Positions 1-43,831 of a stretch of 43,831 nucleotides of DNA are shown one piece after another. Position 1 is the first letter of the stretch. Each line of letters opens with the position of its first letter. The notes beneath the pieces were generated by a model. That model saw only the letters and a program-made list of their open reading frames with translations, ran no database searches and was not told the DNA's origin. The translations under genes were made by a program, and so were the position numbers. This DNA comes from Gemmatimonadota bacterium (GTDB lineage Bacteria > Gemmatimonadota > Gemmatimonadetes > Palauibacterales > Palauibacteraceae), in the NCBI GenBank assembly GCA_046758745.1, contig JBHIAV010000022.1, forward strand, positions 1 through 43,831, written 5' to 3'.

Positions 1-813
1 AGGGCGCTCTTCGCAGGCCTGGGGACGGGCGTGCTGCTCCACGCCGCCTACGTGGTGGCGTTCACCGACCACTACACCTTCTGGCGCTGGTACTACGTGC
101 CCGGCGTGCTGAACATGGCCTTCCTGCTGGCGTTCGGGCTCGAGTCGGCGGCGGGGAGGGCCACGACCCGTGTGGGAGCGAGGTGGGTCCGGGGGGCGGC
201 GGCCGCCGGGGCGACGGCGCTCGTCGCGGCGGGGCTGGGCTACGGTTGGCTGAAGGCGCTCGACCCCTCCACCCTGGGACCGTGGGCCCTGCCGAAGCGG
301 GTGAACGAGTACCGGTGGCCGGACGAGCTCGGACTGTGGATGCGGCGGAACCTGCCGCCCGGCAGCGGCGTGCTGGCGTATGACTACCCGGGCTCGCTCG
401 GTTTCCATTCCGGTCTCCGCATCCTTCCCGCCGACGGGCTCATCAACGATTTCGCGTACAACGACGAGATCTTGGGCCGTGGGATCGAGGCGTACCTGTG
501 CGAGAAGGACGTCCGCTTCTACCTCGGGCCCGTCGTCACCGAGCCGGCCGAGCTGGGCCCCCGGGGCGAGCTGAGAGCGCTGCCCCCCGAGGGAGGCTGG
601 CGGCGGATCGTGGTGACGGCGCCCCTGTACCGGAAGCCGGCAGGCTCCTTCCGCGTCGCCGATTCGGACCTCGTGGTTCGCGTCCCGGCGGTCGTCCGCT
701 CGCCCGAACGGGCGCCGGAGCTGGCCATCTGGAAGGTGGCGGCGGCGTGCTTCGAAGGTGAGGGCAGGGTGCTTCGGCCGGCCGGCCCGGCCGAGAGCAC
801 GGCCGCGCGGTGA
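1..813 (+). CDS. C-terminal part of an integral membrane protein, possibly a GT-C-type (lipid-linked sugar) glycosyltransferase; 5'-truncated by the window
   Basis: Frame is open from base 1. Hydrophobic helices with a WRWYYVP motif are followed by a soluble domain (PGSLGFHSGLRILPADGLIND). Lies directly upstream of the UbiA/DprE genes. Confidence 0.55.
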   Translation, partial: RALFAGLGTGVLLHAAYVVAFTDHYTFWRWYYVPGVLNMAFLLAFGLESAAGRATTRVGARWVRGAAAAGATALVAAGLGYGWLKALDPSTLGPWALPKRVNEYRWPDELGLWMRRNLPPGSGVLAYDYPGSLGFHSGLRILPADGLINDFAYNDEILGRGIEAYLCEKDVRFYLGPVVTEPAELGPRGELRALPPEGGWRRIVVTAPLYRKPAGSFRVADSDLVVRVPAVVRSPERAPELAIWKVAAACFEGEGRVLRPAGPAESTAAR

Positions 814-832
814 GGGACGGGGAGGCGGACGG

Positions 833-1723
833 ATGAGCGGCCGAGGGGACGGCGCCGGCCACCTGGTGCGGGCGCTCCGGCCGCTTCACTGGACGAAGAA
901 CGCCCTCGTCTTCGTGCCGGCCGCCATGGCCCACGAGATCACCGACCCTTCCGTTCTCATCGACGGGGCGGTGGCCTTCCTCTCCTTCTGCCTGTGCGCC
1001 TCCGGGGCCTACCTGATCAACGACCTGGCGGACATCGAGTTCGATCGGCGGCATCCGCGAAAGCGGCACCGGCCGATTGCCTCGGGGGCCGTCTCCGGGT
1101 CCGTCGCCTCGGTGCTGGCTGCCGTCTTGCTCGCCGGCGGGATTGTGCTCGGCGCGGCGCTCCCGAACGGCTTCTGGATCGTCGTCTCCGGCTACGTGGC
1201 GGCGACGCTGGCCTACTCGGCCTTCCTCAAGCGCCTGGTCCTGGTGGACGTACTGGTCCTGGCAGGGCTGTACACCCTGCGCCTGTTTGGCGGCGGGATC
1301 GGGACCCGGATTCCGCTCTCGCCCTGGCTGCTCGCCTTCTCGATGTTCTTCTTCCTCGGCCTGGCGGTGCTGAAGCGATATTCCGAGCTCCGGACGAGCG
1401 CGGCGCCCGACGGCGGCGGCCTGCGCGGGCGGGCGTATCTGAGAGCGGACATGGATGTGCTCAGGAGCGTCGGGACGGCGAGCGGCTACCTCTCCGTGCT
1501 CGTGCTCGCCCTGTACATCAACAGCGAGGCGGTCTCGGCGCTCTACACGAATGCCCTCGGACTGTGGCTCATCGGTCCGGTGCTCATCTACTGGATCACC
1601 CGTCTGTGGCTCCTCGCGCACCGCGGCGAGATGCACGAGGATCCGATCGTCTTTGCCGCCAAGGATCCGGCGAGCTACGCGGTGGGCGCGGCGATCGCCC
1701 TGCTGCTCCTGGTCGCCGCTTGA
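833..1723 (+). CDS. UbiA-family prenyltransferase, decaprenyl-phosphate phosphoribosyltransferase (DPPR synthase)-like
   Basis: Motifs RPLHWTKN, YLINDLADIEFDRRHPRKRHRPIASG and KRYSEL, with many TM helices. ATG at 833 follows GGAGG. Confidence 0.9.
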   Translation: MSGRGDGAGHLVRALRPLHWTKNALVFVPAAMAHEITDPSVLIDGAVAFLSFCLCASGAYLINDLADIEFDRRHPRKRHRPIASGAVSGSVASVLAAVLLAGGIVLGAALPNGFWIVVSGYVAATLAYSAFLKRLVLVDVLVLAGLYTLRLFGGGIGTRIPLSPWLLAFSMFFFLGLAVLKRYSELRTSAAPDGGGLRGRAYLRADMDVLRSVGTASGYLSVLVLALYINSEAVSALYTNALGLWLIGPVLIYWITRLWLLAHRGEMHEDPIVFAAKDPASYAVGAAIALLLLVAA

Positions 1724-1742
1724 GCGGCGAGGTTCCCGCGCC

Positions 1743-3071
1743 GTGACCGCCTACGAGTCCTGGGGGCGGTACCCCGCGGCCCGCCACACGCGGGTCACCA
1801 GGCTGCGGTGGCGCGACCAGCGCCTGCCGACGCCCGAGCCCGGCGCGACGCTGCTTCCCTACGGCCTCGGAAGGAGCTACGGGGACGCGTGCCTGAACGA
1901 CGGCGGCGAGCTGGTGGATACCCGGCATCTGTCGCGCTTCATCGGTTTCGATGAGGAGAGGGGCATCCTGCGCTGCGAAGCCGGCGTGACCCTGGCCGGC
2001 ATTCTCGACCTCGTGGTGCCGCGCGGCTGGTTCCCGCCCGTCACCCCCGGGACGAAGCACGTGACAGTGGGCGGGGCGATCGCCAACGACGTGCACGGGA
2101 AGAACCATCACCGGGCGGGCACGTTCGGTTGCTACGTGCCCCGCCTGGAGCTCCTTCGCTCGAGCGGCCAGCGGCTCGAGTGCTCGCCGGAGTCCAACCC
2201 GGAGCTGTACGCCGCCACCATCGGCGGGCTCGGTCTGACGGGCCTCATCGTATGGGCGGAGATCCGGCTCAAGAGGATCGACGGCCCGGCGATCGATGTC
2301 GAGAGCCTTCGTTTCGAGAGCCTGGAGGAGTTCTTTCCCCTCGCCGCCGAGTCGGACGCGAAGCACGAGTACACCGTGGCGTGGATCGACAGCCTGACCG
2401 GGGGAAGAGCGATGGGGCGCGGCCGCTTTCTGCGCGGGACCCACTCGTCCGGTGGGATCGGGTCCCGGGGGCGCCGCTCGTCCCATCGCACTCTCACCGT
2501 GCCGTTCACCGCCCCGAACTGGCTGTGCCGGCGCTTCCTCCTGCGGACCCTCAACGCCGCGTACTTCCGGGCGCACCCGCGACGCACCGTCCGGCGCCGC
2601 GTCCACTACGAGCCCTTCTTCTACCCGCTCGATCGGGTGGGCGGGTGGAACCGGATCTACGGACGACGCGGCTTCCTTCAGTACCAGTGCGTCGTTCCGC
2701 TCGGTGAGCGCTCGGCGATCGGGGAGATCCTGCTCCGGATCCGCCGTTCCGGCGAAGGGTCCTTCCTCAGCGTGCTAAAGCTGTTCGGTCCCCAGGGCTC
2801 GCCCGGCCTCCTCTCCTTTCCTCGGGAGGGGGTCACCCTGGCGCTCGATTTTCCGAATACGGGCGAGCGGCTCCTCACCCTCCTCGACGAGCTGGACGCG
2901 ATCGTGGCGGAGGCCGGCGGAGCGGTATACCCGGCCAAGGACGCGCGGATGTCCCCCGGCCGGTTCTCCTCGTTCTTTCCGCAGTGGCGCGACTTCGCGA
3001 GGTACGTCGATCCGGCTTTCTCCTCGGGCTTCTGGCGGCGCGTCACCGGGCGAGGAACCGACCGGCGATGA
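1743..3071 (+). CDS. FAD-binding oxidoreductase, DprE1-like (polyprenylphosphoryl-ribose oxidase)
   Basis: Motifs GLGRSYGDA, VTPGTKHVTVGGAIANDVHGKNHH, GGLGLTG and YPAKDARM. GTG start at 1743 inferred from the SWGRYP N-terminus. Confidence 0.88.
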   Translation: MTAYESWGRYPAARHTRVTRLRWRDQRLPTPEPGATLLPYGLGRSYGDACLNDGGELVDTRHLSRFIGFDEERGILRCEAGVTLAGILDLVVPRGWFPPVTPGTKHVTVGGAIANDVHGKNHHRAGTFGCYVPRLELLRSSGQRLECSPESNPELYAATIGGLGLTGLIVWAEIRLKRIDGPAIDVESLRFESLEEFFPLAAESDAKHEYTVAWIDSLTGGRAMGRGRFLRGTHSSGGIGSRGRRSSHRTLTVPFTAPNWLCRRFLLRTLNAAYFRAHPRRTVRRRVHYEPFFYPLDRVGGWNRIYGRRGFLQYQCVVPLGERSAIGEILLRIRRSGEGSFLSVLKLFGPQGSPGLLSFPREGVTLALDFPNTGERLLTLLDELDAIVAEAGGAVYPAKDARMSPGRFSSFFPQWRDFARYVDPAFSSGFWRRVTGRGTDRR

Positions 3072-3085
3072 AGATGAAAAGGGGT

Positions 3086-3150
3086 CGACCGGAGATGAAC
3101 CGGGGGCTCATCATCGGCGCCACCTCGGCGATCGCGGAAGCGACGGCGAG
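3086..3150 (+). repeat. Direct repeat copy 1 (65 bp), a duplicate of the 5' end of the DprE2-like gene
   Basis: 62/65 identical to 6773-6837 by manual alignment. Confidence 0.95.
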
Positions 3151-3178
3151 CCGGGTGGCGAGGGCGAGAGAACTTTGA
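3095..3178 (+). pseudogene. Truncated N-terminal stub of the DprE2-like SDR
   Basis: Encodes MNRGLIIGATSAIAEATASR, then diverges and stops. The intact gene at 6782 reads MNRVLIVGATSAIAEATARR. Confidence 0.85.
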
Positions 3179-3411
3179 CAGCGGCGCGGCTGGCCGCCGT
3201 CGGTCGGTTTCTCGGCAGGCTCGTCGCGGCGAACGCGGTGTATCATGGATATTCGCGTTTGCTGGTCGGCCTGCTCGGTCTTTTCGGGATCTCTCTGAAG
3301 GGGGCGCTCGCCCTCGCCGCGGTGGGGCGCGTCATGGGCATCCTGGTGGTCGCGGTACCCGGCGCGCTGCTGGGGCCTGAGCTGGTACCAAAGGCGGGAA
3401 AGAGCTCGTGA
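3175..3411 (+). pseudogene. Small hydrophobic ORF, probably a C-terminal remnant of a lysylphosphatidylglycerol-synthase-TM/flippase-like gene
   Basis: LVGLLGLFGISLKGALALAAVGRVMGILVVAVPGALL resembles the last helices of that family. Only 78 aa. Its stop overlaps the next start (GTGA). Confidence 0.45.
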
Positions 3412-4535
3412 GAAGCTTCCGTCGCTTCGCCCGCAGGGCCGGCCGCGTCCTGCGGACCCGGTACCCCCGGTTCGTGTTAGGTCTCCCCCTTTCCGATGGG
3501 GAGGTGCCGGCGTTCGTCTATCACGACGTGGATGGAGAGACTCTGGTGGCGGACCTGGAGTTCCTCCAGGCCAATGGCTACGCCACCCTCACCACACAGG
3601 AGTTCGTGGCGGAACAGGATAGCCCGCGACCCCGTAGGGCGGTGCTCCTCTCCTTCGACGACGCACGGCGCGAGTTTTGGGAGATCGCCTTTCCCCTGCT
3701 GCGCAAGTACCGTGCACGGGCCACGCTGTTCGCACCCACGTATTGGATCGAGGGGAACGTCGCGTCCGGTGGCGAGAACGAGGCATCCGCGCGGCCTCGC
3801 TTCATGACTTGGGACGAGCTGCGCGAGTGTGCCACGAGCGAGCTCGTGGATGTCCAGCCGCACGGGCACCGGCATGCGCTCGTGCACGTCTCCGATCGCC
3901 TGGAGGGATTCGTCACGCCTGAGCTGTTGGCGCGCTACGACATCTTTGAATGGCCGATGCGCCTGGGTGATGGGCTGGACGAGCTGGGCACCCCTCCCTT
4001 GGGCACACCGGTTTTCCAGGCTGCACCGCTCCACTCCGTGGCACGCTGTGTGCTTGAAGATGCGGACGTGGTCCAAGTGTGCCGGGCCCTCGCGGCACGC
4101 GGCGGAGGCGAGCGCTTCTTCACACGACCGGACTGGAAGATGAGGCTGAGACGGGTTTTTCGGGACGCGATGTCAAAGGCCCCACCGTTCCGCATCGTCA
4201 AGGGGGAGATGTTCCGGCAGTTGGTCGCCTCGGAGTTCCAGATGTGCGCCGAGCTTTTCGAACGCGAGCTGGGATTTTCGCCCCGCTACTTCTGCTACCC
4301 GTGGAGGCTTGGCTCCTCGCTCTCGCTCCGACTGGCAGCCGACGCCGGCTTCGTCGCAGCATTCGGGGTCGGACTCGATTTCCGGCGGGCCGGCCGTCCC
4401 GGCCCCTTGCCAACGTTCGGCCGGTTCAGGGCAGATTGGCTGCGCTTCCTACCGGGCGAAGGCAGACGGCAGTTGCGCGAGGTAGTTCCTAAAAGACTCC
4501 GCGCCCTCTTCCGTCCCGCTCACTACGCACACTGA
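3408..4535 (+). CDS. Polysaccharide deacetylase family protein (NodB-like)
   Basis: Motifs FVYHDV, LSFDDA, QPHGHRH and YFCYPW. Confidence 0.85.
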   Translation: MRSFRRFARRAGRVLRTRYPRFVLGLPLSDGEVPAFVYHDVDGETLVADLEFLQANGYATLTTQEFVAEQDSPRPRRAVLLSFDDARREFWEIAFPLLRKYRARATLFAPTYWIEGNVASGGENEASARPRFMTWDELRECATSELVDVQPHGHRHALVHVSDRLEGFVTPELLARYDIFEWPMRLGDGLDELGTPPLGTPVFQAAPLHSVARCVLEDADVVQVCRALAARGGGERFFTRPDWKMRLRRVFRDAMSKAPPFRIVKGEMFRQLVASEFQMCAELFERELGFSPRYFCYPWRLGSSLSLRLAADAGFVAAFGVGLDFRRAGRPGPLPTFGRFRADWLRFLPGEGRRQLREVVPKRLRALFRPAHYAH

Positions 4536-4558
4536 GGAGACCTCCGACACCAGGAACG

Positions 4559-5221
4559 ATGAACTTCAGCCGTACTCTCTGCGTCCTTGGGCGCGCCCTC
4601 GATCAGGACGACGGACTCGGCGTCTACGCCCAGAACCTCCTGAGGGAGCTCTTCGAGCTAGATCCGGCAACGCGCTACGTCCTCATTCTGCGAACGCCGA
4701 AGCACGCGTCACGCTTTCAGGCGTTCGGCAACGTCGAGACGTGGGTCATGCCTGCGAGGTTCAAGGCTTGGTGGGACCATGTTGTTGTGGCGACCGCGGC
4801 CCGACGTGCAAATGCGGATTTCATCTTCAATTCGAAGTTCTCGCTGTTTCTGCTCAGTCGGCGCCTCGGCGTCTTCGTGCTCCACAGGTCGGACTGGTAC
4901 GTTGATCCGCACCACTATCAATGGTGGGACAACCTGTACATCCGGATGATGCTCCCGGTATACTTTCGGAAGTCAGCGGGGGTCTGTCCGGAGGAGGCGG
5001 GCGGCGCGGCGCTGCTCGCGGTCCCCGACGACCCCGACGCCCTCGCCGAAGCGATGCTGGAGCTCACGCGGTCGCGCGCGGCGCGCGAGCGGCTTCGGGA
5101 GGCCGGGTTGCGGCGGGTCCGCGGCTTTTCATGGTGCCTGGTTGCCGAGCGCACGCTGGAAGCGTTCGACCGCGTTCGTCCGGCGGCGAGGGCCGTGCAC
5201 CGCCGGGCGGAGGTGGGGTGA
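4559..5221 (+). pseudogene. GT4 glycosyltransferase with a large in-frame internal deletion
   Basis: Collinear with 27234-28409 at both ends but jumps from YFRKS to AGVCPEE. About 172 codons are missing, including the ESFSLPLVEAM motif. Confidence 0.85.
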
Positions 5222-5324
5222 TGGCAGTCGTGCACGTGGGCTCGGGCGGAAAGCGAGACCACTCGAAGATGACCGCCGCGCCGCGGCTCCGAACCTGCGA
5301 CCGTGGGGGGGGCATCTGCCGGTG

Positions 5325-6731
5325 ATGCTGGAGAGTGCCTTTCAGGACCGACTGCTGGTCGAGCCCGTTCACGGGCGCATCTACCTGGCGCTCCAGGCGC
5401 TACGCGGCCGGCCGGTCCGGCGGTGCATCCGACGCCTCCAGCAATGGGAGAGTCTGGACCCGGCCGAATTCCGGCAGATACAGGCGGAGCGACTGCGCTC
5501 CATGCTCGAATACGCCCGGCGGCACGTGCCACTCTACCGCAGCGGGGAGTGGGGCGCGGCGCTGTCTCGATCGAGGATCGACGAAGTTGGCTCGTGGCCG
5601 GTGCTTGAGCGAGAGATCCTGCGTACCCGGCCGGACGACCTCTTGGCCAAACCCAGGAGGCCATGGCTCACCCACCGCCGGAGCTCGGCGTCGACGGGCA
5701 CGCCCATCCGGATGGCGCTGAACCTACACGCGGCGGCTTGGAGCTGGGCGAGCGAGTACCGCGCCATGCTCTGGCATGGGATCCCCATCGGTATACGCAC
5801 GCTCAAGCTCTGGGGGGAGAAGCTCCCCCTCCAGGACTGGCTGCGCGGTCAGACCACCTTCCTGACCACCGATCTCACGCCGGCCCGGCTGGAAGCGGCG
5901 GTCCGTTTTCTCTTGGAAAGGCGGCCTCGACTCGTTTGGGGTCCGGCCTCGGCCGTCTTCCACCTGGCTCGCTACCTTCGCGAGGTCTATCCCGACCTCC
6001 CGAGGCCTCTCGTACCCTTCGCCAAGGTGGGCGGAGAACAGCTCTTCCCCTTCCAGCGCGCGGAGATCGAGGCTCAGATGGCCGGCAGGGTGGTGGAATC
6101 GTACGGCTGCACGGAGGTCGGTGCTGTTGCCGGAGAATGTCCGGCCGGCTCACTGCACGTCTTCGCCGACCACGTTCATCTGGAGATCCTGTGCGACGGC
6201 GAGCCGGCGGAGGCCGGGAGATTTGGCGACATCGTGCTGACCTCTCTCACCAACCTCGCGATGCCGATCGTGCGCTGCCGCCTCGGGGACAGCGGGAGGC
6301 TGTCGCCGGAGCCGTGTCCGTGCGGCCTGCCGCATCCGGTCCTGACGGATCTGAGGGCTCGGGCGAGCGACTTGTTCCTCGCGGCCGACGGGCGCGAGGT
6401 ACACGCATCCGAGCTCGTAAACCGTCTGGGGGCCTTCTTCGGCGATCCGCGGGTCCGCGGCTGCCGCCAGGTTCTTTTTGTCCAGGCAGATCCGAGAACC
6501 TGGCGGGTGTGGGTCGAGGTGGGGGATCGGTCTCAAGTCGCGGTCCAGGGGGGAGAACGGTTCTGCGGAGCGGTCGAGGCCGGGTTGGCCAAGCTCGTGC
6601 GCGAGACCTTCGGCGCGGATTGCCGGGTGGAGACGGCGCTCGTCCGGACGATCCCCCGCGAGGTTTCCGGAAAGTATCGATACTACCGGGTCCACAACCT
6701 CCGCGGACAGGGCGGGCACGGCGAGCCGTAG
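5325..6731 (+). CDS. Phenylacetate-CoA ligase / CapK-like adenylate-forming protein
   Basis: Motifs SSASTGTP (degenerate TSGSTG), GGEQL, ESYGCTEVG, TSLTNLAMPIVRCRLGD and SGKYR. Start at 5322 or 5325. Confidence 0.8.
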   Translation: MLESAFQDRLLVEPVHGRIYLALQALRGRPVRRCIRRLQQWESLDPAEFRQIQAERLRSMLEYARRHVPLYRSGEWGAALSRSRIDEVGSWPVLEREILRTRPDDLLAKPRRPWLTHRRSSASTGTPIRMALNLHAAAWSWASEYRAMLWHGIPIGIRTLKLWGEKLPLQDWLRGQTTFLTTDLTPARLEAAVRFLLERRPRLVWGPASAVFHLARYLREVYPDLPRPLVPFAKVGGEQLFPFQRAEIEAQMAGRVVESYGCTEVGAVAGECPAGSLHVFADHVHLEILCDGEPAEAGRFGDIVLTSLTNLAMPIVRCRLGDSGRLSPEPCPCGLPHPVLTDLRARASDLFLAADGREVHASELVNRLGAFFGDPRVRGCRQVLFVQADPRTWRVWVEVGDRSQVAVQGGERFCGAVEAGLAKLVRETFGADCRVETALVRTIPREVSGKYRYYRVHNLRGQGGHGEP

Positions 6732-6772
6732 CGCCGCCCCAGGAAAGGGCGGCGGAGTCACGCCCGAGGAGC

Positions 6773-6837
6773 CGACCGGAGATGAACCGGGTGCTCATCG
6801 TCGGCGCCACCTCGGCGATCGCCGAAGCGACGGCGAG
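6773..6837 (+). repeat. Direct repeat copy 2 (RBS and first codons of the intact DprE2-like gene)
   Basis: 62/65 identical to 3086-3150. Confidence 0.95.
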
Positions 6838-7519
6838 ACGCTTCGCGAGGGGGGGCGCCCGTCTGCTCCTCGCTGGCCGCAGCGCCACGCGGCTTCGCGC
6901 CGTGGCGGACGATCTCCGGGTGCGGGGGGCGGCCCGGGTGTTCACCTTCGAGCTCGACGTCAGGGACCTCGCGCGCCACGAGGCGCTCTTCGCAGAGGCG
7001 GAGGAGCGACTCGGGGGGCTCGATGGCGTTCTCGTCGCGCACGGCGTGCTTCCCGATCAGGCGGAGTGCGAGCGGAGCGCGTCCAGCGCGGCGGAATCGC
7101 TCCTGGTGAACGGCGTGAGCACCGTCTCGCTGCTCACCATCGCGGCGACCCGCCTCGAGCGAAGCGGACGCGGCTGCATCGCCGTGCTCGGCTCGGTGGC
7201 GGGGGACCGGGGACGGAGGAGCAACTACGTGTACGGGGCCGCCAAGGGGATGCTCGATGTCTTCCTCCAGGGACTCCGCCACCGGCTCACCGGCAGCGGG
7301 GTCCGGGTCGTCACCATCAAGCCGGGTCCGGTCGATACGCCGATGACGGCGCAGCTCCCGAAGAGCTTCCTCTTCGCCGATCCCGCCGACGTCGGCGCGC
7401 GGGTTCATCGGGCCATGATCCACGCGGACGGCGTGGTGTACGTCCCGTGGTACTGGCGGTGGATCATGCTCGGGATCCGGGCGCTGCCCGAGCGAGTGTT
7501 CCGGCGGACCCCTCTCTGA
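6782..7519 (+). CDS. Short-chain dehydrogenase, DprE2-like (2-keto-pentose reductase)
   Basis: Motifs GATSAIA, SVAGDRGRRSNYVYGAAK (YxxxK) and KPGPVDTPMT. GGAG precedes ATG 6782. Confidence 0.88.
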   Translation: MNRVLIVGATSAIAEATARRFARGGARLLLAGRSATRLRAVADDLRVRGAARVFTFELDVRDLARHEALFAEAEERLGGLDGVLVAHGVLPDQAECERSASSAAESLLVNGVSTVSLLTIAATRLERSGRGCIAVLGSVAGDRGRRSNYVYGAAKGMLDVFLQGLRHRLTGSGVRVVTIKPGPVDTPMTAQLPKSFLFADPADVGARVHRAMIHADGVVYVPWYWRWIMLGIRALPERVFRRTPL

Positions 7520-7531
7520 GCCGGTCACCGC

Positions 7532-7598
7532 GCCGGCGGCCGGGGTGGGCTCGGTGCCACACCCCTGCGATCCCGACCGAGCCGACTCCCGGCCCGGC
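7532..7598. repeat. Imperfect GC-rich inverted repeat (hairpin) after the SDR gene
   Basis: GGCCGGGGTGGGCTCGGT ... ACCGAGCCGACTCCCGGCC. No U-tract. Confidence 0.45.
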
Positions 7599-7729
7599 AT
7601 GGACTTCGGGGCGGCCGGAGGCCACTGTTACCCTAGAGCAAGGGCGCTGTTGGACTGGACTGTCTCTTGCAGCGGTGTGATCGGATGGCCGAAGGATCGC
7701 ACCGCCCGGGTCGATGAGCACTGCCTGCG

Positions 7730-9559
7730 ATGGCAAACCCAGCGCCTTACATACTCGGGATCTCGGCCTTCTACCACGACAGCGCCGCCTGTCTCCTGGA
7801 GGGAGGAGAGATCGTCGCCGCCGCCCAGGAGGAGCGCTTCACGCGGAAGAAGGGGGATGCCACCTTCCCGCGTCACGCCGTCCGGTACTGCCTGCGCAGC
7901 GGGCGGATCGAGCCGTCGGACCTCGCCGTCGTCGGCTTCTACGACAAGCCGCTGCTCAAGTTCGAGCGGATCATCGAGACGTACCTGGGGGTGGCACCCC
8001 GCGGCCTGCGCTCCTTCCTGTTGGCCGGCCCGCTGTGGATCAAGGACAAGCTGTACATGGACCGACAGCTGCGCGAGCAGCTTGGCTACGACGGGAAGAT
8101 CCTGTACGCGGAGCACCACGAGTCGCACGCGGCGAGCGCCTTCTTCCCGTCCCCCTTCGAGGAGGCGGCGATCCTCACCATGGACGGTGTGGGGGAGTGG
8201 GCCACGGCCGCGATCGGCGTCGGCCGGGCCAACGACATCGAGCTCTACCGGGAGCTGCACTGGCCGGACTCGCTGGGGCTCCTCTACTCCGCCTTCACCT
8301 ACTACATCGGCTTCAAGGTGAACTCGGGGGAGTACAAGGTCATGGGCCTCGCTCCCTACGGGGAACCGAAATACGTGAAGCTCATCTTCGATGAGCTGAT
8401 GGACCTGAAGGAGGACGGCTCCTTCACCCTCAACCAGGCGTACTTCAACTATCTGACCGGCCTCACCATGACGAACGGTAGGTTCGACGAGCTGTTCGGC
8501 GGGCCGCCCAGGAGGCCCGAGTCGAGGATCACGCAGCGGCACATGGACCTCGCCCGCTCGGTTCAGGAGGTGTGCGAGGAGGTCATGCTGCGCATGGCGC
8601 GAACGGCGCACCGGGAGACGGGGCTCCAGGATCTGTGCCTGGCCGGCGGCGTGGCCCTGAACTGCGTCGGCAACGGTCGGATCCTGCGTGAGAGCCCGTT
8701 CGACAGGCTGTGGATCCAGCCGGCCGCCGGCGACGCCGGAGGGGCGCTGGGCGTGGCCCAGCTCATCTGGCACCGGCACATGCGGGCGTCCCGCCCCGTC
8801 TCCCGGAAGGACCGGATGAGGGGCGCCTACCTGGGACCGGAGTACTCGGCGGAGGAGATCCGCGCCTACCTCGACTCCGTCGGAGCCTCCTACGAGCGCC
8901 TGGAACGGGAGGAGCTCATAGGCCGAACGGCCGAGCTGCTGGCGGGCGGCAACGTGGTGGGCTGGTTCGCGGGCCGCATGGAGTTCGGTCCCAGGGCTCT
9001 CGGGTCGCGGAGCATCCTGGGGGATCCCCGGGACCGGAGCATGCAGTCTCAGATGAACCTCAAGATCAAGTTCCGGGAGAGCTTCCGGCCGTTCGCCCCG
9101 AGCGTGCTGCGGGAGCGGGTGTGCGACTACTTCGAGCTGGACGTGGACTCGCCGTACATGCTGCTCGTCGCGCCGGTGCGGGAGGAGCTGCGCATCGACG
9201 TCTCGGAGGCCGACGAGAGGCTGTGGGGCATTGACAAGCTGAAGGTTCGGCGGTCGGAGATCCCGGCGGTCACCCACGTGGACTACTCCGCGCGGATCCA
9301 GACGGTGAGCCGAGATGACAACCCTGATTACTACGCGCTCATCCGGGCCTTCGAGAGGCGCACGGGGTGCGCGGTGCTCGTGAACACATCCTTCAACGTG
9401 CGCGGGGAGCCCATCGTGTGCACTCCGGAGGACGCCTACCGGTGCTTCATGCGCACCGACATGGATCACCTGGTGCTGTGGCCGTACCTGCTCCACAAGA
9501 ACAGCCAGCCGGAGTGGAACGAGGAGGGGGATTGGAAGGAAGCGCTGCCGCTCGACTGA
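7730..9559 (+). CDS. Carbamoyltransferase, NodU/CmcH family (SxtI-like subtype)
   Basis: Motifs ILGISAFYHDSAA, QEERFTRKK, EHHESHAASAF, MDGVGE, GEYKVMGLAPYG, MEFGPRALGSRSIL and NTSFNVRGEPIV. Confidence 0.95.
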   Translation: MANPAPYILGISAFYHDSAACLLEGGEIVAAAQEERFTRKKGDATFPRHAVRYCLRSGRIEPSDLAVVGFYDKPLLKFERIIETYLGVAPRGLRSFLLAGPLWIKDKLYMDRQLREQLGYDGKILYAEHHESHAASAFFPSPFEEAAILTMDGVGEWATAAIGVGRANDIELYRELHWPDSLGLLYSAFTYYIGFKVNSGEYKVMGLAPYGEPKYVKLIFDELMDLKEDGSFTLNQAYFNYLTGLTMTNGRFDELFGGPPRRPESRITQRHMDLARSVQEVCEEVMLRMARTAHRETGLQDLCLAGGVALNCVGNGRILRESPFDRLWIQPAAGDAGGALGVAQLIWHRHMRASRPVSRKDRMRGAYLGPEYSAEEIRAYLDSVGASYERLEREELIGRTAELLAGGNVVGWFAGRMEFGPRALGSRSILGDPRDRSMQSQMNLKIKFRESFRPFAPSVLRERVCDYFELDVDSPYMLLVAPVREELRIDVSEADERLWGIDKLKVRRSEIPAVTHVDYSARIQTVSRDDNPDYYALIRAFERRTGCAVLVNTSFNVRGEPIVCTPEDAYRCFMRTDMDHLVLWPYLLHKNSQPEWNEEGDWKEALPLD

Positions 9560-9933
9560 CTCCTCGGGAAGGGCGGAGGTTCGGTCTGACCCTGGCCGCG
9601 GCGTTCGCGGGGCTGGCCGCTCTGCTTTGGTGGAGGGGGGAGCCCGGGGTGGCAGGCCTCCTCGCCCCGCTCGCGGCCGCCCTCGCCCTCGCCGGTCTCG
9701 TCGTACCCGGCCGGCTCGGCCCCGTCCACCGGGCGTGGATGGGCATGGCGCGCGCGCTGTCGAAGGTCACGACACCCATCTTCATGAGCGTCGTCTACTT
9801 CGCCGTGATCACCCCGACCGGGATCCTCCGGAGGACGATCGGGGGCAATCCCCTGCGCCGAGCCGGTGTGGGAGGGAGCTGCTGGGTGCCCCGGACGGAC
9901 TCCCCGCACGGCGATCTAGAAAGGCAATTCTAG
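9532..9933 (+). CDS. SxtJ-family membrane protein
   Basis: RRFGLT...TM...VHRAWMGMARALSKVTTPIFMSVVYFAVITPTG...ERQF. TTG start at 9532 inferred from the preceding GAGGAGG. Confidence 0.8.
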   Translation: MEGSAAARLTPREGRRFGLTLAAAFAGLAALLWWRGEPGVAGLLAPLAAALALAGLVVPGRLGPVHRAWMGMARALSKVTTPIFMSVVYFAVITPTGILRRTIGGNPLRRAGVGGSCWVPRTDSPHGDLERQF

Positions 9934-9951
9934 CTTCTAAAAGAGGCCTGC

Positions 9952-10110
9952 ATGAGCAAGCCGAGCCTGGCCCGCGAGCTGTGGGCTTTCATGCGAGTGC
10001 GAAAGAAATGGTGGCTGACCCCGGTGCTCCTCATCCTCTTCCTGGTCGGCGCGCTCCTCGTGTTCGCTCAGGGATCGGCGCTCGCGCCGTTCATCTACAC
10101 CCTGTTCTGA
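9952..10110 (+). CDS. Small membrane protein, SxtK/DUF5989-like (52 aa; absent from the ORF track)
   Basis: Manual translation MSKPSLARELWAFMRVRKKWWLTPVLLILFLVGALLVFAQGSALAPFIYTLF. The RKKWWL and APFIYTLF signatures are present, and AGAGG precedes the ATG. Confidence 0.9.
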   Translation: MSKPSLARELWAFMRVRKKWWLTPVLLILFLVGALLVFAQGSALAPFIYTLF

Positions 10111-10260
10111 AGCGCGGTGTCTTGAGGCGGGACGTCACGGAGAGGCGTCGTCTGTCCTGGAGACCGTGGCTGGCCGACCGACCTTTGGAGGGCTGGCGCT
10201 CCCTGACCCGAGCGCGCCGGCGAAGCCTCCGGGCGGGGGCTCGGGCGCCGCCGCAGCGCC

Positions 10261-11244
10261 TCACCGCTCGCTCATCGCGTCGATCGTCCTCCGGATGCCC
10301 TCCGCGAAGCTGACACGCGGTTTGAAGCCGAGCTCGCGGCTCGCCCTTCCGATGTCGAAGGCGTTGTCATTCTCGAAGAACGCCAGACTCCGCCGGGAAA
10401 ACGGAGGCTGCCTTCCGGCCAGCGCGAATCCCCTCTCCATCATCAAGCCGATACCGCGTGCAAGCGGACGTGGAACCCTTAGGGCCGGAGGTGCGACCTC
10501 GAGCTCCGCGGCGCAGGTCTCCACCAGTGTCCGTAACGCGAGCGTCTCCGGTCCTCCGATGATGTAGGCCCGGCCGTTCGCGCCCTCCGGCGCGGCACAC
10601 GCCACTTGGAAGGCGTTGATCATCTCCCCTATATACAATGGATGCCGCAGGTTGGAGCCATCGCCCACGTAGAAGAAACGACCCGTCCGGATCGCGCGAA
10701 GGAGCTTCGCCGTCCTCGGACAGCCCGGTCCGTAGACCCATGTGGGCCGGAGCACCACGATCCACAGGCCCGTCTCCCCCGCTCGTTTCAGGGCGGCCAT
10801 CTCGCCCGCCAGCTTCGAGCGCTCGTATGGTGTCTGCGGGTTCTTCGGGGACTCCTCCCGAGCCGGCGGGTCGGCCACGTGACCGTATATGCCGACGCTG
10901 CTCGTGTGCACGAGGCGCCGGACGCCTGTCTGAGCACAGAGCTCCACCAGCGCCTCCGTTGCCCGCACGTTCACGGCCTCGAACTCCTCGACCGTCGCGC
11001 CGACCTCCAAGTGCGTGCTGGCTAGGTGAAAGACGGTATGTGCGCCGTCGAGGATCTCCCCGAGCGCCCCGGGCTCGCGGAGATCGATTCGGAAGTAGGA
11101 GATCGCAGGCCGTTCCAGCTCCTCCGAGCGTGGTTTCACATCGACCGCGCGAACTGCGTAACCGGCTGCTGCGAGCTGCGTCGCGAGGTGCCGGCCGATG
11201 AAGCCCGCGGCGCCGGTGACGACGCAACCAACTCGATCGATCAC
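10261..11244 (-). CDS. NAD-dependent epimerase/dehydratase
   Basis: Motifs TGAAGFIG, TSSVGIYG, YERSK and RPTWVYGPG. Confidence 0.9.
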   Translation of the reverse strand: MIDRVGCVVTGAAGFIGRHLATQLAAAGYAVRAVDVKPRSEELERPAISYFRIDLREPGALGEILDGAHTVFHLASTHLEVGATVEEFEAVNVRATEALVELCAQTGVRRLVHTSSVGIYGHVADPPAREESPKNPQTPYERSKLAGEMAALKRAGETGLWIVVLRPTWVYGPGCPRTAKLLRAIRTGRFFYVGDGSNLRHPLYIGEMINAFQVACAAPEGANGRAYIIGGPETLALRTLVETCAAELEVAPPALRVPRPLARGIGLMMERGFALAGRQPPFSRRSLAFFENDNAFDIGRASRELGFKPRVSFAEGIRRTIDAMSER

Positions 11245-12059
11245 GAGGCCTTTCTGGCTGCGACGGCCACGGCATACCCCCCCCTTCCCGGAATCAGCGA
11301 GTCGAGTGAGGAGATGACCCGGACCAACGGATAGAGGAAGGAGTACGCCCGATACGACTTTCGCACCGCCTCCAGCTGCTCCCGGGAGCGGGGCGCGATC
11401 GTGCCCGCCGGCACCCGAGGCCCCTTCTTCTTGCGGGAGAGGACCTTGACGTACGCCATATTGATGCAGAGCTCGACGAGCTCGGTGAAGAAGCGGGAGT
11501 ACACGCCCCTCTGCTCCGGCACGAGCCCGACGTCCCTCACCATCGTCTCCAGCTCCGTCAGGGTATAGCCTTGCACGACGTGCCCGTACGCCTCGGGCCC
11601 CATTCCCAGGCTGCGTTTCAGGATGGCGACGGGGAGGCGGCGGTGCCCGTTCGGCGTCGTGAGGACCGCGAGACCTCCTGGGGCCACTACCCGTGCGATT
11701 TCGCGATTGAAGGAACCGAACTCGGTCAGGTGCTCGTGCACGTCGATGACGAGCACGCGCTCGAACGCGCCGTCGGGGAAGGGGAGGTGATCGGCAGTGG
11801 CGCGATGAACGGGCTCGCTGAGAAGGGACGAGATCTCGCGCGCCGCATCATCTTCGAACTCGGCCCACGTCCATCGCCCTCCCGCCGCGCGGAACTGCCA
11901 GTTCATGGCGCCGTTGTTGTCGCCCCTCGTGATGAGAAGGCACCTCTCAGCGGCGAGTGGTCCGAGGAGCTCCAGGAGCAGCCGGACCTTCTGCTGCTTC
12001 TTGAGCGTCTTTCGGAACATCCGGAGCTGCCAGGGCTCGCCCTCCCTCGGGGCCGCCAT
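11241..12059 (-). CDS. Class I SAM-dependent methyltransferase-like protein
   Basis: LPFPDGAFERVLVIDVHEH and VVAPGGLAVLTTPN. Motif I is atypical (TRGDNNG). ATG 12059 overlaps the asnB-like stop (TGATG). Confidence 0.75.
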   Translation of the reverse strand: MAAPREGEPWQLRMFRKTLKKQQKVRLLLELLGPLAAERCLLITRGDNNGAMNWQFRAAGGRWTWAEFEDDAAREISSLLSEPVHRATADHLPFPDGAFERVLVIDVHEHLTEFGSFNREIARVVAPGGLAVLTTPNGHRRLPVAILKRSLGMGPEAYGHVVQGYTLTELETMVRDVGLVPEQRGVYSRFFTELVELCINMAYVKVLSRKKKGPRVPAGTIAPRSREQLEAVRKSYRAYSFLYPLVRVISSLDSLIPGRGGYAVAVAARKAS

Positions 12060-13969
12060 CACACGCTCCACCGTCTCCGCCAATCCTGCAGGACGAGCAG
12101 GGTCCACAGGACGTGGCTGTGATTGGCCACGCCCGCCAGATGCTCCCGGCGGAGCCGCGTCACGGTGTCCGTGCGGAAGAGCCCCTCCGCGCGAATGCGC
12201 TCCGGTGCCAGGAGCTCGTCCATCAGGGGCTTCAGGGGCCCAGCCAGCCAGTTCTTGATCGGGATGCTGAACCCCTCCTTCGGCCGGTAGACGCACTCCC
12301 GGGGCACGTGTCGCGCGGCGATGCGCTTGAGGAGGATCTTCGTCTGTCCACGCCGGATCTTCAGCTTCGCCGGCACCCGGAACGCCAGCTCCACCATCTC
12401 ATGGTCGAGGAACGGCACCCGTGCTTCCAGCGAGCAGGCCATGGACATTCGATCGACCTTGACCAGGCAGTTGTCGGCCAGATAGCTCCTGACGTCGACG
12501 TACAGCTGTCGCAAGAGCCCGGAGCGAGAGCCGGCGGCAGCAAAGAGCCGCTCAATGTGGGCCTCCGCAGGCGTCTCGCGCGCCGCCTCGACCTCGGGCG
12601 TGAGGAGTTGTCTGCGCAGCTCCTCCCCCACGAACAGCCGCCACCGCGCGTGCTCCAGGACAGCCGGGTGGCCGAGTCCTTCCACGAAGCGCTTGGCCGC
12701 ATTCACCCGTCCTTTCTTGGCCGGCCGGGGGCGAAACGCCCGCACCGTCCGTTCCAGAACGGCGTTACGCAGGAATCGCGGGATCCGGTTCCACAGCCTC
12801 GCGAGATCGTGCGCCAGGTAGGTCTCATAGCCTCCGAAGAGCTCATCGCCGCCGTCGCCCGTCAGCACGACTCTCACGTGGTCGGCCGCCAGCCGGGAGA
12901 CGAGGTAAGTGGGGAAGATTGAGAAGTCCCCAATCGGGTCATCCAGGTAGTGCATCAAATGCTCGAAAAGCTCGAGCGCTTTCGGCCGGAGGACCTCGAC
13001 CGTGTGCTCCGCACCGAGATGCGCCGCCACACGCTCCGCCCATCGGAGCTCGTTGTAGGTGGGATCGTCGAACCCGATGCTGAACGCCCGCGCCCGCCCC
13101 ATCCCTGCCACCACGAGGGAGCTGTCCACCCCACCCGAGAGGAACGCGCCCAGCGGCACATCGCTCACCAGCTGACGCTGCACGGCCTGCCGAAGCTTGG
13201 CGTCCACCTCTTCCGCCCAGCCGGAAGCCCGAGTGGAAGTGGCTCCCTCTTCGTGAGGTGCATCGCGGGGTTCCGAGCCCCGATCGCCGTCTCCCGGGAT
13301 CTCCCACCAGATCCGCTGCCGATCTTGACCCGTGTCGAGATCCAGCTCGAGAAGACTCCCTGGCTCGAGCTTGCGTATTCCTGCGAATAGGGTCCTCGGT
13401 GCCGGCACGTACTCCCAGGCGAGGAGCTCGCCGAGCGCGGTCGGGTCGAGCGCTCGCCCGACGAGCTCCGACGCGAGGAGCGCCTTCACCTCGGAACCGA
13501 AGATGAGATGCTGCGCGGTCAGGAGGTAGAAGAGCGGCTTGATCCCGATGCGGTCCCGCACCAGGAGGAACCGCCGTTGATGGGCGTCGTGCAGAGCGAC
13601 CGCGAACATGCCGTTCAGGCGCGATGGAAACCCGGGACCGAAATCCTCCCACAGGTGGACGATGACCTCGCCGTCGGTCCCGGAAGCGAATTCGTGGCCC
13701 CGCGCCTCCAGCTCCCGGCGCAGCTCACGGAAGTTGTAGATCTCGCCGTTGAAGACCGCCCGGACGGTCCCACCCTCGTTGAAGTAGGGCTGCCTCCCGC
13801 CCTGGATATCGATGATGGCCAGACGGCGAACGCCCAGGCCGACTCCGCACCGGATGTCGAACGCCTCGTCATCCGGACCGCGATGGCCGATCACTCCGCA
13901 CATGGCGCGGAGCCGGTCGGGCTCCGGCGGCGCGCCGGCGAGCGCCACGATCCCGGCAATTCCGCACAC
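12059..13969 (-). CDS. asnB: Asparagine-synthase-like glutamine amidotransferase
   Basis: Motifs MCGIAG, HRGPDD, FNGEIYN, RDRIGIKPL, FLSGGVDSS, GDGGDELFGGY and EARVPFLD. Confidence 0.92.
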   Translation of the reverse strand: MCGIAGIVALAGAPPEPDRLRAMCGVIGHRGPDDEAFDIRCGVGLGVRRLAIIDIQGGRQPYFNEGGTVRAVFNGEIYNFRELRRELEARGHEFASGTDGEVIVHLWEDFGPGFPSRLNGMFAVALHDAHQRRFLLVRDRIGIKPLFYLLTAQHLIFGSEVKALLASELVGRALDPTALGELLAWEYVPAPRTLFAGIRKLEPGSLLELDLDTGQDRQRIWWEIPGDGDRGSEPRDAPHEEGATSTRASGWAEEVDAKLRQAVQRQLVSDVPLGAFLSGGVDSSLVVAGMGRARAFSIGFDDPTYNELRWAERVAAHLGAEHTVEVLRPKALELFEHLMHYLDDPIGDFSIFPTYLVSRLAADHVRVVLTGDGGDELFGGYETYLAHDLARLWNRIPRFLRNAVLERTVRAFRPRPAKKGRVNAAKRFVEGLGHPAVLEHARWRLFVGEELRRQLLTPEVEAARETPAEAHIERLFAAAGSRSGLLRQLYVDVRSYLADNCLVKVDRMSMACSLEARVPFLDHEMVELAFRVPAKLKIRRGQTKILLKRIAARHVPRECVYRPKEGFSIPIKNWLAGPLKPLMDELLAPERIRAEGLFRTDTVTRLRREHLAGVANHSHVLWTLLVLQDWRRRWSV

Positions 13970-15142
13970 TCAGGACAGGACCTCGAGCACGTGGCGCATC
14001 TTCTCCACGTACCGTTCCCGTGAATACTCGCTCGAGTAGCGCGCCCGCGCCCGCGCGACCACTTCCCGTCGGCGAGCTTCGTCGTCGAGGGCCTCCAACA
14101 CCCCTCTGGCCAGGGAGTCGGGATCCGCATCCACGAGGAAGCAGATGTCGTCGTCAAGGACCTGGGTGTGGGCCACCACTCGGGTCGCCACGAGGGGGAT
14201 CCCGTTCGCGAGATGCTCGTAGATCTTCATCGGCGTGTTGGTGCCCCGATCCCGGGGAGAGACGACGACGGTTGCGCGGCGCAGGTAGCGACGCGCGGTC
14301 GTCGGGTCCAACATTCCCGTGAACAAGCAATGCCCGTCCATCCCTAGCTCGATCGCCATCCTGCGATAGCGCTCCACCTGGGCCGGGCGGCCGCCGACCA
14401 TCAAGAGAAAGGCGTCCGGCCTCCGCTCGCGCACCCGCGCGAAAGCCGGGATCAACAGGTCGATCCCCTGATACGGCTGGAAGGTGCCGGCGTAGGCGAC
14501 GATCGGCCGCTGGTTGTCCGGCACGCCCGATACTTCGGTTCCGGCGATGCGCGATCCATGGTCAGGGAAGCGGATCTCCCCGAACAGAGTGTTCTCGATC
14601 AGGAAGTGCCGACCGGGCTCCTGGAGGCGCTCGGCGGCGGAGCGAGCCAGCTCCGGGCATACCGTGATTACCGCGTCCGATCCCTCGAGGCTCACGCGCT
14701 CCAGCCACCGGAAAAGCCCCACGAGAAGTCTGGACGAAGTGAACTCGAAGTTGACGAGCTGCTGCGGCAGGCACGAGTGCATGTCGTACACCAACTTGAA
14801 GCGAAACAGCGGCTTGAGAGCGCGGAAGAAAAAGACGGCTTCCTCGTGCGCATGCACGAAGTCGTAGCGCCGCCCGGCGAGGAGCGGAAGCGCGCGAAGC
14901 ACGAGGACGAGGTCCAGAAAGAGCTTGAGCGCCGATGGGCCAGGACGCACGCTTCCCAAGAAGCGGAAGCGGGGGATCCGGATGATTCGCACACCGGGGA
15001 TCTCAACCTCGCAACCCTCCCCGTAGGTGAGGAGGTCGATCTCCACCCCGAGCTCCGCCATTACGAGCGTGCGGTAGTAGACGCTGATCGGCGTGCCCCG
15101 GGGAGTGAAGAAGGGCTGCGGGACGACGGCGAGCGCCTTCAC
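13970..15142 (-). CDS. GT4 glycosyltransferase
   Basis: Motifs PQPFFTPRGTP, YAGTFQPYQG and NTPMKIYEHLANG. GTG start at 15142 overlaps the upstream stop. Confidence 0.85.
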   Translation of the reverse strand: MKALAVVPQPFFTPRGTPISVYYRTLVMAELGVEIDLLTYGEGCEVEIPGVRIIRIPRFRFLGSVRPGPSALKLFLDLVLVLRALPLLAGRRYDFVHAHEEAVFFFRALKPLFRFKLVYDMHSCLPQQLVNFEFTSSRLLVGLFRWLERVSLEGSDAVITVCPELARSAAERLQEPGRHFLIENTLFGEIRFPDHGSRIAGTEVSGVPDNQRPIVAYAGTFQPYQGIDLLIPAFARVRERRPDAFLLMVGGRPAQVERYRRMAIELGMDGHCLFTGMLDPTTARRYLRRATVVVSPRDRGTNTPMKIYEHLANGIPLVATRVVAHTQVLDDDICFLVDADPDSLARGVLEALDDEARRREVVARARARYSSEYSRERYVEKMRHVLEVLS

Positions 15143-17811
15143 TTTCCGTTGCGCCCACGGTTCGGGGTTCGCAGCGCGATCTGCGCTCGCACGAACGTCC
15201 ACGGACCCTCCAGCCTCCCGTACAGGCGCGGCTGGCTCCCGTCCATCTCGCGCAGGAGCTCCTTCAGCTTCTCGGCCGGCCGCCACCGGTCCAGGCTCGC
15301 TTCTAGGAGGAACCCGTATCGGCCCGCGACCTCGGCTTGGCCTGGCAACGGAAGAGGATCCGTGCCCGGCAGGGTGGCGATTCCCGCCAGCCTCGCGCGC
15401 TCCAGCAATCTGGGTTTGAGACCGAAGGTCGGGCGACCGGCGTTGTCTCCGAGGAACAGTCCGGCCGGAGCCGGGGATGCGAGGAGCTCCACCACGGCGG
15501 CTCTCCGACGAAACCACCACTTGCCTAGCCCCCAGGGCACGACGGCGATGGCGCCGGCGTCGAGCACGGCCCGCACTGTGTCGTGGAGTGTGCCGGCTAC
15601 CGGGAAATCGTCCGATGCACCCAGGGCGAGCACCTCGAGTCCTTCCGCGGTCGTCAACTGTCGCCCGGCGACGAGCAGGATGGCCCTCCCCGTCGGCCCG
15701 CGCGCGAGGAGCGAGATCTCTTCGGCCGTACGCTCGAAGCTCCACCCGTCCGGAGCTTCCCCACCGTCGGACGTGCGAAGGCGCGCGAAGGTGCTCTCTC
15801 CCGGCGGGTCGGCGAGCAACAGGCAACCGGTCGTCGACGGGGGTAGCCCCAGCTCGCGCGTCGCTCTCTCGAAGTTGCGGGCGGCCGCGCCAAAGAACAC
15901 GCGCTCGTCGAAACAGTCCCGAAGGTGTACATGAGCGTCGACCAGGAAGGGACCTGGAAGTGCCTGCGGCTCCGAGTCCACACGAACGGCACGATCGCGA
16001 TGATTCCGGTCCCCGGTGCGCGAGCCGAACGTGCCGACGCTCGAGGTCATGCGCACGGGACGGAGCCTGCGCGAAACGCCAGCAGGATGCCGGACCAGAT
16101 ACGGACCGATCGCCAGGTAGTCCAGCTTCGCAGCCAGAAACGCCCCCACGCAGTCCTCCGCGTCGCAGACGATCGGCTCCTCGTGAATATTGAAGCTGGT
16201 GTTGATGATGGCCGGATGGCCCGTCAGCTCGAAAAAGCTGCGGATGATGCGATAGAAGGAGGGATTCCGATCCTCGCGAACCAGCTGCGGTCGGGCCGTC
16301 CCGTCCACATGTACCACGCCCGGCATCCGCTCGCGCATCCAGGGGGAGGAGCGGAAGGTGATCGTCATGAACTCGGCCGCATGTTCGGCGCCCGCCGTTC
16401 TTTCGAAGCAGTGGTCCCGCTCCTCGTACAACGTGGAGGGTGCGAAGGGCATGAACTCGGTGCGCCGGAGCTGCCGGTTGAGCCAGTCGTTCACGCTGGG
16501 ATCGGTAGGCTGGTAAAGGATAGAGCGGTTCCCGAGCGCGCGCGGGCCGTACTCCATCCGGCCGTCGGCCCTCGCCACCACAAAGCCCTCGACGAGAAGC
16601 CTCGCGATCTCGTGCTCGATGGGCGCCTCAAGCAGCTCAGGCTCCAAGCGGGCCCGCCTGAGCGCTGCTCCGATCTCCTTCTCCCGCAGCTCCGGACCGA
16701 GGTAGACGTCTCGGAGGGGCTCGCAGGCGGCCGGCATCGCACGCCCGAGTATGCCGGGAATGCACGCGCTCAGCGCGGCGCCGACGGCCAGACCACCGTC
16801 GCCCATCCCCGGGTGGATGAACACGTGGTCTATCTCTAGCAGCTCATGGACCGCCTGGTTGACCCGGACGTTGGCGAACACTCCGCCGGCGAGTGCCGCC
16901 TGGCCGACACCACTCCTCCGAGCCCAATGACCTACGTACCGGGCGACGAGCTCCTCGAAATGTCTCTGCACGCTGGCGGCGAGGTCCTCCCGGGTCCACC
17001 CAGGCGGAAGCCGACGGTCGAGCGCGCGAAGGGCCTCCGTGAACGCTACCCTTCCGCGGTTCAGGAAGGTGCCGCCTTCTTCGTCGATGAACTCCCGAAG
17101 GACCTCCAGATATCGAGGCTCGCCGTGAGCGGCGAGGCCGGTGATCTTGCCTTCGTGCCTGTGCGCCCTGAAGCCGCACAGGTCCGTGACGTAGGCGTAG
17201 TAGTTCCCGAGCGAGTGATAGGCGGAGACTTCGTGGAGGGGCTCCAACCTCCCGCTGGCCGCCCGGAATACGCGCGAGCTCCGACCGTCTCCTCCTCCGT
17301 CAAGGGAGACGACAAGTGCTTCGTTCAGGCCGCTCGTGTAGTAGGCCGACGCGGCGTGCGCGAGGTGGTGATCGACGAACACGATGGGGCACCTCGCGCC
17401 GAACTCGGTCCGCAGAATGCGGCGGATTCGTCGGCGACGGCGAAGGAAAGGCAGCCGCTGAGCCGCATAGTAGCCCCTCTCGAGGAAAGGCAGCGCCTCC
17501 CCGTGTCGGGCGAGCCGTCCCGCCAGGCTCCGGAAGCCACCGCCCAGTCCCACCCCGGCGTGCTCGAACCAGCCTTCAAAGGGCCTCCGCTCGTCCACGA
17601 AAGAGTTGTTCCGAGTGGCGACGAGGATCGCTTCCAGCTCGACAATGCTAGTATCGCTGAGCCGCAGCACCTCGCGGACCGAGGCCCGCGGGAACCCGAG
17701 CGCGAGCTTCATCCGGCTCAGACGCTCTTCGTTCACCGCGGCGAGGATAAGTCCATCCTCAACGATCGCCGCGCCCACGTCGACATCGGTGACGATGCCG
17801 AGGACCCTCAC
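15139..17811 (-). CDS. Carbamoyltransferase (NodU family) fused in frame to a C-terminal PHP/metallohydrolase-like domain
   Basis: NEERLSRMK, DHHLAHAASA, HEGKITGLAA, MEYGPRALGNRS and NTSFNIHEEPIV, then a further ~260 aa beginning VDAHVHL and containing GDN..RP and GTDPLP. GTG 17811 follows GAAGGAG. Confidence 0.85.
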   Translation of the reverse strand: MRVLGIVTDVDVGAAIVEDGLILAAVNEERLSRMKLALGFPRASVREVLRLSDTSIVELEAILVATRNNSFVDERRPFEGWFEHAGVGLGGGFRSLAGRLARHGEALPFLERGYYAAQRLPFLRRRRRIRRILRTEFGARCPIVFVDHHLAHAASAYYTSGLNEALVVSLDGGGDGRSSRVFRAASGRLEPLHEVSAYHSLGNYYAYVTDLCGFRAHRHEGKITGLAAHGEPRYLEVLREFIDEEGGTFLNRGRVAFTEALRALDRRLPPGWTREDLAASVQRHFEELVARYVGHWARRSGVGQAALAGGVFANVRVNQAVHELLEIDHVFIHPGMGDGGLAVGAALSACIPGILGRAMPAACEPLRDVYLGPELREKEIGAALRRARLEPELLEAPIEHEIARLLVEGFVVARADGRMEYGPRALGNRSILYQPTDPSVNDWLNRQLRRTEFMPFAPSTLYEERDHCFERTAGAEHAAEFMTITFRSSPWMRERMPGVVHVDGTARPQLVREDRNPSFYRIIRSFFELTGHPAIINTSFNIHEEPIVCDAEDCVGAFLAAKLDYLAIGPYLVRHPAGVSRRLRPVRMTSSVGTFGSRTGDRNHRDRAVRVDSEPQALPGPFLVDAHVHLRDCFDERVFFGAAARNFERATRELGLPPSTTGCLLLADPPGESTFARLRTSDGGEAPDGWSFERTAEEISLLARGPTGRAILLVAGRQLTTAEGLEVLALGASDDFPVAGTLHDTVRAVLDAGAIAVVPWGLGKWWFRRRAAVVELLASPAPAGLFLGDNAGRPTFGLKPRLLERARLAGIATLPGTDPLPLPGQAEVAGRYGFLLEASLDRWRPAEKLKELLREMDGSQPRLYGRLEGPWTFVRAQIALRTPNRGRNGK

Positions 17812-17827
17812 GCGCACTCTCCTTCGC

Positions 17828-18619
17828 TCATTTTCGGCCCACCGCCCCGATCTTCTTGGTGAACATCTTCGCCGTCTTTCCGACAAGGATGAAGTTCAAC
17901 CTGAAGAACAGGCTGTTCAGCTTCGCGATGAGCATGGCGACGTAGTTCAGTGGGTTGTGGAAGTAGATGTACAGGTTCAGCGGAAAAACCTTCACCTCCC
18001 GAAAGCCCGCGTACTCCAGCACCTGCTTCAGGCTGTACTCGGTGAAGCTGTTGTAATGGTCGAAGTTGCCGGCGCGCGACTCCGAGCCGGTCAGGGGGCT
18101 CGCGCCGTTGATCGAATGGACGATCAGCGTGCCCCCCTCCACGAGCTTCTCGCGACAGGTTCTCAGGAACTCGAGGATCTCGGGCTTGGTGAGGTGGTTG
18201 ATCTCCTGCTCGGCAATGATCGCGTCGTACGGCTGGTCGCTCCGCTGGAGGAACCCGAACACGCGCGCCACCCGACAGTCGAGACCGCGTCTTCTCGCCT
18301 GCTCGACCTTCTCGGGCGCCGAGTCGATCCCGACGACGCTCGTATATCCCTTTCCCACTAGCAGGTTTACGAAGTACCCGGGTCCGCAGCTTATCACGAG
18401 GATCCGGGCATCCCGGGCCGGTGGCACGTACCGGAGGTAGTTGTATTCGTAGAACTTCCCCCAGCTGGGGTATCCCTTCTCGACGTTCTCCGGTGCTTCC
18501 CAGAAGGAGTCGAAGGGCTCTATCTTGGCCGTGAGCTGTTTGTCCAACATCTTCTCCGATACTCCGATCTTGTTCTCTGCCATCCGCGTAGTTCGGTGCC
18601 ACCGGGAGCCGACCTTCAC
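17828..18619 (-). CDS. Class I SAM-dependent methyltransferase
   Basis: Motifs ILVISCGPG, VVGIDSA, YDAII and LVEGGTLIV. Confidence 0.82.
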   Translation of the reverse strand: MKVGSRWHRTTRMAENKIGVSEKMLDKQLTAKIEPFDSFWEAPENVEKGYPSWGKFYEYNYLRYVPPARDARILVISCGPGYFVNLLVGKGYTSVVGIDSAPEKVEQARRRGLDCRVARVFGFLQRSDQPYDAIIAEQEINHLTKPEILEFLRTCREKLVEGGTLIVHSINGASPLTGSESRAGNFDHYNSFTEYSLKQVLEYAGFREVKVFPLNLYIYFHNPLNYVAMLIAKLNSLFFRLNFILVGKTAKMFTKKIGAVGRK

Positions 18620-19602
18620 AGCAGGCCCGTTTCCCGGTACCAGGCTGCCGTACGTCTCGCTCCCTCCTCGAAGCTCACCACGGGGGAGAACCCGAGCAGG
18701 CGCTCGGCCTTCTTCGCCGACAGGGTGAAGCTCTTGCGAAAGAAGTCGAGCCGGCGCCGGTGGAGCGGCGGCTGAACCCCCAGCGGTCGGAGAGTCAGCT
18801 CGAGGACCGTCGCAGCGGCCAGGAACGGCGCGAGCGGTGCGCGCAACCTCGGAGGGCGTCGACCCAGCGCGGCGGCGATGGCCGCTACCATCCCGGCGGT
18901 GGTGACGGGATCTTTGCCCGCCAGGAGCAGCACCTCGCCGACCGCGTCATCGGACGCCGCCGCTTCTAGCAGACCATCGATGAGGTCATCCACGAAAATG
19001 GGATGGTGAACGTTCTCTCCCTTCCCGATGAGGAAGAAGGTCCCGCGGTTGATTGCCCGGAACAGCTTGAGCAGCCGGCGGTCACCGGGTCCGTATGTTT
19101 CGGGAATCCGAATCACAACTACATCGAGAGCCTTCCGGAAGCTGAGAGCCCGCTTTTCACCTTCCAGCTTCGTGGTGCCGTAGATGTTGTCCGGAGCGCA
19201 GGGCGAGCTCTCGTCGATGGTGCCGGGCAGCCACCCGTAGACTCCGATAGTGCTTCCGTGCACAAACCGTCGAACTGCTGCCTGAGCGCTGGCATCTACC
19301 ATCCTTTGGGTACCGTCGACGTTGACATGCCAGAACTTCTCATCGGGCACGTTCATCTCGTGCTGGGTAGCGGCGAGGTGAAAGACGATATCGGCATCCT
19401 GGACCGCCTCGGTCACCGCGTCGCGTTGCGTCACCGACCCGACAACCACTTCGACACCGCGCTCCTCGAGGAGCTGCCGGTTGAGCGATTCGGCATCAGT
19501 ATTCTCCTGCCCGAACACCCGGACGGTATGCCCGTCGGTCTGACACCGTAGAGCCAATCGGGAGCCGATGAACCCGGTACCTCCGGTGATCAGGATCTTC
19601 AT
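18616..19602 (-). CDS. NAD-dependent epimerase/dehydratase (paralog of 10261-11244)
   Basis: Motifs MKILITGGTGFIG, STIGVYG and YGTTK. Confidence 0.9.
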   Translation of the reverse strand: MKILITGGTGFIGSRLALRCQTDGHTVRVFGQENTDAESLNRQLLEERGVEVVVGSVTQRDAVTEAVQDADIVFHLAATQHEMNVPDEKFWHVNVDGTQRMVDASAQAAVRRFVHGSTIGVYGWLPGTIDESSPCAPDNIYGTTKLEGEKRALSFRKALDVVVIRIPETYGPGDRRLLKLFRAINRGTFFLIGKGENVHHPIFVDDLIDGLLEAAASDDAVGEVLLLAGKDPVTTAGMVAAIAAALGRRPPRLRAPLAPFLAAATVLELTLRPLGVQPPLHRRRLDFFRKSFTLSAKKAERLLGFSPVVSFEEGARRTAAWYRETGLL

Positions 19603-19653
19603 GTTGCGAATCCCGCTCTTGGCCAATCGGAGGTTGCGAGGTCAGCTGTCGGC

Positions 19654-20844
19654 TCAATCTTCATCACCGCGCTCCGATGTTCTCGTCGCCCCCTGCACAT
19701 CGACGGCTCGCTCGAAGAGAGCCTCATAGGCGTTCGCGCATCGTTCGATCCGGTGTTCTTCCCAGCGGGTTCGATTTGAGCGCCCGATCCGGGCGATCAA
19801 GTCCGGCGCTGCAGCCAGGCGGCGTATAGCAACTGCAAGAGCTTCCAGATGCCCGACTCTTACGAGAACCCCCGTGTCTCCGTCCCGAAGGAAATCGGTT
19901 TGCCCGCCGTGGTCGTACGTGATCACGGGAAGGCCCGCTGCCATGGCCTCTAGGTAGACGAGCCCGAACCCTTCATGCATGGAGGAGGACACGTAGGCGT
20001 CGGAACATTCGAGTATCTGCCATTTGCGCGTCTCGTCGACGTAGCCCATGAAGTGCACCCTATCCACGAGGCCGAGCTCGGCGGTCAGTCGCTCCAGCTG
20101 CGTCCTCTCAGGTCCTCCCCCAACCACGACGAGGTGAACTGCCTCGCAGCCGCAACGCTTCACCGCCTTGAGGAGCTCATCGAGCGCCTTCCGCTTGACG
20201 AGACGACCGACCGTTACCGCCAGGAAAACTCGTGACGGAAGCCCGAGGTCCGCTCGCGAAGCCTGCGGGACCTCTGGTTTCCGAATTCCTAGCGGGATTA
20301 CATCGATTGGGTCCCGATAATTGTAGTATCGATACACGTTGTCCCGTGTATTAGTGGAATCCGCGACCACGCGATCCGACCGGCGTAGGACGTTGACGAT
20401 CGTCCAGCGCAAGGGAGCGATCCGGTGAGGAGAAAGACTTTTTGACGGGTCGTAGATGTCGCCTCCGTGCAGTGTCATCACGTGCGGCAGATTCGCGAGT
20501 CTGGCTACGTGTACGGAGGCAACTCCGGTCGGGACTGCGAAGTGCGCGTTGATGACTTCAAAGGCTTCTCGCCGAAGCAGCGTCATCGCCCGAAGCCATG
20601 CGGCTGGGACGTAGCTCATCAGCGACCGGACGGTCGCGACGTCGCGGTCGGTGCGTCCGACAACTGGAACGCGGTGAATCTCCACTCCGTTGTGGTTCTC
20701 GTGCCGTGGGGCATGATCGCCGTATGCTGATGTGATCACGCACACGCGGTGTCGTCGGGCCAGCTCTTCTGCAAGGAGGGAATGCACGATGCCTCCACCT
20801 CCGCCGATCGGCGGGTACTCGTAATTGAACATCAGGATGTTCAC
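19654..20844 (-). CDS. GT4 glycosyltransferase
   Basis: Motifs YEYPPIGGGGG, VGRLVKRK and EGFGLVYLEAMAAG. Confidence 0.92.
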   Translation of the reverse strand: MNILMFNYEYPPIGGGGGIVHSLLAEELARRHRVCVITSAYGDHAPRHENHNGVEIHRVPVVGRTDRDVATVRSLMSYVPAAWLRAMTLLRREAFEVINAHFAVPTGVASVHVARLANLPHVMTLHGGDIYDPSKSLSPHRIAPLRWTIVNVLRRSDRVVADSTNTRDNVYRYYNYRDPIDVIPLGIRKPEVPQASRADLGLPSRVFLAVTVGRLVKRKALDELLKAVKRCGCEAVHLVVVGGGPERTQLERLTAELGLVDRVHFMGYVDETRKWQILECSDAYVSSSMHEGFGLVYLEAMAAGLPVITYDHGGQTDFLRDGDTGVLVRVGHLEALAVAIRRLAAAPDLIARIGRSNRTRWEEHRIERCANAYEALFERAVDVQGATRTSERGDED

Positions 20845-22613
20845 GGCAGGATCTCCGGGGCGTCGGCCGAGTCGGTCACCGGTGCGCCGAGACTGGAGCG
20901 ACCGGTCGGCGGAGTGTGTTGGGGCGAGCCACCGGTTGGCGTCATCGCCGAGAGACGTGCTTCGACATCGGCCAGCTCTGCGTCGATCTTCTCCTCATCC
21001 CAGCCGAGGACCCCACCCGCGATCTCCGCGCACGCACGGAGCGCTGCGCGTCCCGGGTGTCCGCCGGTGCCCAGGTCCGTGCGCCGGAAGACGACGTCCG
21101 CCAGCTTGACGGCCATCTCCTGACTCACGGCGTGCCGGACCTCCGCCCGGATCACGCGGGAACCCGGAAGCTGCTCGAGCCAGCGTGTGTCTTCCTCACC
21201 ATAGCGGAGCAGATGCGCGTACTCCGTGCCGTGGTTTCTGGCAAGCCGCACCATCGTCTTCTCGCCAAGTCCAGGCGGCGCCGCGGTGCGGGCCGACCGG
21301 AGGAAGCCGTCGAAATCGGTGATGTCTCCGCCTGGCACGGGGGTCACGCCGCTCATGCACCTCGGCGCCGGCCGGCCCAGCTTCCGGAAGACCAGGTCTG
21401 TCGCATCCTCCGCCACGCCCCTCGCGGTCGTGTACCGGACCCCCACGAGCGTGACGAGCCCCTCGAGCGCCTCCTGCCGGGCGTGGTCGATCAGCTCGGA
21501 ACGCTTCCCGTATCTCAGATCCACCGCGCCGGGTTCGTTCTCGCCGAACAGGACGAGACCAAAGTTCAACATCGAGATGTCCTCAAGCCCGAGGCCCAGT
21601 CCGGGGTAGCTCCAGTTTATCTCGTCGACGAAGTCCTGAACCTCCGACCTAGTAAGCGCGACGTCATCGGGCGATCCCCGATGCACCTTATGCCACACCC
21701 CGACCAGGGTGAACTCCCGCCACGGCACGATGAAGAGGTGGCGAGCGCTCCGGCTCACGATGGTATCGGGGTCCCGTGTCTTCCCCGAGACCGCAAGCGA
21801 AAAAGGGTGCTCGGAGAGCCGCCGCCTGACCACGAAGCAGGCGTCCCGCGAGAACGTGAGGGGCGGAACGCTGCGCCCGCCGGTCATTCGGGCGAGCAGA
21901 CCCGCAGCCCATGGTCCTGCCGCGTTCACCACAACCTTGGCCCGGATTTCAATCCGCTCTCCGGAGAACCGGTCGACCGCCTCGACGCCTCGCACGCGAC
22001 CGCCCTCCTGAATGAAACCGGTGACTTCGACGTAGTTCGCCGCGTCGGCGCCATTTCTGGTCGCCCCGCACAGAAACGCCAGAGCAAGCCGCGTCGGGTT
22101 GTACATCTGCGCATCGTAAAAAAGGCCGGCCCCCGTCAGCCCCGGCTTGGGCAGTCCGGGGAAGAGCTCGAGCACCTCTTCTCGGGAGAGGAAACGGCCG
22201 CGGGGAATCCGCCGCCGCGGATCCCGAATACCCCGATTTCGGTCGAATGCCAGGACGTCGTACAGAGTAAGGCCGGCGGCGAGGACCGGTTTCCCCTTCG
22301 CTCCGTAGCCGTAGGTCGGGATAACGATCGGCAGCGGCTCGACGAGATGAGGCGCGATCCGCAGGAATGTTCTCCGTTCCCTGACCGACTCCCTCAGGCG
22401 CCGAAGATCGCCGTGCTGCAGGTAGCGAATCCCGCCGTGCACGATCTTGAAAGAGTTCGCGGAGGTAGCGTGGGCGAAGTCGCCCTTCTCGAGCAGGGCG
22501 ACCGAAAGTCCGCGCTGGGCCGCGTCGTATGCGGTGCATATGCCGAAGATGCCGCCACCTACGACCACCAGGTCATATTCCTTTTCGCTCAGCCGGCCCG
22601 GATCTCTCCGCAC
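20841..22613 (-). CDS. FAD-dependent glycerol-3-phosphate dehydrogenase/oxidase-like protein (GlpD/GlpA family)
   Basis: Motifs DLVVVGGGIFG, ATSANSFKIVHGGIRYLQ, NAAGPW and EMAVKLADVVFRRT. GTG 22613 follows GGAGG. Confidence 0.85.
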   Translation of the reverse strand: MRRDPGRLSEKEYDLVVVGGGIFGICTAYDAAQRGLSVALLEKGDFAHATSANSFKIVHGGIRYLQHGDLRRLRESVRERRTFLRIAPHLVEPLPIVIPTYGYGAKGKPVLAAGLTLYDVLAFDRNRGIRDPRRRIPRGRFLSREEVLELFPGLPKPGLTGAGLFYDAQMYNPTRLALAFLCGATRNGADAANYVEVTGFIQEGGRVRGVEAVDRFSGERIEIRAKVVVNAAGPWAAGLLARMTGGRSVPPLTFSRDACFVVRRRLSEHPFSLAVSGKTRDPDTIVSRSARHLFIVPWREFTLVGVWHKVHRGSPDDVALTRSEVQDFVDEINWSYPGLGLGLEDISMLNFGLVLFGENEPGAVDLRYGKRSELIDHARQEALEGLVTLVGVRYTTARGVAEDATDLVFRKLGRPAPRCMSGVTPVPGGDITDFDGFLRSARTAAPPGLGEKTMVRLARNHGTEYAHLLRYGEEDTRWLEQLPGSRVIRAEVRHAVSQEMAVKLADVVFRRTDLGTGGHPGRAALRACAEIAGGVLGWDEEKIDAELADVEARLSAMTPTGGSPQHTPPTGRSSLGAPVTDSADAPEILP

Positions 22614-22705
22614 AGCGCCGCCTCCAAGGATAGCCCACGTCCCGATGCCATCTTGCCGTCGGAGGCCGCAATCTCGCAACGGCATTGTAAGGTTGAGGCT
22701 TTCAG

Positions 22706-22721
22706 GCAAGAGCCGAGCCAA
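22706..22721 (-). promoter_or_regulatory. Sigma-54 (-24/-12) promoter for the leftward operon
   Basis: Minus strand reads TTGGCTCG-GCTC-TTGC, against consensus TGGCACG-N4-TTGC. About 93 bp upstream of the glpD-like start. Confidence 0.7.
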
Positions 22722-23162
22722 TCCCGGCCGTCCGTGCAGCACTCAACCCGTCTCGAACGCTGACCGAACTGTGGCATGGCTTCCCACACCTGGCCGGGAA
22801 CTGTTGCACCGACCCTGCAGCCCGGAGGTGGTTGCTGTGTACTCGGCCCGGCCGGACCACTCGCGGTGATCGACAAAGGCTTACCGCGATCCGCCGGCTC
22901 GGAAACACGGGCGCACTTGCCGCTCGGCCTGGAGGTCTAGACCTTGCTGCAGATGCCGGTAGCGCCCGGATGGGCGCGCAATAAGCTACATGCTTGTTTT
23001 AGGCCTTCGGTCCGACCCCGATAGTGGAGGATGTGAAGGGGATCGTGGGATGAGCTTCGGGGTAGCGCCGCCAGGTACCGAACCCGCCTGGCGTTCGCGG
23101 AATACCCTAGCCCGGGACCTCTGCTCGCAAACCTACAAGACGACGACAGCGACCAGCGACGA

Positions 23163-24971
23163 ATGCACGTGCTCGGTCTCGGAGACCACATCGACTGCGG
23201 AACCGCCCTTCTCGAGGATGGTCGCATCGTCGCCGCGATCAACGACGAGCGCCTGGTACGGGAAAAGATGGTGTTCGGGGTTCCGCGCGAATCGATACGT
23301 GCGGTGCTCTCCCTTACCGGCGTACGCCCCGACCAGATCGACATCGTGGCGGTGGGGACCCGAAACCAGCACCTCGTTCCCGATTACGTGGACTTCCGCG
23401 ACGGCTGGTTCGGCCTGGAGCGCAGCCGCTTCAAGCAGCTCCTGTTCGACGTCGGGTCCAAGGCGGCCCGCTTCCGCGAGACCATCCCTGGCATCGAGAA
23501 GGCCTACTACTTGCTTCGCCAGCCCGCCTATTCGCACCGCCGGCGTGAGCTGCGACGGATCCTGCGGGAAGAGTTTGGAATTACGGCGCCGGTCCGCTTC
23601 ATCGATCACCACTACTGCCACGCGACCTCCGCCTATTATTCGAGCGACTTTGGTCCTGACGCTACTGTGTTCAGCATTGACGGGGGCGGGGACGCGGCCT
23701 CGGCGAAGGTGTTCGATGTGACCGATGGGCAGATCCGGGAGCTTCACACCATTCCCAGCTTCGACTCGCTCGGCGCGTTTTACTCCTACATCACGCAGAT
23801 GTGCGGCTTCAAGGCCGGGCGTCACGAGGGCAAGATCACGGGCCTCGCGGCCCATGGAGAGCCGATCTACCAAGAGCTTCTCGACGCGCTCCTTATCTAT
23901 CGCGACGGTACGTTTGTCAACGTAGGCCACATCTTCTTCCACTCCGCACTCGGTGAGCTTCGCCGAAGGTTGCCTCCGGACTTTGATCGGGCCGACATCT
24001 CGGCGAGCATCCAGCGGCATGCCGAGCGGCTCGTCACCGAGTTGGTGCGGTACTGGCTGGGGCGCACGGGTCATGGCGACGTGGCGATGGCAGGCGGGGT
24101 GATGGCGAACGTACGAATCAACCAGGAGGTGCACGAGCTTCCGGAGGTGGAGCGCTGTTTCATCCATCCCGGGATGTCGGACGTCGGGATGGGCATCGGC
24201 GCGGCCCTCGCGGCCTACTACGACCGAGAGCCGCGGCCGCCGATAAACACACGCTGCTTCGACGACGTGTATCTGGGTCCGTCATACTCGGACCAGGACA
24301 TTGAGAACGCCCTTTCGAGCGAGATAATCGACTTCCGGCGGCCAGAGGACCTGGAGGCAGAGATCGCCGCCCTGCTGAGCCGGGGAGCCGTGGTAGCGCG
24401 CTTCGACGGTCGCATGGAGTACGGGCCGCGTGCCCTCGGTAACCGCTCGATCCTCTATCAGGCCACCGACCCCAGCGTAAACGACTGGCTGAACAGAGCG
24501 CTCGGGCGCACGGAGTTCATGCCGTTCGCGCCCGCGACGCTGGACGAGGAGGCGCACCGCTGCTTCGTCGGGATGGAGGGTGCGGAGCGGACGGCCCGCT
24601 TCATGACGATCACATTCGACTGCACCGGGTGGATGAAGAAGCGCTGCCCAGGTGTCGTGCATGTCGACGGAACGGCCCGCCCACAGATCGTGCGGCGCCG
24701 GGACAACCCGTCCTACTATCGCATCATCGCGGAATATCATCGGCTGACCGGCCTCCCCTCGATTATCAACACGAGCTTCAACATGCACGAGGAGCCGATC
24801 GTGTGCTCGCCGGGTGACGCGATCCGCGCCTTCAAACTGGGACACCTGGACTACCTGGCGATCGGACCCTTCCTGGCGCGGAATCCGGCCCCGATCGAGG
24901 CAGCGGAGCGCCGTGAACGGGGTGCGACGGTGGAGGCGCTGATGCGCGCAGGGGGGCCGGAAAGCAGCTGA
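23163..24971 (+). CDS. Carbamoyltransferase, NodU family (close paralog of the N-terminal part of 15139-17811)
   Basis: Motifs DHHYCHATSA, DGGGD, HEGKITGLAAHGEP, MEYGPRALGNRSIL and NTSFNMHEEPIV. Confidence 0.93.
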   Translation: MHVLGLGDHIDCGTALLEDGRIVAAINDERLVREKMVFGVPRESIRAVLSLTGVRPDQIDIVAVGTRNQHLVPDYVDFRDGWFGLERSRFKQLLFDVGSKAARFRETIPGIEKAYYLLRQPAYSHRRRELRRILREEFGITAPVRFIDHHYCHATSAYYSSDFGPDATVFSIDGGGDAASAKVFDVTDGQIRELHTIPSFDSLGAFYSYITQMCGFKAGRHEGKITGLAAHGEPIYQELLDALLIYRDGTFVNVGHIFFHSALGELRRRLPPDFDRADISASIQRHAERLVTELVRYWLGRTGHGDVAMAGGVMANVRINQEVHELPEVERCFIHPGMSDVGMGIGAALAAYYDREPRPPINTRCFDDVYLGPSYSDQDIENALSSEIIDFRRPEDLEAEIAALLSRGAVVARFDGRMEYGPRALGNRSILYQATDPSVNDWLNRALGRTEFMPFAPATLDEEAHRCFVGMEGAERTARFMTITFDCTGWMKKRCPGVVHVDGTARPQIVRRRDNPSYYRIIAEYHRLTGLPSIINTSFNMHEEPIVCSPGDAIRAFKLGHLDYLAIGPFLARNPAPIEAAERRERGATVEALMRAGGPESS

Positions 24972-26971
24972 TGTGCGGCATCGCCGGCATCCTCGATCCG
25001 GCCGGTGTGGACGCCGCCCAGGTCCAGCGGATGGCCGATACCCTCGCGCACCGCGGTCCGGATGACGCGACCGTCCACATCGAGCCCGGCCTCGGCTTCG
25101 GCTTCCGTCGCCTCGCCATCATCGATCTCGTGACCGGACGGCAGCCCATTCCGAACGAGGACGAGTCTGTATGGGTGATGCTGAACGGCGAGATCTACAA
25201 CTACCGGGAGCTCCGCCGCGGACTTGAGCGCCGCCGTCACCGCTTTCGCACGCGCTCCGACACGGAGGTGCTCGTCCATCTGTACGAGGAAAAAGGGGCG
25301 GCTCTCGTGGATGAGCTGCGGGGCATGTTCGCCTTCGCCATCTGGGACCGCCGCCGCCGCAGCCTCCTCCTCGCCCGCGATCACCTCGGGCAGAAGCCCC
25401 TGTATTGGGCGCGGCGCGGCTCGCGCTTCTACTTCGCGTCGGAGATCAAGGCGATCCTCGCCGTGGCGCCCGAGTTCCGCCGCCTAGATCCGCTCGGGCT
25501 CCACGAATACCTGACCCTGCGCGTGATCTACGAGCCCCGCTCGATGTTCGAGGGAGTGCACAAGCTGGCAGCGGCCACTGTGCTGGAGACCGGCGAGGAA
25601 GGGGACGTGGTGACACGTCGCTACTGGAGCCTTCGGTACGAGCCCAAAAGGGAGATCTCCGAGGCCGAGGCGCTCGAGCAGCTCGACGAATGGGTTCGGG
25701 AGACAGTCCGGCTCCACCTGGTGGCTGACGTCGAGGTCGGAGCGTTCCTCAGCGGCGGCGTGGACTCCGGTCTCGTGGCGGCTATTGTCGGCTCGATCAC
25801 CGAAGGGTCCTTCCAGACGTTCACGGTGGGTACGCCCTACGGCCGCTTCGATGAGACCCCGGCGGCCCGCACGGTGGCACGTCGGTACCGCACCGACCAC
25901 CACGAGACGGCGGTCGGCGGCGAGCTCCTGGCGCTCCTTCCTACGCTGGTCTACCACCTGGACGAGCCCTCCGACCCTCTGAGCGCGTGCACCTACCGCC
26001 TCGCCGAGCTGACCCGAAGCTCCGTGAAGGTCGCGGTAGGCGGCGACGGAGGGGACGAGCTGTTCGGTGGCTATGATCGCTATTACGGAGCGCGCTACGC
26101 GAACTACTACGCACTCTTGCCCGAAGCGATCCGCGAGCGAATCGTCGGCAAGATTCTCGACTGGGCCCCCGACGGCTTCTGGTACAAGAGTCTCAGCCAC
26201 CAGCTGCGATGGCTGAATGAGTTGGCTAGAGTCAAGAGAGAGCGTCGGTACGCTCGCAGCCTGAGCTACTTTTACTTCACCCCTGGCTTTCGAGATGAGC
26301 TGTACACCGAACAGTTTAAGTCGCTCACCTCCGAGTTCGACGCCGAGGCGTCCGTCATGCTGTGGCAGAGGGACGCGGGCGCGAAGGAGGCCCTCGACTC
26401 CATGCTGCTCGCCGACAGCATCATTCGCCTCCCCAACCACTCGGTGATGATTCTCGACCGAATGACCATGGCCCATGGCCTGGAGGCCCGGTCGCCGTTT
26501 CTGGACCACAAGCTCGCCGAATTCGCCGCGACGCTTCCCGTCCACCTGAAGGTACGAGGGCGATCGCGGCGCTGGATCGAAATGCGCCTGGCCGAGAGGT
26601 ATCTTCCGGAAGAGGTGCTGAGGCGACCGAAGCAAGGGTTCTCTTCGGCTCTCCCGTACATGATGGGCGATCAGTTTCGCTCGCTATTTCATCGCTATCT
26701 GCCCGATTCACACCTGGTCGAGGGCGGGCTTCTTCATGGAGCAGCGATCCAGTCCCTTCTTGATGAGCATATGTGTGGGCGCAGGGATCATGGCAATCGG
26801 CTGTGGTTGCTGCTCAACGCCGAGGTCTGGTATCGCCTGCATGTCGAGGGAATTCGCCCAGAAGCCCTTCTGGGCGAGGTTCGCGAGGCACTAGCGGCCG
26901 AGCGAGCGATAGTTGCTGGAGGAACCGCACTCGAAGAGTACCCGGTTGAATCAACCGCAAAGGCGCAGTAG
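24971..26971 (+). CDS. asnB: Asparagine-synthase-like glutamine amidotransferase (second copy)
   Basis: Motifs MCGIAG, HRGPDD, NGEIYN, FLSGGVDS and GDGGDELFGGY. TGATG coupling to the carbamoyltransferase. Confidence 0.92.
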   Translation: MCGIAGILDPAGVDAAQVQRMADTLAHRGPDDATVHIEPGLGFGFRRLAIIDLVTGRQPIPNEDESVWVMLNGEIYNYRELRRGLERRRHRFRTRSDTEVLVHLYEEKGAALVDELRGMFAFAIWDRRRRSLLLARDHLGQKPLYWARRGSRFYFASEIKAILAVAPEFRRLDPLGLHEYLTLRVIYEPRSMFEGVHKLAAATVLETGEEGDVVTRRYWSLRYEPKREISEAEALEQLDEWVRETVRLHLVADVEVGAFLSGGVDSGLVAAIVGSITEGSFQTFTVGTPYGRFDETPAARTVARRYRTDHHETAVGGELLALLPTLVYHLDEPSDPLSACTYRLAELTRSSVKVAVGGDGGDELFGGYDRYYGARYANYYALLPEAIRERIVGKILDWAPDGFWYKSLSHQLRWLNELARVKRERRYARSLSYFYFTPGFRDELYTEQFKSLTSEFDAEASVMLWQRDAGAKEALDSMLLADSIIRLPNHSVMILDRMTMAHGLEARSPFLDHKLAEFAATLPVHLKVRGRSRRWIEMRLAERYLPEEVLRRPKQGFSSALPYMMGDQFRSLFHRYLPDSHLVEGGLLHGAAIQSLLDEHMCGRRDHGNRLWLLLNAEVWYRLHVEGIRPEALLGEVREALAAERAIVAGGTALEEYPVESTAKAQ

Positions 26972-27233
26972 CTGGCATCCGATAGCTATGTTCTTCTCGG
27001 TCGGCGCGAGCCGATCTTAGCCAGCTCTTTCGCGCAGCGGCGAGAAAGCTCCTCCCTGTGTACGCTGATTGACGAAGCTCGGACGGTACCGGTAGTTGGG
27101 TTCTTATAAGCGGCTGGCGGGGAATCCGCGAAATGAGCCCGGGCACCGGCGCAGGAACTCCACGCAGACCGTGGAGGCCCAGCGAGGACTCGAGTAGGAA
27201 ACCCAGCGGGGGTGGCGGAGTTAGAAGCTCACG

Positions 27234-28409
27234 ATGACTAGGCGGACCATCTGTGTCGTGGGACGCGTGCTCGATCAGGACGATGGCCTCGGCGTATACA
27301 GCCTGAATCTGCTTCGCGGACTGTTTGAGCTAGATTATACCAGCCGGTATGTGGTGCTGCTTCAGACGCCCAGGCACCAGTCGAGCTTCGCACTCTTCGA
27401 CAACGTCGAGACGCGCGTGCTTCCGGCGAGATTCAAGACGTGGTGGGATCAAGTGCTCGTCGCGCGCGTTGCCCGACAGATCGACGCGGACCTCATCTTC
27501 AACCCGAAGTTCTCACTCCCTCTCATCTCCCGTCGACCTGGCGTTTTCGTTCTGCATGGATCGGATTGGTATGTAAATCCTCAGCATTACGAGTGGTGGG
27601 ACAACCTGTACGTTCGGTTCCTGCTGCCGCTCTACTGCCGGAAAGCAAAGAGGTTGCTGGCGATCTCGCAGCGGGTGCTGGACGACCTGGTTGGATTCGT
27701 GCGCCTCGATCCGGCGAAGGTAACCGTATCGTACGCCGCGCCGAGTCGGCACTTTCGCCCGCCTTCCCAAAGCACCGAGCTCGTGAAGTTCCGAAGTCAG
27801 TATCGCCTTCCCGAGCGGTATATCTTCTCGGTGGGGCGAACCCTGCATACGGGACACGGGAGCTTTCCGTACTATCCAGGTGGGAACGTCGAAGGTTTGG
27901 TGCGAGCGTATGAAGAGTACCGTGCGCGAGGCGGTGATCTCGCGCTAGTGATCGCCGGCCGGAATGTGCGAGGATACCTTAAGGCACAGGGGGTGGTTGA
28001 GTCCAAGCTCCGCGACATCCACTTCACCGGCTACATTCCACATGAGGAAATTCACCTGGCCTACGGCCTGGCGCAATTCTTCGTGCTGACGACACTTTAC
28101 GAAAGCTTCTCGCTGCCACTTGTAGAGGCAATGGCATGCGGTTGCCCGGTAATCGCTCCTAACACTGGCGCCTGCCCGGAGGTGGCGGCGGGAGCGGCCC
28201 GTCTCGTGGACCCGCAGGACCCGAGCGCCATCGCAGAGGCTATGACTGAGATCTCGGGATCAGCCGCTCTTCGCGATGAGCTGCGTCGACTGGGACTCGA
28301 GCGCGCCCGTGCCTTCTCGTGGCGCGCCGTCGCGGAATGCACCCTGGGGGTCTTCGACGAGGTATGCCCGCTGCAAGGGAGGGATCTAGGGAACATCAGG
28401 CCAGGGTGA
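27234..28409 (+). CDS. GT4 glycosyltransferase
   Basis: Motifs ESFSLPLVEAMACG and FSW at the C-terminus. Confidence 0.92.
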   Translation: MTRRTICVVGRVLDQDDGLGVYSLNLLRGLFELDYTSRYVVLLQTPRHQSSFALFDNVETRVLPARFKTWWDQVLVARVARQIDADLIFNPKFSLPLISRRPGVFVLHGSDWYVNPQHYEWWDNLYVRFLLPLYCRKAKRLLAISQRVLDDLVGFVRLDPAKVTVSYAAPSRHFRPPSQSTELVKFRSQYRLPERYIFSVGRTLHTGHGSFPYYPGGNVEGLVRAYEEYRARGGDLALVIAGRNVRGYLKAQGVVESKLRDIHFTGYIPHEEIHLAYGLAQFFVLTTLYESFSLPLVEAMACGCPVIAPNTGACPEVAAGAARLVDPQDPSAIAEAMTEISGSAALRDELRRLGLERARAFSWRAVAECTLGVFDEVCPLQGRDLGNIRPG

Positions 28410-28479
28410 GACGGCCGGCGCTTCTGCGGAGTAAAGGAAACTGCAGGTATTAGAGTAGAATCAGGCGGAGCGGAGCTCA

Positions 28480-29391
28480 ATGCTGGGCAATGCAGATCCG
28501 AAGGCGCCCAACTTCTTCATCTTGGGAGCCGCCAAGAGCGGAACCACCACGCTGTATCGGCTTCTATCGGAACATCCACAGATCTTTCTTACCCGCCAGA
28601 AGGAGACCTACTTCTTTAGCGATGAGCAATACTTCAGCAAGGGACTGGCCGCCTACCTAAGAAACCACTTCAACGGAGCCGGAGGCTATCCGGTCAGAGG
28701 AGAGGCGACCGCCAATTATTTTCACAGCCCCGATCTTGTGGCGCCTCGGCTGTTGGCAGCGTTCGGCCCCGGCCTTCGGTTCGCCGTCATGCTCCGTGAC
28801 CCGGTGAAAAGGGCCTGGTCCCATTATCTCCATATGGTTCGTCTGAGTGCGGAAAACCGGCCTTTCGAGGAAGCCGTACGAGACATCGGAGGCAATATCT
28901 CAAGAGGTTGGCGAGACTACTTCAGCGACGGGTTGTACGCCCGTCAGCTGGCGCGGTGGTATGGCATTTTTCCGAGGGAGAACTTCATTTTTTTCCTCAC
29001 GACCGACTTGGCTGAGGATTGGGAGCGTGTAGCGCGAAAGGCGTTCTCCTTTCTGGGCGTCGATCCGGACGTGCGAATACCTCAGCGTCTTACGCGCAAC
29101 GTAGCTGGCGAGGTGCGTTATAGGTGGCTGGCGAGGCTGCTAAACGATGCTCCAAAGTGGGCACGACGACTGAGAGTAGCGGTGCCGTATCACCTCCGAC
29201 AGCAAATTCGTGATGTAATCAACCTCTGGAATAAGCGCCCCCTCACGGAGAATCTGATTATTGACCAGGAGACGGAGAGATTCCTGAGAGAGCAATACGC
29301 GCCGGATGTCGTACGGCTGCAGGACCTGATCGGACGGAATCTCGAGAGCTGGCTGCCGGGTTCGAAAAGCGCGCGACGCGAATCAGGTTGA
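28480..29391 (+). CDS. Sulfotransferase (PAPS-dependent)
   Basis: 5'-PSB motif PNFFILGAAKSGTTTL and 3'-PB motif LRDPVKRAWS. Confidence 0.92.
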   Translation: MLGNADPKAPNFFILGAAKSGTTTLYRLLSEHPQIFLTRQKETYFFSDEQYFSKGLAAYLRNHFNGAGGYPVRGEATANYFHSPDLVAPRLLAAFGPGLRFAVMLRDPVKRAWSHYLHMVRLSAENRPFEEAVRDIGGNISRGWRDYFSDGLYARQLARWYGIFPRENFIFFLTTDLAEDWERVARKAFSFLGVDPDVRIPQRLTRNVAGEVRYRWLARLLNDAPKWARRLRVAVPYHLRQQIRDVINLWNKRPLTENLIIDQETERFLREQYAPDVVRLQDLIGRNLESWLPGSKSARRESG

Positions 29392-29418
29392 TGTCGCCGA
29401 TCTTGGGCGAGGGGGAGG

Positions 29419-30567
29419 TCAGCCGGGTCGACGCCGCGCCTGTTCCACCGCTCTGGTGAGGCCCTCGAGGACGGCCCGCGCGGTGCGCTCCCAGTTGAAG
29501 TTTGAGGACCGCTCAAGCCCCTTCCGGCGCAGCTCCTCTCGCAGCTCGACGTCCCCGAGTACACAGAGGATCTTGTCCGCGAAACTTGCGGAATCCTCGG
29601 GATCAGCAAGCAAGCCAGCACCGCCCGTCGTCTCGAGACAGGCCCCCGTCCGAGATGCCACAACCGGGCAGCCGCAGCTCATGGCTTCCACTAGAGTAAA
29701 GGCGAAGCCCTCGTAAAAGGAGGGTAGTATGAAGAGGTCCGCCATTTCGTAGAGCTTCGGCATCTCCAGGTGGGGAACGAGGCCCAGGAACTGGACGCCT
29801 TCAAGGTCCGCGTCCGTCCAGCCCCTATTCTCTAGATACTCGTGGATACGATGCCCAGCAATAACGAGACGGTGTGGGACCCGGTCGCGACATAGCCGGA
29901 ACGCCTGGATGGCGGTCTCGACGTTCTTCGTTCCGGTGAAGGCCGTCCCCTTGAGCCCGATATTCTCAACCCGCGATACGTTTAGAATGAACTGCTTCGG
30001 CAGCTTGTATTTGTCCCGGAATTCTGCTAAGGCCGTCTGATCCCTTGGTCGCCGGAACTGAAAGTTCGGGGCTGCGTAGGTCACCGTCGCGGACTCGAGT
30101 GGAAGCTTGAGGTATTTCCGGTTCTCCTCGAGGATGAATCTCGTCCACGGAAAGAAATGCGAAGACTTCCGGCAGTAAAGCGGGAGCATCGTTCGCATGT
30201 AGGCTACTTCCAGCCAACTGTGGTGCTCCGGGTGCGCCCACCAAGACGGCTCCTGCAGCCCCATCGCCGTCGGGCAGTGGCTGAGAAGGGGCACGCTGAA
30301 CTTTGGGTTGAAGATGATATCGGCGCGCTTCTTAAGCGCCCAGTAAGGCACAGCAAACTGGTCCCATAGCAGCTTATGAGAGGGTCCGATCAGAAGCTCC
30401 GCCGCGTTGTTGCAGTCAGCGAACCGTCCCAACCACCTCCGCGTTCGGTACAGCAGAAGATAGCTGTTCGTCCCATCGATCCGGAGTAACGTGTCCACGA
30501 GGCGTTCTGTGTACGTGCGAAACCCCGTGTCCTGATCTATCGCCCGCATCATGACAGCGATTCTCAA
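29419..30567 (-). CDS. GT4 glycosyltransferase (related to 27234-28409)
   Basis: EGFAFTLVEAMSCG. Shares DQD, FNPKFS and LPLYCRK with the 27234 protein. Confidence 0.92.
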   Translation of the reverse strand: MRIAVMMRAIDQDTGFRTYTERLVDTLLRIDGTNSYLLLYRTRRWLGRFADCNNAAELLIGPSHKLLWDQFAVPYWALKKRADIIFNPKFSVPLLSHCPTAMGLQEPSWWAHPEHHSWLEVAYMRTMLPLYCRKSSHFFPWTRFILEENRKYLKLPLESATVTYAAPNFQFRRPRDQTALAEFRDKYKLPKQFILNVSRVENIGLKGTAFTGTKNVETAIQAFRLCRDRVPHRLVIAGHRIHEYLENRGWTDADLEGVQFLGLVPHLEMPKLYEMADLFILPSFYEGFAFTLVEAMSCGCPVVASRTGACLETTGGAGLLADPEDSASFADKILCVLGDVELREELRRKGLERSSNFNWERTARAVLEGLTRAVEQARRRPG

Positions 30568-30651
30568 AACGAGCCTCTTCCGTTGAAAGACATCGCCTCG
30601 CTCGGCTCTTAGCCGGGCATCCCGAACCGGTTGGGGAAGCGTGCCGGTCGT

Positions 30652-31878
30652 CTAGCGTACATGCCGTATCACTAGAAAGCCCGTTGCCACGGCGCGCCCC
30701 ATCCACCCAACAGCCACTCCGTACACTAGTCCTACCAGACCCCACGTCGCACCTAGTGCCGCGCACGCAATCGTCAGTCCCACCGAGCCCCACCCGATGA
30801 GATTCATTAGGAAAAGCTCTCTCGTACTTCCTAGACCCTCGATGATGGTGTTGAGGAAGCTTGTAAGGATTTTGGCCAACCCAGCGGCCAGAGCGGCGAG
30901 GATGAGGGCCGACGGCAAGTAGTACTTGCCGGCGAGCAGCCATTCAACGATCAACGGCCCGGCGAACCAGACAAATAGAGCCGCTGCGATCGCCGCGGCG
31001 CCGACGGCGACAGCCTCGCCCACAAGGAGACGCTGGCGAGCCCTTATCGAGCCCGCCTCCCTTAGCCGCGGAAGCAGAGTATGGCCGACCCCGACCTGCA
31101 ACATCCGGAACGGTGACAGGGCTATTGCCGCCAGAACGCCGTAAGTGGCCAGCGCTTCCAAGGAGAGGAACCACGGAATGATCAAACGCTCCGCCTGGCC
31201 GAGCACGATGCCGACTCCTCTCACGCCGGCATACGAGAGCGGTTCGGCCCAGCCATACCACTCCTCCTCGCGCGCGCGCGCAGCATGTTTTCTTAGGAGC
31301 TTGCCCCAGCTAAGCCCGGCGACGGCCAGGTAGCCGATCACCAGGGTTGCGATCGGCGGCCAAACTGACGTCACAGCAAGCACAAGCGTCCCGGCGGCGG
31401 CGAGAAGGAGGATCAGGTTGGCGCTCTGCGACACGGCAATCGACACTTCAAAGCGCAACCGGCTCTGGAAATAGGCCGCCGCCAAGGTGGTCGCTCCCCC
31501 CGCAATGACGCCTGTGAGTATGAAAAGCAGAAGGAGAGTGTCCAGCGGATACAACAGTGCTCCAACCACCACCGTGACAGTGCCAACGACGGCCGACGTG
31601 AAGAGCACGCGGCGGAGCATCCCGGGGCTCGGCTCGAGCCGACGGCGATTCACTAGGCCATCCGCCCCGGCTGGGGCGATGTAGATGCTTACGTTCAGGA
31701 GCGCCATTACGAGCGCAAAGAGGGCGTAGTCGATCACCGTAAGGCTACGGGCGAGAAGGAGGTTGGCACCGGCGAACCCTAGGCCCGAGATCGCGAAGAT
31801 CACGGCCACGCGGAGCGCCGACGAACGCCCTAAGTGACCTACGGCTCTCCTGGTGAGGCGGTCTACCTCTCTAGGCAC
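30652..31878 (-). CDS. Wzx-like polysaccharide flippase
   Basis: About 12 hydrophobic segments, N-terminal LLLARSL...DYALFA, and location in a glycan locus. Confidence 0.72.
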   Translation of the reverse strand: MPREVDRLTRRAVGHLGRSSALRVAVIFAISGLGFAGANLLLARSLTVIDYALFALVMALLNVSIYIAPAGADGLVNRRRLEPSPGMLRRVLFTSAVVGTVTVVVGALLYPLDTLLLLFILTGVIAGGATTLAAAYFQSRLRFEVSIAVSQSANLILLLAAAGTLVLAVTSVWPPIATLVIGYLAVAGLSWGKLLRKHAARAREEEWYGWAEPLSYAGVRGVGIVLGQAERLIIPWFLSLEALATYGVLAAIALSPFRMLQVGVGHTLLPRLREAGSIRARQRLLVGEAVAVGAAAIAAALFVWFAGPLIVEWLLAGKYYLPSALILAALAAGLAKILTSFLNTIIEGLGSTRELFLMNLIGWGSVGLTIACAALGATWGLVGLVYGVAVGWMGRAVATGFLVIRHVR

Positions 31879-32555
31879 AGCTCAATCTGCGGCCGGGGTC
31901 AGTCCTTAGAATTGAGACCGACAGCGCGAATAGGTCGGTGAGAAAGGAGAATAGAAGCCAAACGGCCACGTCGCCCCCGACACTCACCGCGGCCAACCAC
32001 GGCGCGCCGAGCGAATCCGGCAACCGATCTCCTGCACTCTCCGCGACAATTCCCCGGCTGGGCTCGCTTCCCGCCGGTGCGTGCCCGATGAAGATAGCAG
32101 TCTGCTCCCTTCGCTTGCGAAGATAACGGGAGCCGCAGAACAGCGGCCACGGCCGTGAGCTGCTGCCCAGCCCCGGGATGCAGCCCAGATTACGGCAACG
32201 ACGGAAAGTCTATCCGCAGAAATTGGACCGCCTTGGACCAGAAAGCCGCGAACCTTGAGCCGGGATGCCGATCCACATTCTTGTGTACCCACACTCCACG
32301 TCCCCTCTTGGGCCTTGTTCCGGCTAGCAAAGCCGGACAGCTTTAGCGAGACGGCGCGGCCGGTGCAGGAGTTGCGACTTTATTGCTGTAGAGACTCCCA
32401 TTTCGAATTCGAGGCGAGAGCCCCTGTAGCGTGGCTGTCACAGGATCGGACCGATACACCGGATCAACCCACCGGTCGGTGGCGAGCCGTGCGGAGGACG
32501 GCGCGCTTGAACAACGGGCCGCGGCGGCACATCCATTGCGTCCCAGGTTGGTCTC

Positions 32556-33503
32556 ATGAGTGACCGTCCTCGAATCTCCGTAGTCGTCCCCCTGCACAAC
32601 GAGGAGGCTAGCGTTAGCCTGCTGGTGGATGGCATACGTGGCTCCCTCGGTTCCGAGCCGGACTGGGAGCTCCTGCTTGTGGACGACGGAAGCCAGGATG
32701 CCACGGCCAGGATCGCAGCCGAACTGGCCGGCACCGACGGCCGGGTGCGGTTCCTTGCACTCGCGCGCAACTACGGCCAGACCGCGGCTATGCAGGCGGG
32801 GTTCGACCACACGAGCGGCGAGGTGGTCGTGAGCATGGATGGGGACCTGCAGAACGATCCCACCGACATTCCGCGCCTTCTGGCCAAGCTGGAAGAAGGC
32901 TACGACTTGGTGGCCGGATACCGGGTGGGGCGCCGTGACAAACTCATCGCGCGAAAGATCCCCTCGTGGGTGGCCAACCTTATCATTGGGTGGCTCACTG
33001 GCGTTCCAATTCGCGATAACGGCTGCTCGCTGAAGGCGTACCGACGAGAGCTGCTTGAGCGTCTCCACCTGTACTCCGATATGCACCGTTTCATTCCGGC
33101 GGTAGCTGCGGCGACGGCTGGGGCGCGCATCGCGCAGATTCCAGTGCGCCACCATCCCCGTCGCTTCGGAAAAAGCAAGTATGGTCTGTCGCGCGTGTGG
33201 AAGGTTCTCGCCGACCTCCTGACGATCAAGATGATCCGGTCCTTCCGCGAGCGCCCGCTGGCCATGTTCGCTGTCGCGTCGGCGGCCGCTGGAGCAGTGG
33301 CCCTCCTCTTCGGAATCGAGGCGCTCCGAGCGCTCGGCGGCCGCCACGGCTCCGGACTGGCGTACCTCGTCTTCCCGAGCACCGCGTTGGTGTGGCTGTC
33401 ACTCGCGTCGTATCTCCTCCTGGTGGGGCTGATCGCCGAGGTAGCATTGGGGGAGCACCGGCGTGCGGAAAGCCCTAGTCTTCCTGTCGTGAGGGAGACA
33501 TGA
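32556..33503 (+). CDS. GT2 polyprenol-phosphate glycosyltransferase (DPM1/GtrB-like)
   Basis: Motifs VVPLHNEE, VDDGSQD, MDGDLQNDP and HRFIP, plus two C-terminal TM helices. Confidence 0.92.
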   Translation: MSDRPRISVVVPLHNEEASVSLLVDGIRGSLGSEPDWELLLVDDGSQDATARIAAELAGTDGRVRFLALARNYGQTAAMQAGFDHTSGEVVVSMDGDLQNDPTDIPRLLAKLEEGYDLVAGYRVGRRDKLIARKIPSWVANLIIGWLTGVPIRDNGCSLKAYRRELLERLHLYSDMHRFIPAVAAATAGARIAQIPVRHHPRRFGKSKYGLSRVWKVLADLLTIKMIRSFRERPLAMFAVASAAAGAVALLFGIEALRALGGRHGSGLAYLVFPSTALVWLSLASYLLLVGLIAEVALGEHRRAESPSLPVVRET

Positions 33504-34540
33504 CGGCCCGAGAAGTCGCGGAGGCAGGCCGGCTGGAGCCGTTTTCGGAAGATCGCCAGGCTGAGCCTTCCGAGGCCGCCAGAGCCAGTCAAGAGCTCGA
33601 CGTGTCGGTGGTGGTGCCGGTCATCGAGCCCCCGGATCCGTTCGCCTCGCTGTACCATGAGTTCACGGCGCCGATCCGTTCGACGGGCCGATCGTTCGAG
33701 TTCCTCGTCGTGACGGAGCCTGACTACATGCACAGCGTAGAACCGCTGCGGGAACTGGCACGGGCGGGCGAGCCGGTTCGCGTTCTTGAGGTAGGCCAGC
33801 GACTCGGGGAATCGGCGCTGCTCAAGATCGGGGAGGCCCACGCTCGCGGGCGGATCATCGTAACCCTTCCAGCGGTGCGAAAGGTGCAAGCGGATGCCCT
33901 CCCCGAACTCGTCAGCCGGATCGAGGAGGGGACGGACCTGGTCGTCGCGCGACGATGGCCACGGCGAGACCCGTGGATCAACAGGTTGCAGACTCGCGTC
34001 GTTGACTGGCTCACAGGCCGGCTTGCTGGTTGGTCGTTCCACGATATGGGCTGCGGAGTCCACGCCATGCGGCGGGAGGTGTTGCGGGAGATGCCTCTGT
34101 ACGGGGAGTTCCACCGCTTCCTCCCCCTCCTCGCGCACCGCGAGGGCTTCGAGGTCGTGGAGGTGGCGAGCCCGCAGCACCCGACCGACCGGCGTGTCCG
34201 CATCTTCTCGCCATGGCGATACCTGCGTCGCCTGGTGGACGCGCTCGGCGTCTTCTTCCTACTTCGCTTCACCGATCGGCCCCTTCGCTTCTTCGGGATC
34301 CTTGGGAGCCTCCTCGCCGTGGTCGGCGGCGTGATACTGGGAATGCTCTTTGTCCAGCGACTAGGCGGACAGCCCATCGCGGACCGGCCGCTCCTGGTGC
34401 TCGGGGTGTTGATCTTCACCCTCGGCGTGCAGGCCTTCGCGCTGGGGCTGGTGGGGGAGATCATCGTGCACCTCCACGCCCCCGCGAAGCGTCCCTATCG
34501 CGTTCGAGAACGGTCGGAGACGGCGACGGAGGCGCCCTGA
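33500..34540 (+). CDS. GT2-like membrane protein lacking the catalytic DxD
   Basis: Collinear with the upstream GT2 (HDMGCG, YGEFHRFLP, RPLRFFG, two TM helices), but VTLPAVRK replaces SMDGDLQ. ATGA overlap with the upstream gene. Confidence 0.8.
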   Translation: MTAREVAEAGRLEPFSEDRQAEPSEAARASQELDVSVVVPVIEPPDPFASLYHEFTAPIRSTGRSFEFLVVTEPDYMHSVEPLRELARAGEPVRVLEVGQRLGESALLKIGEAHARGRIIVTLPAVRKVQADALPELVSRIEEGTDLVVARRWPRRDPWINRLQTRVVDWLTGRLAGWSFHDMGCGVHAMRREVLREMPLYGEFHRFLPLLAHREGFEVVEVASPQHPTDRRVRIFSPWRYLRRLVDALGVFFLLRFTDRPLRFFGILGSLLAVVGGVILGMLFVQRLGGQPIADRPLLVLGVLIFTLGVQAFALGLVGEIIVHLHAPAKRPYRVRERSETATEAP

Positions 34541-34653
34541 GGGAGCCCGGCTCAGCTCGTGGCGGGTTTCGACAGCCCCGCCGCGGTCGGGGAACCGGCA
34601 CCTTTGAGGGAGCCGAGCCCGGAGTAGCCCTGCCGTTTCCCCGAGAGGGACCT

Positions 34654-35733
34654 TCAGCGGGAGGCGGATCGGGAGAGTCCGGCGACCGCGACCCCGTCGC
34701 TCCCGCCGGATGACTCCTGCGCCCTGAACCACTCCACGAAGCGCCGCACGCCTTCCTCGATCTCCACCCGGGGCGTGTAGCCGAGCACGCTCTCGGCGTT
34801 CTCAGCGCTCGCGAAGGTGATGGAGACATCCCCCGGCTGCATGGGGAGCCGGTCCACGCGTGGCCGGATCCCGAGCTCCCGGCCCAGAAGTCGAACCAGC
34901 TCCGAGAGCTGGATCGGATCGCTGCGACCGAGATTGAGGGTGTGGAAGACGGGACCGGATCGTGCCTCGCCTCGCAGCCGGGCCAGCGCCCGCACCACTC
35001 CCTCGATGATGTCGTCGATGTACGTATAATCGCGACCGCTGCTTCCGTCGCCGTACACCGGGATCTTCTCACCCGCCGCCATCAGCCGGACGAACTTGTG
35101 GATCGCGAGGTCCGGCCTCTGCCGGGGGCCGTATACGGTGAAGAAGCGCAGGCAGTATACGGACAACCGATACAGGTGGTGGTAGCTGTGACAGATCAGC
35201 TCGGCGGCCCGTTTCGAGGCCGCGTAGGGCGAGATCGGCCTATCCGCCGCCATCTCCTCCCGGAACGGGACCTCGTCCGTCTCTCCATACACCGATGAGG
35301 AAGAGCCCAGGAGGAGCAGGGAGACGTGGTGCCGTCGCATCGCCTGAAGGACGCTCACGGTGCCCGCCACGTTCACGTCGAAGCAGAGCTCCGGCTCCTC
35401 GATCGAAGGACGTACGCCGGGGCGAGCCGCGAGGTGGACGACCGTGTCGAAGGGCACCGAGCCGAACAGTCCGTCAAGCAGCACGCCGTCACGGATGTCG
35501 CCCTCCACGAAATGCATGCGGGGATGAGCGAGCGCGGTCTCCAGGTTCGCCCGCTTGACGTCCGGCGAGTAGAAGGGGTCGAGGTTGTCGAGCGCCCACA
35601 CGGCGTGTCCGTCGGCCAGCAGTCGCTCGCACAGATGCGAGCCGATGAAGCCGGCGGCCCCGGTGACCAGCACCCTCTCGGGCTGGCCCTCGGTCCCCGC
35701 TCGGGAATCGCTTCGAACCTCCGACGTGCTCAC
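34654..35733 (-). CDS. UDP-glucuronate 4-epimerase-like NAD-dependent epimerase
   Basis: Motifs TGAAGFIG, HLAARPGVRPS, SSSSVYG, PISPYAASK, RFFTVYGPRQRPDLA and QPGDV. Confidence 0.9.
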   Translation of the reverse strand: MSTSEVRSDSRAGTEGQPERVLVTGAAGFIGSHLCERLLADGHAVWALDNLDPFYSPDVKRANLETALAHPRMHFVEGDIRDGVLLDGLFGSVPFDTVVHLAARPGVRPSIEEPELCFDVNVAGTVSVLQAMRRHHVSLLLLGSSSSVYGETDEVPFREEMAADRPISPYAASKRAAELICHSYHHLYRLSVYCLRFFTVYGPRQRPDLAIHKFVRLMAAGEKIPVYGDGSSGRDYTYIDDIIEGVVRALARLRGEARSGPVFHTLNLGRSDPIQLSELVRLLGRELGIRPRVDRLPMQPGDVSITFASAENAESVLGYTPRVEIEEGVRRFVEWFRAQESSGGSDGVAVAGLSRSASR

Positions 35734-35849
35734 CTGGTCTCCGTTCGAGGTTGACGAACCCGTCCGAAGAGGGAATAGCTGGCGGCCGCGAGCCGGATGG
35801 TCACAAGAAACTAGACCGGATCACCGCGCGCAGCCATGGCCGTTGTCGG

Positions 35850-35864
35850 GCAAGAGCGGTGCCG
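35850..35864 (-). promoter_or_regulatory. Sigma-54 (-24/-12) promoter for the epimerase gene
   Basis: Minus strand reads CGGCACC-GCTC-TTGC, about 117 bp upstream of the start. Confidence 0.65.
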
Positions 35865-36221
35865 CCACTGGCGGTCCCGGCCAGCCCGCGCCGCGCTGCG
35901 GCCGGCTCGGCGTCATCGGACCGCGCGGAAGCCGCCCCATCGCGCCCTCTGTGTGGCACGCGGACGCCTTCCAATGTAGAGCGGTCGCCACAAGTCCGCT
36001 GCGGGAGGCGGCTCCGCCGATCCGCCATCCGGGGCATGCGACCCGACGTATGTGAAGGAGAGCGAGCGGACTCCGGGGTTCCGGCGTTCGTTTCCCTCGA
36101 AGGGGAGCATGGTGGCTCGCCGTTTGAATTGGTCGGCAGCGCTATGCTTTCGCGTCCTCACGCACCCTTCGCCGGGGGAACGAATGTGTGCGGTTTCGTT
36201 GCTTACACATAGGCTGACGGG

Positions 36222-37358
36222 ATGAGGCTCGTCCACGTCGCCGCCACGGCTCCCGACCTGATGAGGGTCGCCGAGGTGATGGAGGCCTTCGCCCGGGCGG
36301 GGGAGCAGGAGCAGCTTCTGGTCCATACCGGCCCTCCCTTCCGCGACGACCTCGCCCGGCATCTCTTCCAGGAGCTGGGGCTGCCGAAGCCGAGGCTCAG
36401 CCTCGGGATCGGGGCCGGCTCGCGCGCGCTCCGGACGGGTCGGGGCATCATCGCCGTCGAGCCGACGCTCCGGCGGGCCGACGCGGACTGGGTCTTCACG
36501 ATCGGTGACGCGGAGGCGATCCTCGCGGCGGCACTCGTCGCCGCCAAGCTCGGTCTCCGGGTGGCCCGCCTGGAAGCCGGGCTCCGCAGCCACGAGCCGC
36601 GAGAGCCGGAGGAGATCAATCGTACGCTGACGGACCGGCTGGCCCACGCGCTGCTCACGAGCGAGCCATCGGCGCGGGAGAACCTCCTGCGGGAGGGAGT
36701 GGCCGAGAACCTCATCCACCCGGTCGGCAGCCTGACCATCGATGTGCTGGACCGGTTTCGCGAAAGGGCTACCGAGCCGGCCCTCCTCGGGGCGCTGGGC
36801 CTCGAGCCGCGCCGATACGTGATCGTCCTCCTGCAGCGCGCCGCCGACGCGGAGGATGCGAGCCGCCTCCGGGTGATCCTGCAGGCCCTGGGGGCCGTGA
36901 CCGCGGAGTCGGCCTGTCCGGCTGTCGTTCCCATGCCGCAGAGGCTCTCGGCCGTGGTCCGTGCGCAACACCTCGAGCCGCTGCTCGCCCCGCTCCACCT
37001 GCTCCGTCCCCTCGGTTACCTCGAGCACCTCGTCCTTCTCGAGTCGGCCGGCGCGGTGGTGACGGACTCCGGTCCGGTGCAGGAGGAGTCGACCGTGCTC
37101 GGCGTTCCATGCGTCACGCTTCGCCGATCCACCGAGCGTCCGATCACCGTCACCCGCGGAACGAATCGGCTGGTGGACGGGGACCTCGGGGAGCTGCCCG
37201 ACGTGATCCGACTTGCCATGGGATCGCGGCGTGAGCCGCGGCGCCCGGAGCTGTGGGACGGAAGGACGGCGGAGCGCGTGGTGGAGGCGATCCAGCGCCG
37301 AGGGCCGACGGGGGCGTCCGATCCGCTCGGGACCCGCCCGAGGCCGGCCCTCCCGTAG
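36222..37358 (+). CDS. wecB: UDP-N-acetylglucosamine 2-epimerase (WecB) homolog with divergent motifs
   Basis: Motifs VHTG, EAGLRS, PEEINR, TDSGPVQEE, TERPIT..GTN and WDGRTAERVV. Confidence 0.8.
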   Translation: MRLVHVAATAPDLMRVAEVMEAFARAGEQEQLLVHTGPPFRDDLARHLFQELGLPKPRLSLGIGAGSRALRTGRGIIAVEPTLRRADADWVFTIGDAEAILAAALVAAKLGLRVARLEAGLRSHEPREPEEINRTLTDRLAHALLTSEPSARENLLREGVAENLIHPVGSLTIDVLDRFRERATEPALLGALGLEPRRYVIVLLQRAADAEDASRLRVILQALGAVTAESACPAVVPMPQRLSAVVRAQHLEPLLAPLHLLRPLGYLEHLVLLESAGAVVTDSGPVQEESTVLGVPCVTLRRSTERPITVTRGTNRLVDGDLGELPDVIRLAMGSRREPRRPELWDGRTAERVVEAIQRRGPTGASDPLGTRPRPALP

Positions 37359-37679
37359 TCGGATCTCCGCCACACTTCGCCGGGATAGGCGGGGCCGGGT
37401 GTCCGGACTGAGGTTCCTGATGGCCGGCCGCCACGCCGAGGGCTGTCTCATCTTGGCGACGAAGCAGCCGCGCGGCGCCCTCACGGCCCGTCTCCCGGCG
37501 GTCGTGTGTGACCTTTCCCGCTCCTCGGTCGTCTTGTTCGTCGAGAGAGGGCGACGCTGCCGCATCGATCCCACACCCCACCGATGCTCGGGCAGAGGCT
37601 CAGGCCAGCGGTTGGAAAGACTGCGGCGAGCGTGCAGCGTGGCGAACCAGGCTCCCTTCGTGACAGGATCCGAATACAC

Positions 37680-39197
37680 GTGATAGAATCTGCCGAGCTG
37701 GCACCAGAGCTTCCCGAAGACTACGACAGCGAGCCGGCCTCCGGCTCCTTCGTCCTCGATTCCGACGCCATCTCCTCCATCCGCATCCTGGTCATCGACG
37801 ATGAGCCGAGCATCCTCGAGAGCTGTCAGTCGGTGCTGGAGGGCGAGGGCTACGAGTGCCTCACCGAGCGTCGCGCCGATGCGGCGCTCCGCCGCATCAA
37901 GAACCAGAGCTTGGACGTCGTCCTGATCGACCAGAACATGCCTCAGGTACATGGGCTCGACATCCTCGCCGAGGTACGCAGCTGCTGCCCCGAGGCCCTG
38001 GGGATCATCATGACCGGCCACGCCACGACCGAGCACGGCGTGCGGGCGCTCCAGGCGGGGGCGTGGGACTACCTTCCCAAGCCCTTCACCGCGACGCAGC
38101 TCCTCGTGCTGGTGGGGCGGGCCGCCCACACCCTCCTGCGCTCGCGGTCGCTGTCGCAGGGCGCGGAGCGCCGGGGTGTGTTGGTCGAGCGCGGCAACTC
38201 CATCCTGGGCGTGTCGGAGTCGATGCGGCACGCCGTCAAGAAAGCCCTCAAGGTCGCGCCCACGGACGCTTCGATCTTCATCACGGGCGAGAGCGGAACC
38301 GGGAAGGAGCTGTTCGCCCAGTACATCCATCGCGAGAGCCGTCGCTCCCGACGCTCGTTCGTGGCAGTGAACTGCGCCGCCCTGCCCGCCGAGCTGCTGG
38401 AGTCGGAGATGTTCGGCCACCGGCGCGGTGCGTTCACCGGCGCGATCCGCGACAAGGCGGGTCTGCTGGAGGTGGCGGATCAGGGCACCTTCTTCCTCGA
38501 CGAGCTGTCGGAGATGCCGATGCCCCTCCAGGCGAAGCTCCTGCGCGTCCTGCAGGACGGAGTGTTGCGTCGGGTCGGCAGCGAGAAGGACGATGCCGTG
38601 GTGGACGTGCGCTTCATCTCCGCCACCAACCGCGACCCGGAGCAAGCGCTGGAGGAGGGCCTGCTGCGTCACGACCTGTACTATCGGCTGCGGGTGGTGC
38701 CGATCCACCTGCCGGCGCTGCGCGAGCGACCCGAGGACATTCCCGTCCTCATCCGGCACTTCATCGATCTCTTCTGGCGCCGGCACCATCTACCGGGCCG
38801 TGAGCCGCCGAGGCTGGCGCCGGCCGCGCTGGAGGCGCTCGTGGGCTACGACTGGCCCGGCAACGTGCGCGAGCTTCAGAACGTGATCGAGAACATGGTC
38901 GTGCTCTCCGAACCGGACGAGGAGATCGAACCGGGGAGGCTGTCGATCCTGGTCTCGTCTTCATCCTTGGGTGGGGGGGACGGGGCGCCCGTCCCCGGGA
39001 CCTTCAACACCCGGATTCCGTTCCACGAGGCAAAGCAGGATCTGATCGACCGCTTCGAGCGGGACTACCTCGCCCAGCTGATCTCCCGCACCGGCGGGAA
39101 CATGTCGGAGGCGGCGCGGCAGGCGGGGATCGACCGCACGACCCTGTACCGGCTGATGGACAAGCACAACCTGGCACGAGAGGCCTTCGCTTCCTGA
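37680..39197 (+). CDS. Sigma-54-dependent response regulator (NtrC/AtoC family: REC-AAA+-HTH)
   Basis: Receiver domain (IDDE, IDQNMP, KPF), GESGTGKE, GAFTGA, LDE, WPGNVREL and a Fis-type HTH. The start codon is uncertain. Confidence 0.93.
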   Translation: MIESAELAPELPEDYDSEPASGSFVLDSDAISSIRILVIDDEPSILESCQSVLEGEGYECLTERRADAALRRIKNQSLDVVLIDQNMPQVHGLDILAEVRSCCPEALGIIMTGHATTEHGVRALQAGAWDYLPKPFTATQLLVLVGRAAHTLLRSRSLSQGAERRGVLVERGNSILGVSESMRHAVKKALKVAPTDASIFITGESGTGKELFAQYIHRESRRSRRSFVAVNCAALPAELLESEMFGHRRGAFTGAIRDKAGLLEVADQGTFFLDELSEMPMPLQAKLLRVLQDGVLRRVGSEKDDAVVDVRFISATNRDPEQALEEGLLRHDLYYRLRVVPIHLPALRERPEDIPVLIRHFIDLFWRRHHLPGREPPRLAPAALEALVGYDWPGNVRELQNVIENMVVLSEPDEEIEPGRLSILVSSSSLGGGDGAPVPGTFNTRIPFHEAKQDLIDRFERDYLAQLISRTGGNMSEAARQAGIDRTTLYRLMDKHNLAREAFAS

Positions 39198-39201
39198 ACG
39201 A

Positions 39202-40275
39202 ATGAGCGACAACGTCCTTCCCCTACCAGACCGGCGGCGCACGCCGGAGCGGCGTCGCGCCGATGCGGCGCGGATCGAGCCACCGATCGCCCGCCGCCCG
39301 GAGTGGTGGAATCCCACGGAGTCTTTGGGCCGGCTCCGACGGGCCCTGCGGTCCCAGGCTGAGCGCCTCGCCGAGCTGTTGGTCGCGGAGGAGCCCGGCG
39401 AGGGGCAAGCCGGATGGCTCGATCCGTCGACCGGAATCGAGGACGCATGGCTGGTCCTGTCGGCGGTGCGGGATGCCGTCCATATGGCGGGTGCGGGAGG
39501 TGCGCCGGCGCGCCGCACGAGGGAGCTACACGAGCGGCTTGATCAGGAGGCGCTGCGGCTGGTACAGGACGCCCTGGAGGCGAAGGTCACCGCGCAGCGT
39601 CGCTTTCTCGAGGAGGTGTCTCACGACATCCGCTCGCCGCTGAACTCGATTCTCTTCCTCGCCGACGCCCTTCGCGTCGAGCAGAGCGGCCCGCTGAGCC
39701 CGGTGCAGAAACGACAGGTCGGGGTGCTGTATGCCGCGGCGGTCACGTTGGTCAAGCTGGTCAACGACCTGATCGACTTCGCGCGGCTCGGGAAAGACCA
39801 CCCGATCAGCGTGGCCTCCACCGCGTTCGCCGTGGAGGCGGTGCTCGCGGACGTACACCGTCTCGTCGGTCCCCTCGTCGAACACCGCAAGGTCGATCTG
39901 AAGACCCTGACGGCTCCGGTCGGAATCCGACGTGGTGATCCGCAGCTGCTCAGCAGAGTGCTCCTCAATCTCGTGTCCAACGCGGTACGGGCGGTGGACG
40001 AGGGGGGTGCCGTCTCCGTTCACGTGAGCGAGCCGCGGAAGGGGACGCTGCGCATCGAGGTGACGGATGATGCGGCCGGTACGGATGTGGAGAGGCTGCG
40101 CAAGATGCTGTGTCCGGGAACCGGCGGAGCGGGGGAGACGCGCGGCTGGACGCACGGCCTCGGGCTCGCCATCAGCGCCCGACTCGTAGAAGCGGCGGGC
40201 GGGGAGCTCACGGTCGAGAGCCTGGCCGGGGACCGCACCTGCTTCGCGGTAGAGCTCCCCTTCTCGGCGGTGTAG
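39202..40275 (+). CDS. Cytoplasmic histidine kinase (HisKA + HATPase)
   Basis: H-box SHDIRSPL, N-box NLVSNAV and G2 HGLGL. No TM segment in the N-terminal region. Confidence 0.85.
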   Translation: MSDNVLPLPDRRRTPERRRADAARIEPPIARRPEWWNPTESLGRLRRALRSQAERLAELLVAEEPGEGQAGWLDPSTGIEDAWLVLSAVRDAVHMAGAGGAPARRTRELHERLDQEALRLVQDALEAKVTAQRRFLEEVSHDIRSPLNSILFLADALRVEQSGPLSPVQKRQVGVLYAAAVTLVKLVNDLIDFARLGKDHPISVASTAFAVEAVLADVHRLVGPLVEHRKVDLKTLTAPVGIRRGDPQLLSRVLLNLVSNAVRAVDEGGAVSVHVSEPRKGTLRIEVTDDAAGTDVERLRKMLCPGTGGAGETRGWTHGLGLAISARLVEAAGGELTVESLAGDRTCFAVELPFSAV

Positions 40276-40331
40276 CTCCGGCGCCACACCCCGGTGCGCC
40301 GCCCGTCGCAAGCTCGCCGCACCGATCCGGC

Positions 40332-41057
40332 CTACCGCAGGTGCTTCCCTCCGTCCACGCGGAGGACCTCGCCCGTCACGTACTCGGCGCCCGCCAGGTA
40401 GAGAACTGCCCGCGCGACGTCCTCGGGCGTTCCGATCCGCCCCATCGCGGTGAGCCGTGCGGTGGCCCGCGCCTCCCGCTCCGGCGTTCCGGATGGGAGG
40501 AGGACGGGCCCCGGGGCGACCGCGTTGACGCGGATGCGCGGCGCCCAGGCGAGGGCGAGGCCCCGCGTCAGGCTGATCAGGGCGGCCTTCGTCGCGGCGT
40601 ACGGCACGTAGCCCGGCCACGCCTCGAAGCCGGCGATGTCCGCGATGTTCACGATCGAGCCTCCCGCCTCGCCCATCAGGCGGGCGGCGGCCCGGGCGCA
40701 CAGGAAAGGAGCGCGGGCGTTGAGGGCGAAGACCCGGTCCCACTCCTCCGGAGTCACCTCTTCCAACGTGGCGTGCGGGAAGATCGCGGCGTTGTTGACC
40801 AGGAGGTCGAGCCCGCCGAGTTCATGCGCGACCCGCTCGAAGAGTGGGGGGATCTCCCCTGGCGCGCTCAGGTCGGCCTGTACGGCCAGCGCGCGCCGGC
40901 CGGCCGCACGGATCGCGGCGACGACCTCCTTCGCGGCATCGCGCGAGCTGTGGTAGTGCACCGCGACGTGGTGCCCCGCCTCGGCGAGCGCCAGCGCGAT
41001 CGCGCGTCCGACCCGCACGGCCCCCCCGGTCACCAGAGCGCGGCCGGTGTCCTTCAC
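40332..41057 (-). CDS. SDR oxidoreductase, pteridine reductase (PTR1/FolM)-like
   Basis: Motifs TGGAVRVG, VHYHSS, LVNNA, YAATK and RVNAVAPG. Start inferred at GTG 41057. Confidence 0.82.
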   Translation of the reverse strand: MKDTGRALVTGGAVRVGRAIALALAEAGHHVAVHYHSSRDAAKEVVAAIRAAGRRALAVQADLSAPGEIPPLFERVAHELGGLDLLVNNAAIFPHATLEEVTPEEWDRVFALNARAPFLCARAAARLMGEAGGSIVNIADIAGFEAWPGYVPYAATKAALISLTRGLALAWAPRIRVNAVAPGPVLLPSGTPEREARATARLTAMGRIGTPEDVARAVLYLAGAEYVTGEVLRVDGGKHLR

Positions 41058-41282
41058 CTCGGGTCGACTCGTCGGTTCGGCACCTTCCCGCTCCTTGTGT
41101 CGCGTGGGTGGGGCGGACCCGGCGGCATGGGATCGCGCCTCGCGCCTCGCGCTACCGGCCGTCAGCGGCAGCCCGCGGCCGCCGCCACGCCGCCCCTCTG
41201 GAAAGCGGAAGGTATCGCGCCGCCGGACGGCGGCGACAGCGCGCAAGACCGCGCGCGTTCGGGAATCGCCCGGTCTCCGGGG

Positions 41283-41311
41283 TTGACGCCGGCCGCCGGC
41301 CGCGTCACCCT
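41283..41311 (+). promoter_or_regulatory. Putative sigma-70-type promoter of the leader-aroH/tyrA unit
   Basis: TTGACG-N17-CACCCT. The leader ATG lies 7 nt after the -10, at the expected +1. Confidence 0.5.
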
Positions 41312-41318
41312 TCGTCCC

Positions 41319-41399
41319 ATGCGAGAGCGGGTGACGTGCGGTCGCAGGTATTACTACCGGATCCCCGGAGCAACCGGGTCGGGGGCCGCGCGCACTTAG
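41319..41399 (+). CDS. Tyr-rich leader peptide MRERVTCGRRYYYRIPGATGSGAART
   Basis: TAT TAC TAC at 41349-41357, upstream of a terminator and a tyrosine-biosynthesis gene. Confidence 0.8.
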   Translation: MRERVTCGRRYYYRIPGATGSGAART

Positions 41400-41430
41400 C
41401 TTGAGGAAAGGTACCGGCCGAGATCTTGGC

Positions 41431-41458
41431 GCCCCCGCCCCGCGGGGGCTTTTTCTTT
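41431..41458 (+). terminator. Intrinsic terminator (attenuator)
   Basis: GCCCCCGC-CCC-GCGGGGGC followed by TTTTTCTTT, 90 nt upstream of the aroH-tyrA start. Confidence 0.85.
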
Positions 41459-41548
41459 GTGACTCAGGCTGTTTCGCGGCCCCGGCGCGCCGTCGCGGGG
41501 AAAGATCGGAGCCGTGGATCGCCCGCCGAGAGAGAGGGGAGGAAGGAG

Positions 41549-42877
41549 ATGATCGGGATACGAGGAGCGATCCGGGTGGAGAGCAACGACCGGACCGAGA
41601 TCTTCCGCGCCACGCAGCGCCTCCTGCGGGAGATGCTGCGTAGGAACGGGCTCGAGCGCAGCCGGGTCGTCTCCGCCTTCTTCACCATGACCCCCGACCT
41701 GAACGCGGACTTTCCCGCGTACGCGGCGCGCGAGATGGGTTGGACCGATGTCCCCATGCTTGGGGCTCAGGAGACGGCCGTGCCCGGCGCCCTCGACCGG
41801 ATGGTCCGCATCCTCCTCCACGCCGATGCTCCCGGGCCGGCACGTCATGTTTATCTGGGAGATGCCGCGGCGATGCGGCCGGATCTGGCGCACGCGGGAG
41901 ATGCCGAGCGCTTCGCGGGAGCGCTTTCGGTACGGGGTGCGGCCGGCTCGGCTCCGGCGGAGGTGGCGGGCGACACGCCTCGGGCGCCCTCGCCCGGGCC
42001 GACACCTCCGGCGCTCGGAACGCTTCTCGTGGTGGGTCTGGGGCTCATCGGCGGCTCCCTCGCCCTCGCGGTGCGCCGCTCCGGCGTGTGCCGGGGCGTC
42101 CTCGGGACGGACGTGGATCCCGGGGCGGTGGAGCTCGCCCGGCGGGCCGGCGCGATCGACGAAGGGGCGACGGATGCGCCGGCCCTCCTCACGCGGGCCG
42201 CGGCGGTGGTCCTCGCCGTGCCCGTGCTCTCCGCCGTGCGGTGGATGCGCGAGCACGGACCTCGGTTGCCCGCGGGCACCGTGCTGGTCGACGTCGGGAG
42301 CACGAAGCGCGCGCTCGTGACGGAGATGGATGCCCTGCCGCCGGGGGTGGAGGCGGTGGGCGCCCATCCGCTGGCCGGCTCGGAGCTTTCCGGGATGGGG
42401 GCGGCGCGGCCCGACCTCTTCTTCGGCGCCACCTGGGCGCTCGTGCGAACGAAGCGCACGGGTCGCCGCGCCGAGGAGACGGCGCGCATCCTGATCTCGG
42501 CCGTGGGTGGAAGGGCCTTCTGGACCGGCGCGGAGCGCCACGACCGCGCCGTGGCCGCCACCAGCCACCTGCCGTACCTCCTGTCCGCCGCCCTGGCTCT
42601 CAACGTCCGCGACCGCGAGGAGCGGGATGAGGTCGCACGGCTCGCCGGCCCCGGCCTGCGGGACATGACGCGGCTGGCCGGAAGCCGGCCGAGCGTGATG
42701 GCGGAGATCCTGCGCACGAACTGGGAGAACGTGCTCGCGGAGACGGAGCGGTTCCGCCGGCGGTTCGAGGAGCTCGTGGCCTCCCTCGAGCGGGCGATGC
42801 CGGGGGATGTGGGTCCCCTCCTCGAGCGGGCCGCGCGGGCGCGCGAGGTTCTGATGCGGCCCGCGGCCGGCCGCTAA
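41549..42877 (+). CDS. aroH-tyrA: AroH-class chorismate mutase fused to prephenate/arogenate dehydrogenase (TyrA)
   Basis: N-terminal IRGA...TPDLNADFPAYAAR...VPML..QE...HVYL..A..MRPDL, then an Ala/Pro linker, then VGLGLIGGS, DVGSTK, HPLAGSE and HDRAVAATSHLP. Purine-rich RBS before ATG 41549. Confidence 0.92.
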   Translation: MIGIRGAIRVESNDRTEIFRATQRLLREMLRRNGLERSRVVSAFFTMTPDLNADFPAYAAREMGWTDVPMLGAQETAVPGALDRMVRILLHADAPGPARHVYLGDAAAMRPDLAHAGDAERFAGALSVRGAAGSAPAEVAGDTPRAPSPGPTPPALGTLLVVGLGLIGGSLALAVRRSGVCRGVLGTDVDPGAVELARRAGAIDEGATDAPALLTRAAAVVLAVPVLSAVRWMREHGPRLPAGTVLVDVGSTKRALVTEMDALPPGVEAVGAHPLAGSELSGMGAARPDLFFGATWALVRTKRTGRRAEETARILISAVGGRAFWTGAERHDRAVAATSHLPYLLSAALALNVRDREERDEVARLAGPGLRDMTRLAGSRPSVMAEILRTNWENVLAETERFRRRFEELVASLERAMPGDVGPLLERAARAREVLMRPAAGR

Positions 42878-43692
42878 CTCCCGTCGAGCGTCGTTTGCGA
42901 GCGGTACTCCGGAGGCGCGATCGACTTCACCCGCACCGACTTCGCCGGGATGCCCACGTTGACGTGGTACGGGCGAACGTCCCGCGTGGCCAGCGCCTTC
43001 GCCCCGACCATCCCCTGCTTTCCAACGTGCACGCCGGCCAGGACCGTGGCCCCGTAGGTGATGCGCACGTTGTCCTCGAGGACGGTGCGCGCGTTCGTCA
43101 CATCGAGGATGTCATCGATGGAATGGGTGTGGCTGAACACGGCGGCGTAGTCCGATACCGAGACGTTGTTGCCGATGACGATCCCGCCCCGATCGTCCAA
43201 CAGGACGTTGCGGTGAATCACCACGTCGTCGCCGACCTCCAGGTTGTACCCGAATGACACCTCCACGAAGTGGAAGGCCTTGAAGTTCCGGCCGACCTTC
43301 CCGAAAACGAAGGGCGCCAGCAGCCGGCGGAACCGCACCCCGAGATGGACGTTCCCGCCCACCGGCGAGCGGTCGAACATCTGCCACATCCAGATGAGCG
43401 GCTTGCGCGCGTAATACCGCTCCTCGTCGATTTCGTGGTAGTATTCCGGCTCGAGGGTGACGTTTCGTGGATCCAGGTTCGCCAGCGTCACGCGCGCGGA
43501 GAGGGGTAGGGATCCCGGGTCGACGTCGGCCCGGAGTCCGGGGAAGAAGATGCCGCGCAGCACCTCCACGCAGAGCTCGTTCCGATCGCACTCGGGGTCC
43601 GCCAGCCGAGCTTCGATCTCGGCCAGCCAGGCCTCGTAGAGCCGCACCGAATCGGCGACCGGCTGCAGTGGCCGAAGAGGACGAAGGGCCAT
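42874..43692 (-). CDS. Hexapeptide-repeat (left-handed beta-helix) acyltransferase
   Basis: VGDDVVIHRNVLLD, IGNNVSVS, LEDNVRITYGATVLAGVHVG and VGIPAK. Confidence 0.85.
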   Translation of the reverse strand: MALRPLRPLQPVADSVRLYEAWLAEIEARLADPECDRNELCVEVLRGIFFPGLRADVDPGSLPLSARVTLANLDPRNVTLEPEYYHEIDEERYYARKPLIWMWQMFDRSPVGGNVHLGVRFRRLLAPFVFGKVGRNFKAFHFVEVSFGYNLEVGDDVVIHRNVLLDDRGGIVIGNNVSVSDYAAVFSHTHSIDDILDVTNARTVLEDNVRITYGATVLAGVHVGKQGMVGAKALATRDVRPYHVNVGIPAKSVRVKSIAPPEYRSQTTLDGS

Positions 43693-43788
43693 CGGTCGTC
43701 TCTCGCGTCGGTTGCGTGGGGTACGCCCGGCCGCCGGTCGTGCTCGAGGACGGGTGCGCGACCTCCCGGGGGCCGGCTCGTCGCCGGC

Positions 43789-43817
43789 AAACTGAACGGC
43801 CCTTCGGCCCCCGTCAA
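43789..43817 (-). promoter_or_regulatory. Putative sigma-70-type promoter for the acyltransferase
   Basis: Minus strand reads TTGACG-N17-CAGTTT, the same architecture as 41283-41311. Confidence 0.4.
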
Positions 43818-43831
43818 CGAGGCGCGGCCCC

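Follow-up and report, generated by a model that had tools for sequence, protein, structure and literature searches.

Can the expression of a tyrosine-branch enzyme in Gemmatimonadota be set by a ribosome that reads tyrosine codons in a short upstream ORF? Leader-peptide attenuation is a textbook mechanism, and Rfam includes Phe, Trp and His leader families. The question is raised by a fused aroH-tyrA gene of a Gemmatimonadota bacterium (Gemmatimonadetes; Palauibacterales; Palauibacteraceae in GTDB; assembly GCA_046758745.1, contig JBHIAV010000022.1), ahead of which an earlier note, made from the letters alone, had proposed a tyrosine-sensing attenuator. The window, that is, the whole stretch of DNA analysed, comprises positions 1-43,831 of the forward strand of this contig (43,831 nt), and all coordinates of the window locus refer to it.

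Locus and candidate leader ORF

The aroH-tyrA gene lies at 41549..42877 on the plus strand and encodes a type I chorismate mutase fused to a prephenate dehydrogenase, as assigned from the Pfam domains CM_1 (2.6e-37), PDH_N (4.1e-27) and PDH_C (2.1e-18); the earlier note had rightly placed a tyrosine-branch enzyme directly downstream of the proposed leader. A Shine-Dalgarno (SD) region at 41538..41548 (plus strand) carries GGAGG 6 nt 5' of the ATG, and the gene is monocistronic, since the one that follows it is read from the minus strand. Upstream, a divergent short-chain dehydrogenase gene occupies 40332..41075 on the minus strand (start provisional; adh_short_C2, 1.1e-57). Because this gene points away, the plus-strand terminator described below cannot end an upstream gene.

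The short ORF with three tandem Tyr codons that the note had read is present in both the sequence and its translation. Located at 41319..41399 on the plus strand, co-oriented with aroH-tyrA and 150 nt ahead of it, it has 26 codons followed by a TAG (41397..41399) and translates to MRERVTCGRRYYYRIPGATGSGAART; the covariance-model match given below covers it as well. The proposed regulatory codons, TAT TAC TAC, stand at 41349..41357 and account for 3/26 codons of the leader. Translated in six frames, the window offers 87,658 positions, and YYY occurs at a single one of them, in this ORF. Given how frequent Tyr is in the AroH-TyrA proteins, the probability of at least three Tyr in 25 residues is 0.0014.

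The promoter-like arrangement was also found as described: a -35-like box, TTGACG (41283..41288, plus strand), is followed after 17 nt by a -10-like box, CACCCT (41306..41311, plus strand), which ends 7 nt before the ATG. CACCCT is a weak match to TATAAT, agreeing only at A2 and T6, and a promoter scanner called no promoter in the scanned region 40000-43831, this box included. TTGAC[AGT] is present upstream of all 19 leaders of this type identified here (see below), and the -10 boxes of the orthologues, at equal spacing, read CATAAT, CATCTT, TATTCG or TAAAAT. In 18 of the 19 leaders, 7-11 nt separate the -10 box from the ATG, and in these 18 no SD-like motif was found in the 20 nt upstream of the ATG. 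The only leader with a 5' UTR, of 45 nt (L011), carries GGAGG 6 nt before its ATG. This pattern agrees with the leaderless start that had been suggested, and the leader ORF is probably translated from a leaderless or near-leaderless mRNA.

Terminator and predicted antiterminator in the window

The GC hairpin with a U-tract that had been noticed ahead of the gene is an intrinsic terminator by terminator scan and folding (41431..41458, plus strand). Its stem, 41431-41438 with 41442-41449, consists of eight G-C pairs closed by a CCC loop (hairpin dG -17.0 kcal/mol) and is followed by TTTTTCTTT, with the T-run at 41450-41458. It is the only terminator-like site on the plus strand of 40000-43831; both strands of this region together hold 3 such sites, vs 1.2 +/- 1.2 expected from shuffles.

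The terminator 5' arm has a predicted alternative partner upstream. The exact complementarity of CGGGGGC (41380-41386) to GCCCCCG (41431-41437) proposed earlier holds, but its extent as a 7-mer does not: duplex prediction gives a longer antiterminator, in which the 5' strand GGGUCGGGGGC (41376..41386, plus strand) pairs with 41431-41440 over 10 bp, with U41379 bulged. The best duplex that the post-Tyr part of the leader can form with the 5' arm and loop of the terminator reaches -23.0 kcal/mol, compared with -15.8 +/- 3.1 for shuffles, and a fraction of 0.015 of 200 shuffles was equally low.

Two further structures involve the antiterminator strand. The small hairpin CCCGG-AGCAA-CCGGG (41364..41378, plus strand; arms 41364-41368 and 41374-41378), already pointed out in the note, forms in the MFE fold. 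Its 5' arm would lie under a ribosome that has stopped at the last Tyr codon, and its 3' arm overlaps by 3 nt with the 5' end of the antiterminator strand. In the orthologues, as read from their sequences, only short and variable hairpins follow the last Tyr codon. A long-range helix of 41325-41343 with 41384-41402 (41325..41402, plus strand), seen in MFE and centroid folds only, is the predicted '1:2' anti-antiterminator state without a ribosome.

Conservation among Gemmatimonadota

The dataset holds 28 loci with a fused aroH-tyrA of the Gemmatimonadota type, namely 27 fetched loci and the window, and all relatives are metagenome-assembled genomes. The combination of promoter, short Tyr-rich ORF and terminator was present in 19/28 loci, the window included, and the terminator was found at every one of these 19. 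Their leader ORFs have 21-30 codons and 2-5 Tyr, always at residues 5-18. Tyr accounts for 68/495 leader residues (13.7%) vs 70/7,921 (0.88%) in the downstream enzymes (binomial 3e-57), and TAY triplets occur 68 times in frame, 0 times in +1 and 3 times in +2. Phe makes up only 2/495 residues and Trp 9/495, with WWW in L019; the Trp codons of some leaders are unexplained by a pure Tyr sensor. The peptide is poorly conserved outside its Tyr residues. Nucleotides of the 5' half vary while start codon, reading frame and stop position stay conserved, and RNA-level conservation is seen in the 3' half, in GGGAGGGAGGCCGUGCG and the strand that pairs with it. The alignment of orthologous upstream regions that had been suggested as a check thus recovered the Tyr-rich leader and the terminator, and both helices covary, as detailed in the next section.

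A Tyr-rich leader is missing from the other 9/28 loci, including the two nearest relatives of the window (L001 and L002). In the enzyme tree, both groups separated by the deepest split (100/100 each) contain loci with the leader. We also scanned 457,831 bp, covering both strands of 80 loci and the window, blindly for short ORFs that begin with ATG and have a terminator after them. This yielded 39 ORF-terminator pairs, and the 16 with at least three Tyr were all on the plus strand upstream of a Gemmatimonadota-type aroH-tyrA, in L012 ahead of a DAHP synthase / aroH-tyrA operon. In the 52 loci of other phyla, no comparable element came up in the blind scan or with the covariance model; since most of these carry stand-alone aroH or tyrA, absence there says little.

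The covariance model, R1, was derived from 18 orthologous leaders, leaving out the window, and has 150 positions. It matched the leader of the window over its full length (41319-41459, model positions 1-150 of 150) with 41.8 bits and an E-value of 5e-10, a rough figure given the short calibration. The second-best match in the window, at 3095-3169 (13.9 bits), was rejected on reading the sequence, which has no T-run there, and another weak match was seen on the minus strand of L007 (4662-4732, 15.4 bits). A match of 34.7 bits was obtained at 622-760 of L065, where the leader reads MTMRRAAFFAFAFYFGSPGGPGRTGVRG and precedes a DAHP synthase and a PDT-CM_1 fusion. In the R1 alignment, the Phe codons of this leader occupy the place of the Tyr codons. 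This Phe counterpart is one locus. Phe codons at the Tyr place before a Phe-branch operon are hard to explain unless codon identity matters.

Covariation and folding of the two helices

RNAalifold on the MAFFT alignment recovered only seven terminator pairs. Therefore, the antiterminator helix, in which the G-rich segment after the Tyr codons pairs with the terminator 5' arm, was specified by hand from per-sequence folds and then tested on the MAFFT alignment, which was fitted to no structure. The helix was 79.2% paired with a covariation of 0.266, and none of 500 shuffles reached either value; pairing was 68.6% in shuffles and 39-56% in slid controls. On the alignment without the window, the values were 80.6% and 0.274. 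The terminator helix across 18 leaders was 86.8% paired with a covariation of 0.270; in covariation, the predicted antiterminator is thus roughly on a par with it. In a swap test, the antiterminator strand of a leader paired better with its own terminator 5' arm than with the arms of other leaders (p = 0.00045). In alignment A2, the antiterminator strand of the window is displaced from the consensus position by about 8 columns in the 3' direction. Taken one by one, the duplexes were significant against shuffles in only about 8 of 18 leaders, the window among them; those of L003, L006, L009, L011, L013, L014, L019 and L024 were not.

Folds of truncated transcripts, with the terminator 3' arm absent and a ribosome at the Tyr codons, showed the 5' arm paired for the most part with upstream sequence in 17 of 18 leaders, L014 being the exception (0-5 of 8 nt paired). 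In the window, 7-8 of 8 nt of this arm were paired with the antiterminator strand, and the fraction of shuffles at least as good was 0.255. As G+C-rich shuffles pair the 5' arm too, this statistic is uninformative. The cost of holding the antiterminator state was least with the ribosome at Tyr in 14 of 18 leaders, to be read as a relative trend only; in the window it was 10.7 kcal/mol at Tyr, 16.5 without a ribosome and 14.6 with the ribosome at the stop codon.

Folding the leader with and without masking, the check that the earlier note had proposed, cannot show a switch: in equilibrium folds with ribosome masks, the terminator persists in every ribosome state. A switch, if there is one, would therefore have to depend on folding kinetics. 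The alternation of terminator and antiterminator postulated in the note is in line with the predicted helices, which are mutually exclusive and covary in the MAFFT alignment.

Proposed mechanism and rival explanations

We consider it likely, judging from the sequences compared here, that this element is a ribosome-mediated transcription attenuator through which aroH-tyrA expression would depend on the supply of charged tRNA-Tyr. The parts of such an attenuator exist in the sequence and are conserved, and its two predicted helices are mutually exclusive and covary; from them we infer where transcription starts, that the leader is translated, that the ribosome stalls at Tyr in response to Tyr-tRNA charging, and that the helices compete kinetically. 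Transcription would start at or within a few nt of the ATG at 41319, so that the 26-codon leader would be translated without a Shine-Dalgarno sequence. When Tyr-tRNA is scarce, the ribosome would stall at codons 11-13 (41349-41357) and leave the G-rich segment 41376-41386 free, which could pair with the terminator 5' arm and loop (41431-41440) once these are transcribed; with the antiterminator formed, the terminator hairpin would not form and RNA polymerase would continue into aroH-tyrA. When Tyr-tRNA is plentiful, the ribosome would reach the TAG at 41397-41399, unwinding and partly covering the G-rich segment; a ribosome placed there would cover about 41382-41409, going by the usual footprint size, including the 3' part of the antiterminator strand. 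With this segment masked, the hairpin 41431-41449 and the T-run would form and transcription would stop at about 41455. Since related bacteria keep the same arrangement, the element most likely turns the gene on when tyrosine is short.

Several other readings share some of these observations. The leader ORF and terminator could be real and yet sense general translation capacity or the coupling of transcription and translation, with the Tyr codons incidental or serving another role. The equilibrium folds, which do not switch with ribosome position, and the presence of Trp in some leaders are compatible with this reading; it is nonetheless unlikely, because Tyr is 15-fold enriched, with codons that keep strictly to the frame and in every case precede the antiterminator strand, and because the homologous leader of L065 has Phe codons at the same place before a Phe-branch operon. 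It is quite improbable that the ORF is instead an independent small gene, for a Tyr-rich micropeptide or a small RNA, without cis control of the adjoining aroH-tyrA. Such a gene would account for the promoter-like boxes and terminator of the element's own, and sRNA families gave the weak Rfam matches, none of which came near its threshold: in a permissive scan of 40800-41900, the best was anti-hemB, with 19.8 bits against a gathering threshold of 49.5. These matches are probably driven by the terminator. In 19 loci, however, the element retains its position and orientation before aroH-tyrA or DAHP synthase, with a peptide that is variable apart from Tyr, and an informal look at the 90 nt after the terminator showed no separate promoter for the main gene. 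In L012, moreover, the stop codon falls within the otherwise conserved GGAGG..CCGUGCG element, and therefore conservation there is at the RNA level. A Tyr-rich peptide precursor of the RiPP or PqqA kind was rejected in view of the poor peptide conservation outside Tyr and because no maturation enzyme is present among the annotated flanking genes.

Conservation at the RNA level in the 3' half would also be expected of an attenuator that binds a ligand, a tRNA or a protein (a riboswitch, a T-box or a TRAP/PyrR-like target), in which the ORF would be accidental. We regard this as very unlikely, given that no Rfam family reached threshold in the leader region of the window or in 20 orthologue loci (0 matches in 110,404 bases), that start, frame, stop and the in-frame TAY bias persist despite nucleotide variation in the 5' half, and that a Shine-Dalgarno sequence appears exactly when a 5' UTR exists. 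Finally, a YYY frame and a GC hairpin might have met by chance in G+C-rich intergenic DNA, where shuffled sequences pair readily; the fold of the whole leader is itself unremarkable, being not significantly stable (z = -1.40). The full-length match of the window to R1, a model from other genomes only (E about 5e-10), and the same arrangement in 18 other loci make such a coincidence extremely improbable.

Relation to known systems

The earlier note had called a Tyr leader-peptide attenuator uncommon. This is consistent with the Rfam results and with a full-text literature search, in which a Tyr leader ahead of tyrA was not found. Tyrosine biosynthesis genes are reported to be under T-box control (PMC1262725) or under transcriptional regulators (PMC11802643). 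In E. coli, pheA, which encodes a CM-PDT, is preceded by the leader-peptide attenuator pheL (PMC11802643). The window leader shares with pheL-pheA, and with the trpL/hisL class, a short ORF rich in codons for the end product and a terminator 5' arm with an alternative upstream partner, and, if the proposed mechanism holds, with pheL-pheA also the control of a chorismate mutase fusion enzyme. It differs from pheL-pheA in having Tyr instead of Phe codons, a CM-PDH as the enzyme and an apparently leaderless rather than SD-led start, and from pheL, trpL and hisL in lacking any sequence relationship (no Rfam match) and in belonging to Gemmatimonadota, not Proteobacteria.

A Tyr codon also occurs in the aroR leader of Corynebacterium glutamicum (original paper, Neshat et al. 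2014). Located upstream of aroF (DAHP synthase), aroR has Phe-Tyr-Phe codons and is described as acting through ribosome stalling in response to Phe limitation, Tyr availability being without effect (PMC11802643). Like the window leader, it is a leader peptide with aromatic regulatory codons before an aromatic-pathway gene; unlike it, the single Tyr is flanked by Phe, and the common pathway is controlled instead of the Tyr branch. In the literature searched, aroR was the only aromatic leader containing Tyr that was found, and it is reported as unresponsive to Tyr.

Leaderless starts have precedents as well. Leader peptides on transcripts starting at AUG have been predicted as attenuators of amino acid and tRNA synthetase genes, one of them assigned to tyrS (PMC4007540); this Tyr-related leader is a prediction only, and its target is tyrS, not Tyr biosynthesis. 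Among the rows examined in supplementary file 2 of that study, there is no leader beside the prephenate dehydrogenase Deide_10960. In mycobacteria, polycysteine leaderless short ORFs have regulatory codons that tie expression of the downstream operon to one amino acid (bioRxiv 10.1101/834739); these are leaderless like the window leader, but sense Cys and belong to Actinobacteria. The uORFC-13-1 motif upstream of aroF in Acholeplasma, obtained by comparative genomics, combines a candidate uORF, promoter, start codon and Phe codons with an adjacent terminator (PMC8632094). It differs from the window leader in its Phe codons, its RBS-led start, its phylum and its position before a DAHP synthase.

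Implications for Gemmatimonadota

We lean, by somewhat more than even chances, towards regarding these elements as an ancient and hitherto undescribed family of leaderless leader-peptide attenuators that share a single RNA scaffold, in which aromatic codons would set the specificity: Tyr before CM-PDH (and DAHP synthase), Phe before the DAHP synthase / PDT-CM operon. This would make it the first Tyr-specific leader-peptide control of tyrosine biosynthesis.

If true, a conserved Tyr-codon leader before a Tyr-branch enzyme would fill a gap in the known control of tyrosine genes and give the Gemmatimonadota, a little-studied and mostly uncultured phylum, a first family of cis-regulatory RNAs. R1, or a rule that joins a short ORF to a terminator, could serve to annotate such small ORFs, which escape gene callers, and could help assign ambiguous TyrA/PheA fusion genes in metagenomes to the Tyr or the Phe branch. 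Tyr and Phe versions on one scaffold represent a natural experiment in the evolution of attenuator specificity and, if the reading is correct, a natural case in which an attenuator has been re-programmed through codon exchange.

Leader region and gene setting in the window

All the features that the earlier note had described ahead of the gene at 41549–42877 are present in the raw sequence of the + strand. They comprise a −35-like box, TTGACG (41283–41288), a −10-like box, CACCCT (41306–41311), after a 17-nt spacer, and a leader ORF of 26 codons (ATG at 41319, TAG at 41397–41399) that reads MRERVTCGRRYYYRIPGATGSGAART and contains the Tyr codons TAT TAC TAC (41349–41357). They further include a small hairpin with the arms CCCGG (41364–41368) and CCGGG (41374–41378), a segment CGGGGGC (41380–41386) complementary to GCCCCCG (41431–41437), and a terminator stem of eight G-C pairs (41431–41438 with 41442–41449) followed by TTTTTCTTT. 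The promoter scanner made no call at the window's leader, where the −10 box is a poor consensus match. The gene starting at 41549 is an AroH-TyrA fusion, given its Pfam domains CM_1, PDH_N and PDH_C, and a tyrosine-branch enzyme is thus indeed encoded directly downstream. A terminator scan found 41431–41449 to be the sole terminator-like site on the + strand in 40000–43831, and it is not that of an upstream gene, since the 5′ neighbour of the leader is a divergent short-chain dehydrogenase gene on the − strand. The next gene downstream is also on the − strand, so aroH-tyrA stands alone.

The tripeptide YYY occurs only once in the six frames of the 43.8-kb window, at the leader, and the probability of three Tyr in 25 residues is 0.0014 at the local Tyr frequency. 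The stability of the whole-leader fold is not unusual (z = −1.40). In the minimum free energy (MFE) fold, GAGGAAAG (41403–41410) pairs with the terminator U-tract (41449–41457), lengthening the hairpin as an A-tract does. Elsewhere in the window, 37584–40275 encodes a sigma-54-dependent response regulator (Response_reg, Sigma54_activat and HTH_8) directly followed by a histidine kinase (HisKA and HATPase_c), an ordinary two-component pair unrelated to the leader.

Distribution and evolution of the leader

The nearest homologues of the enzyme share 63% identity with it, and the named ones belong to Gemmatimonadota. A genome scan with an alignment of 35 fused AroH-TyrA proteins returned 80 loci, including 27 with the fused gene that fall into a single family with the window in the tree; the titles of these 27 name Gemmatimonadota or one of its subgroups in 24 cases and 'uncultured bacterium' in 3. 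Most of these fused-gene loci share an upstream layout in which a TTGAC promoter is followed, a few bases past the −10 box, by an ATG that opens a short Tyr-rich ORF, and then by a G+C hairpin with a T-run. Aligning the regions upstream of aroH-tyrA for Tyr runs and stems, as the earlier note had proposed, thus revealed a recurrent arrangement, found in 19 of 28 loci (window included), with covarying helices. In a position-blind control covering both strands of the 80 loci and the window (457,831 bp), 39 combinations of an ATG ORF of 15–45 codons with a terminator within 5–70 nt were detected, and all 16 that contain at least three Tyr lie upstream of the fused gene on the same strand (in locus L012, via a DAHP synthase gene). 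Three further true leaders, in L003, L006 and L019, have two Tyr. Promoter and terminator are kept without a Tyr-rich ORF in L010, L025 and L027, and none of the promoter, ORF and terminator arrangement was seen upstream of the fused gene in L001, L002, L004, L007, L008 and L021.

The leader of L012 (1302–1443, MDEHARRYWYGYY...) precedes a DAHP synthase gene (1460–2485) with aroH-tyrA next, and would control this operon. One MAG is the source of both L012 and L026, each with a Tyr leader before a different aroH-tyrA copy, which could reflect a real duplication or a mixed bin. In L025 (2400–2500), a TTGACG-N17-CATAAT promoter abuts the terminator almost directly, the Tyr ORF and the antiterminator are absent, and an ORF starting within the −10 box crosses the terminator and stops 5 nt before aroH-tyrA. 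A complete leader is present in its sister locus L014, and L025 may have arisen by degeneration or re-wiring.

In a maximum-likelihood tree of the 28 enzymes, midpoint-rooted for drawing only, leader-bearing loci are found in both of the clades separated by the deepest split (each supported 100/100), and well-supported branches require a minimum of four leader changes. The window clusters with L001 and L002 (100/97), neither of which has the Tyr leader. The simplest reading of this pattern is that the leader would be an old element lost several times.

Selection on the leader ORF and its probable leaderless translation

Tyr accounts for 68 of 495 residues (13.7%) in the 19 leaders versus 70 of 7,921 (0.88%) in the downstream enzymes (binomial, 3e-57). 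TAT and TAC triplets number 68 in frame, 0 in +1 and 3 in +2, and no leader Tyr lies outside residues 5–18, all of them preceding the antiterminator strand. Apart from Tyr, the N-terminal part of the leader peptide is freely variable. Conservation in the 3′ half of the leader is at the RNA level; in L012, the leader stop codon lies within an otherwise conserved GGAGG..CCGUGCG element. These comparisons indicate selection both on the reading frame of the leader and on its tyrosine content. Among Tyr codons, TAT accounts for 27 of 68 in the leaders versus 18 of 70 in the enzymes, an excess that may reflect a preference for the rarer codon at the proposed stalling site.

Phe is represented by only two residues in the 19 leaders and Trp by nine. 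The latter include WWW in L019 (2322–2408, MSATARTWWWTYAY...), where three Trp codons stand immediately ahead of the Tyr codons, and a single Trp beside Tyr residues in L009, L011, L012, L015, L020 and L022. A pure Tyr sensor does not account for Trp sensing in front of an enzyme gene that diverts chorismate from Trp. The 3′ half of the leaders of L003, L006, L009, L012, L013, L019, L024 and L026 contains a nearly invariant purine-rich GCCGGGAGGGAGGCCGUGCG (approximately columns 74–92 of A3, the MAFFT leader alignment without the window), which resembles a strong Shine-Dalgarno (SD) sequence and pairs with a conserved downstream GCACGGACGCCUUCUC; it might in addition slow ribosomes by binding the anti-SD. 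The window leader is without it.

TTGAC[AGT] is found at all 19 leaders, separated by 17–18 nt from a −10 hexamer in which the second base is mostly A and the sixth mostly T. Leaderless translation had been suggested for the window from an ATG without SD, and the same configuration characterizes 18 of the 19 leaders, in which the ATG lies 7–11 nt past the −10 hexamer (9 nt in 11 of them), close to the putative TSS, with no SD-like motif in the preceding 20 nt. SD-like motifs are, in contrast, present before most main genes. Among the leaders, L011 alone differs, with a 45-nt 5′ UTR and GGAGG 6 nt before the leader ATG. An SD only where a UTR exists is the pattern expected if the ORF were translated, leaderlessly when there is no UTR. 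A table in a study of anti-SD usage gives a low value, 22, for Gemmatimonadetes (PMC10783764).

Predicted terminator and antiterminator structures

In the window, the most stable pairing of the post-Tyr leader with the terminator 5′ arm plus loop reaches −23.0 kcal/mol (shuffles, −15.8 ± 3.1; a fraction of 0.015 of 200 reach this value). It joins 41376–41386 to 41431–41440 through 10 pairs with one bulged U; the strongest such duplex is that of L022 (−32.1 kcal/mol, 17 pairs). Applied to the MAFFT alignment, RNAalifold recovered only the terminator and no antiterminator helix. When each sequence was folded only up to the terminator 3′ arm and a ribosome footprint was placed over a Tyr codon, the 5′ arm was mostly paired in 17 of 18 leaders (the exception being L014) with a G-rich segment located from a few to about 20 nt past the last Tyr codon, which yields a single extended hairpin whose apex lies close to the leader stop codon.

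The outer antiterminator helix was then written as alignment columns and counted on alignments not fitted to it, with shuffle controls that ignore the relatedness of the sequences. In A2, the alignment including the window, 79.2% of its cells are paired (shuffled, 68.6 ± 2.2%, 0/500; slid, 39–56%), with a covariation of 0.266 (shuffled, 0.121; 0/500). In A3 the values are 80.6% (shuffled, 69.8 ± 2.2%, 0/500; slid, 42–57%) and 0.274 (shuffled, 0.128; 0/500), and those for the terminator in A2 are 86.8% (shuffled, 81.7 ± 1.5%, 0/500; slid, 42–68%) and 0.270 (shuffled, 0.176; 0/500). For the antiterminator in A2, significance was not reached by the two measures based on numbers of pairs or of pair types (78/500 and 76/500). 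The informative column pair in A2 is G-C, A-U or G-U in 6, 5 and 5 sequences, tracking a C/U change in the 5′ arm, and in a swap test the upstream segment of each leader preferred the 5′ arm of that leader over the arms of the others (p = 0.00045). Relative to the consensus, the antiterminator strand of the window is displaced by about 8 columns in the 3′ direction.

The masked and unmasked folds suggested by the earlier note did not reproduce a switch at equilibrium, as the terminator forms in the full leader with no mask, a Tyr-region mask or a stop-region mask alike; the predicted direction held. In 14 of 18 leaders the antiterminator state is penalized least when the ribosome sits at Tyr; in the window, the penalty is then 10.7 kcal/mol, versus 16.5 without a ribosome and 14.6 with the ribosome at the stop codon. 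This direction fits attenuation and, because the terminator is present in every equilibrium state, any decision modelled in this way must be kinetic, with the antiterminator presumably forming first because it is transcribed first. Without a ribosome, the MFE fold of the window pairs 41325–41343 with 41384–41402 and also forms the terminator, as would be expected of a default 'off' state.

Homology model and a Phe-codon sibling

R1, a covariance model built from 18 orthologous leaders with the window left out, matches the window at 41319–41459 with 41.8 bits (E about 5e-10), covering the whole model of 150 positions. The second-best match there, 3095–3169 (+) with 13.9 bits, has no T-run, looks like coding sequence and was discarded. 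The match in L025 is confined to model positions 113–150, and L007 has a weak match of 15.4 bits at 4662–4732 (−). Among the remaining 62 loci, R1 found one more full-length match, at 622–760 of L065 (34.7 bits), from a Gemmatimonadales genome. Its ORF (616–702) reads MTMRRAAFFAFAFYFGSPGGPGRTGVRG, with five Phe and one Tyr, and the leader (616–760), which ends in a strong terminator, precedes genes for DAHP synthase (789–1856) and a prephenate dehydratase-chorismate mutase fusion (1853–2842). The Phe codons occupy the Tyr-codon positions in the R1 alignment; a single scaffold therefore carries Phe codons before the Phe branch and Tyr codons before the Tyr branch. This is the outcome that a codon-swap experiment would aim for, here at a single locus.

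Relation to known attenuators

The proposed mechanism is the classical attenuation of trpL and pheL, with pheL-pheA as the closest analogue by target, pheA being a CM-PDT fusion (PMC11802643). The same source describes, for the AroR leader of C. glutamicum (Phe-Tyr-Phe), increased aroF expression under Phe limitation and no effect of Tyr. In Acholeplasma, aroF has a uORF motif with Phe codons upstream (PMC8632094), leaderless leader peptides, one of them for tyrS, have been predicted in Deinococcus deserti (PMC4007540), and polycysteine leaderless attenuators are reported from mycobacteria (bioRxiv 10.1101/834739). A comparative study of Actinobacteria identified no RNA element for tyrosine genes, which it lists as T-box regulated elsewhere (PMC1262725), and a survey of premature terminators leaves tyrosine and tyrA unmentioned (PMC2965389). 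The view that a Tyr leader-peptide attenuator is uncommon agrees with the full-text literature searched (most subscription journals lie outside it), where none was found ahead of tyrA or prephenate dehydrogenase genes.

The comparative evidence favours the interpretation put forward in the earlier note, and the element is probably a functional Tyr-responsive attenuator. It also supports a Gemmatimonadota family of putative Tyr-specific, apparently leaderless leader-peptide attenuators with a Phe-specific sibling. The mechanism itself is textbook; its specificity, its occurrence in this phylum and the codon exchange seen in nature are new as far as established.
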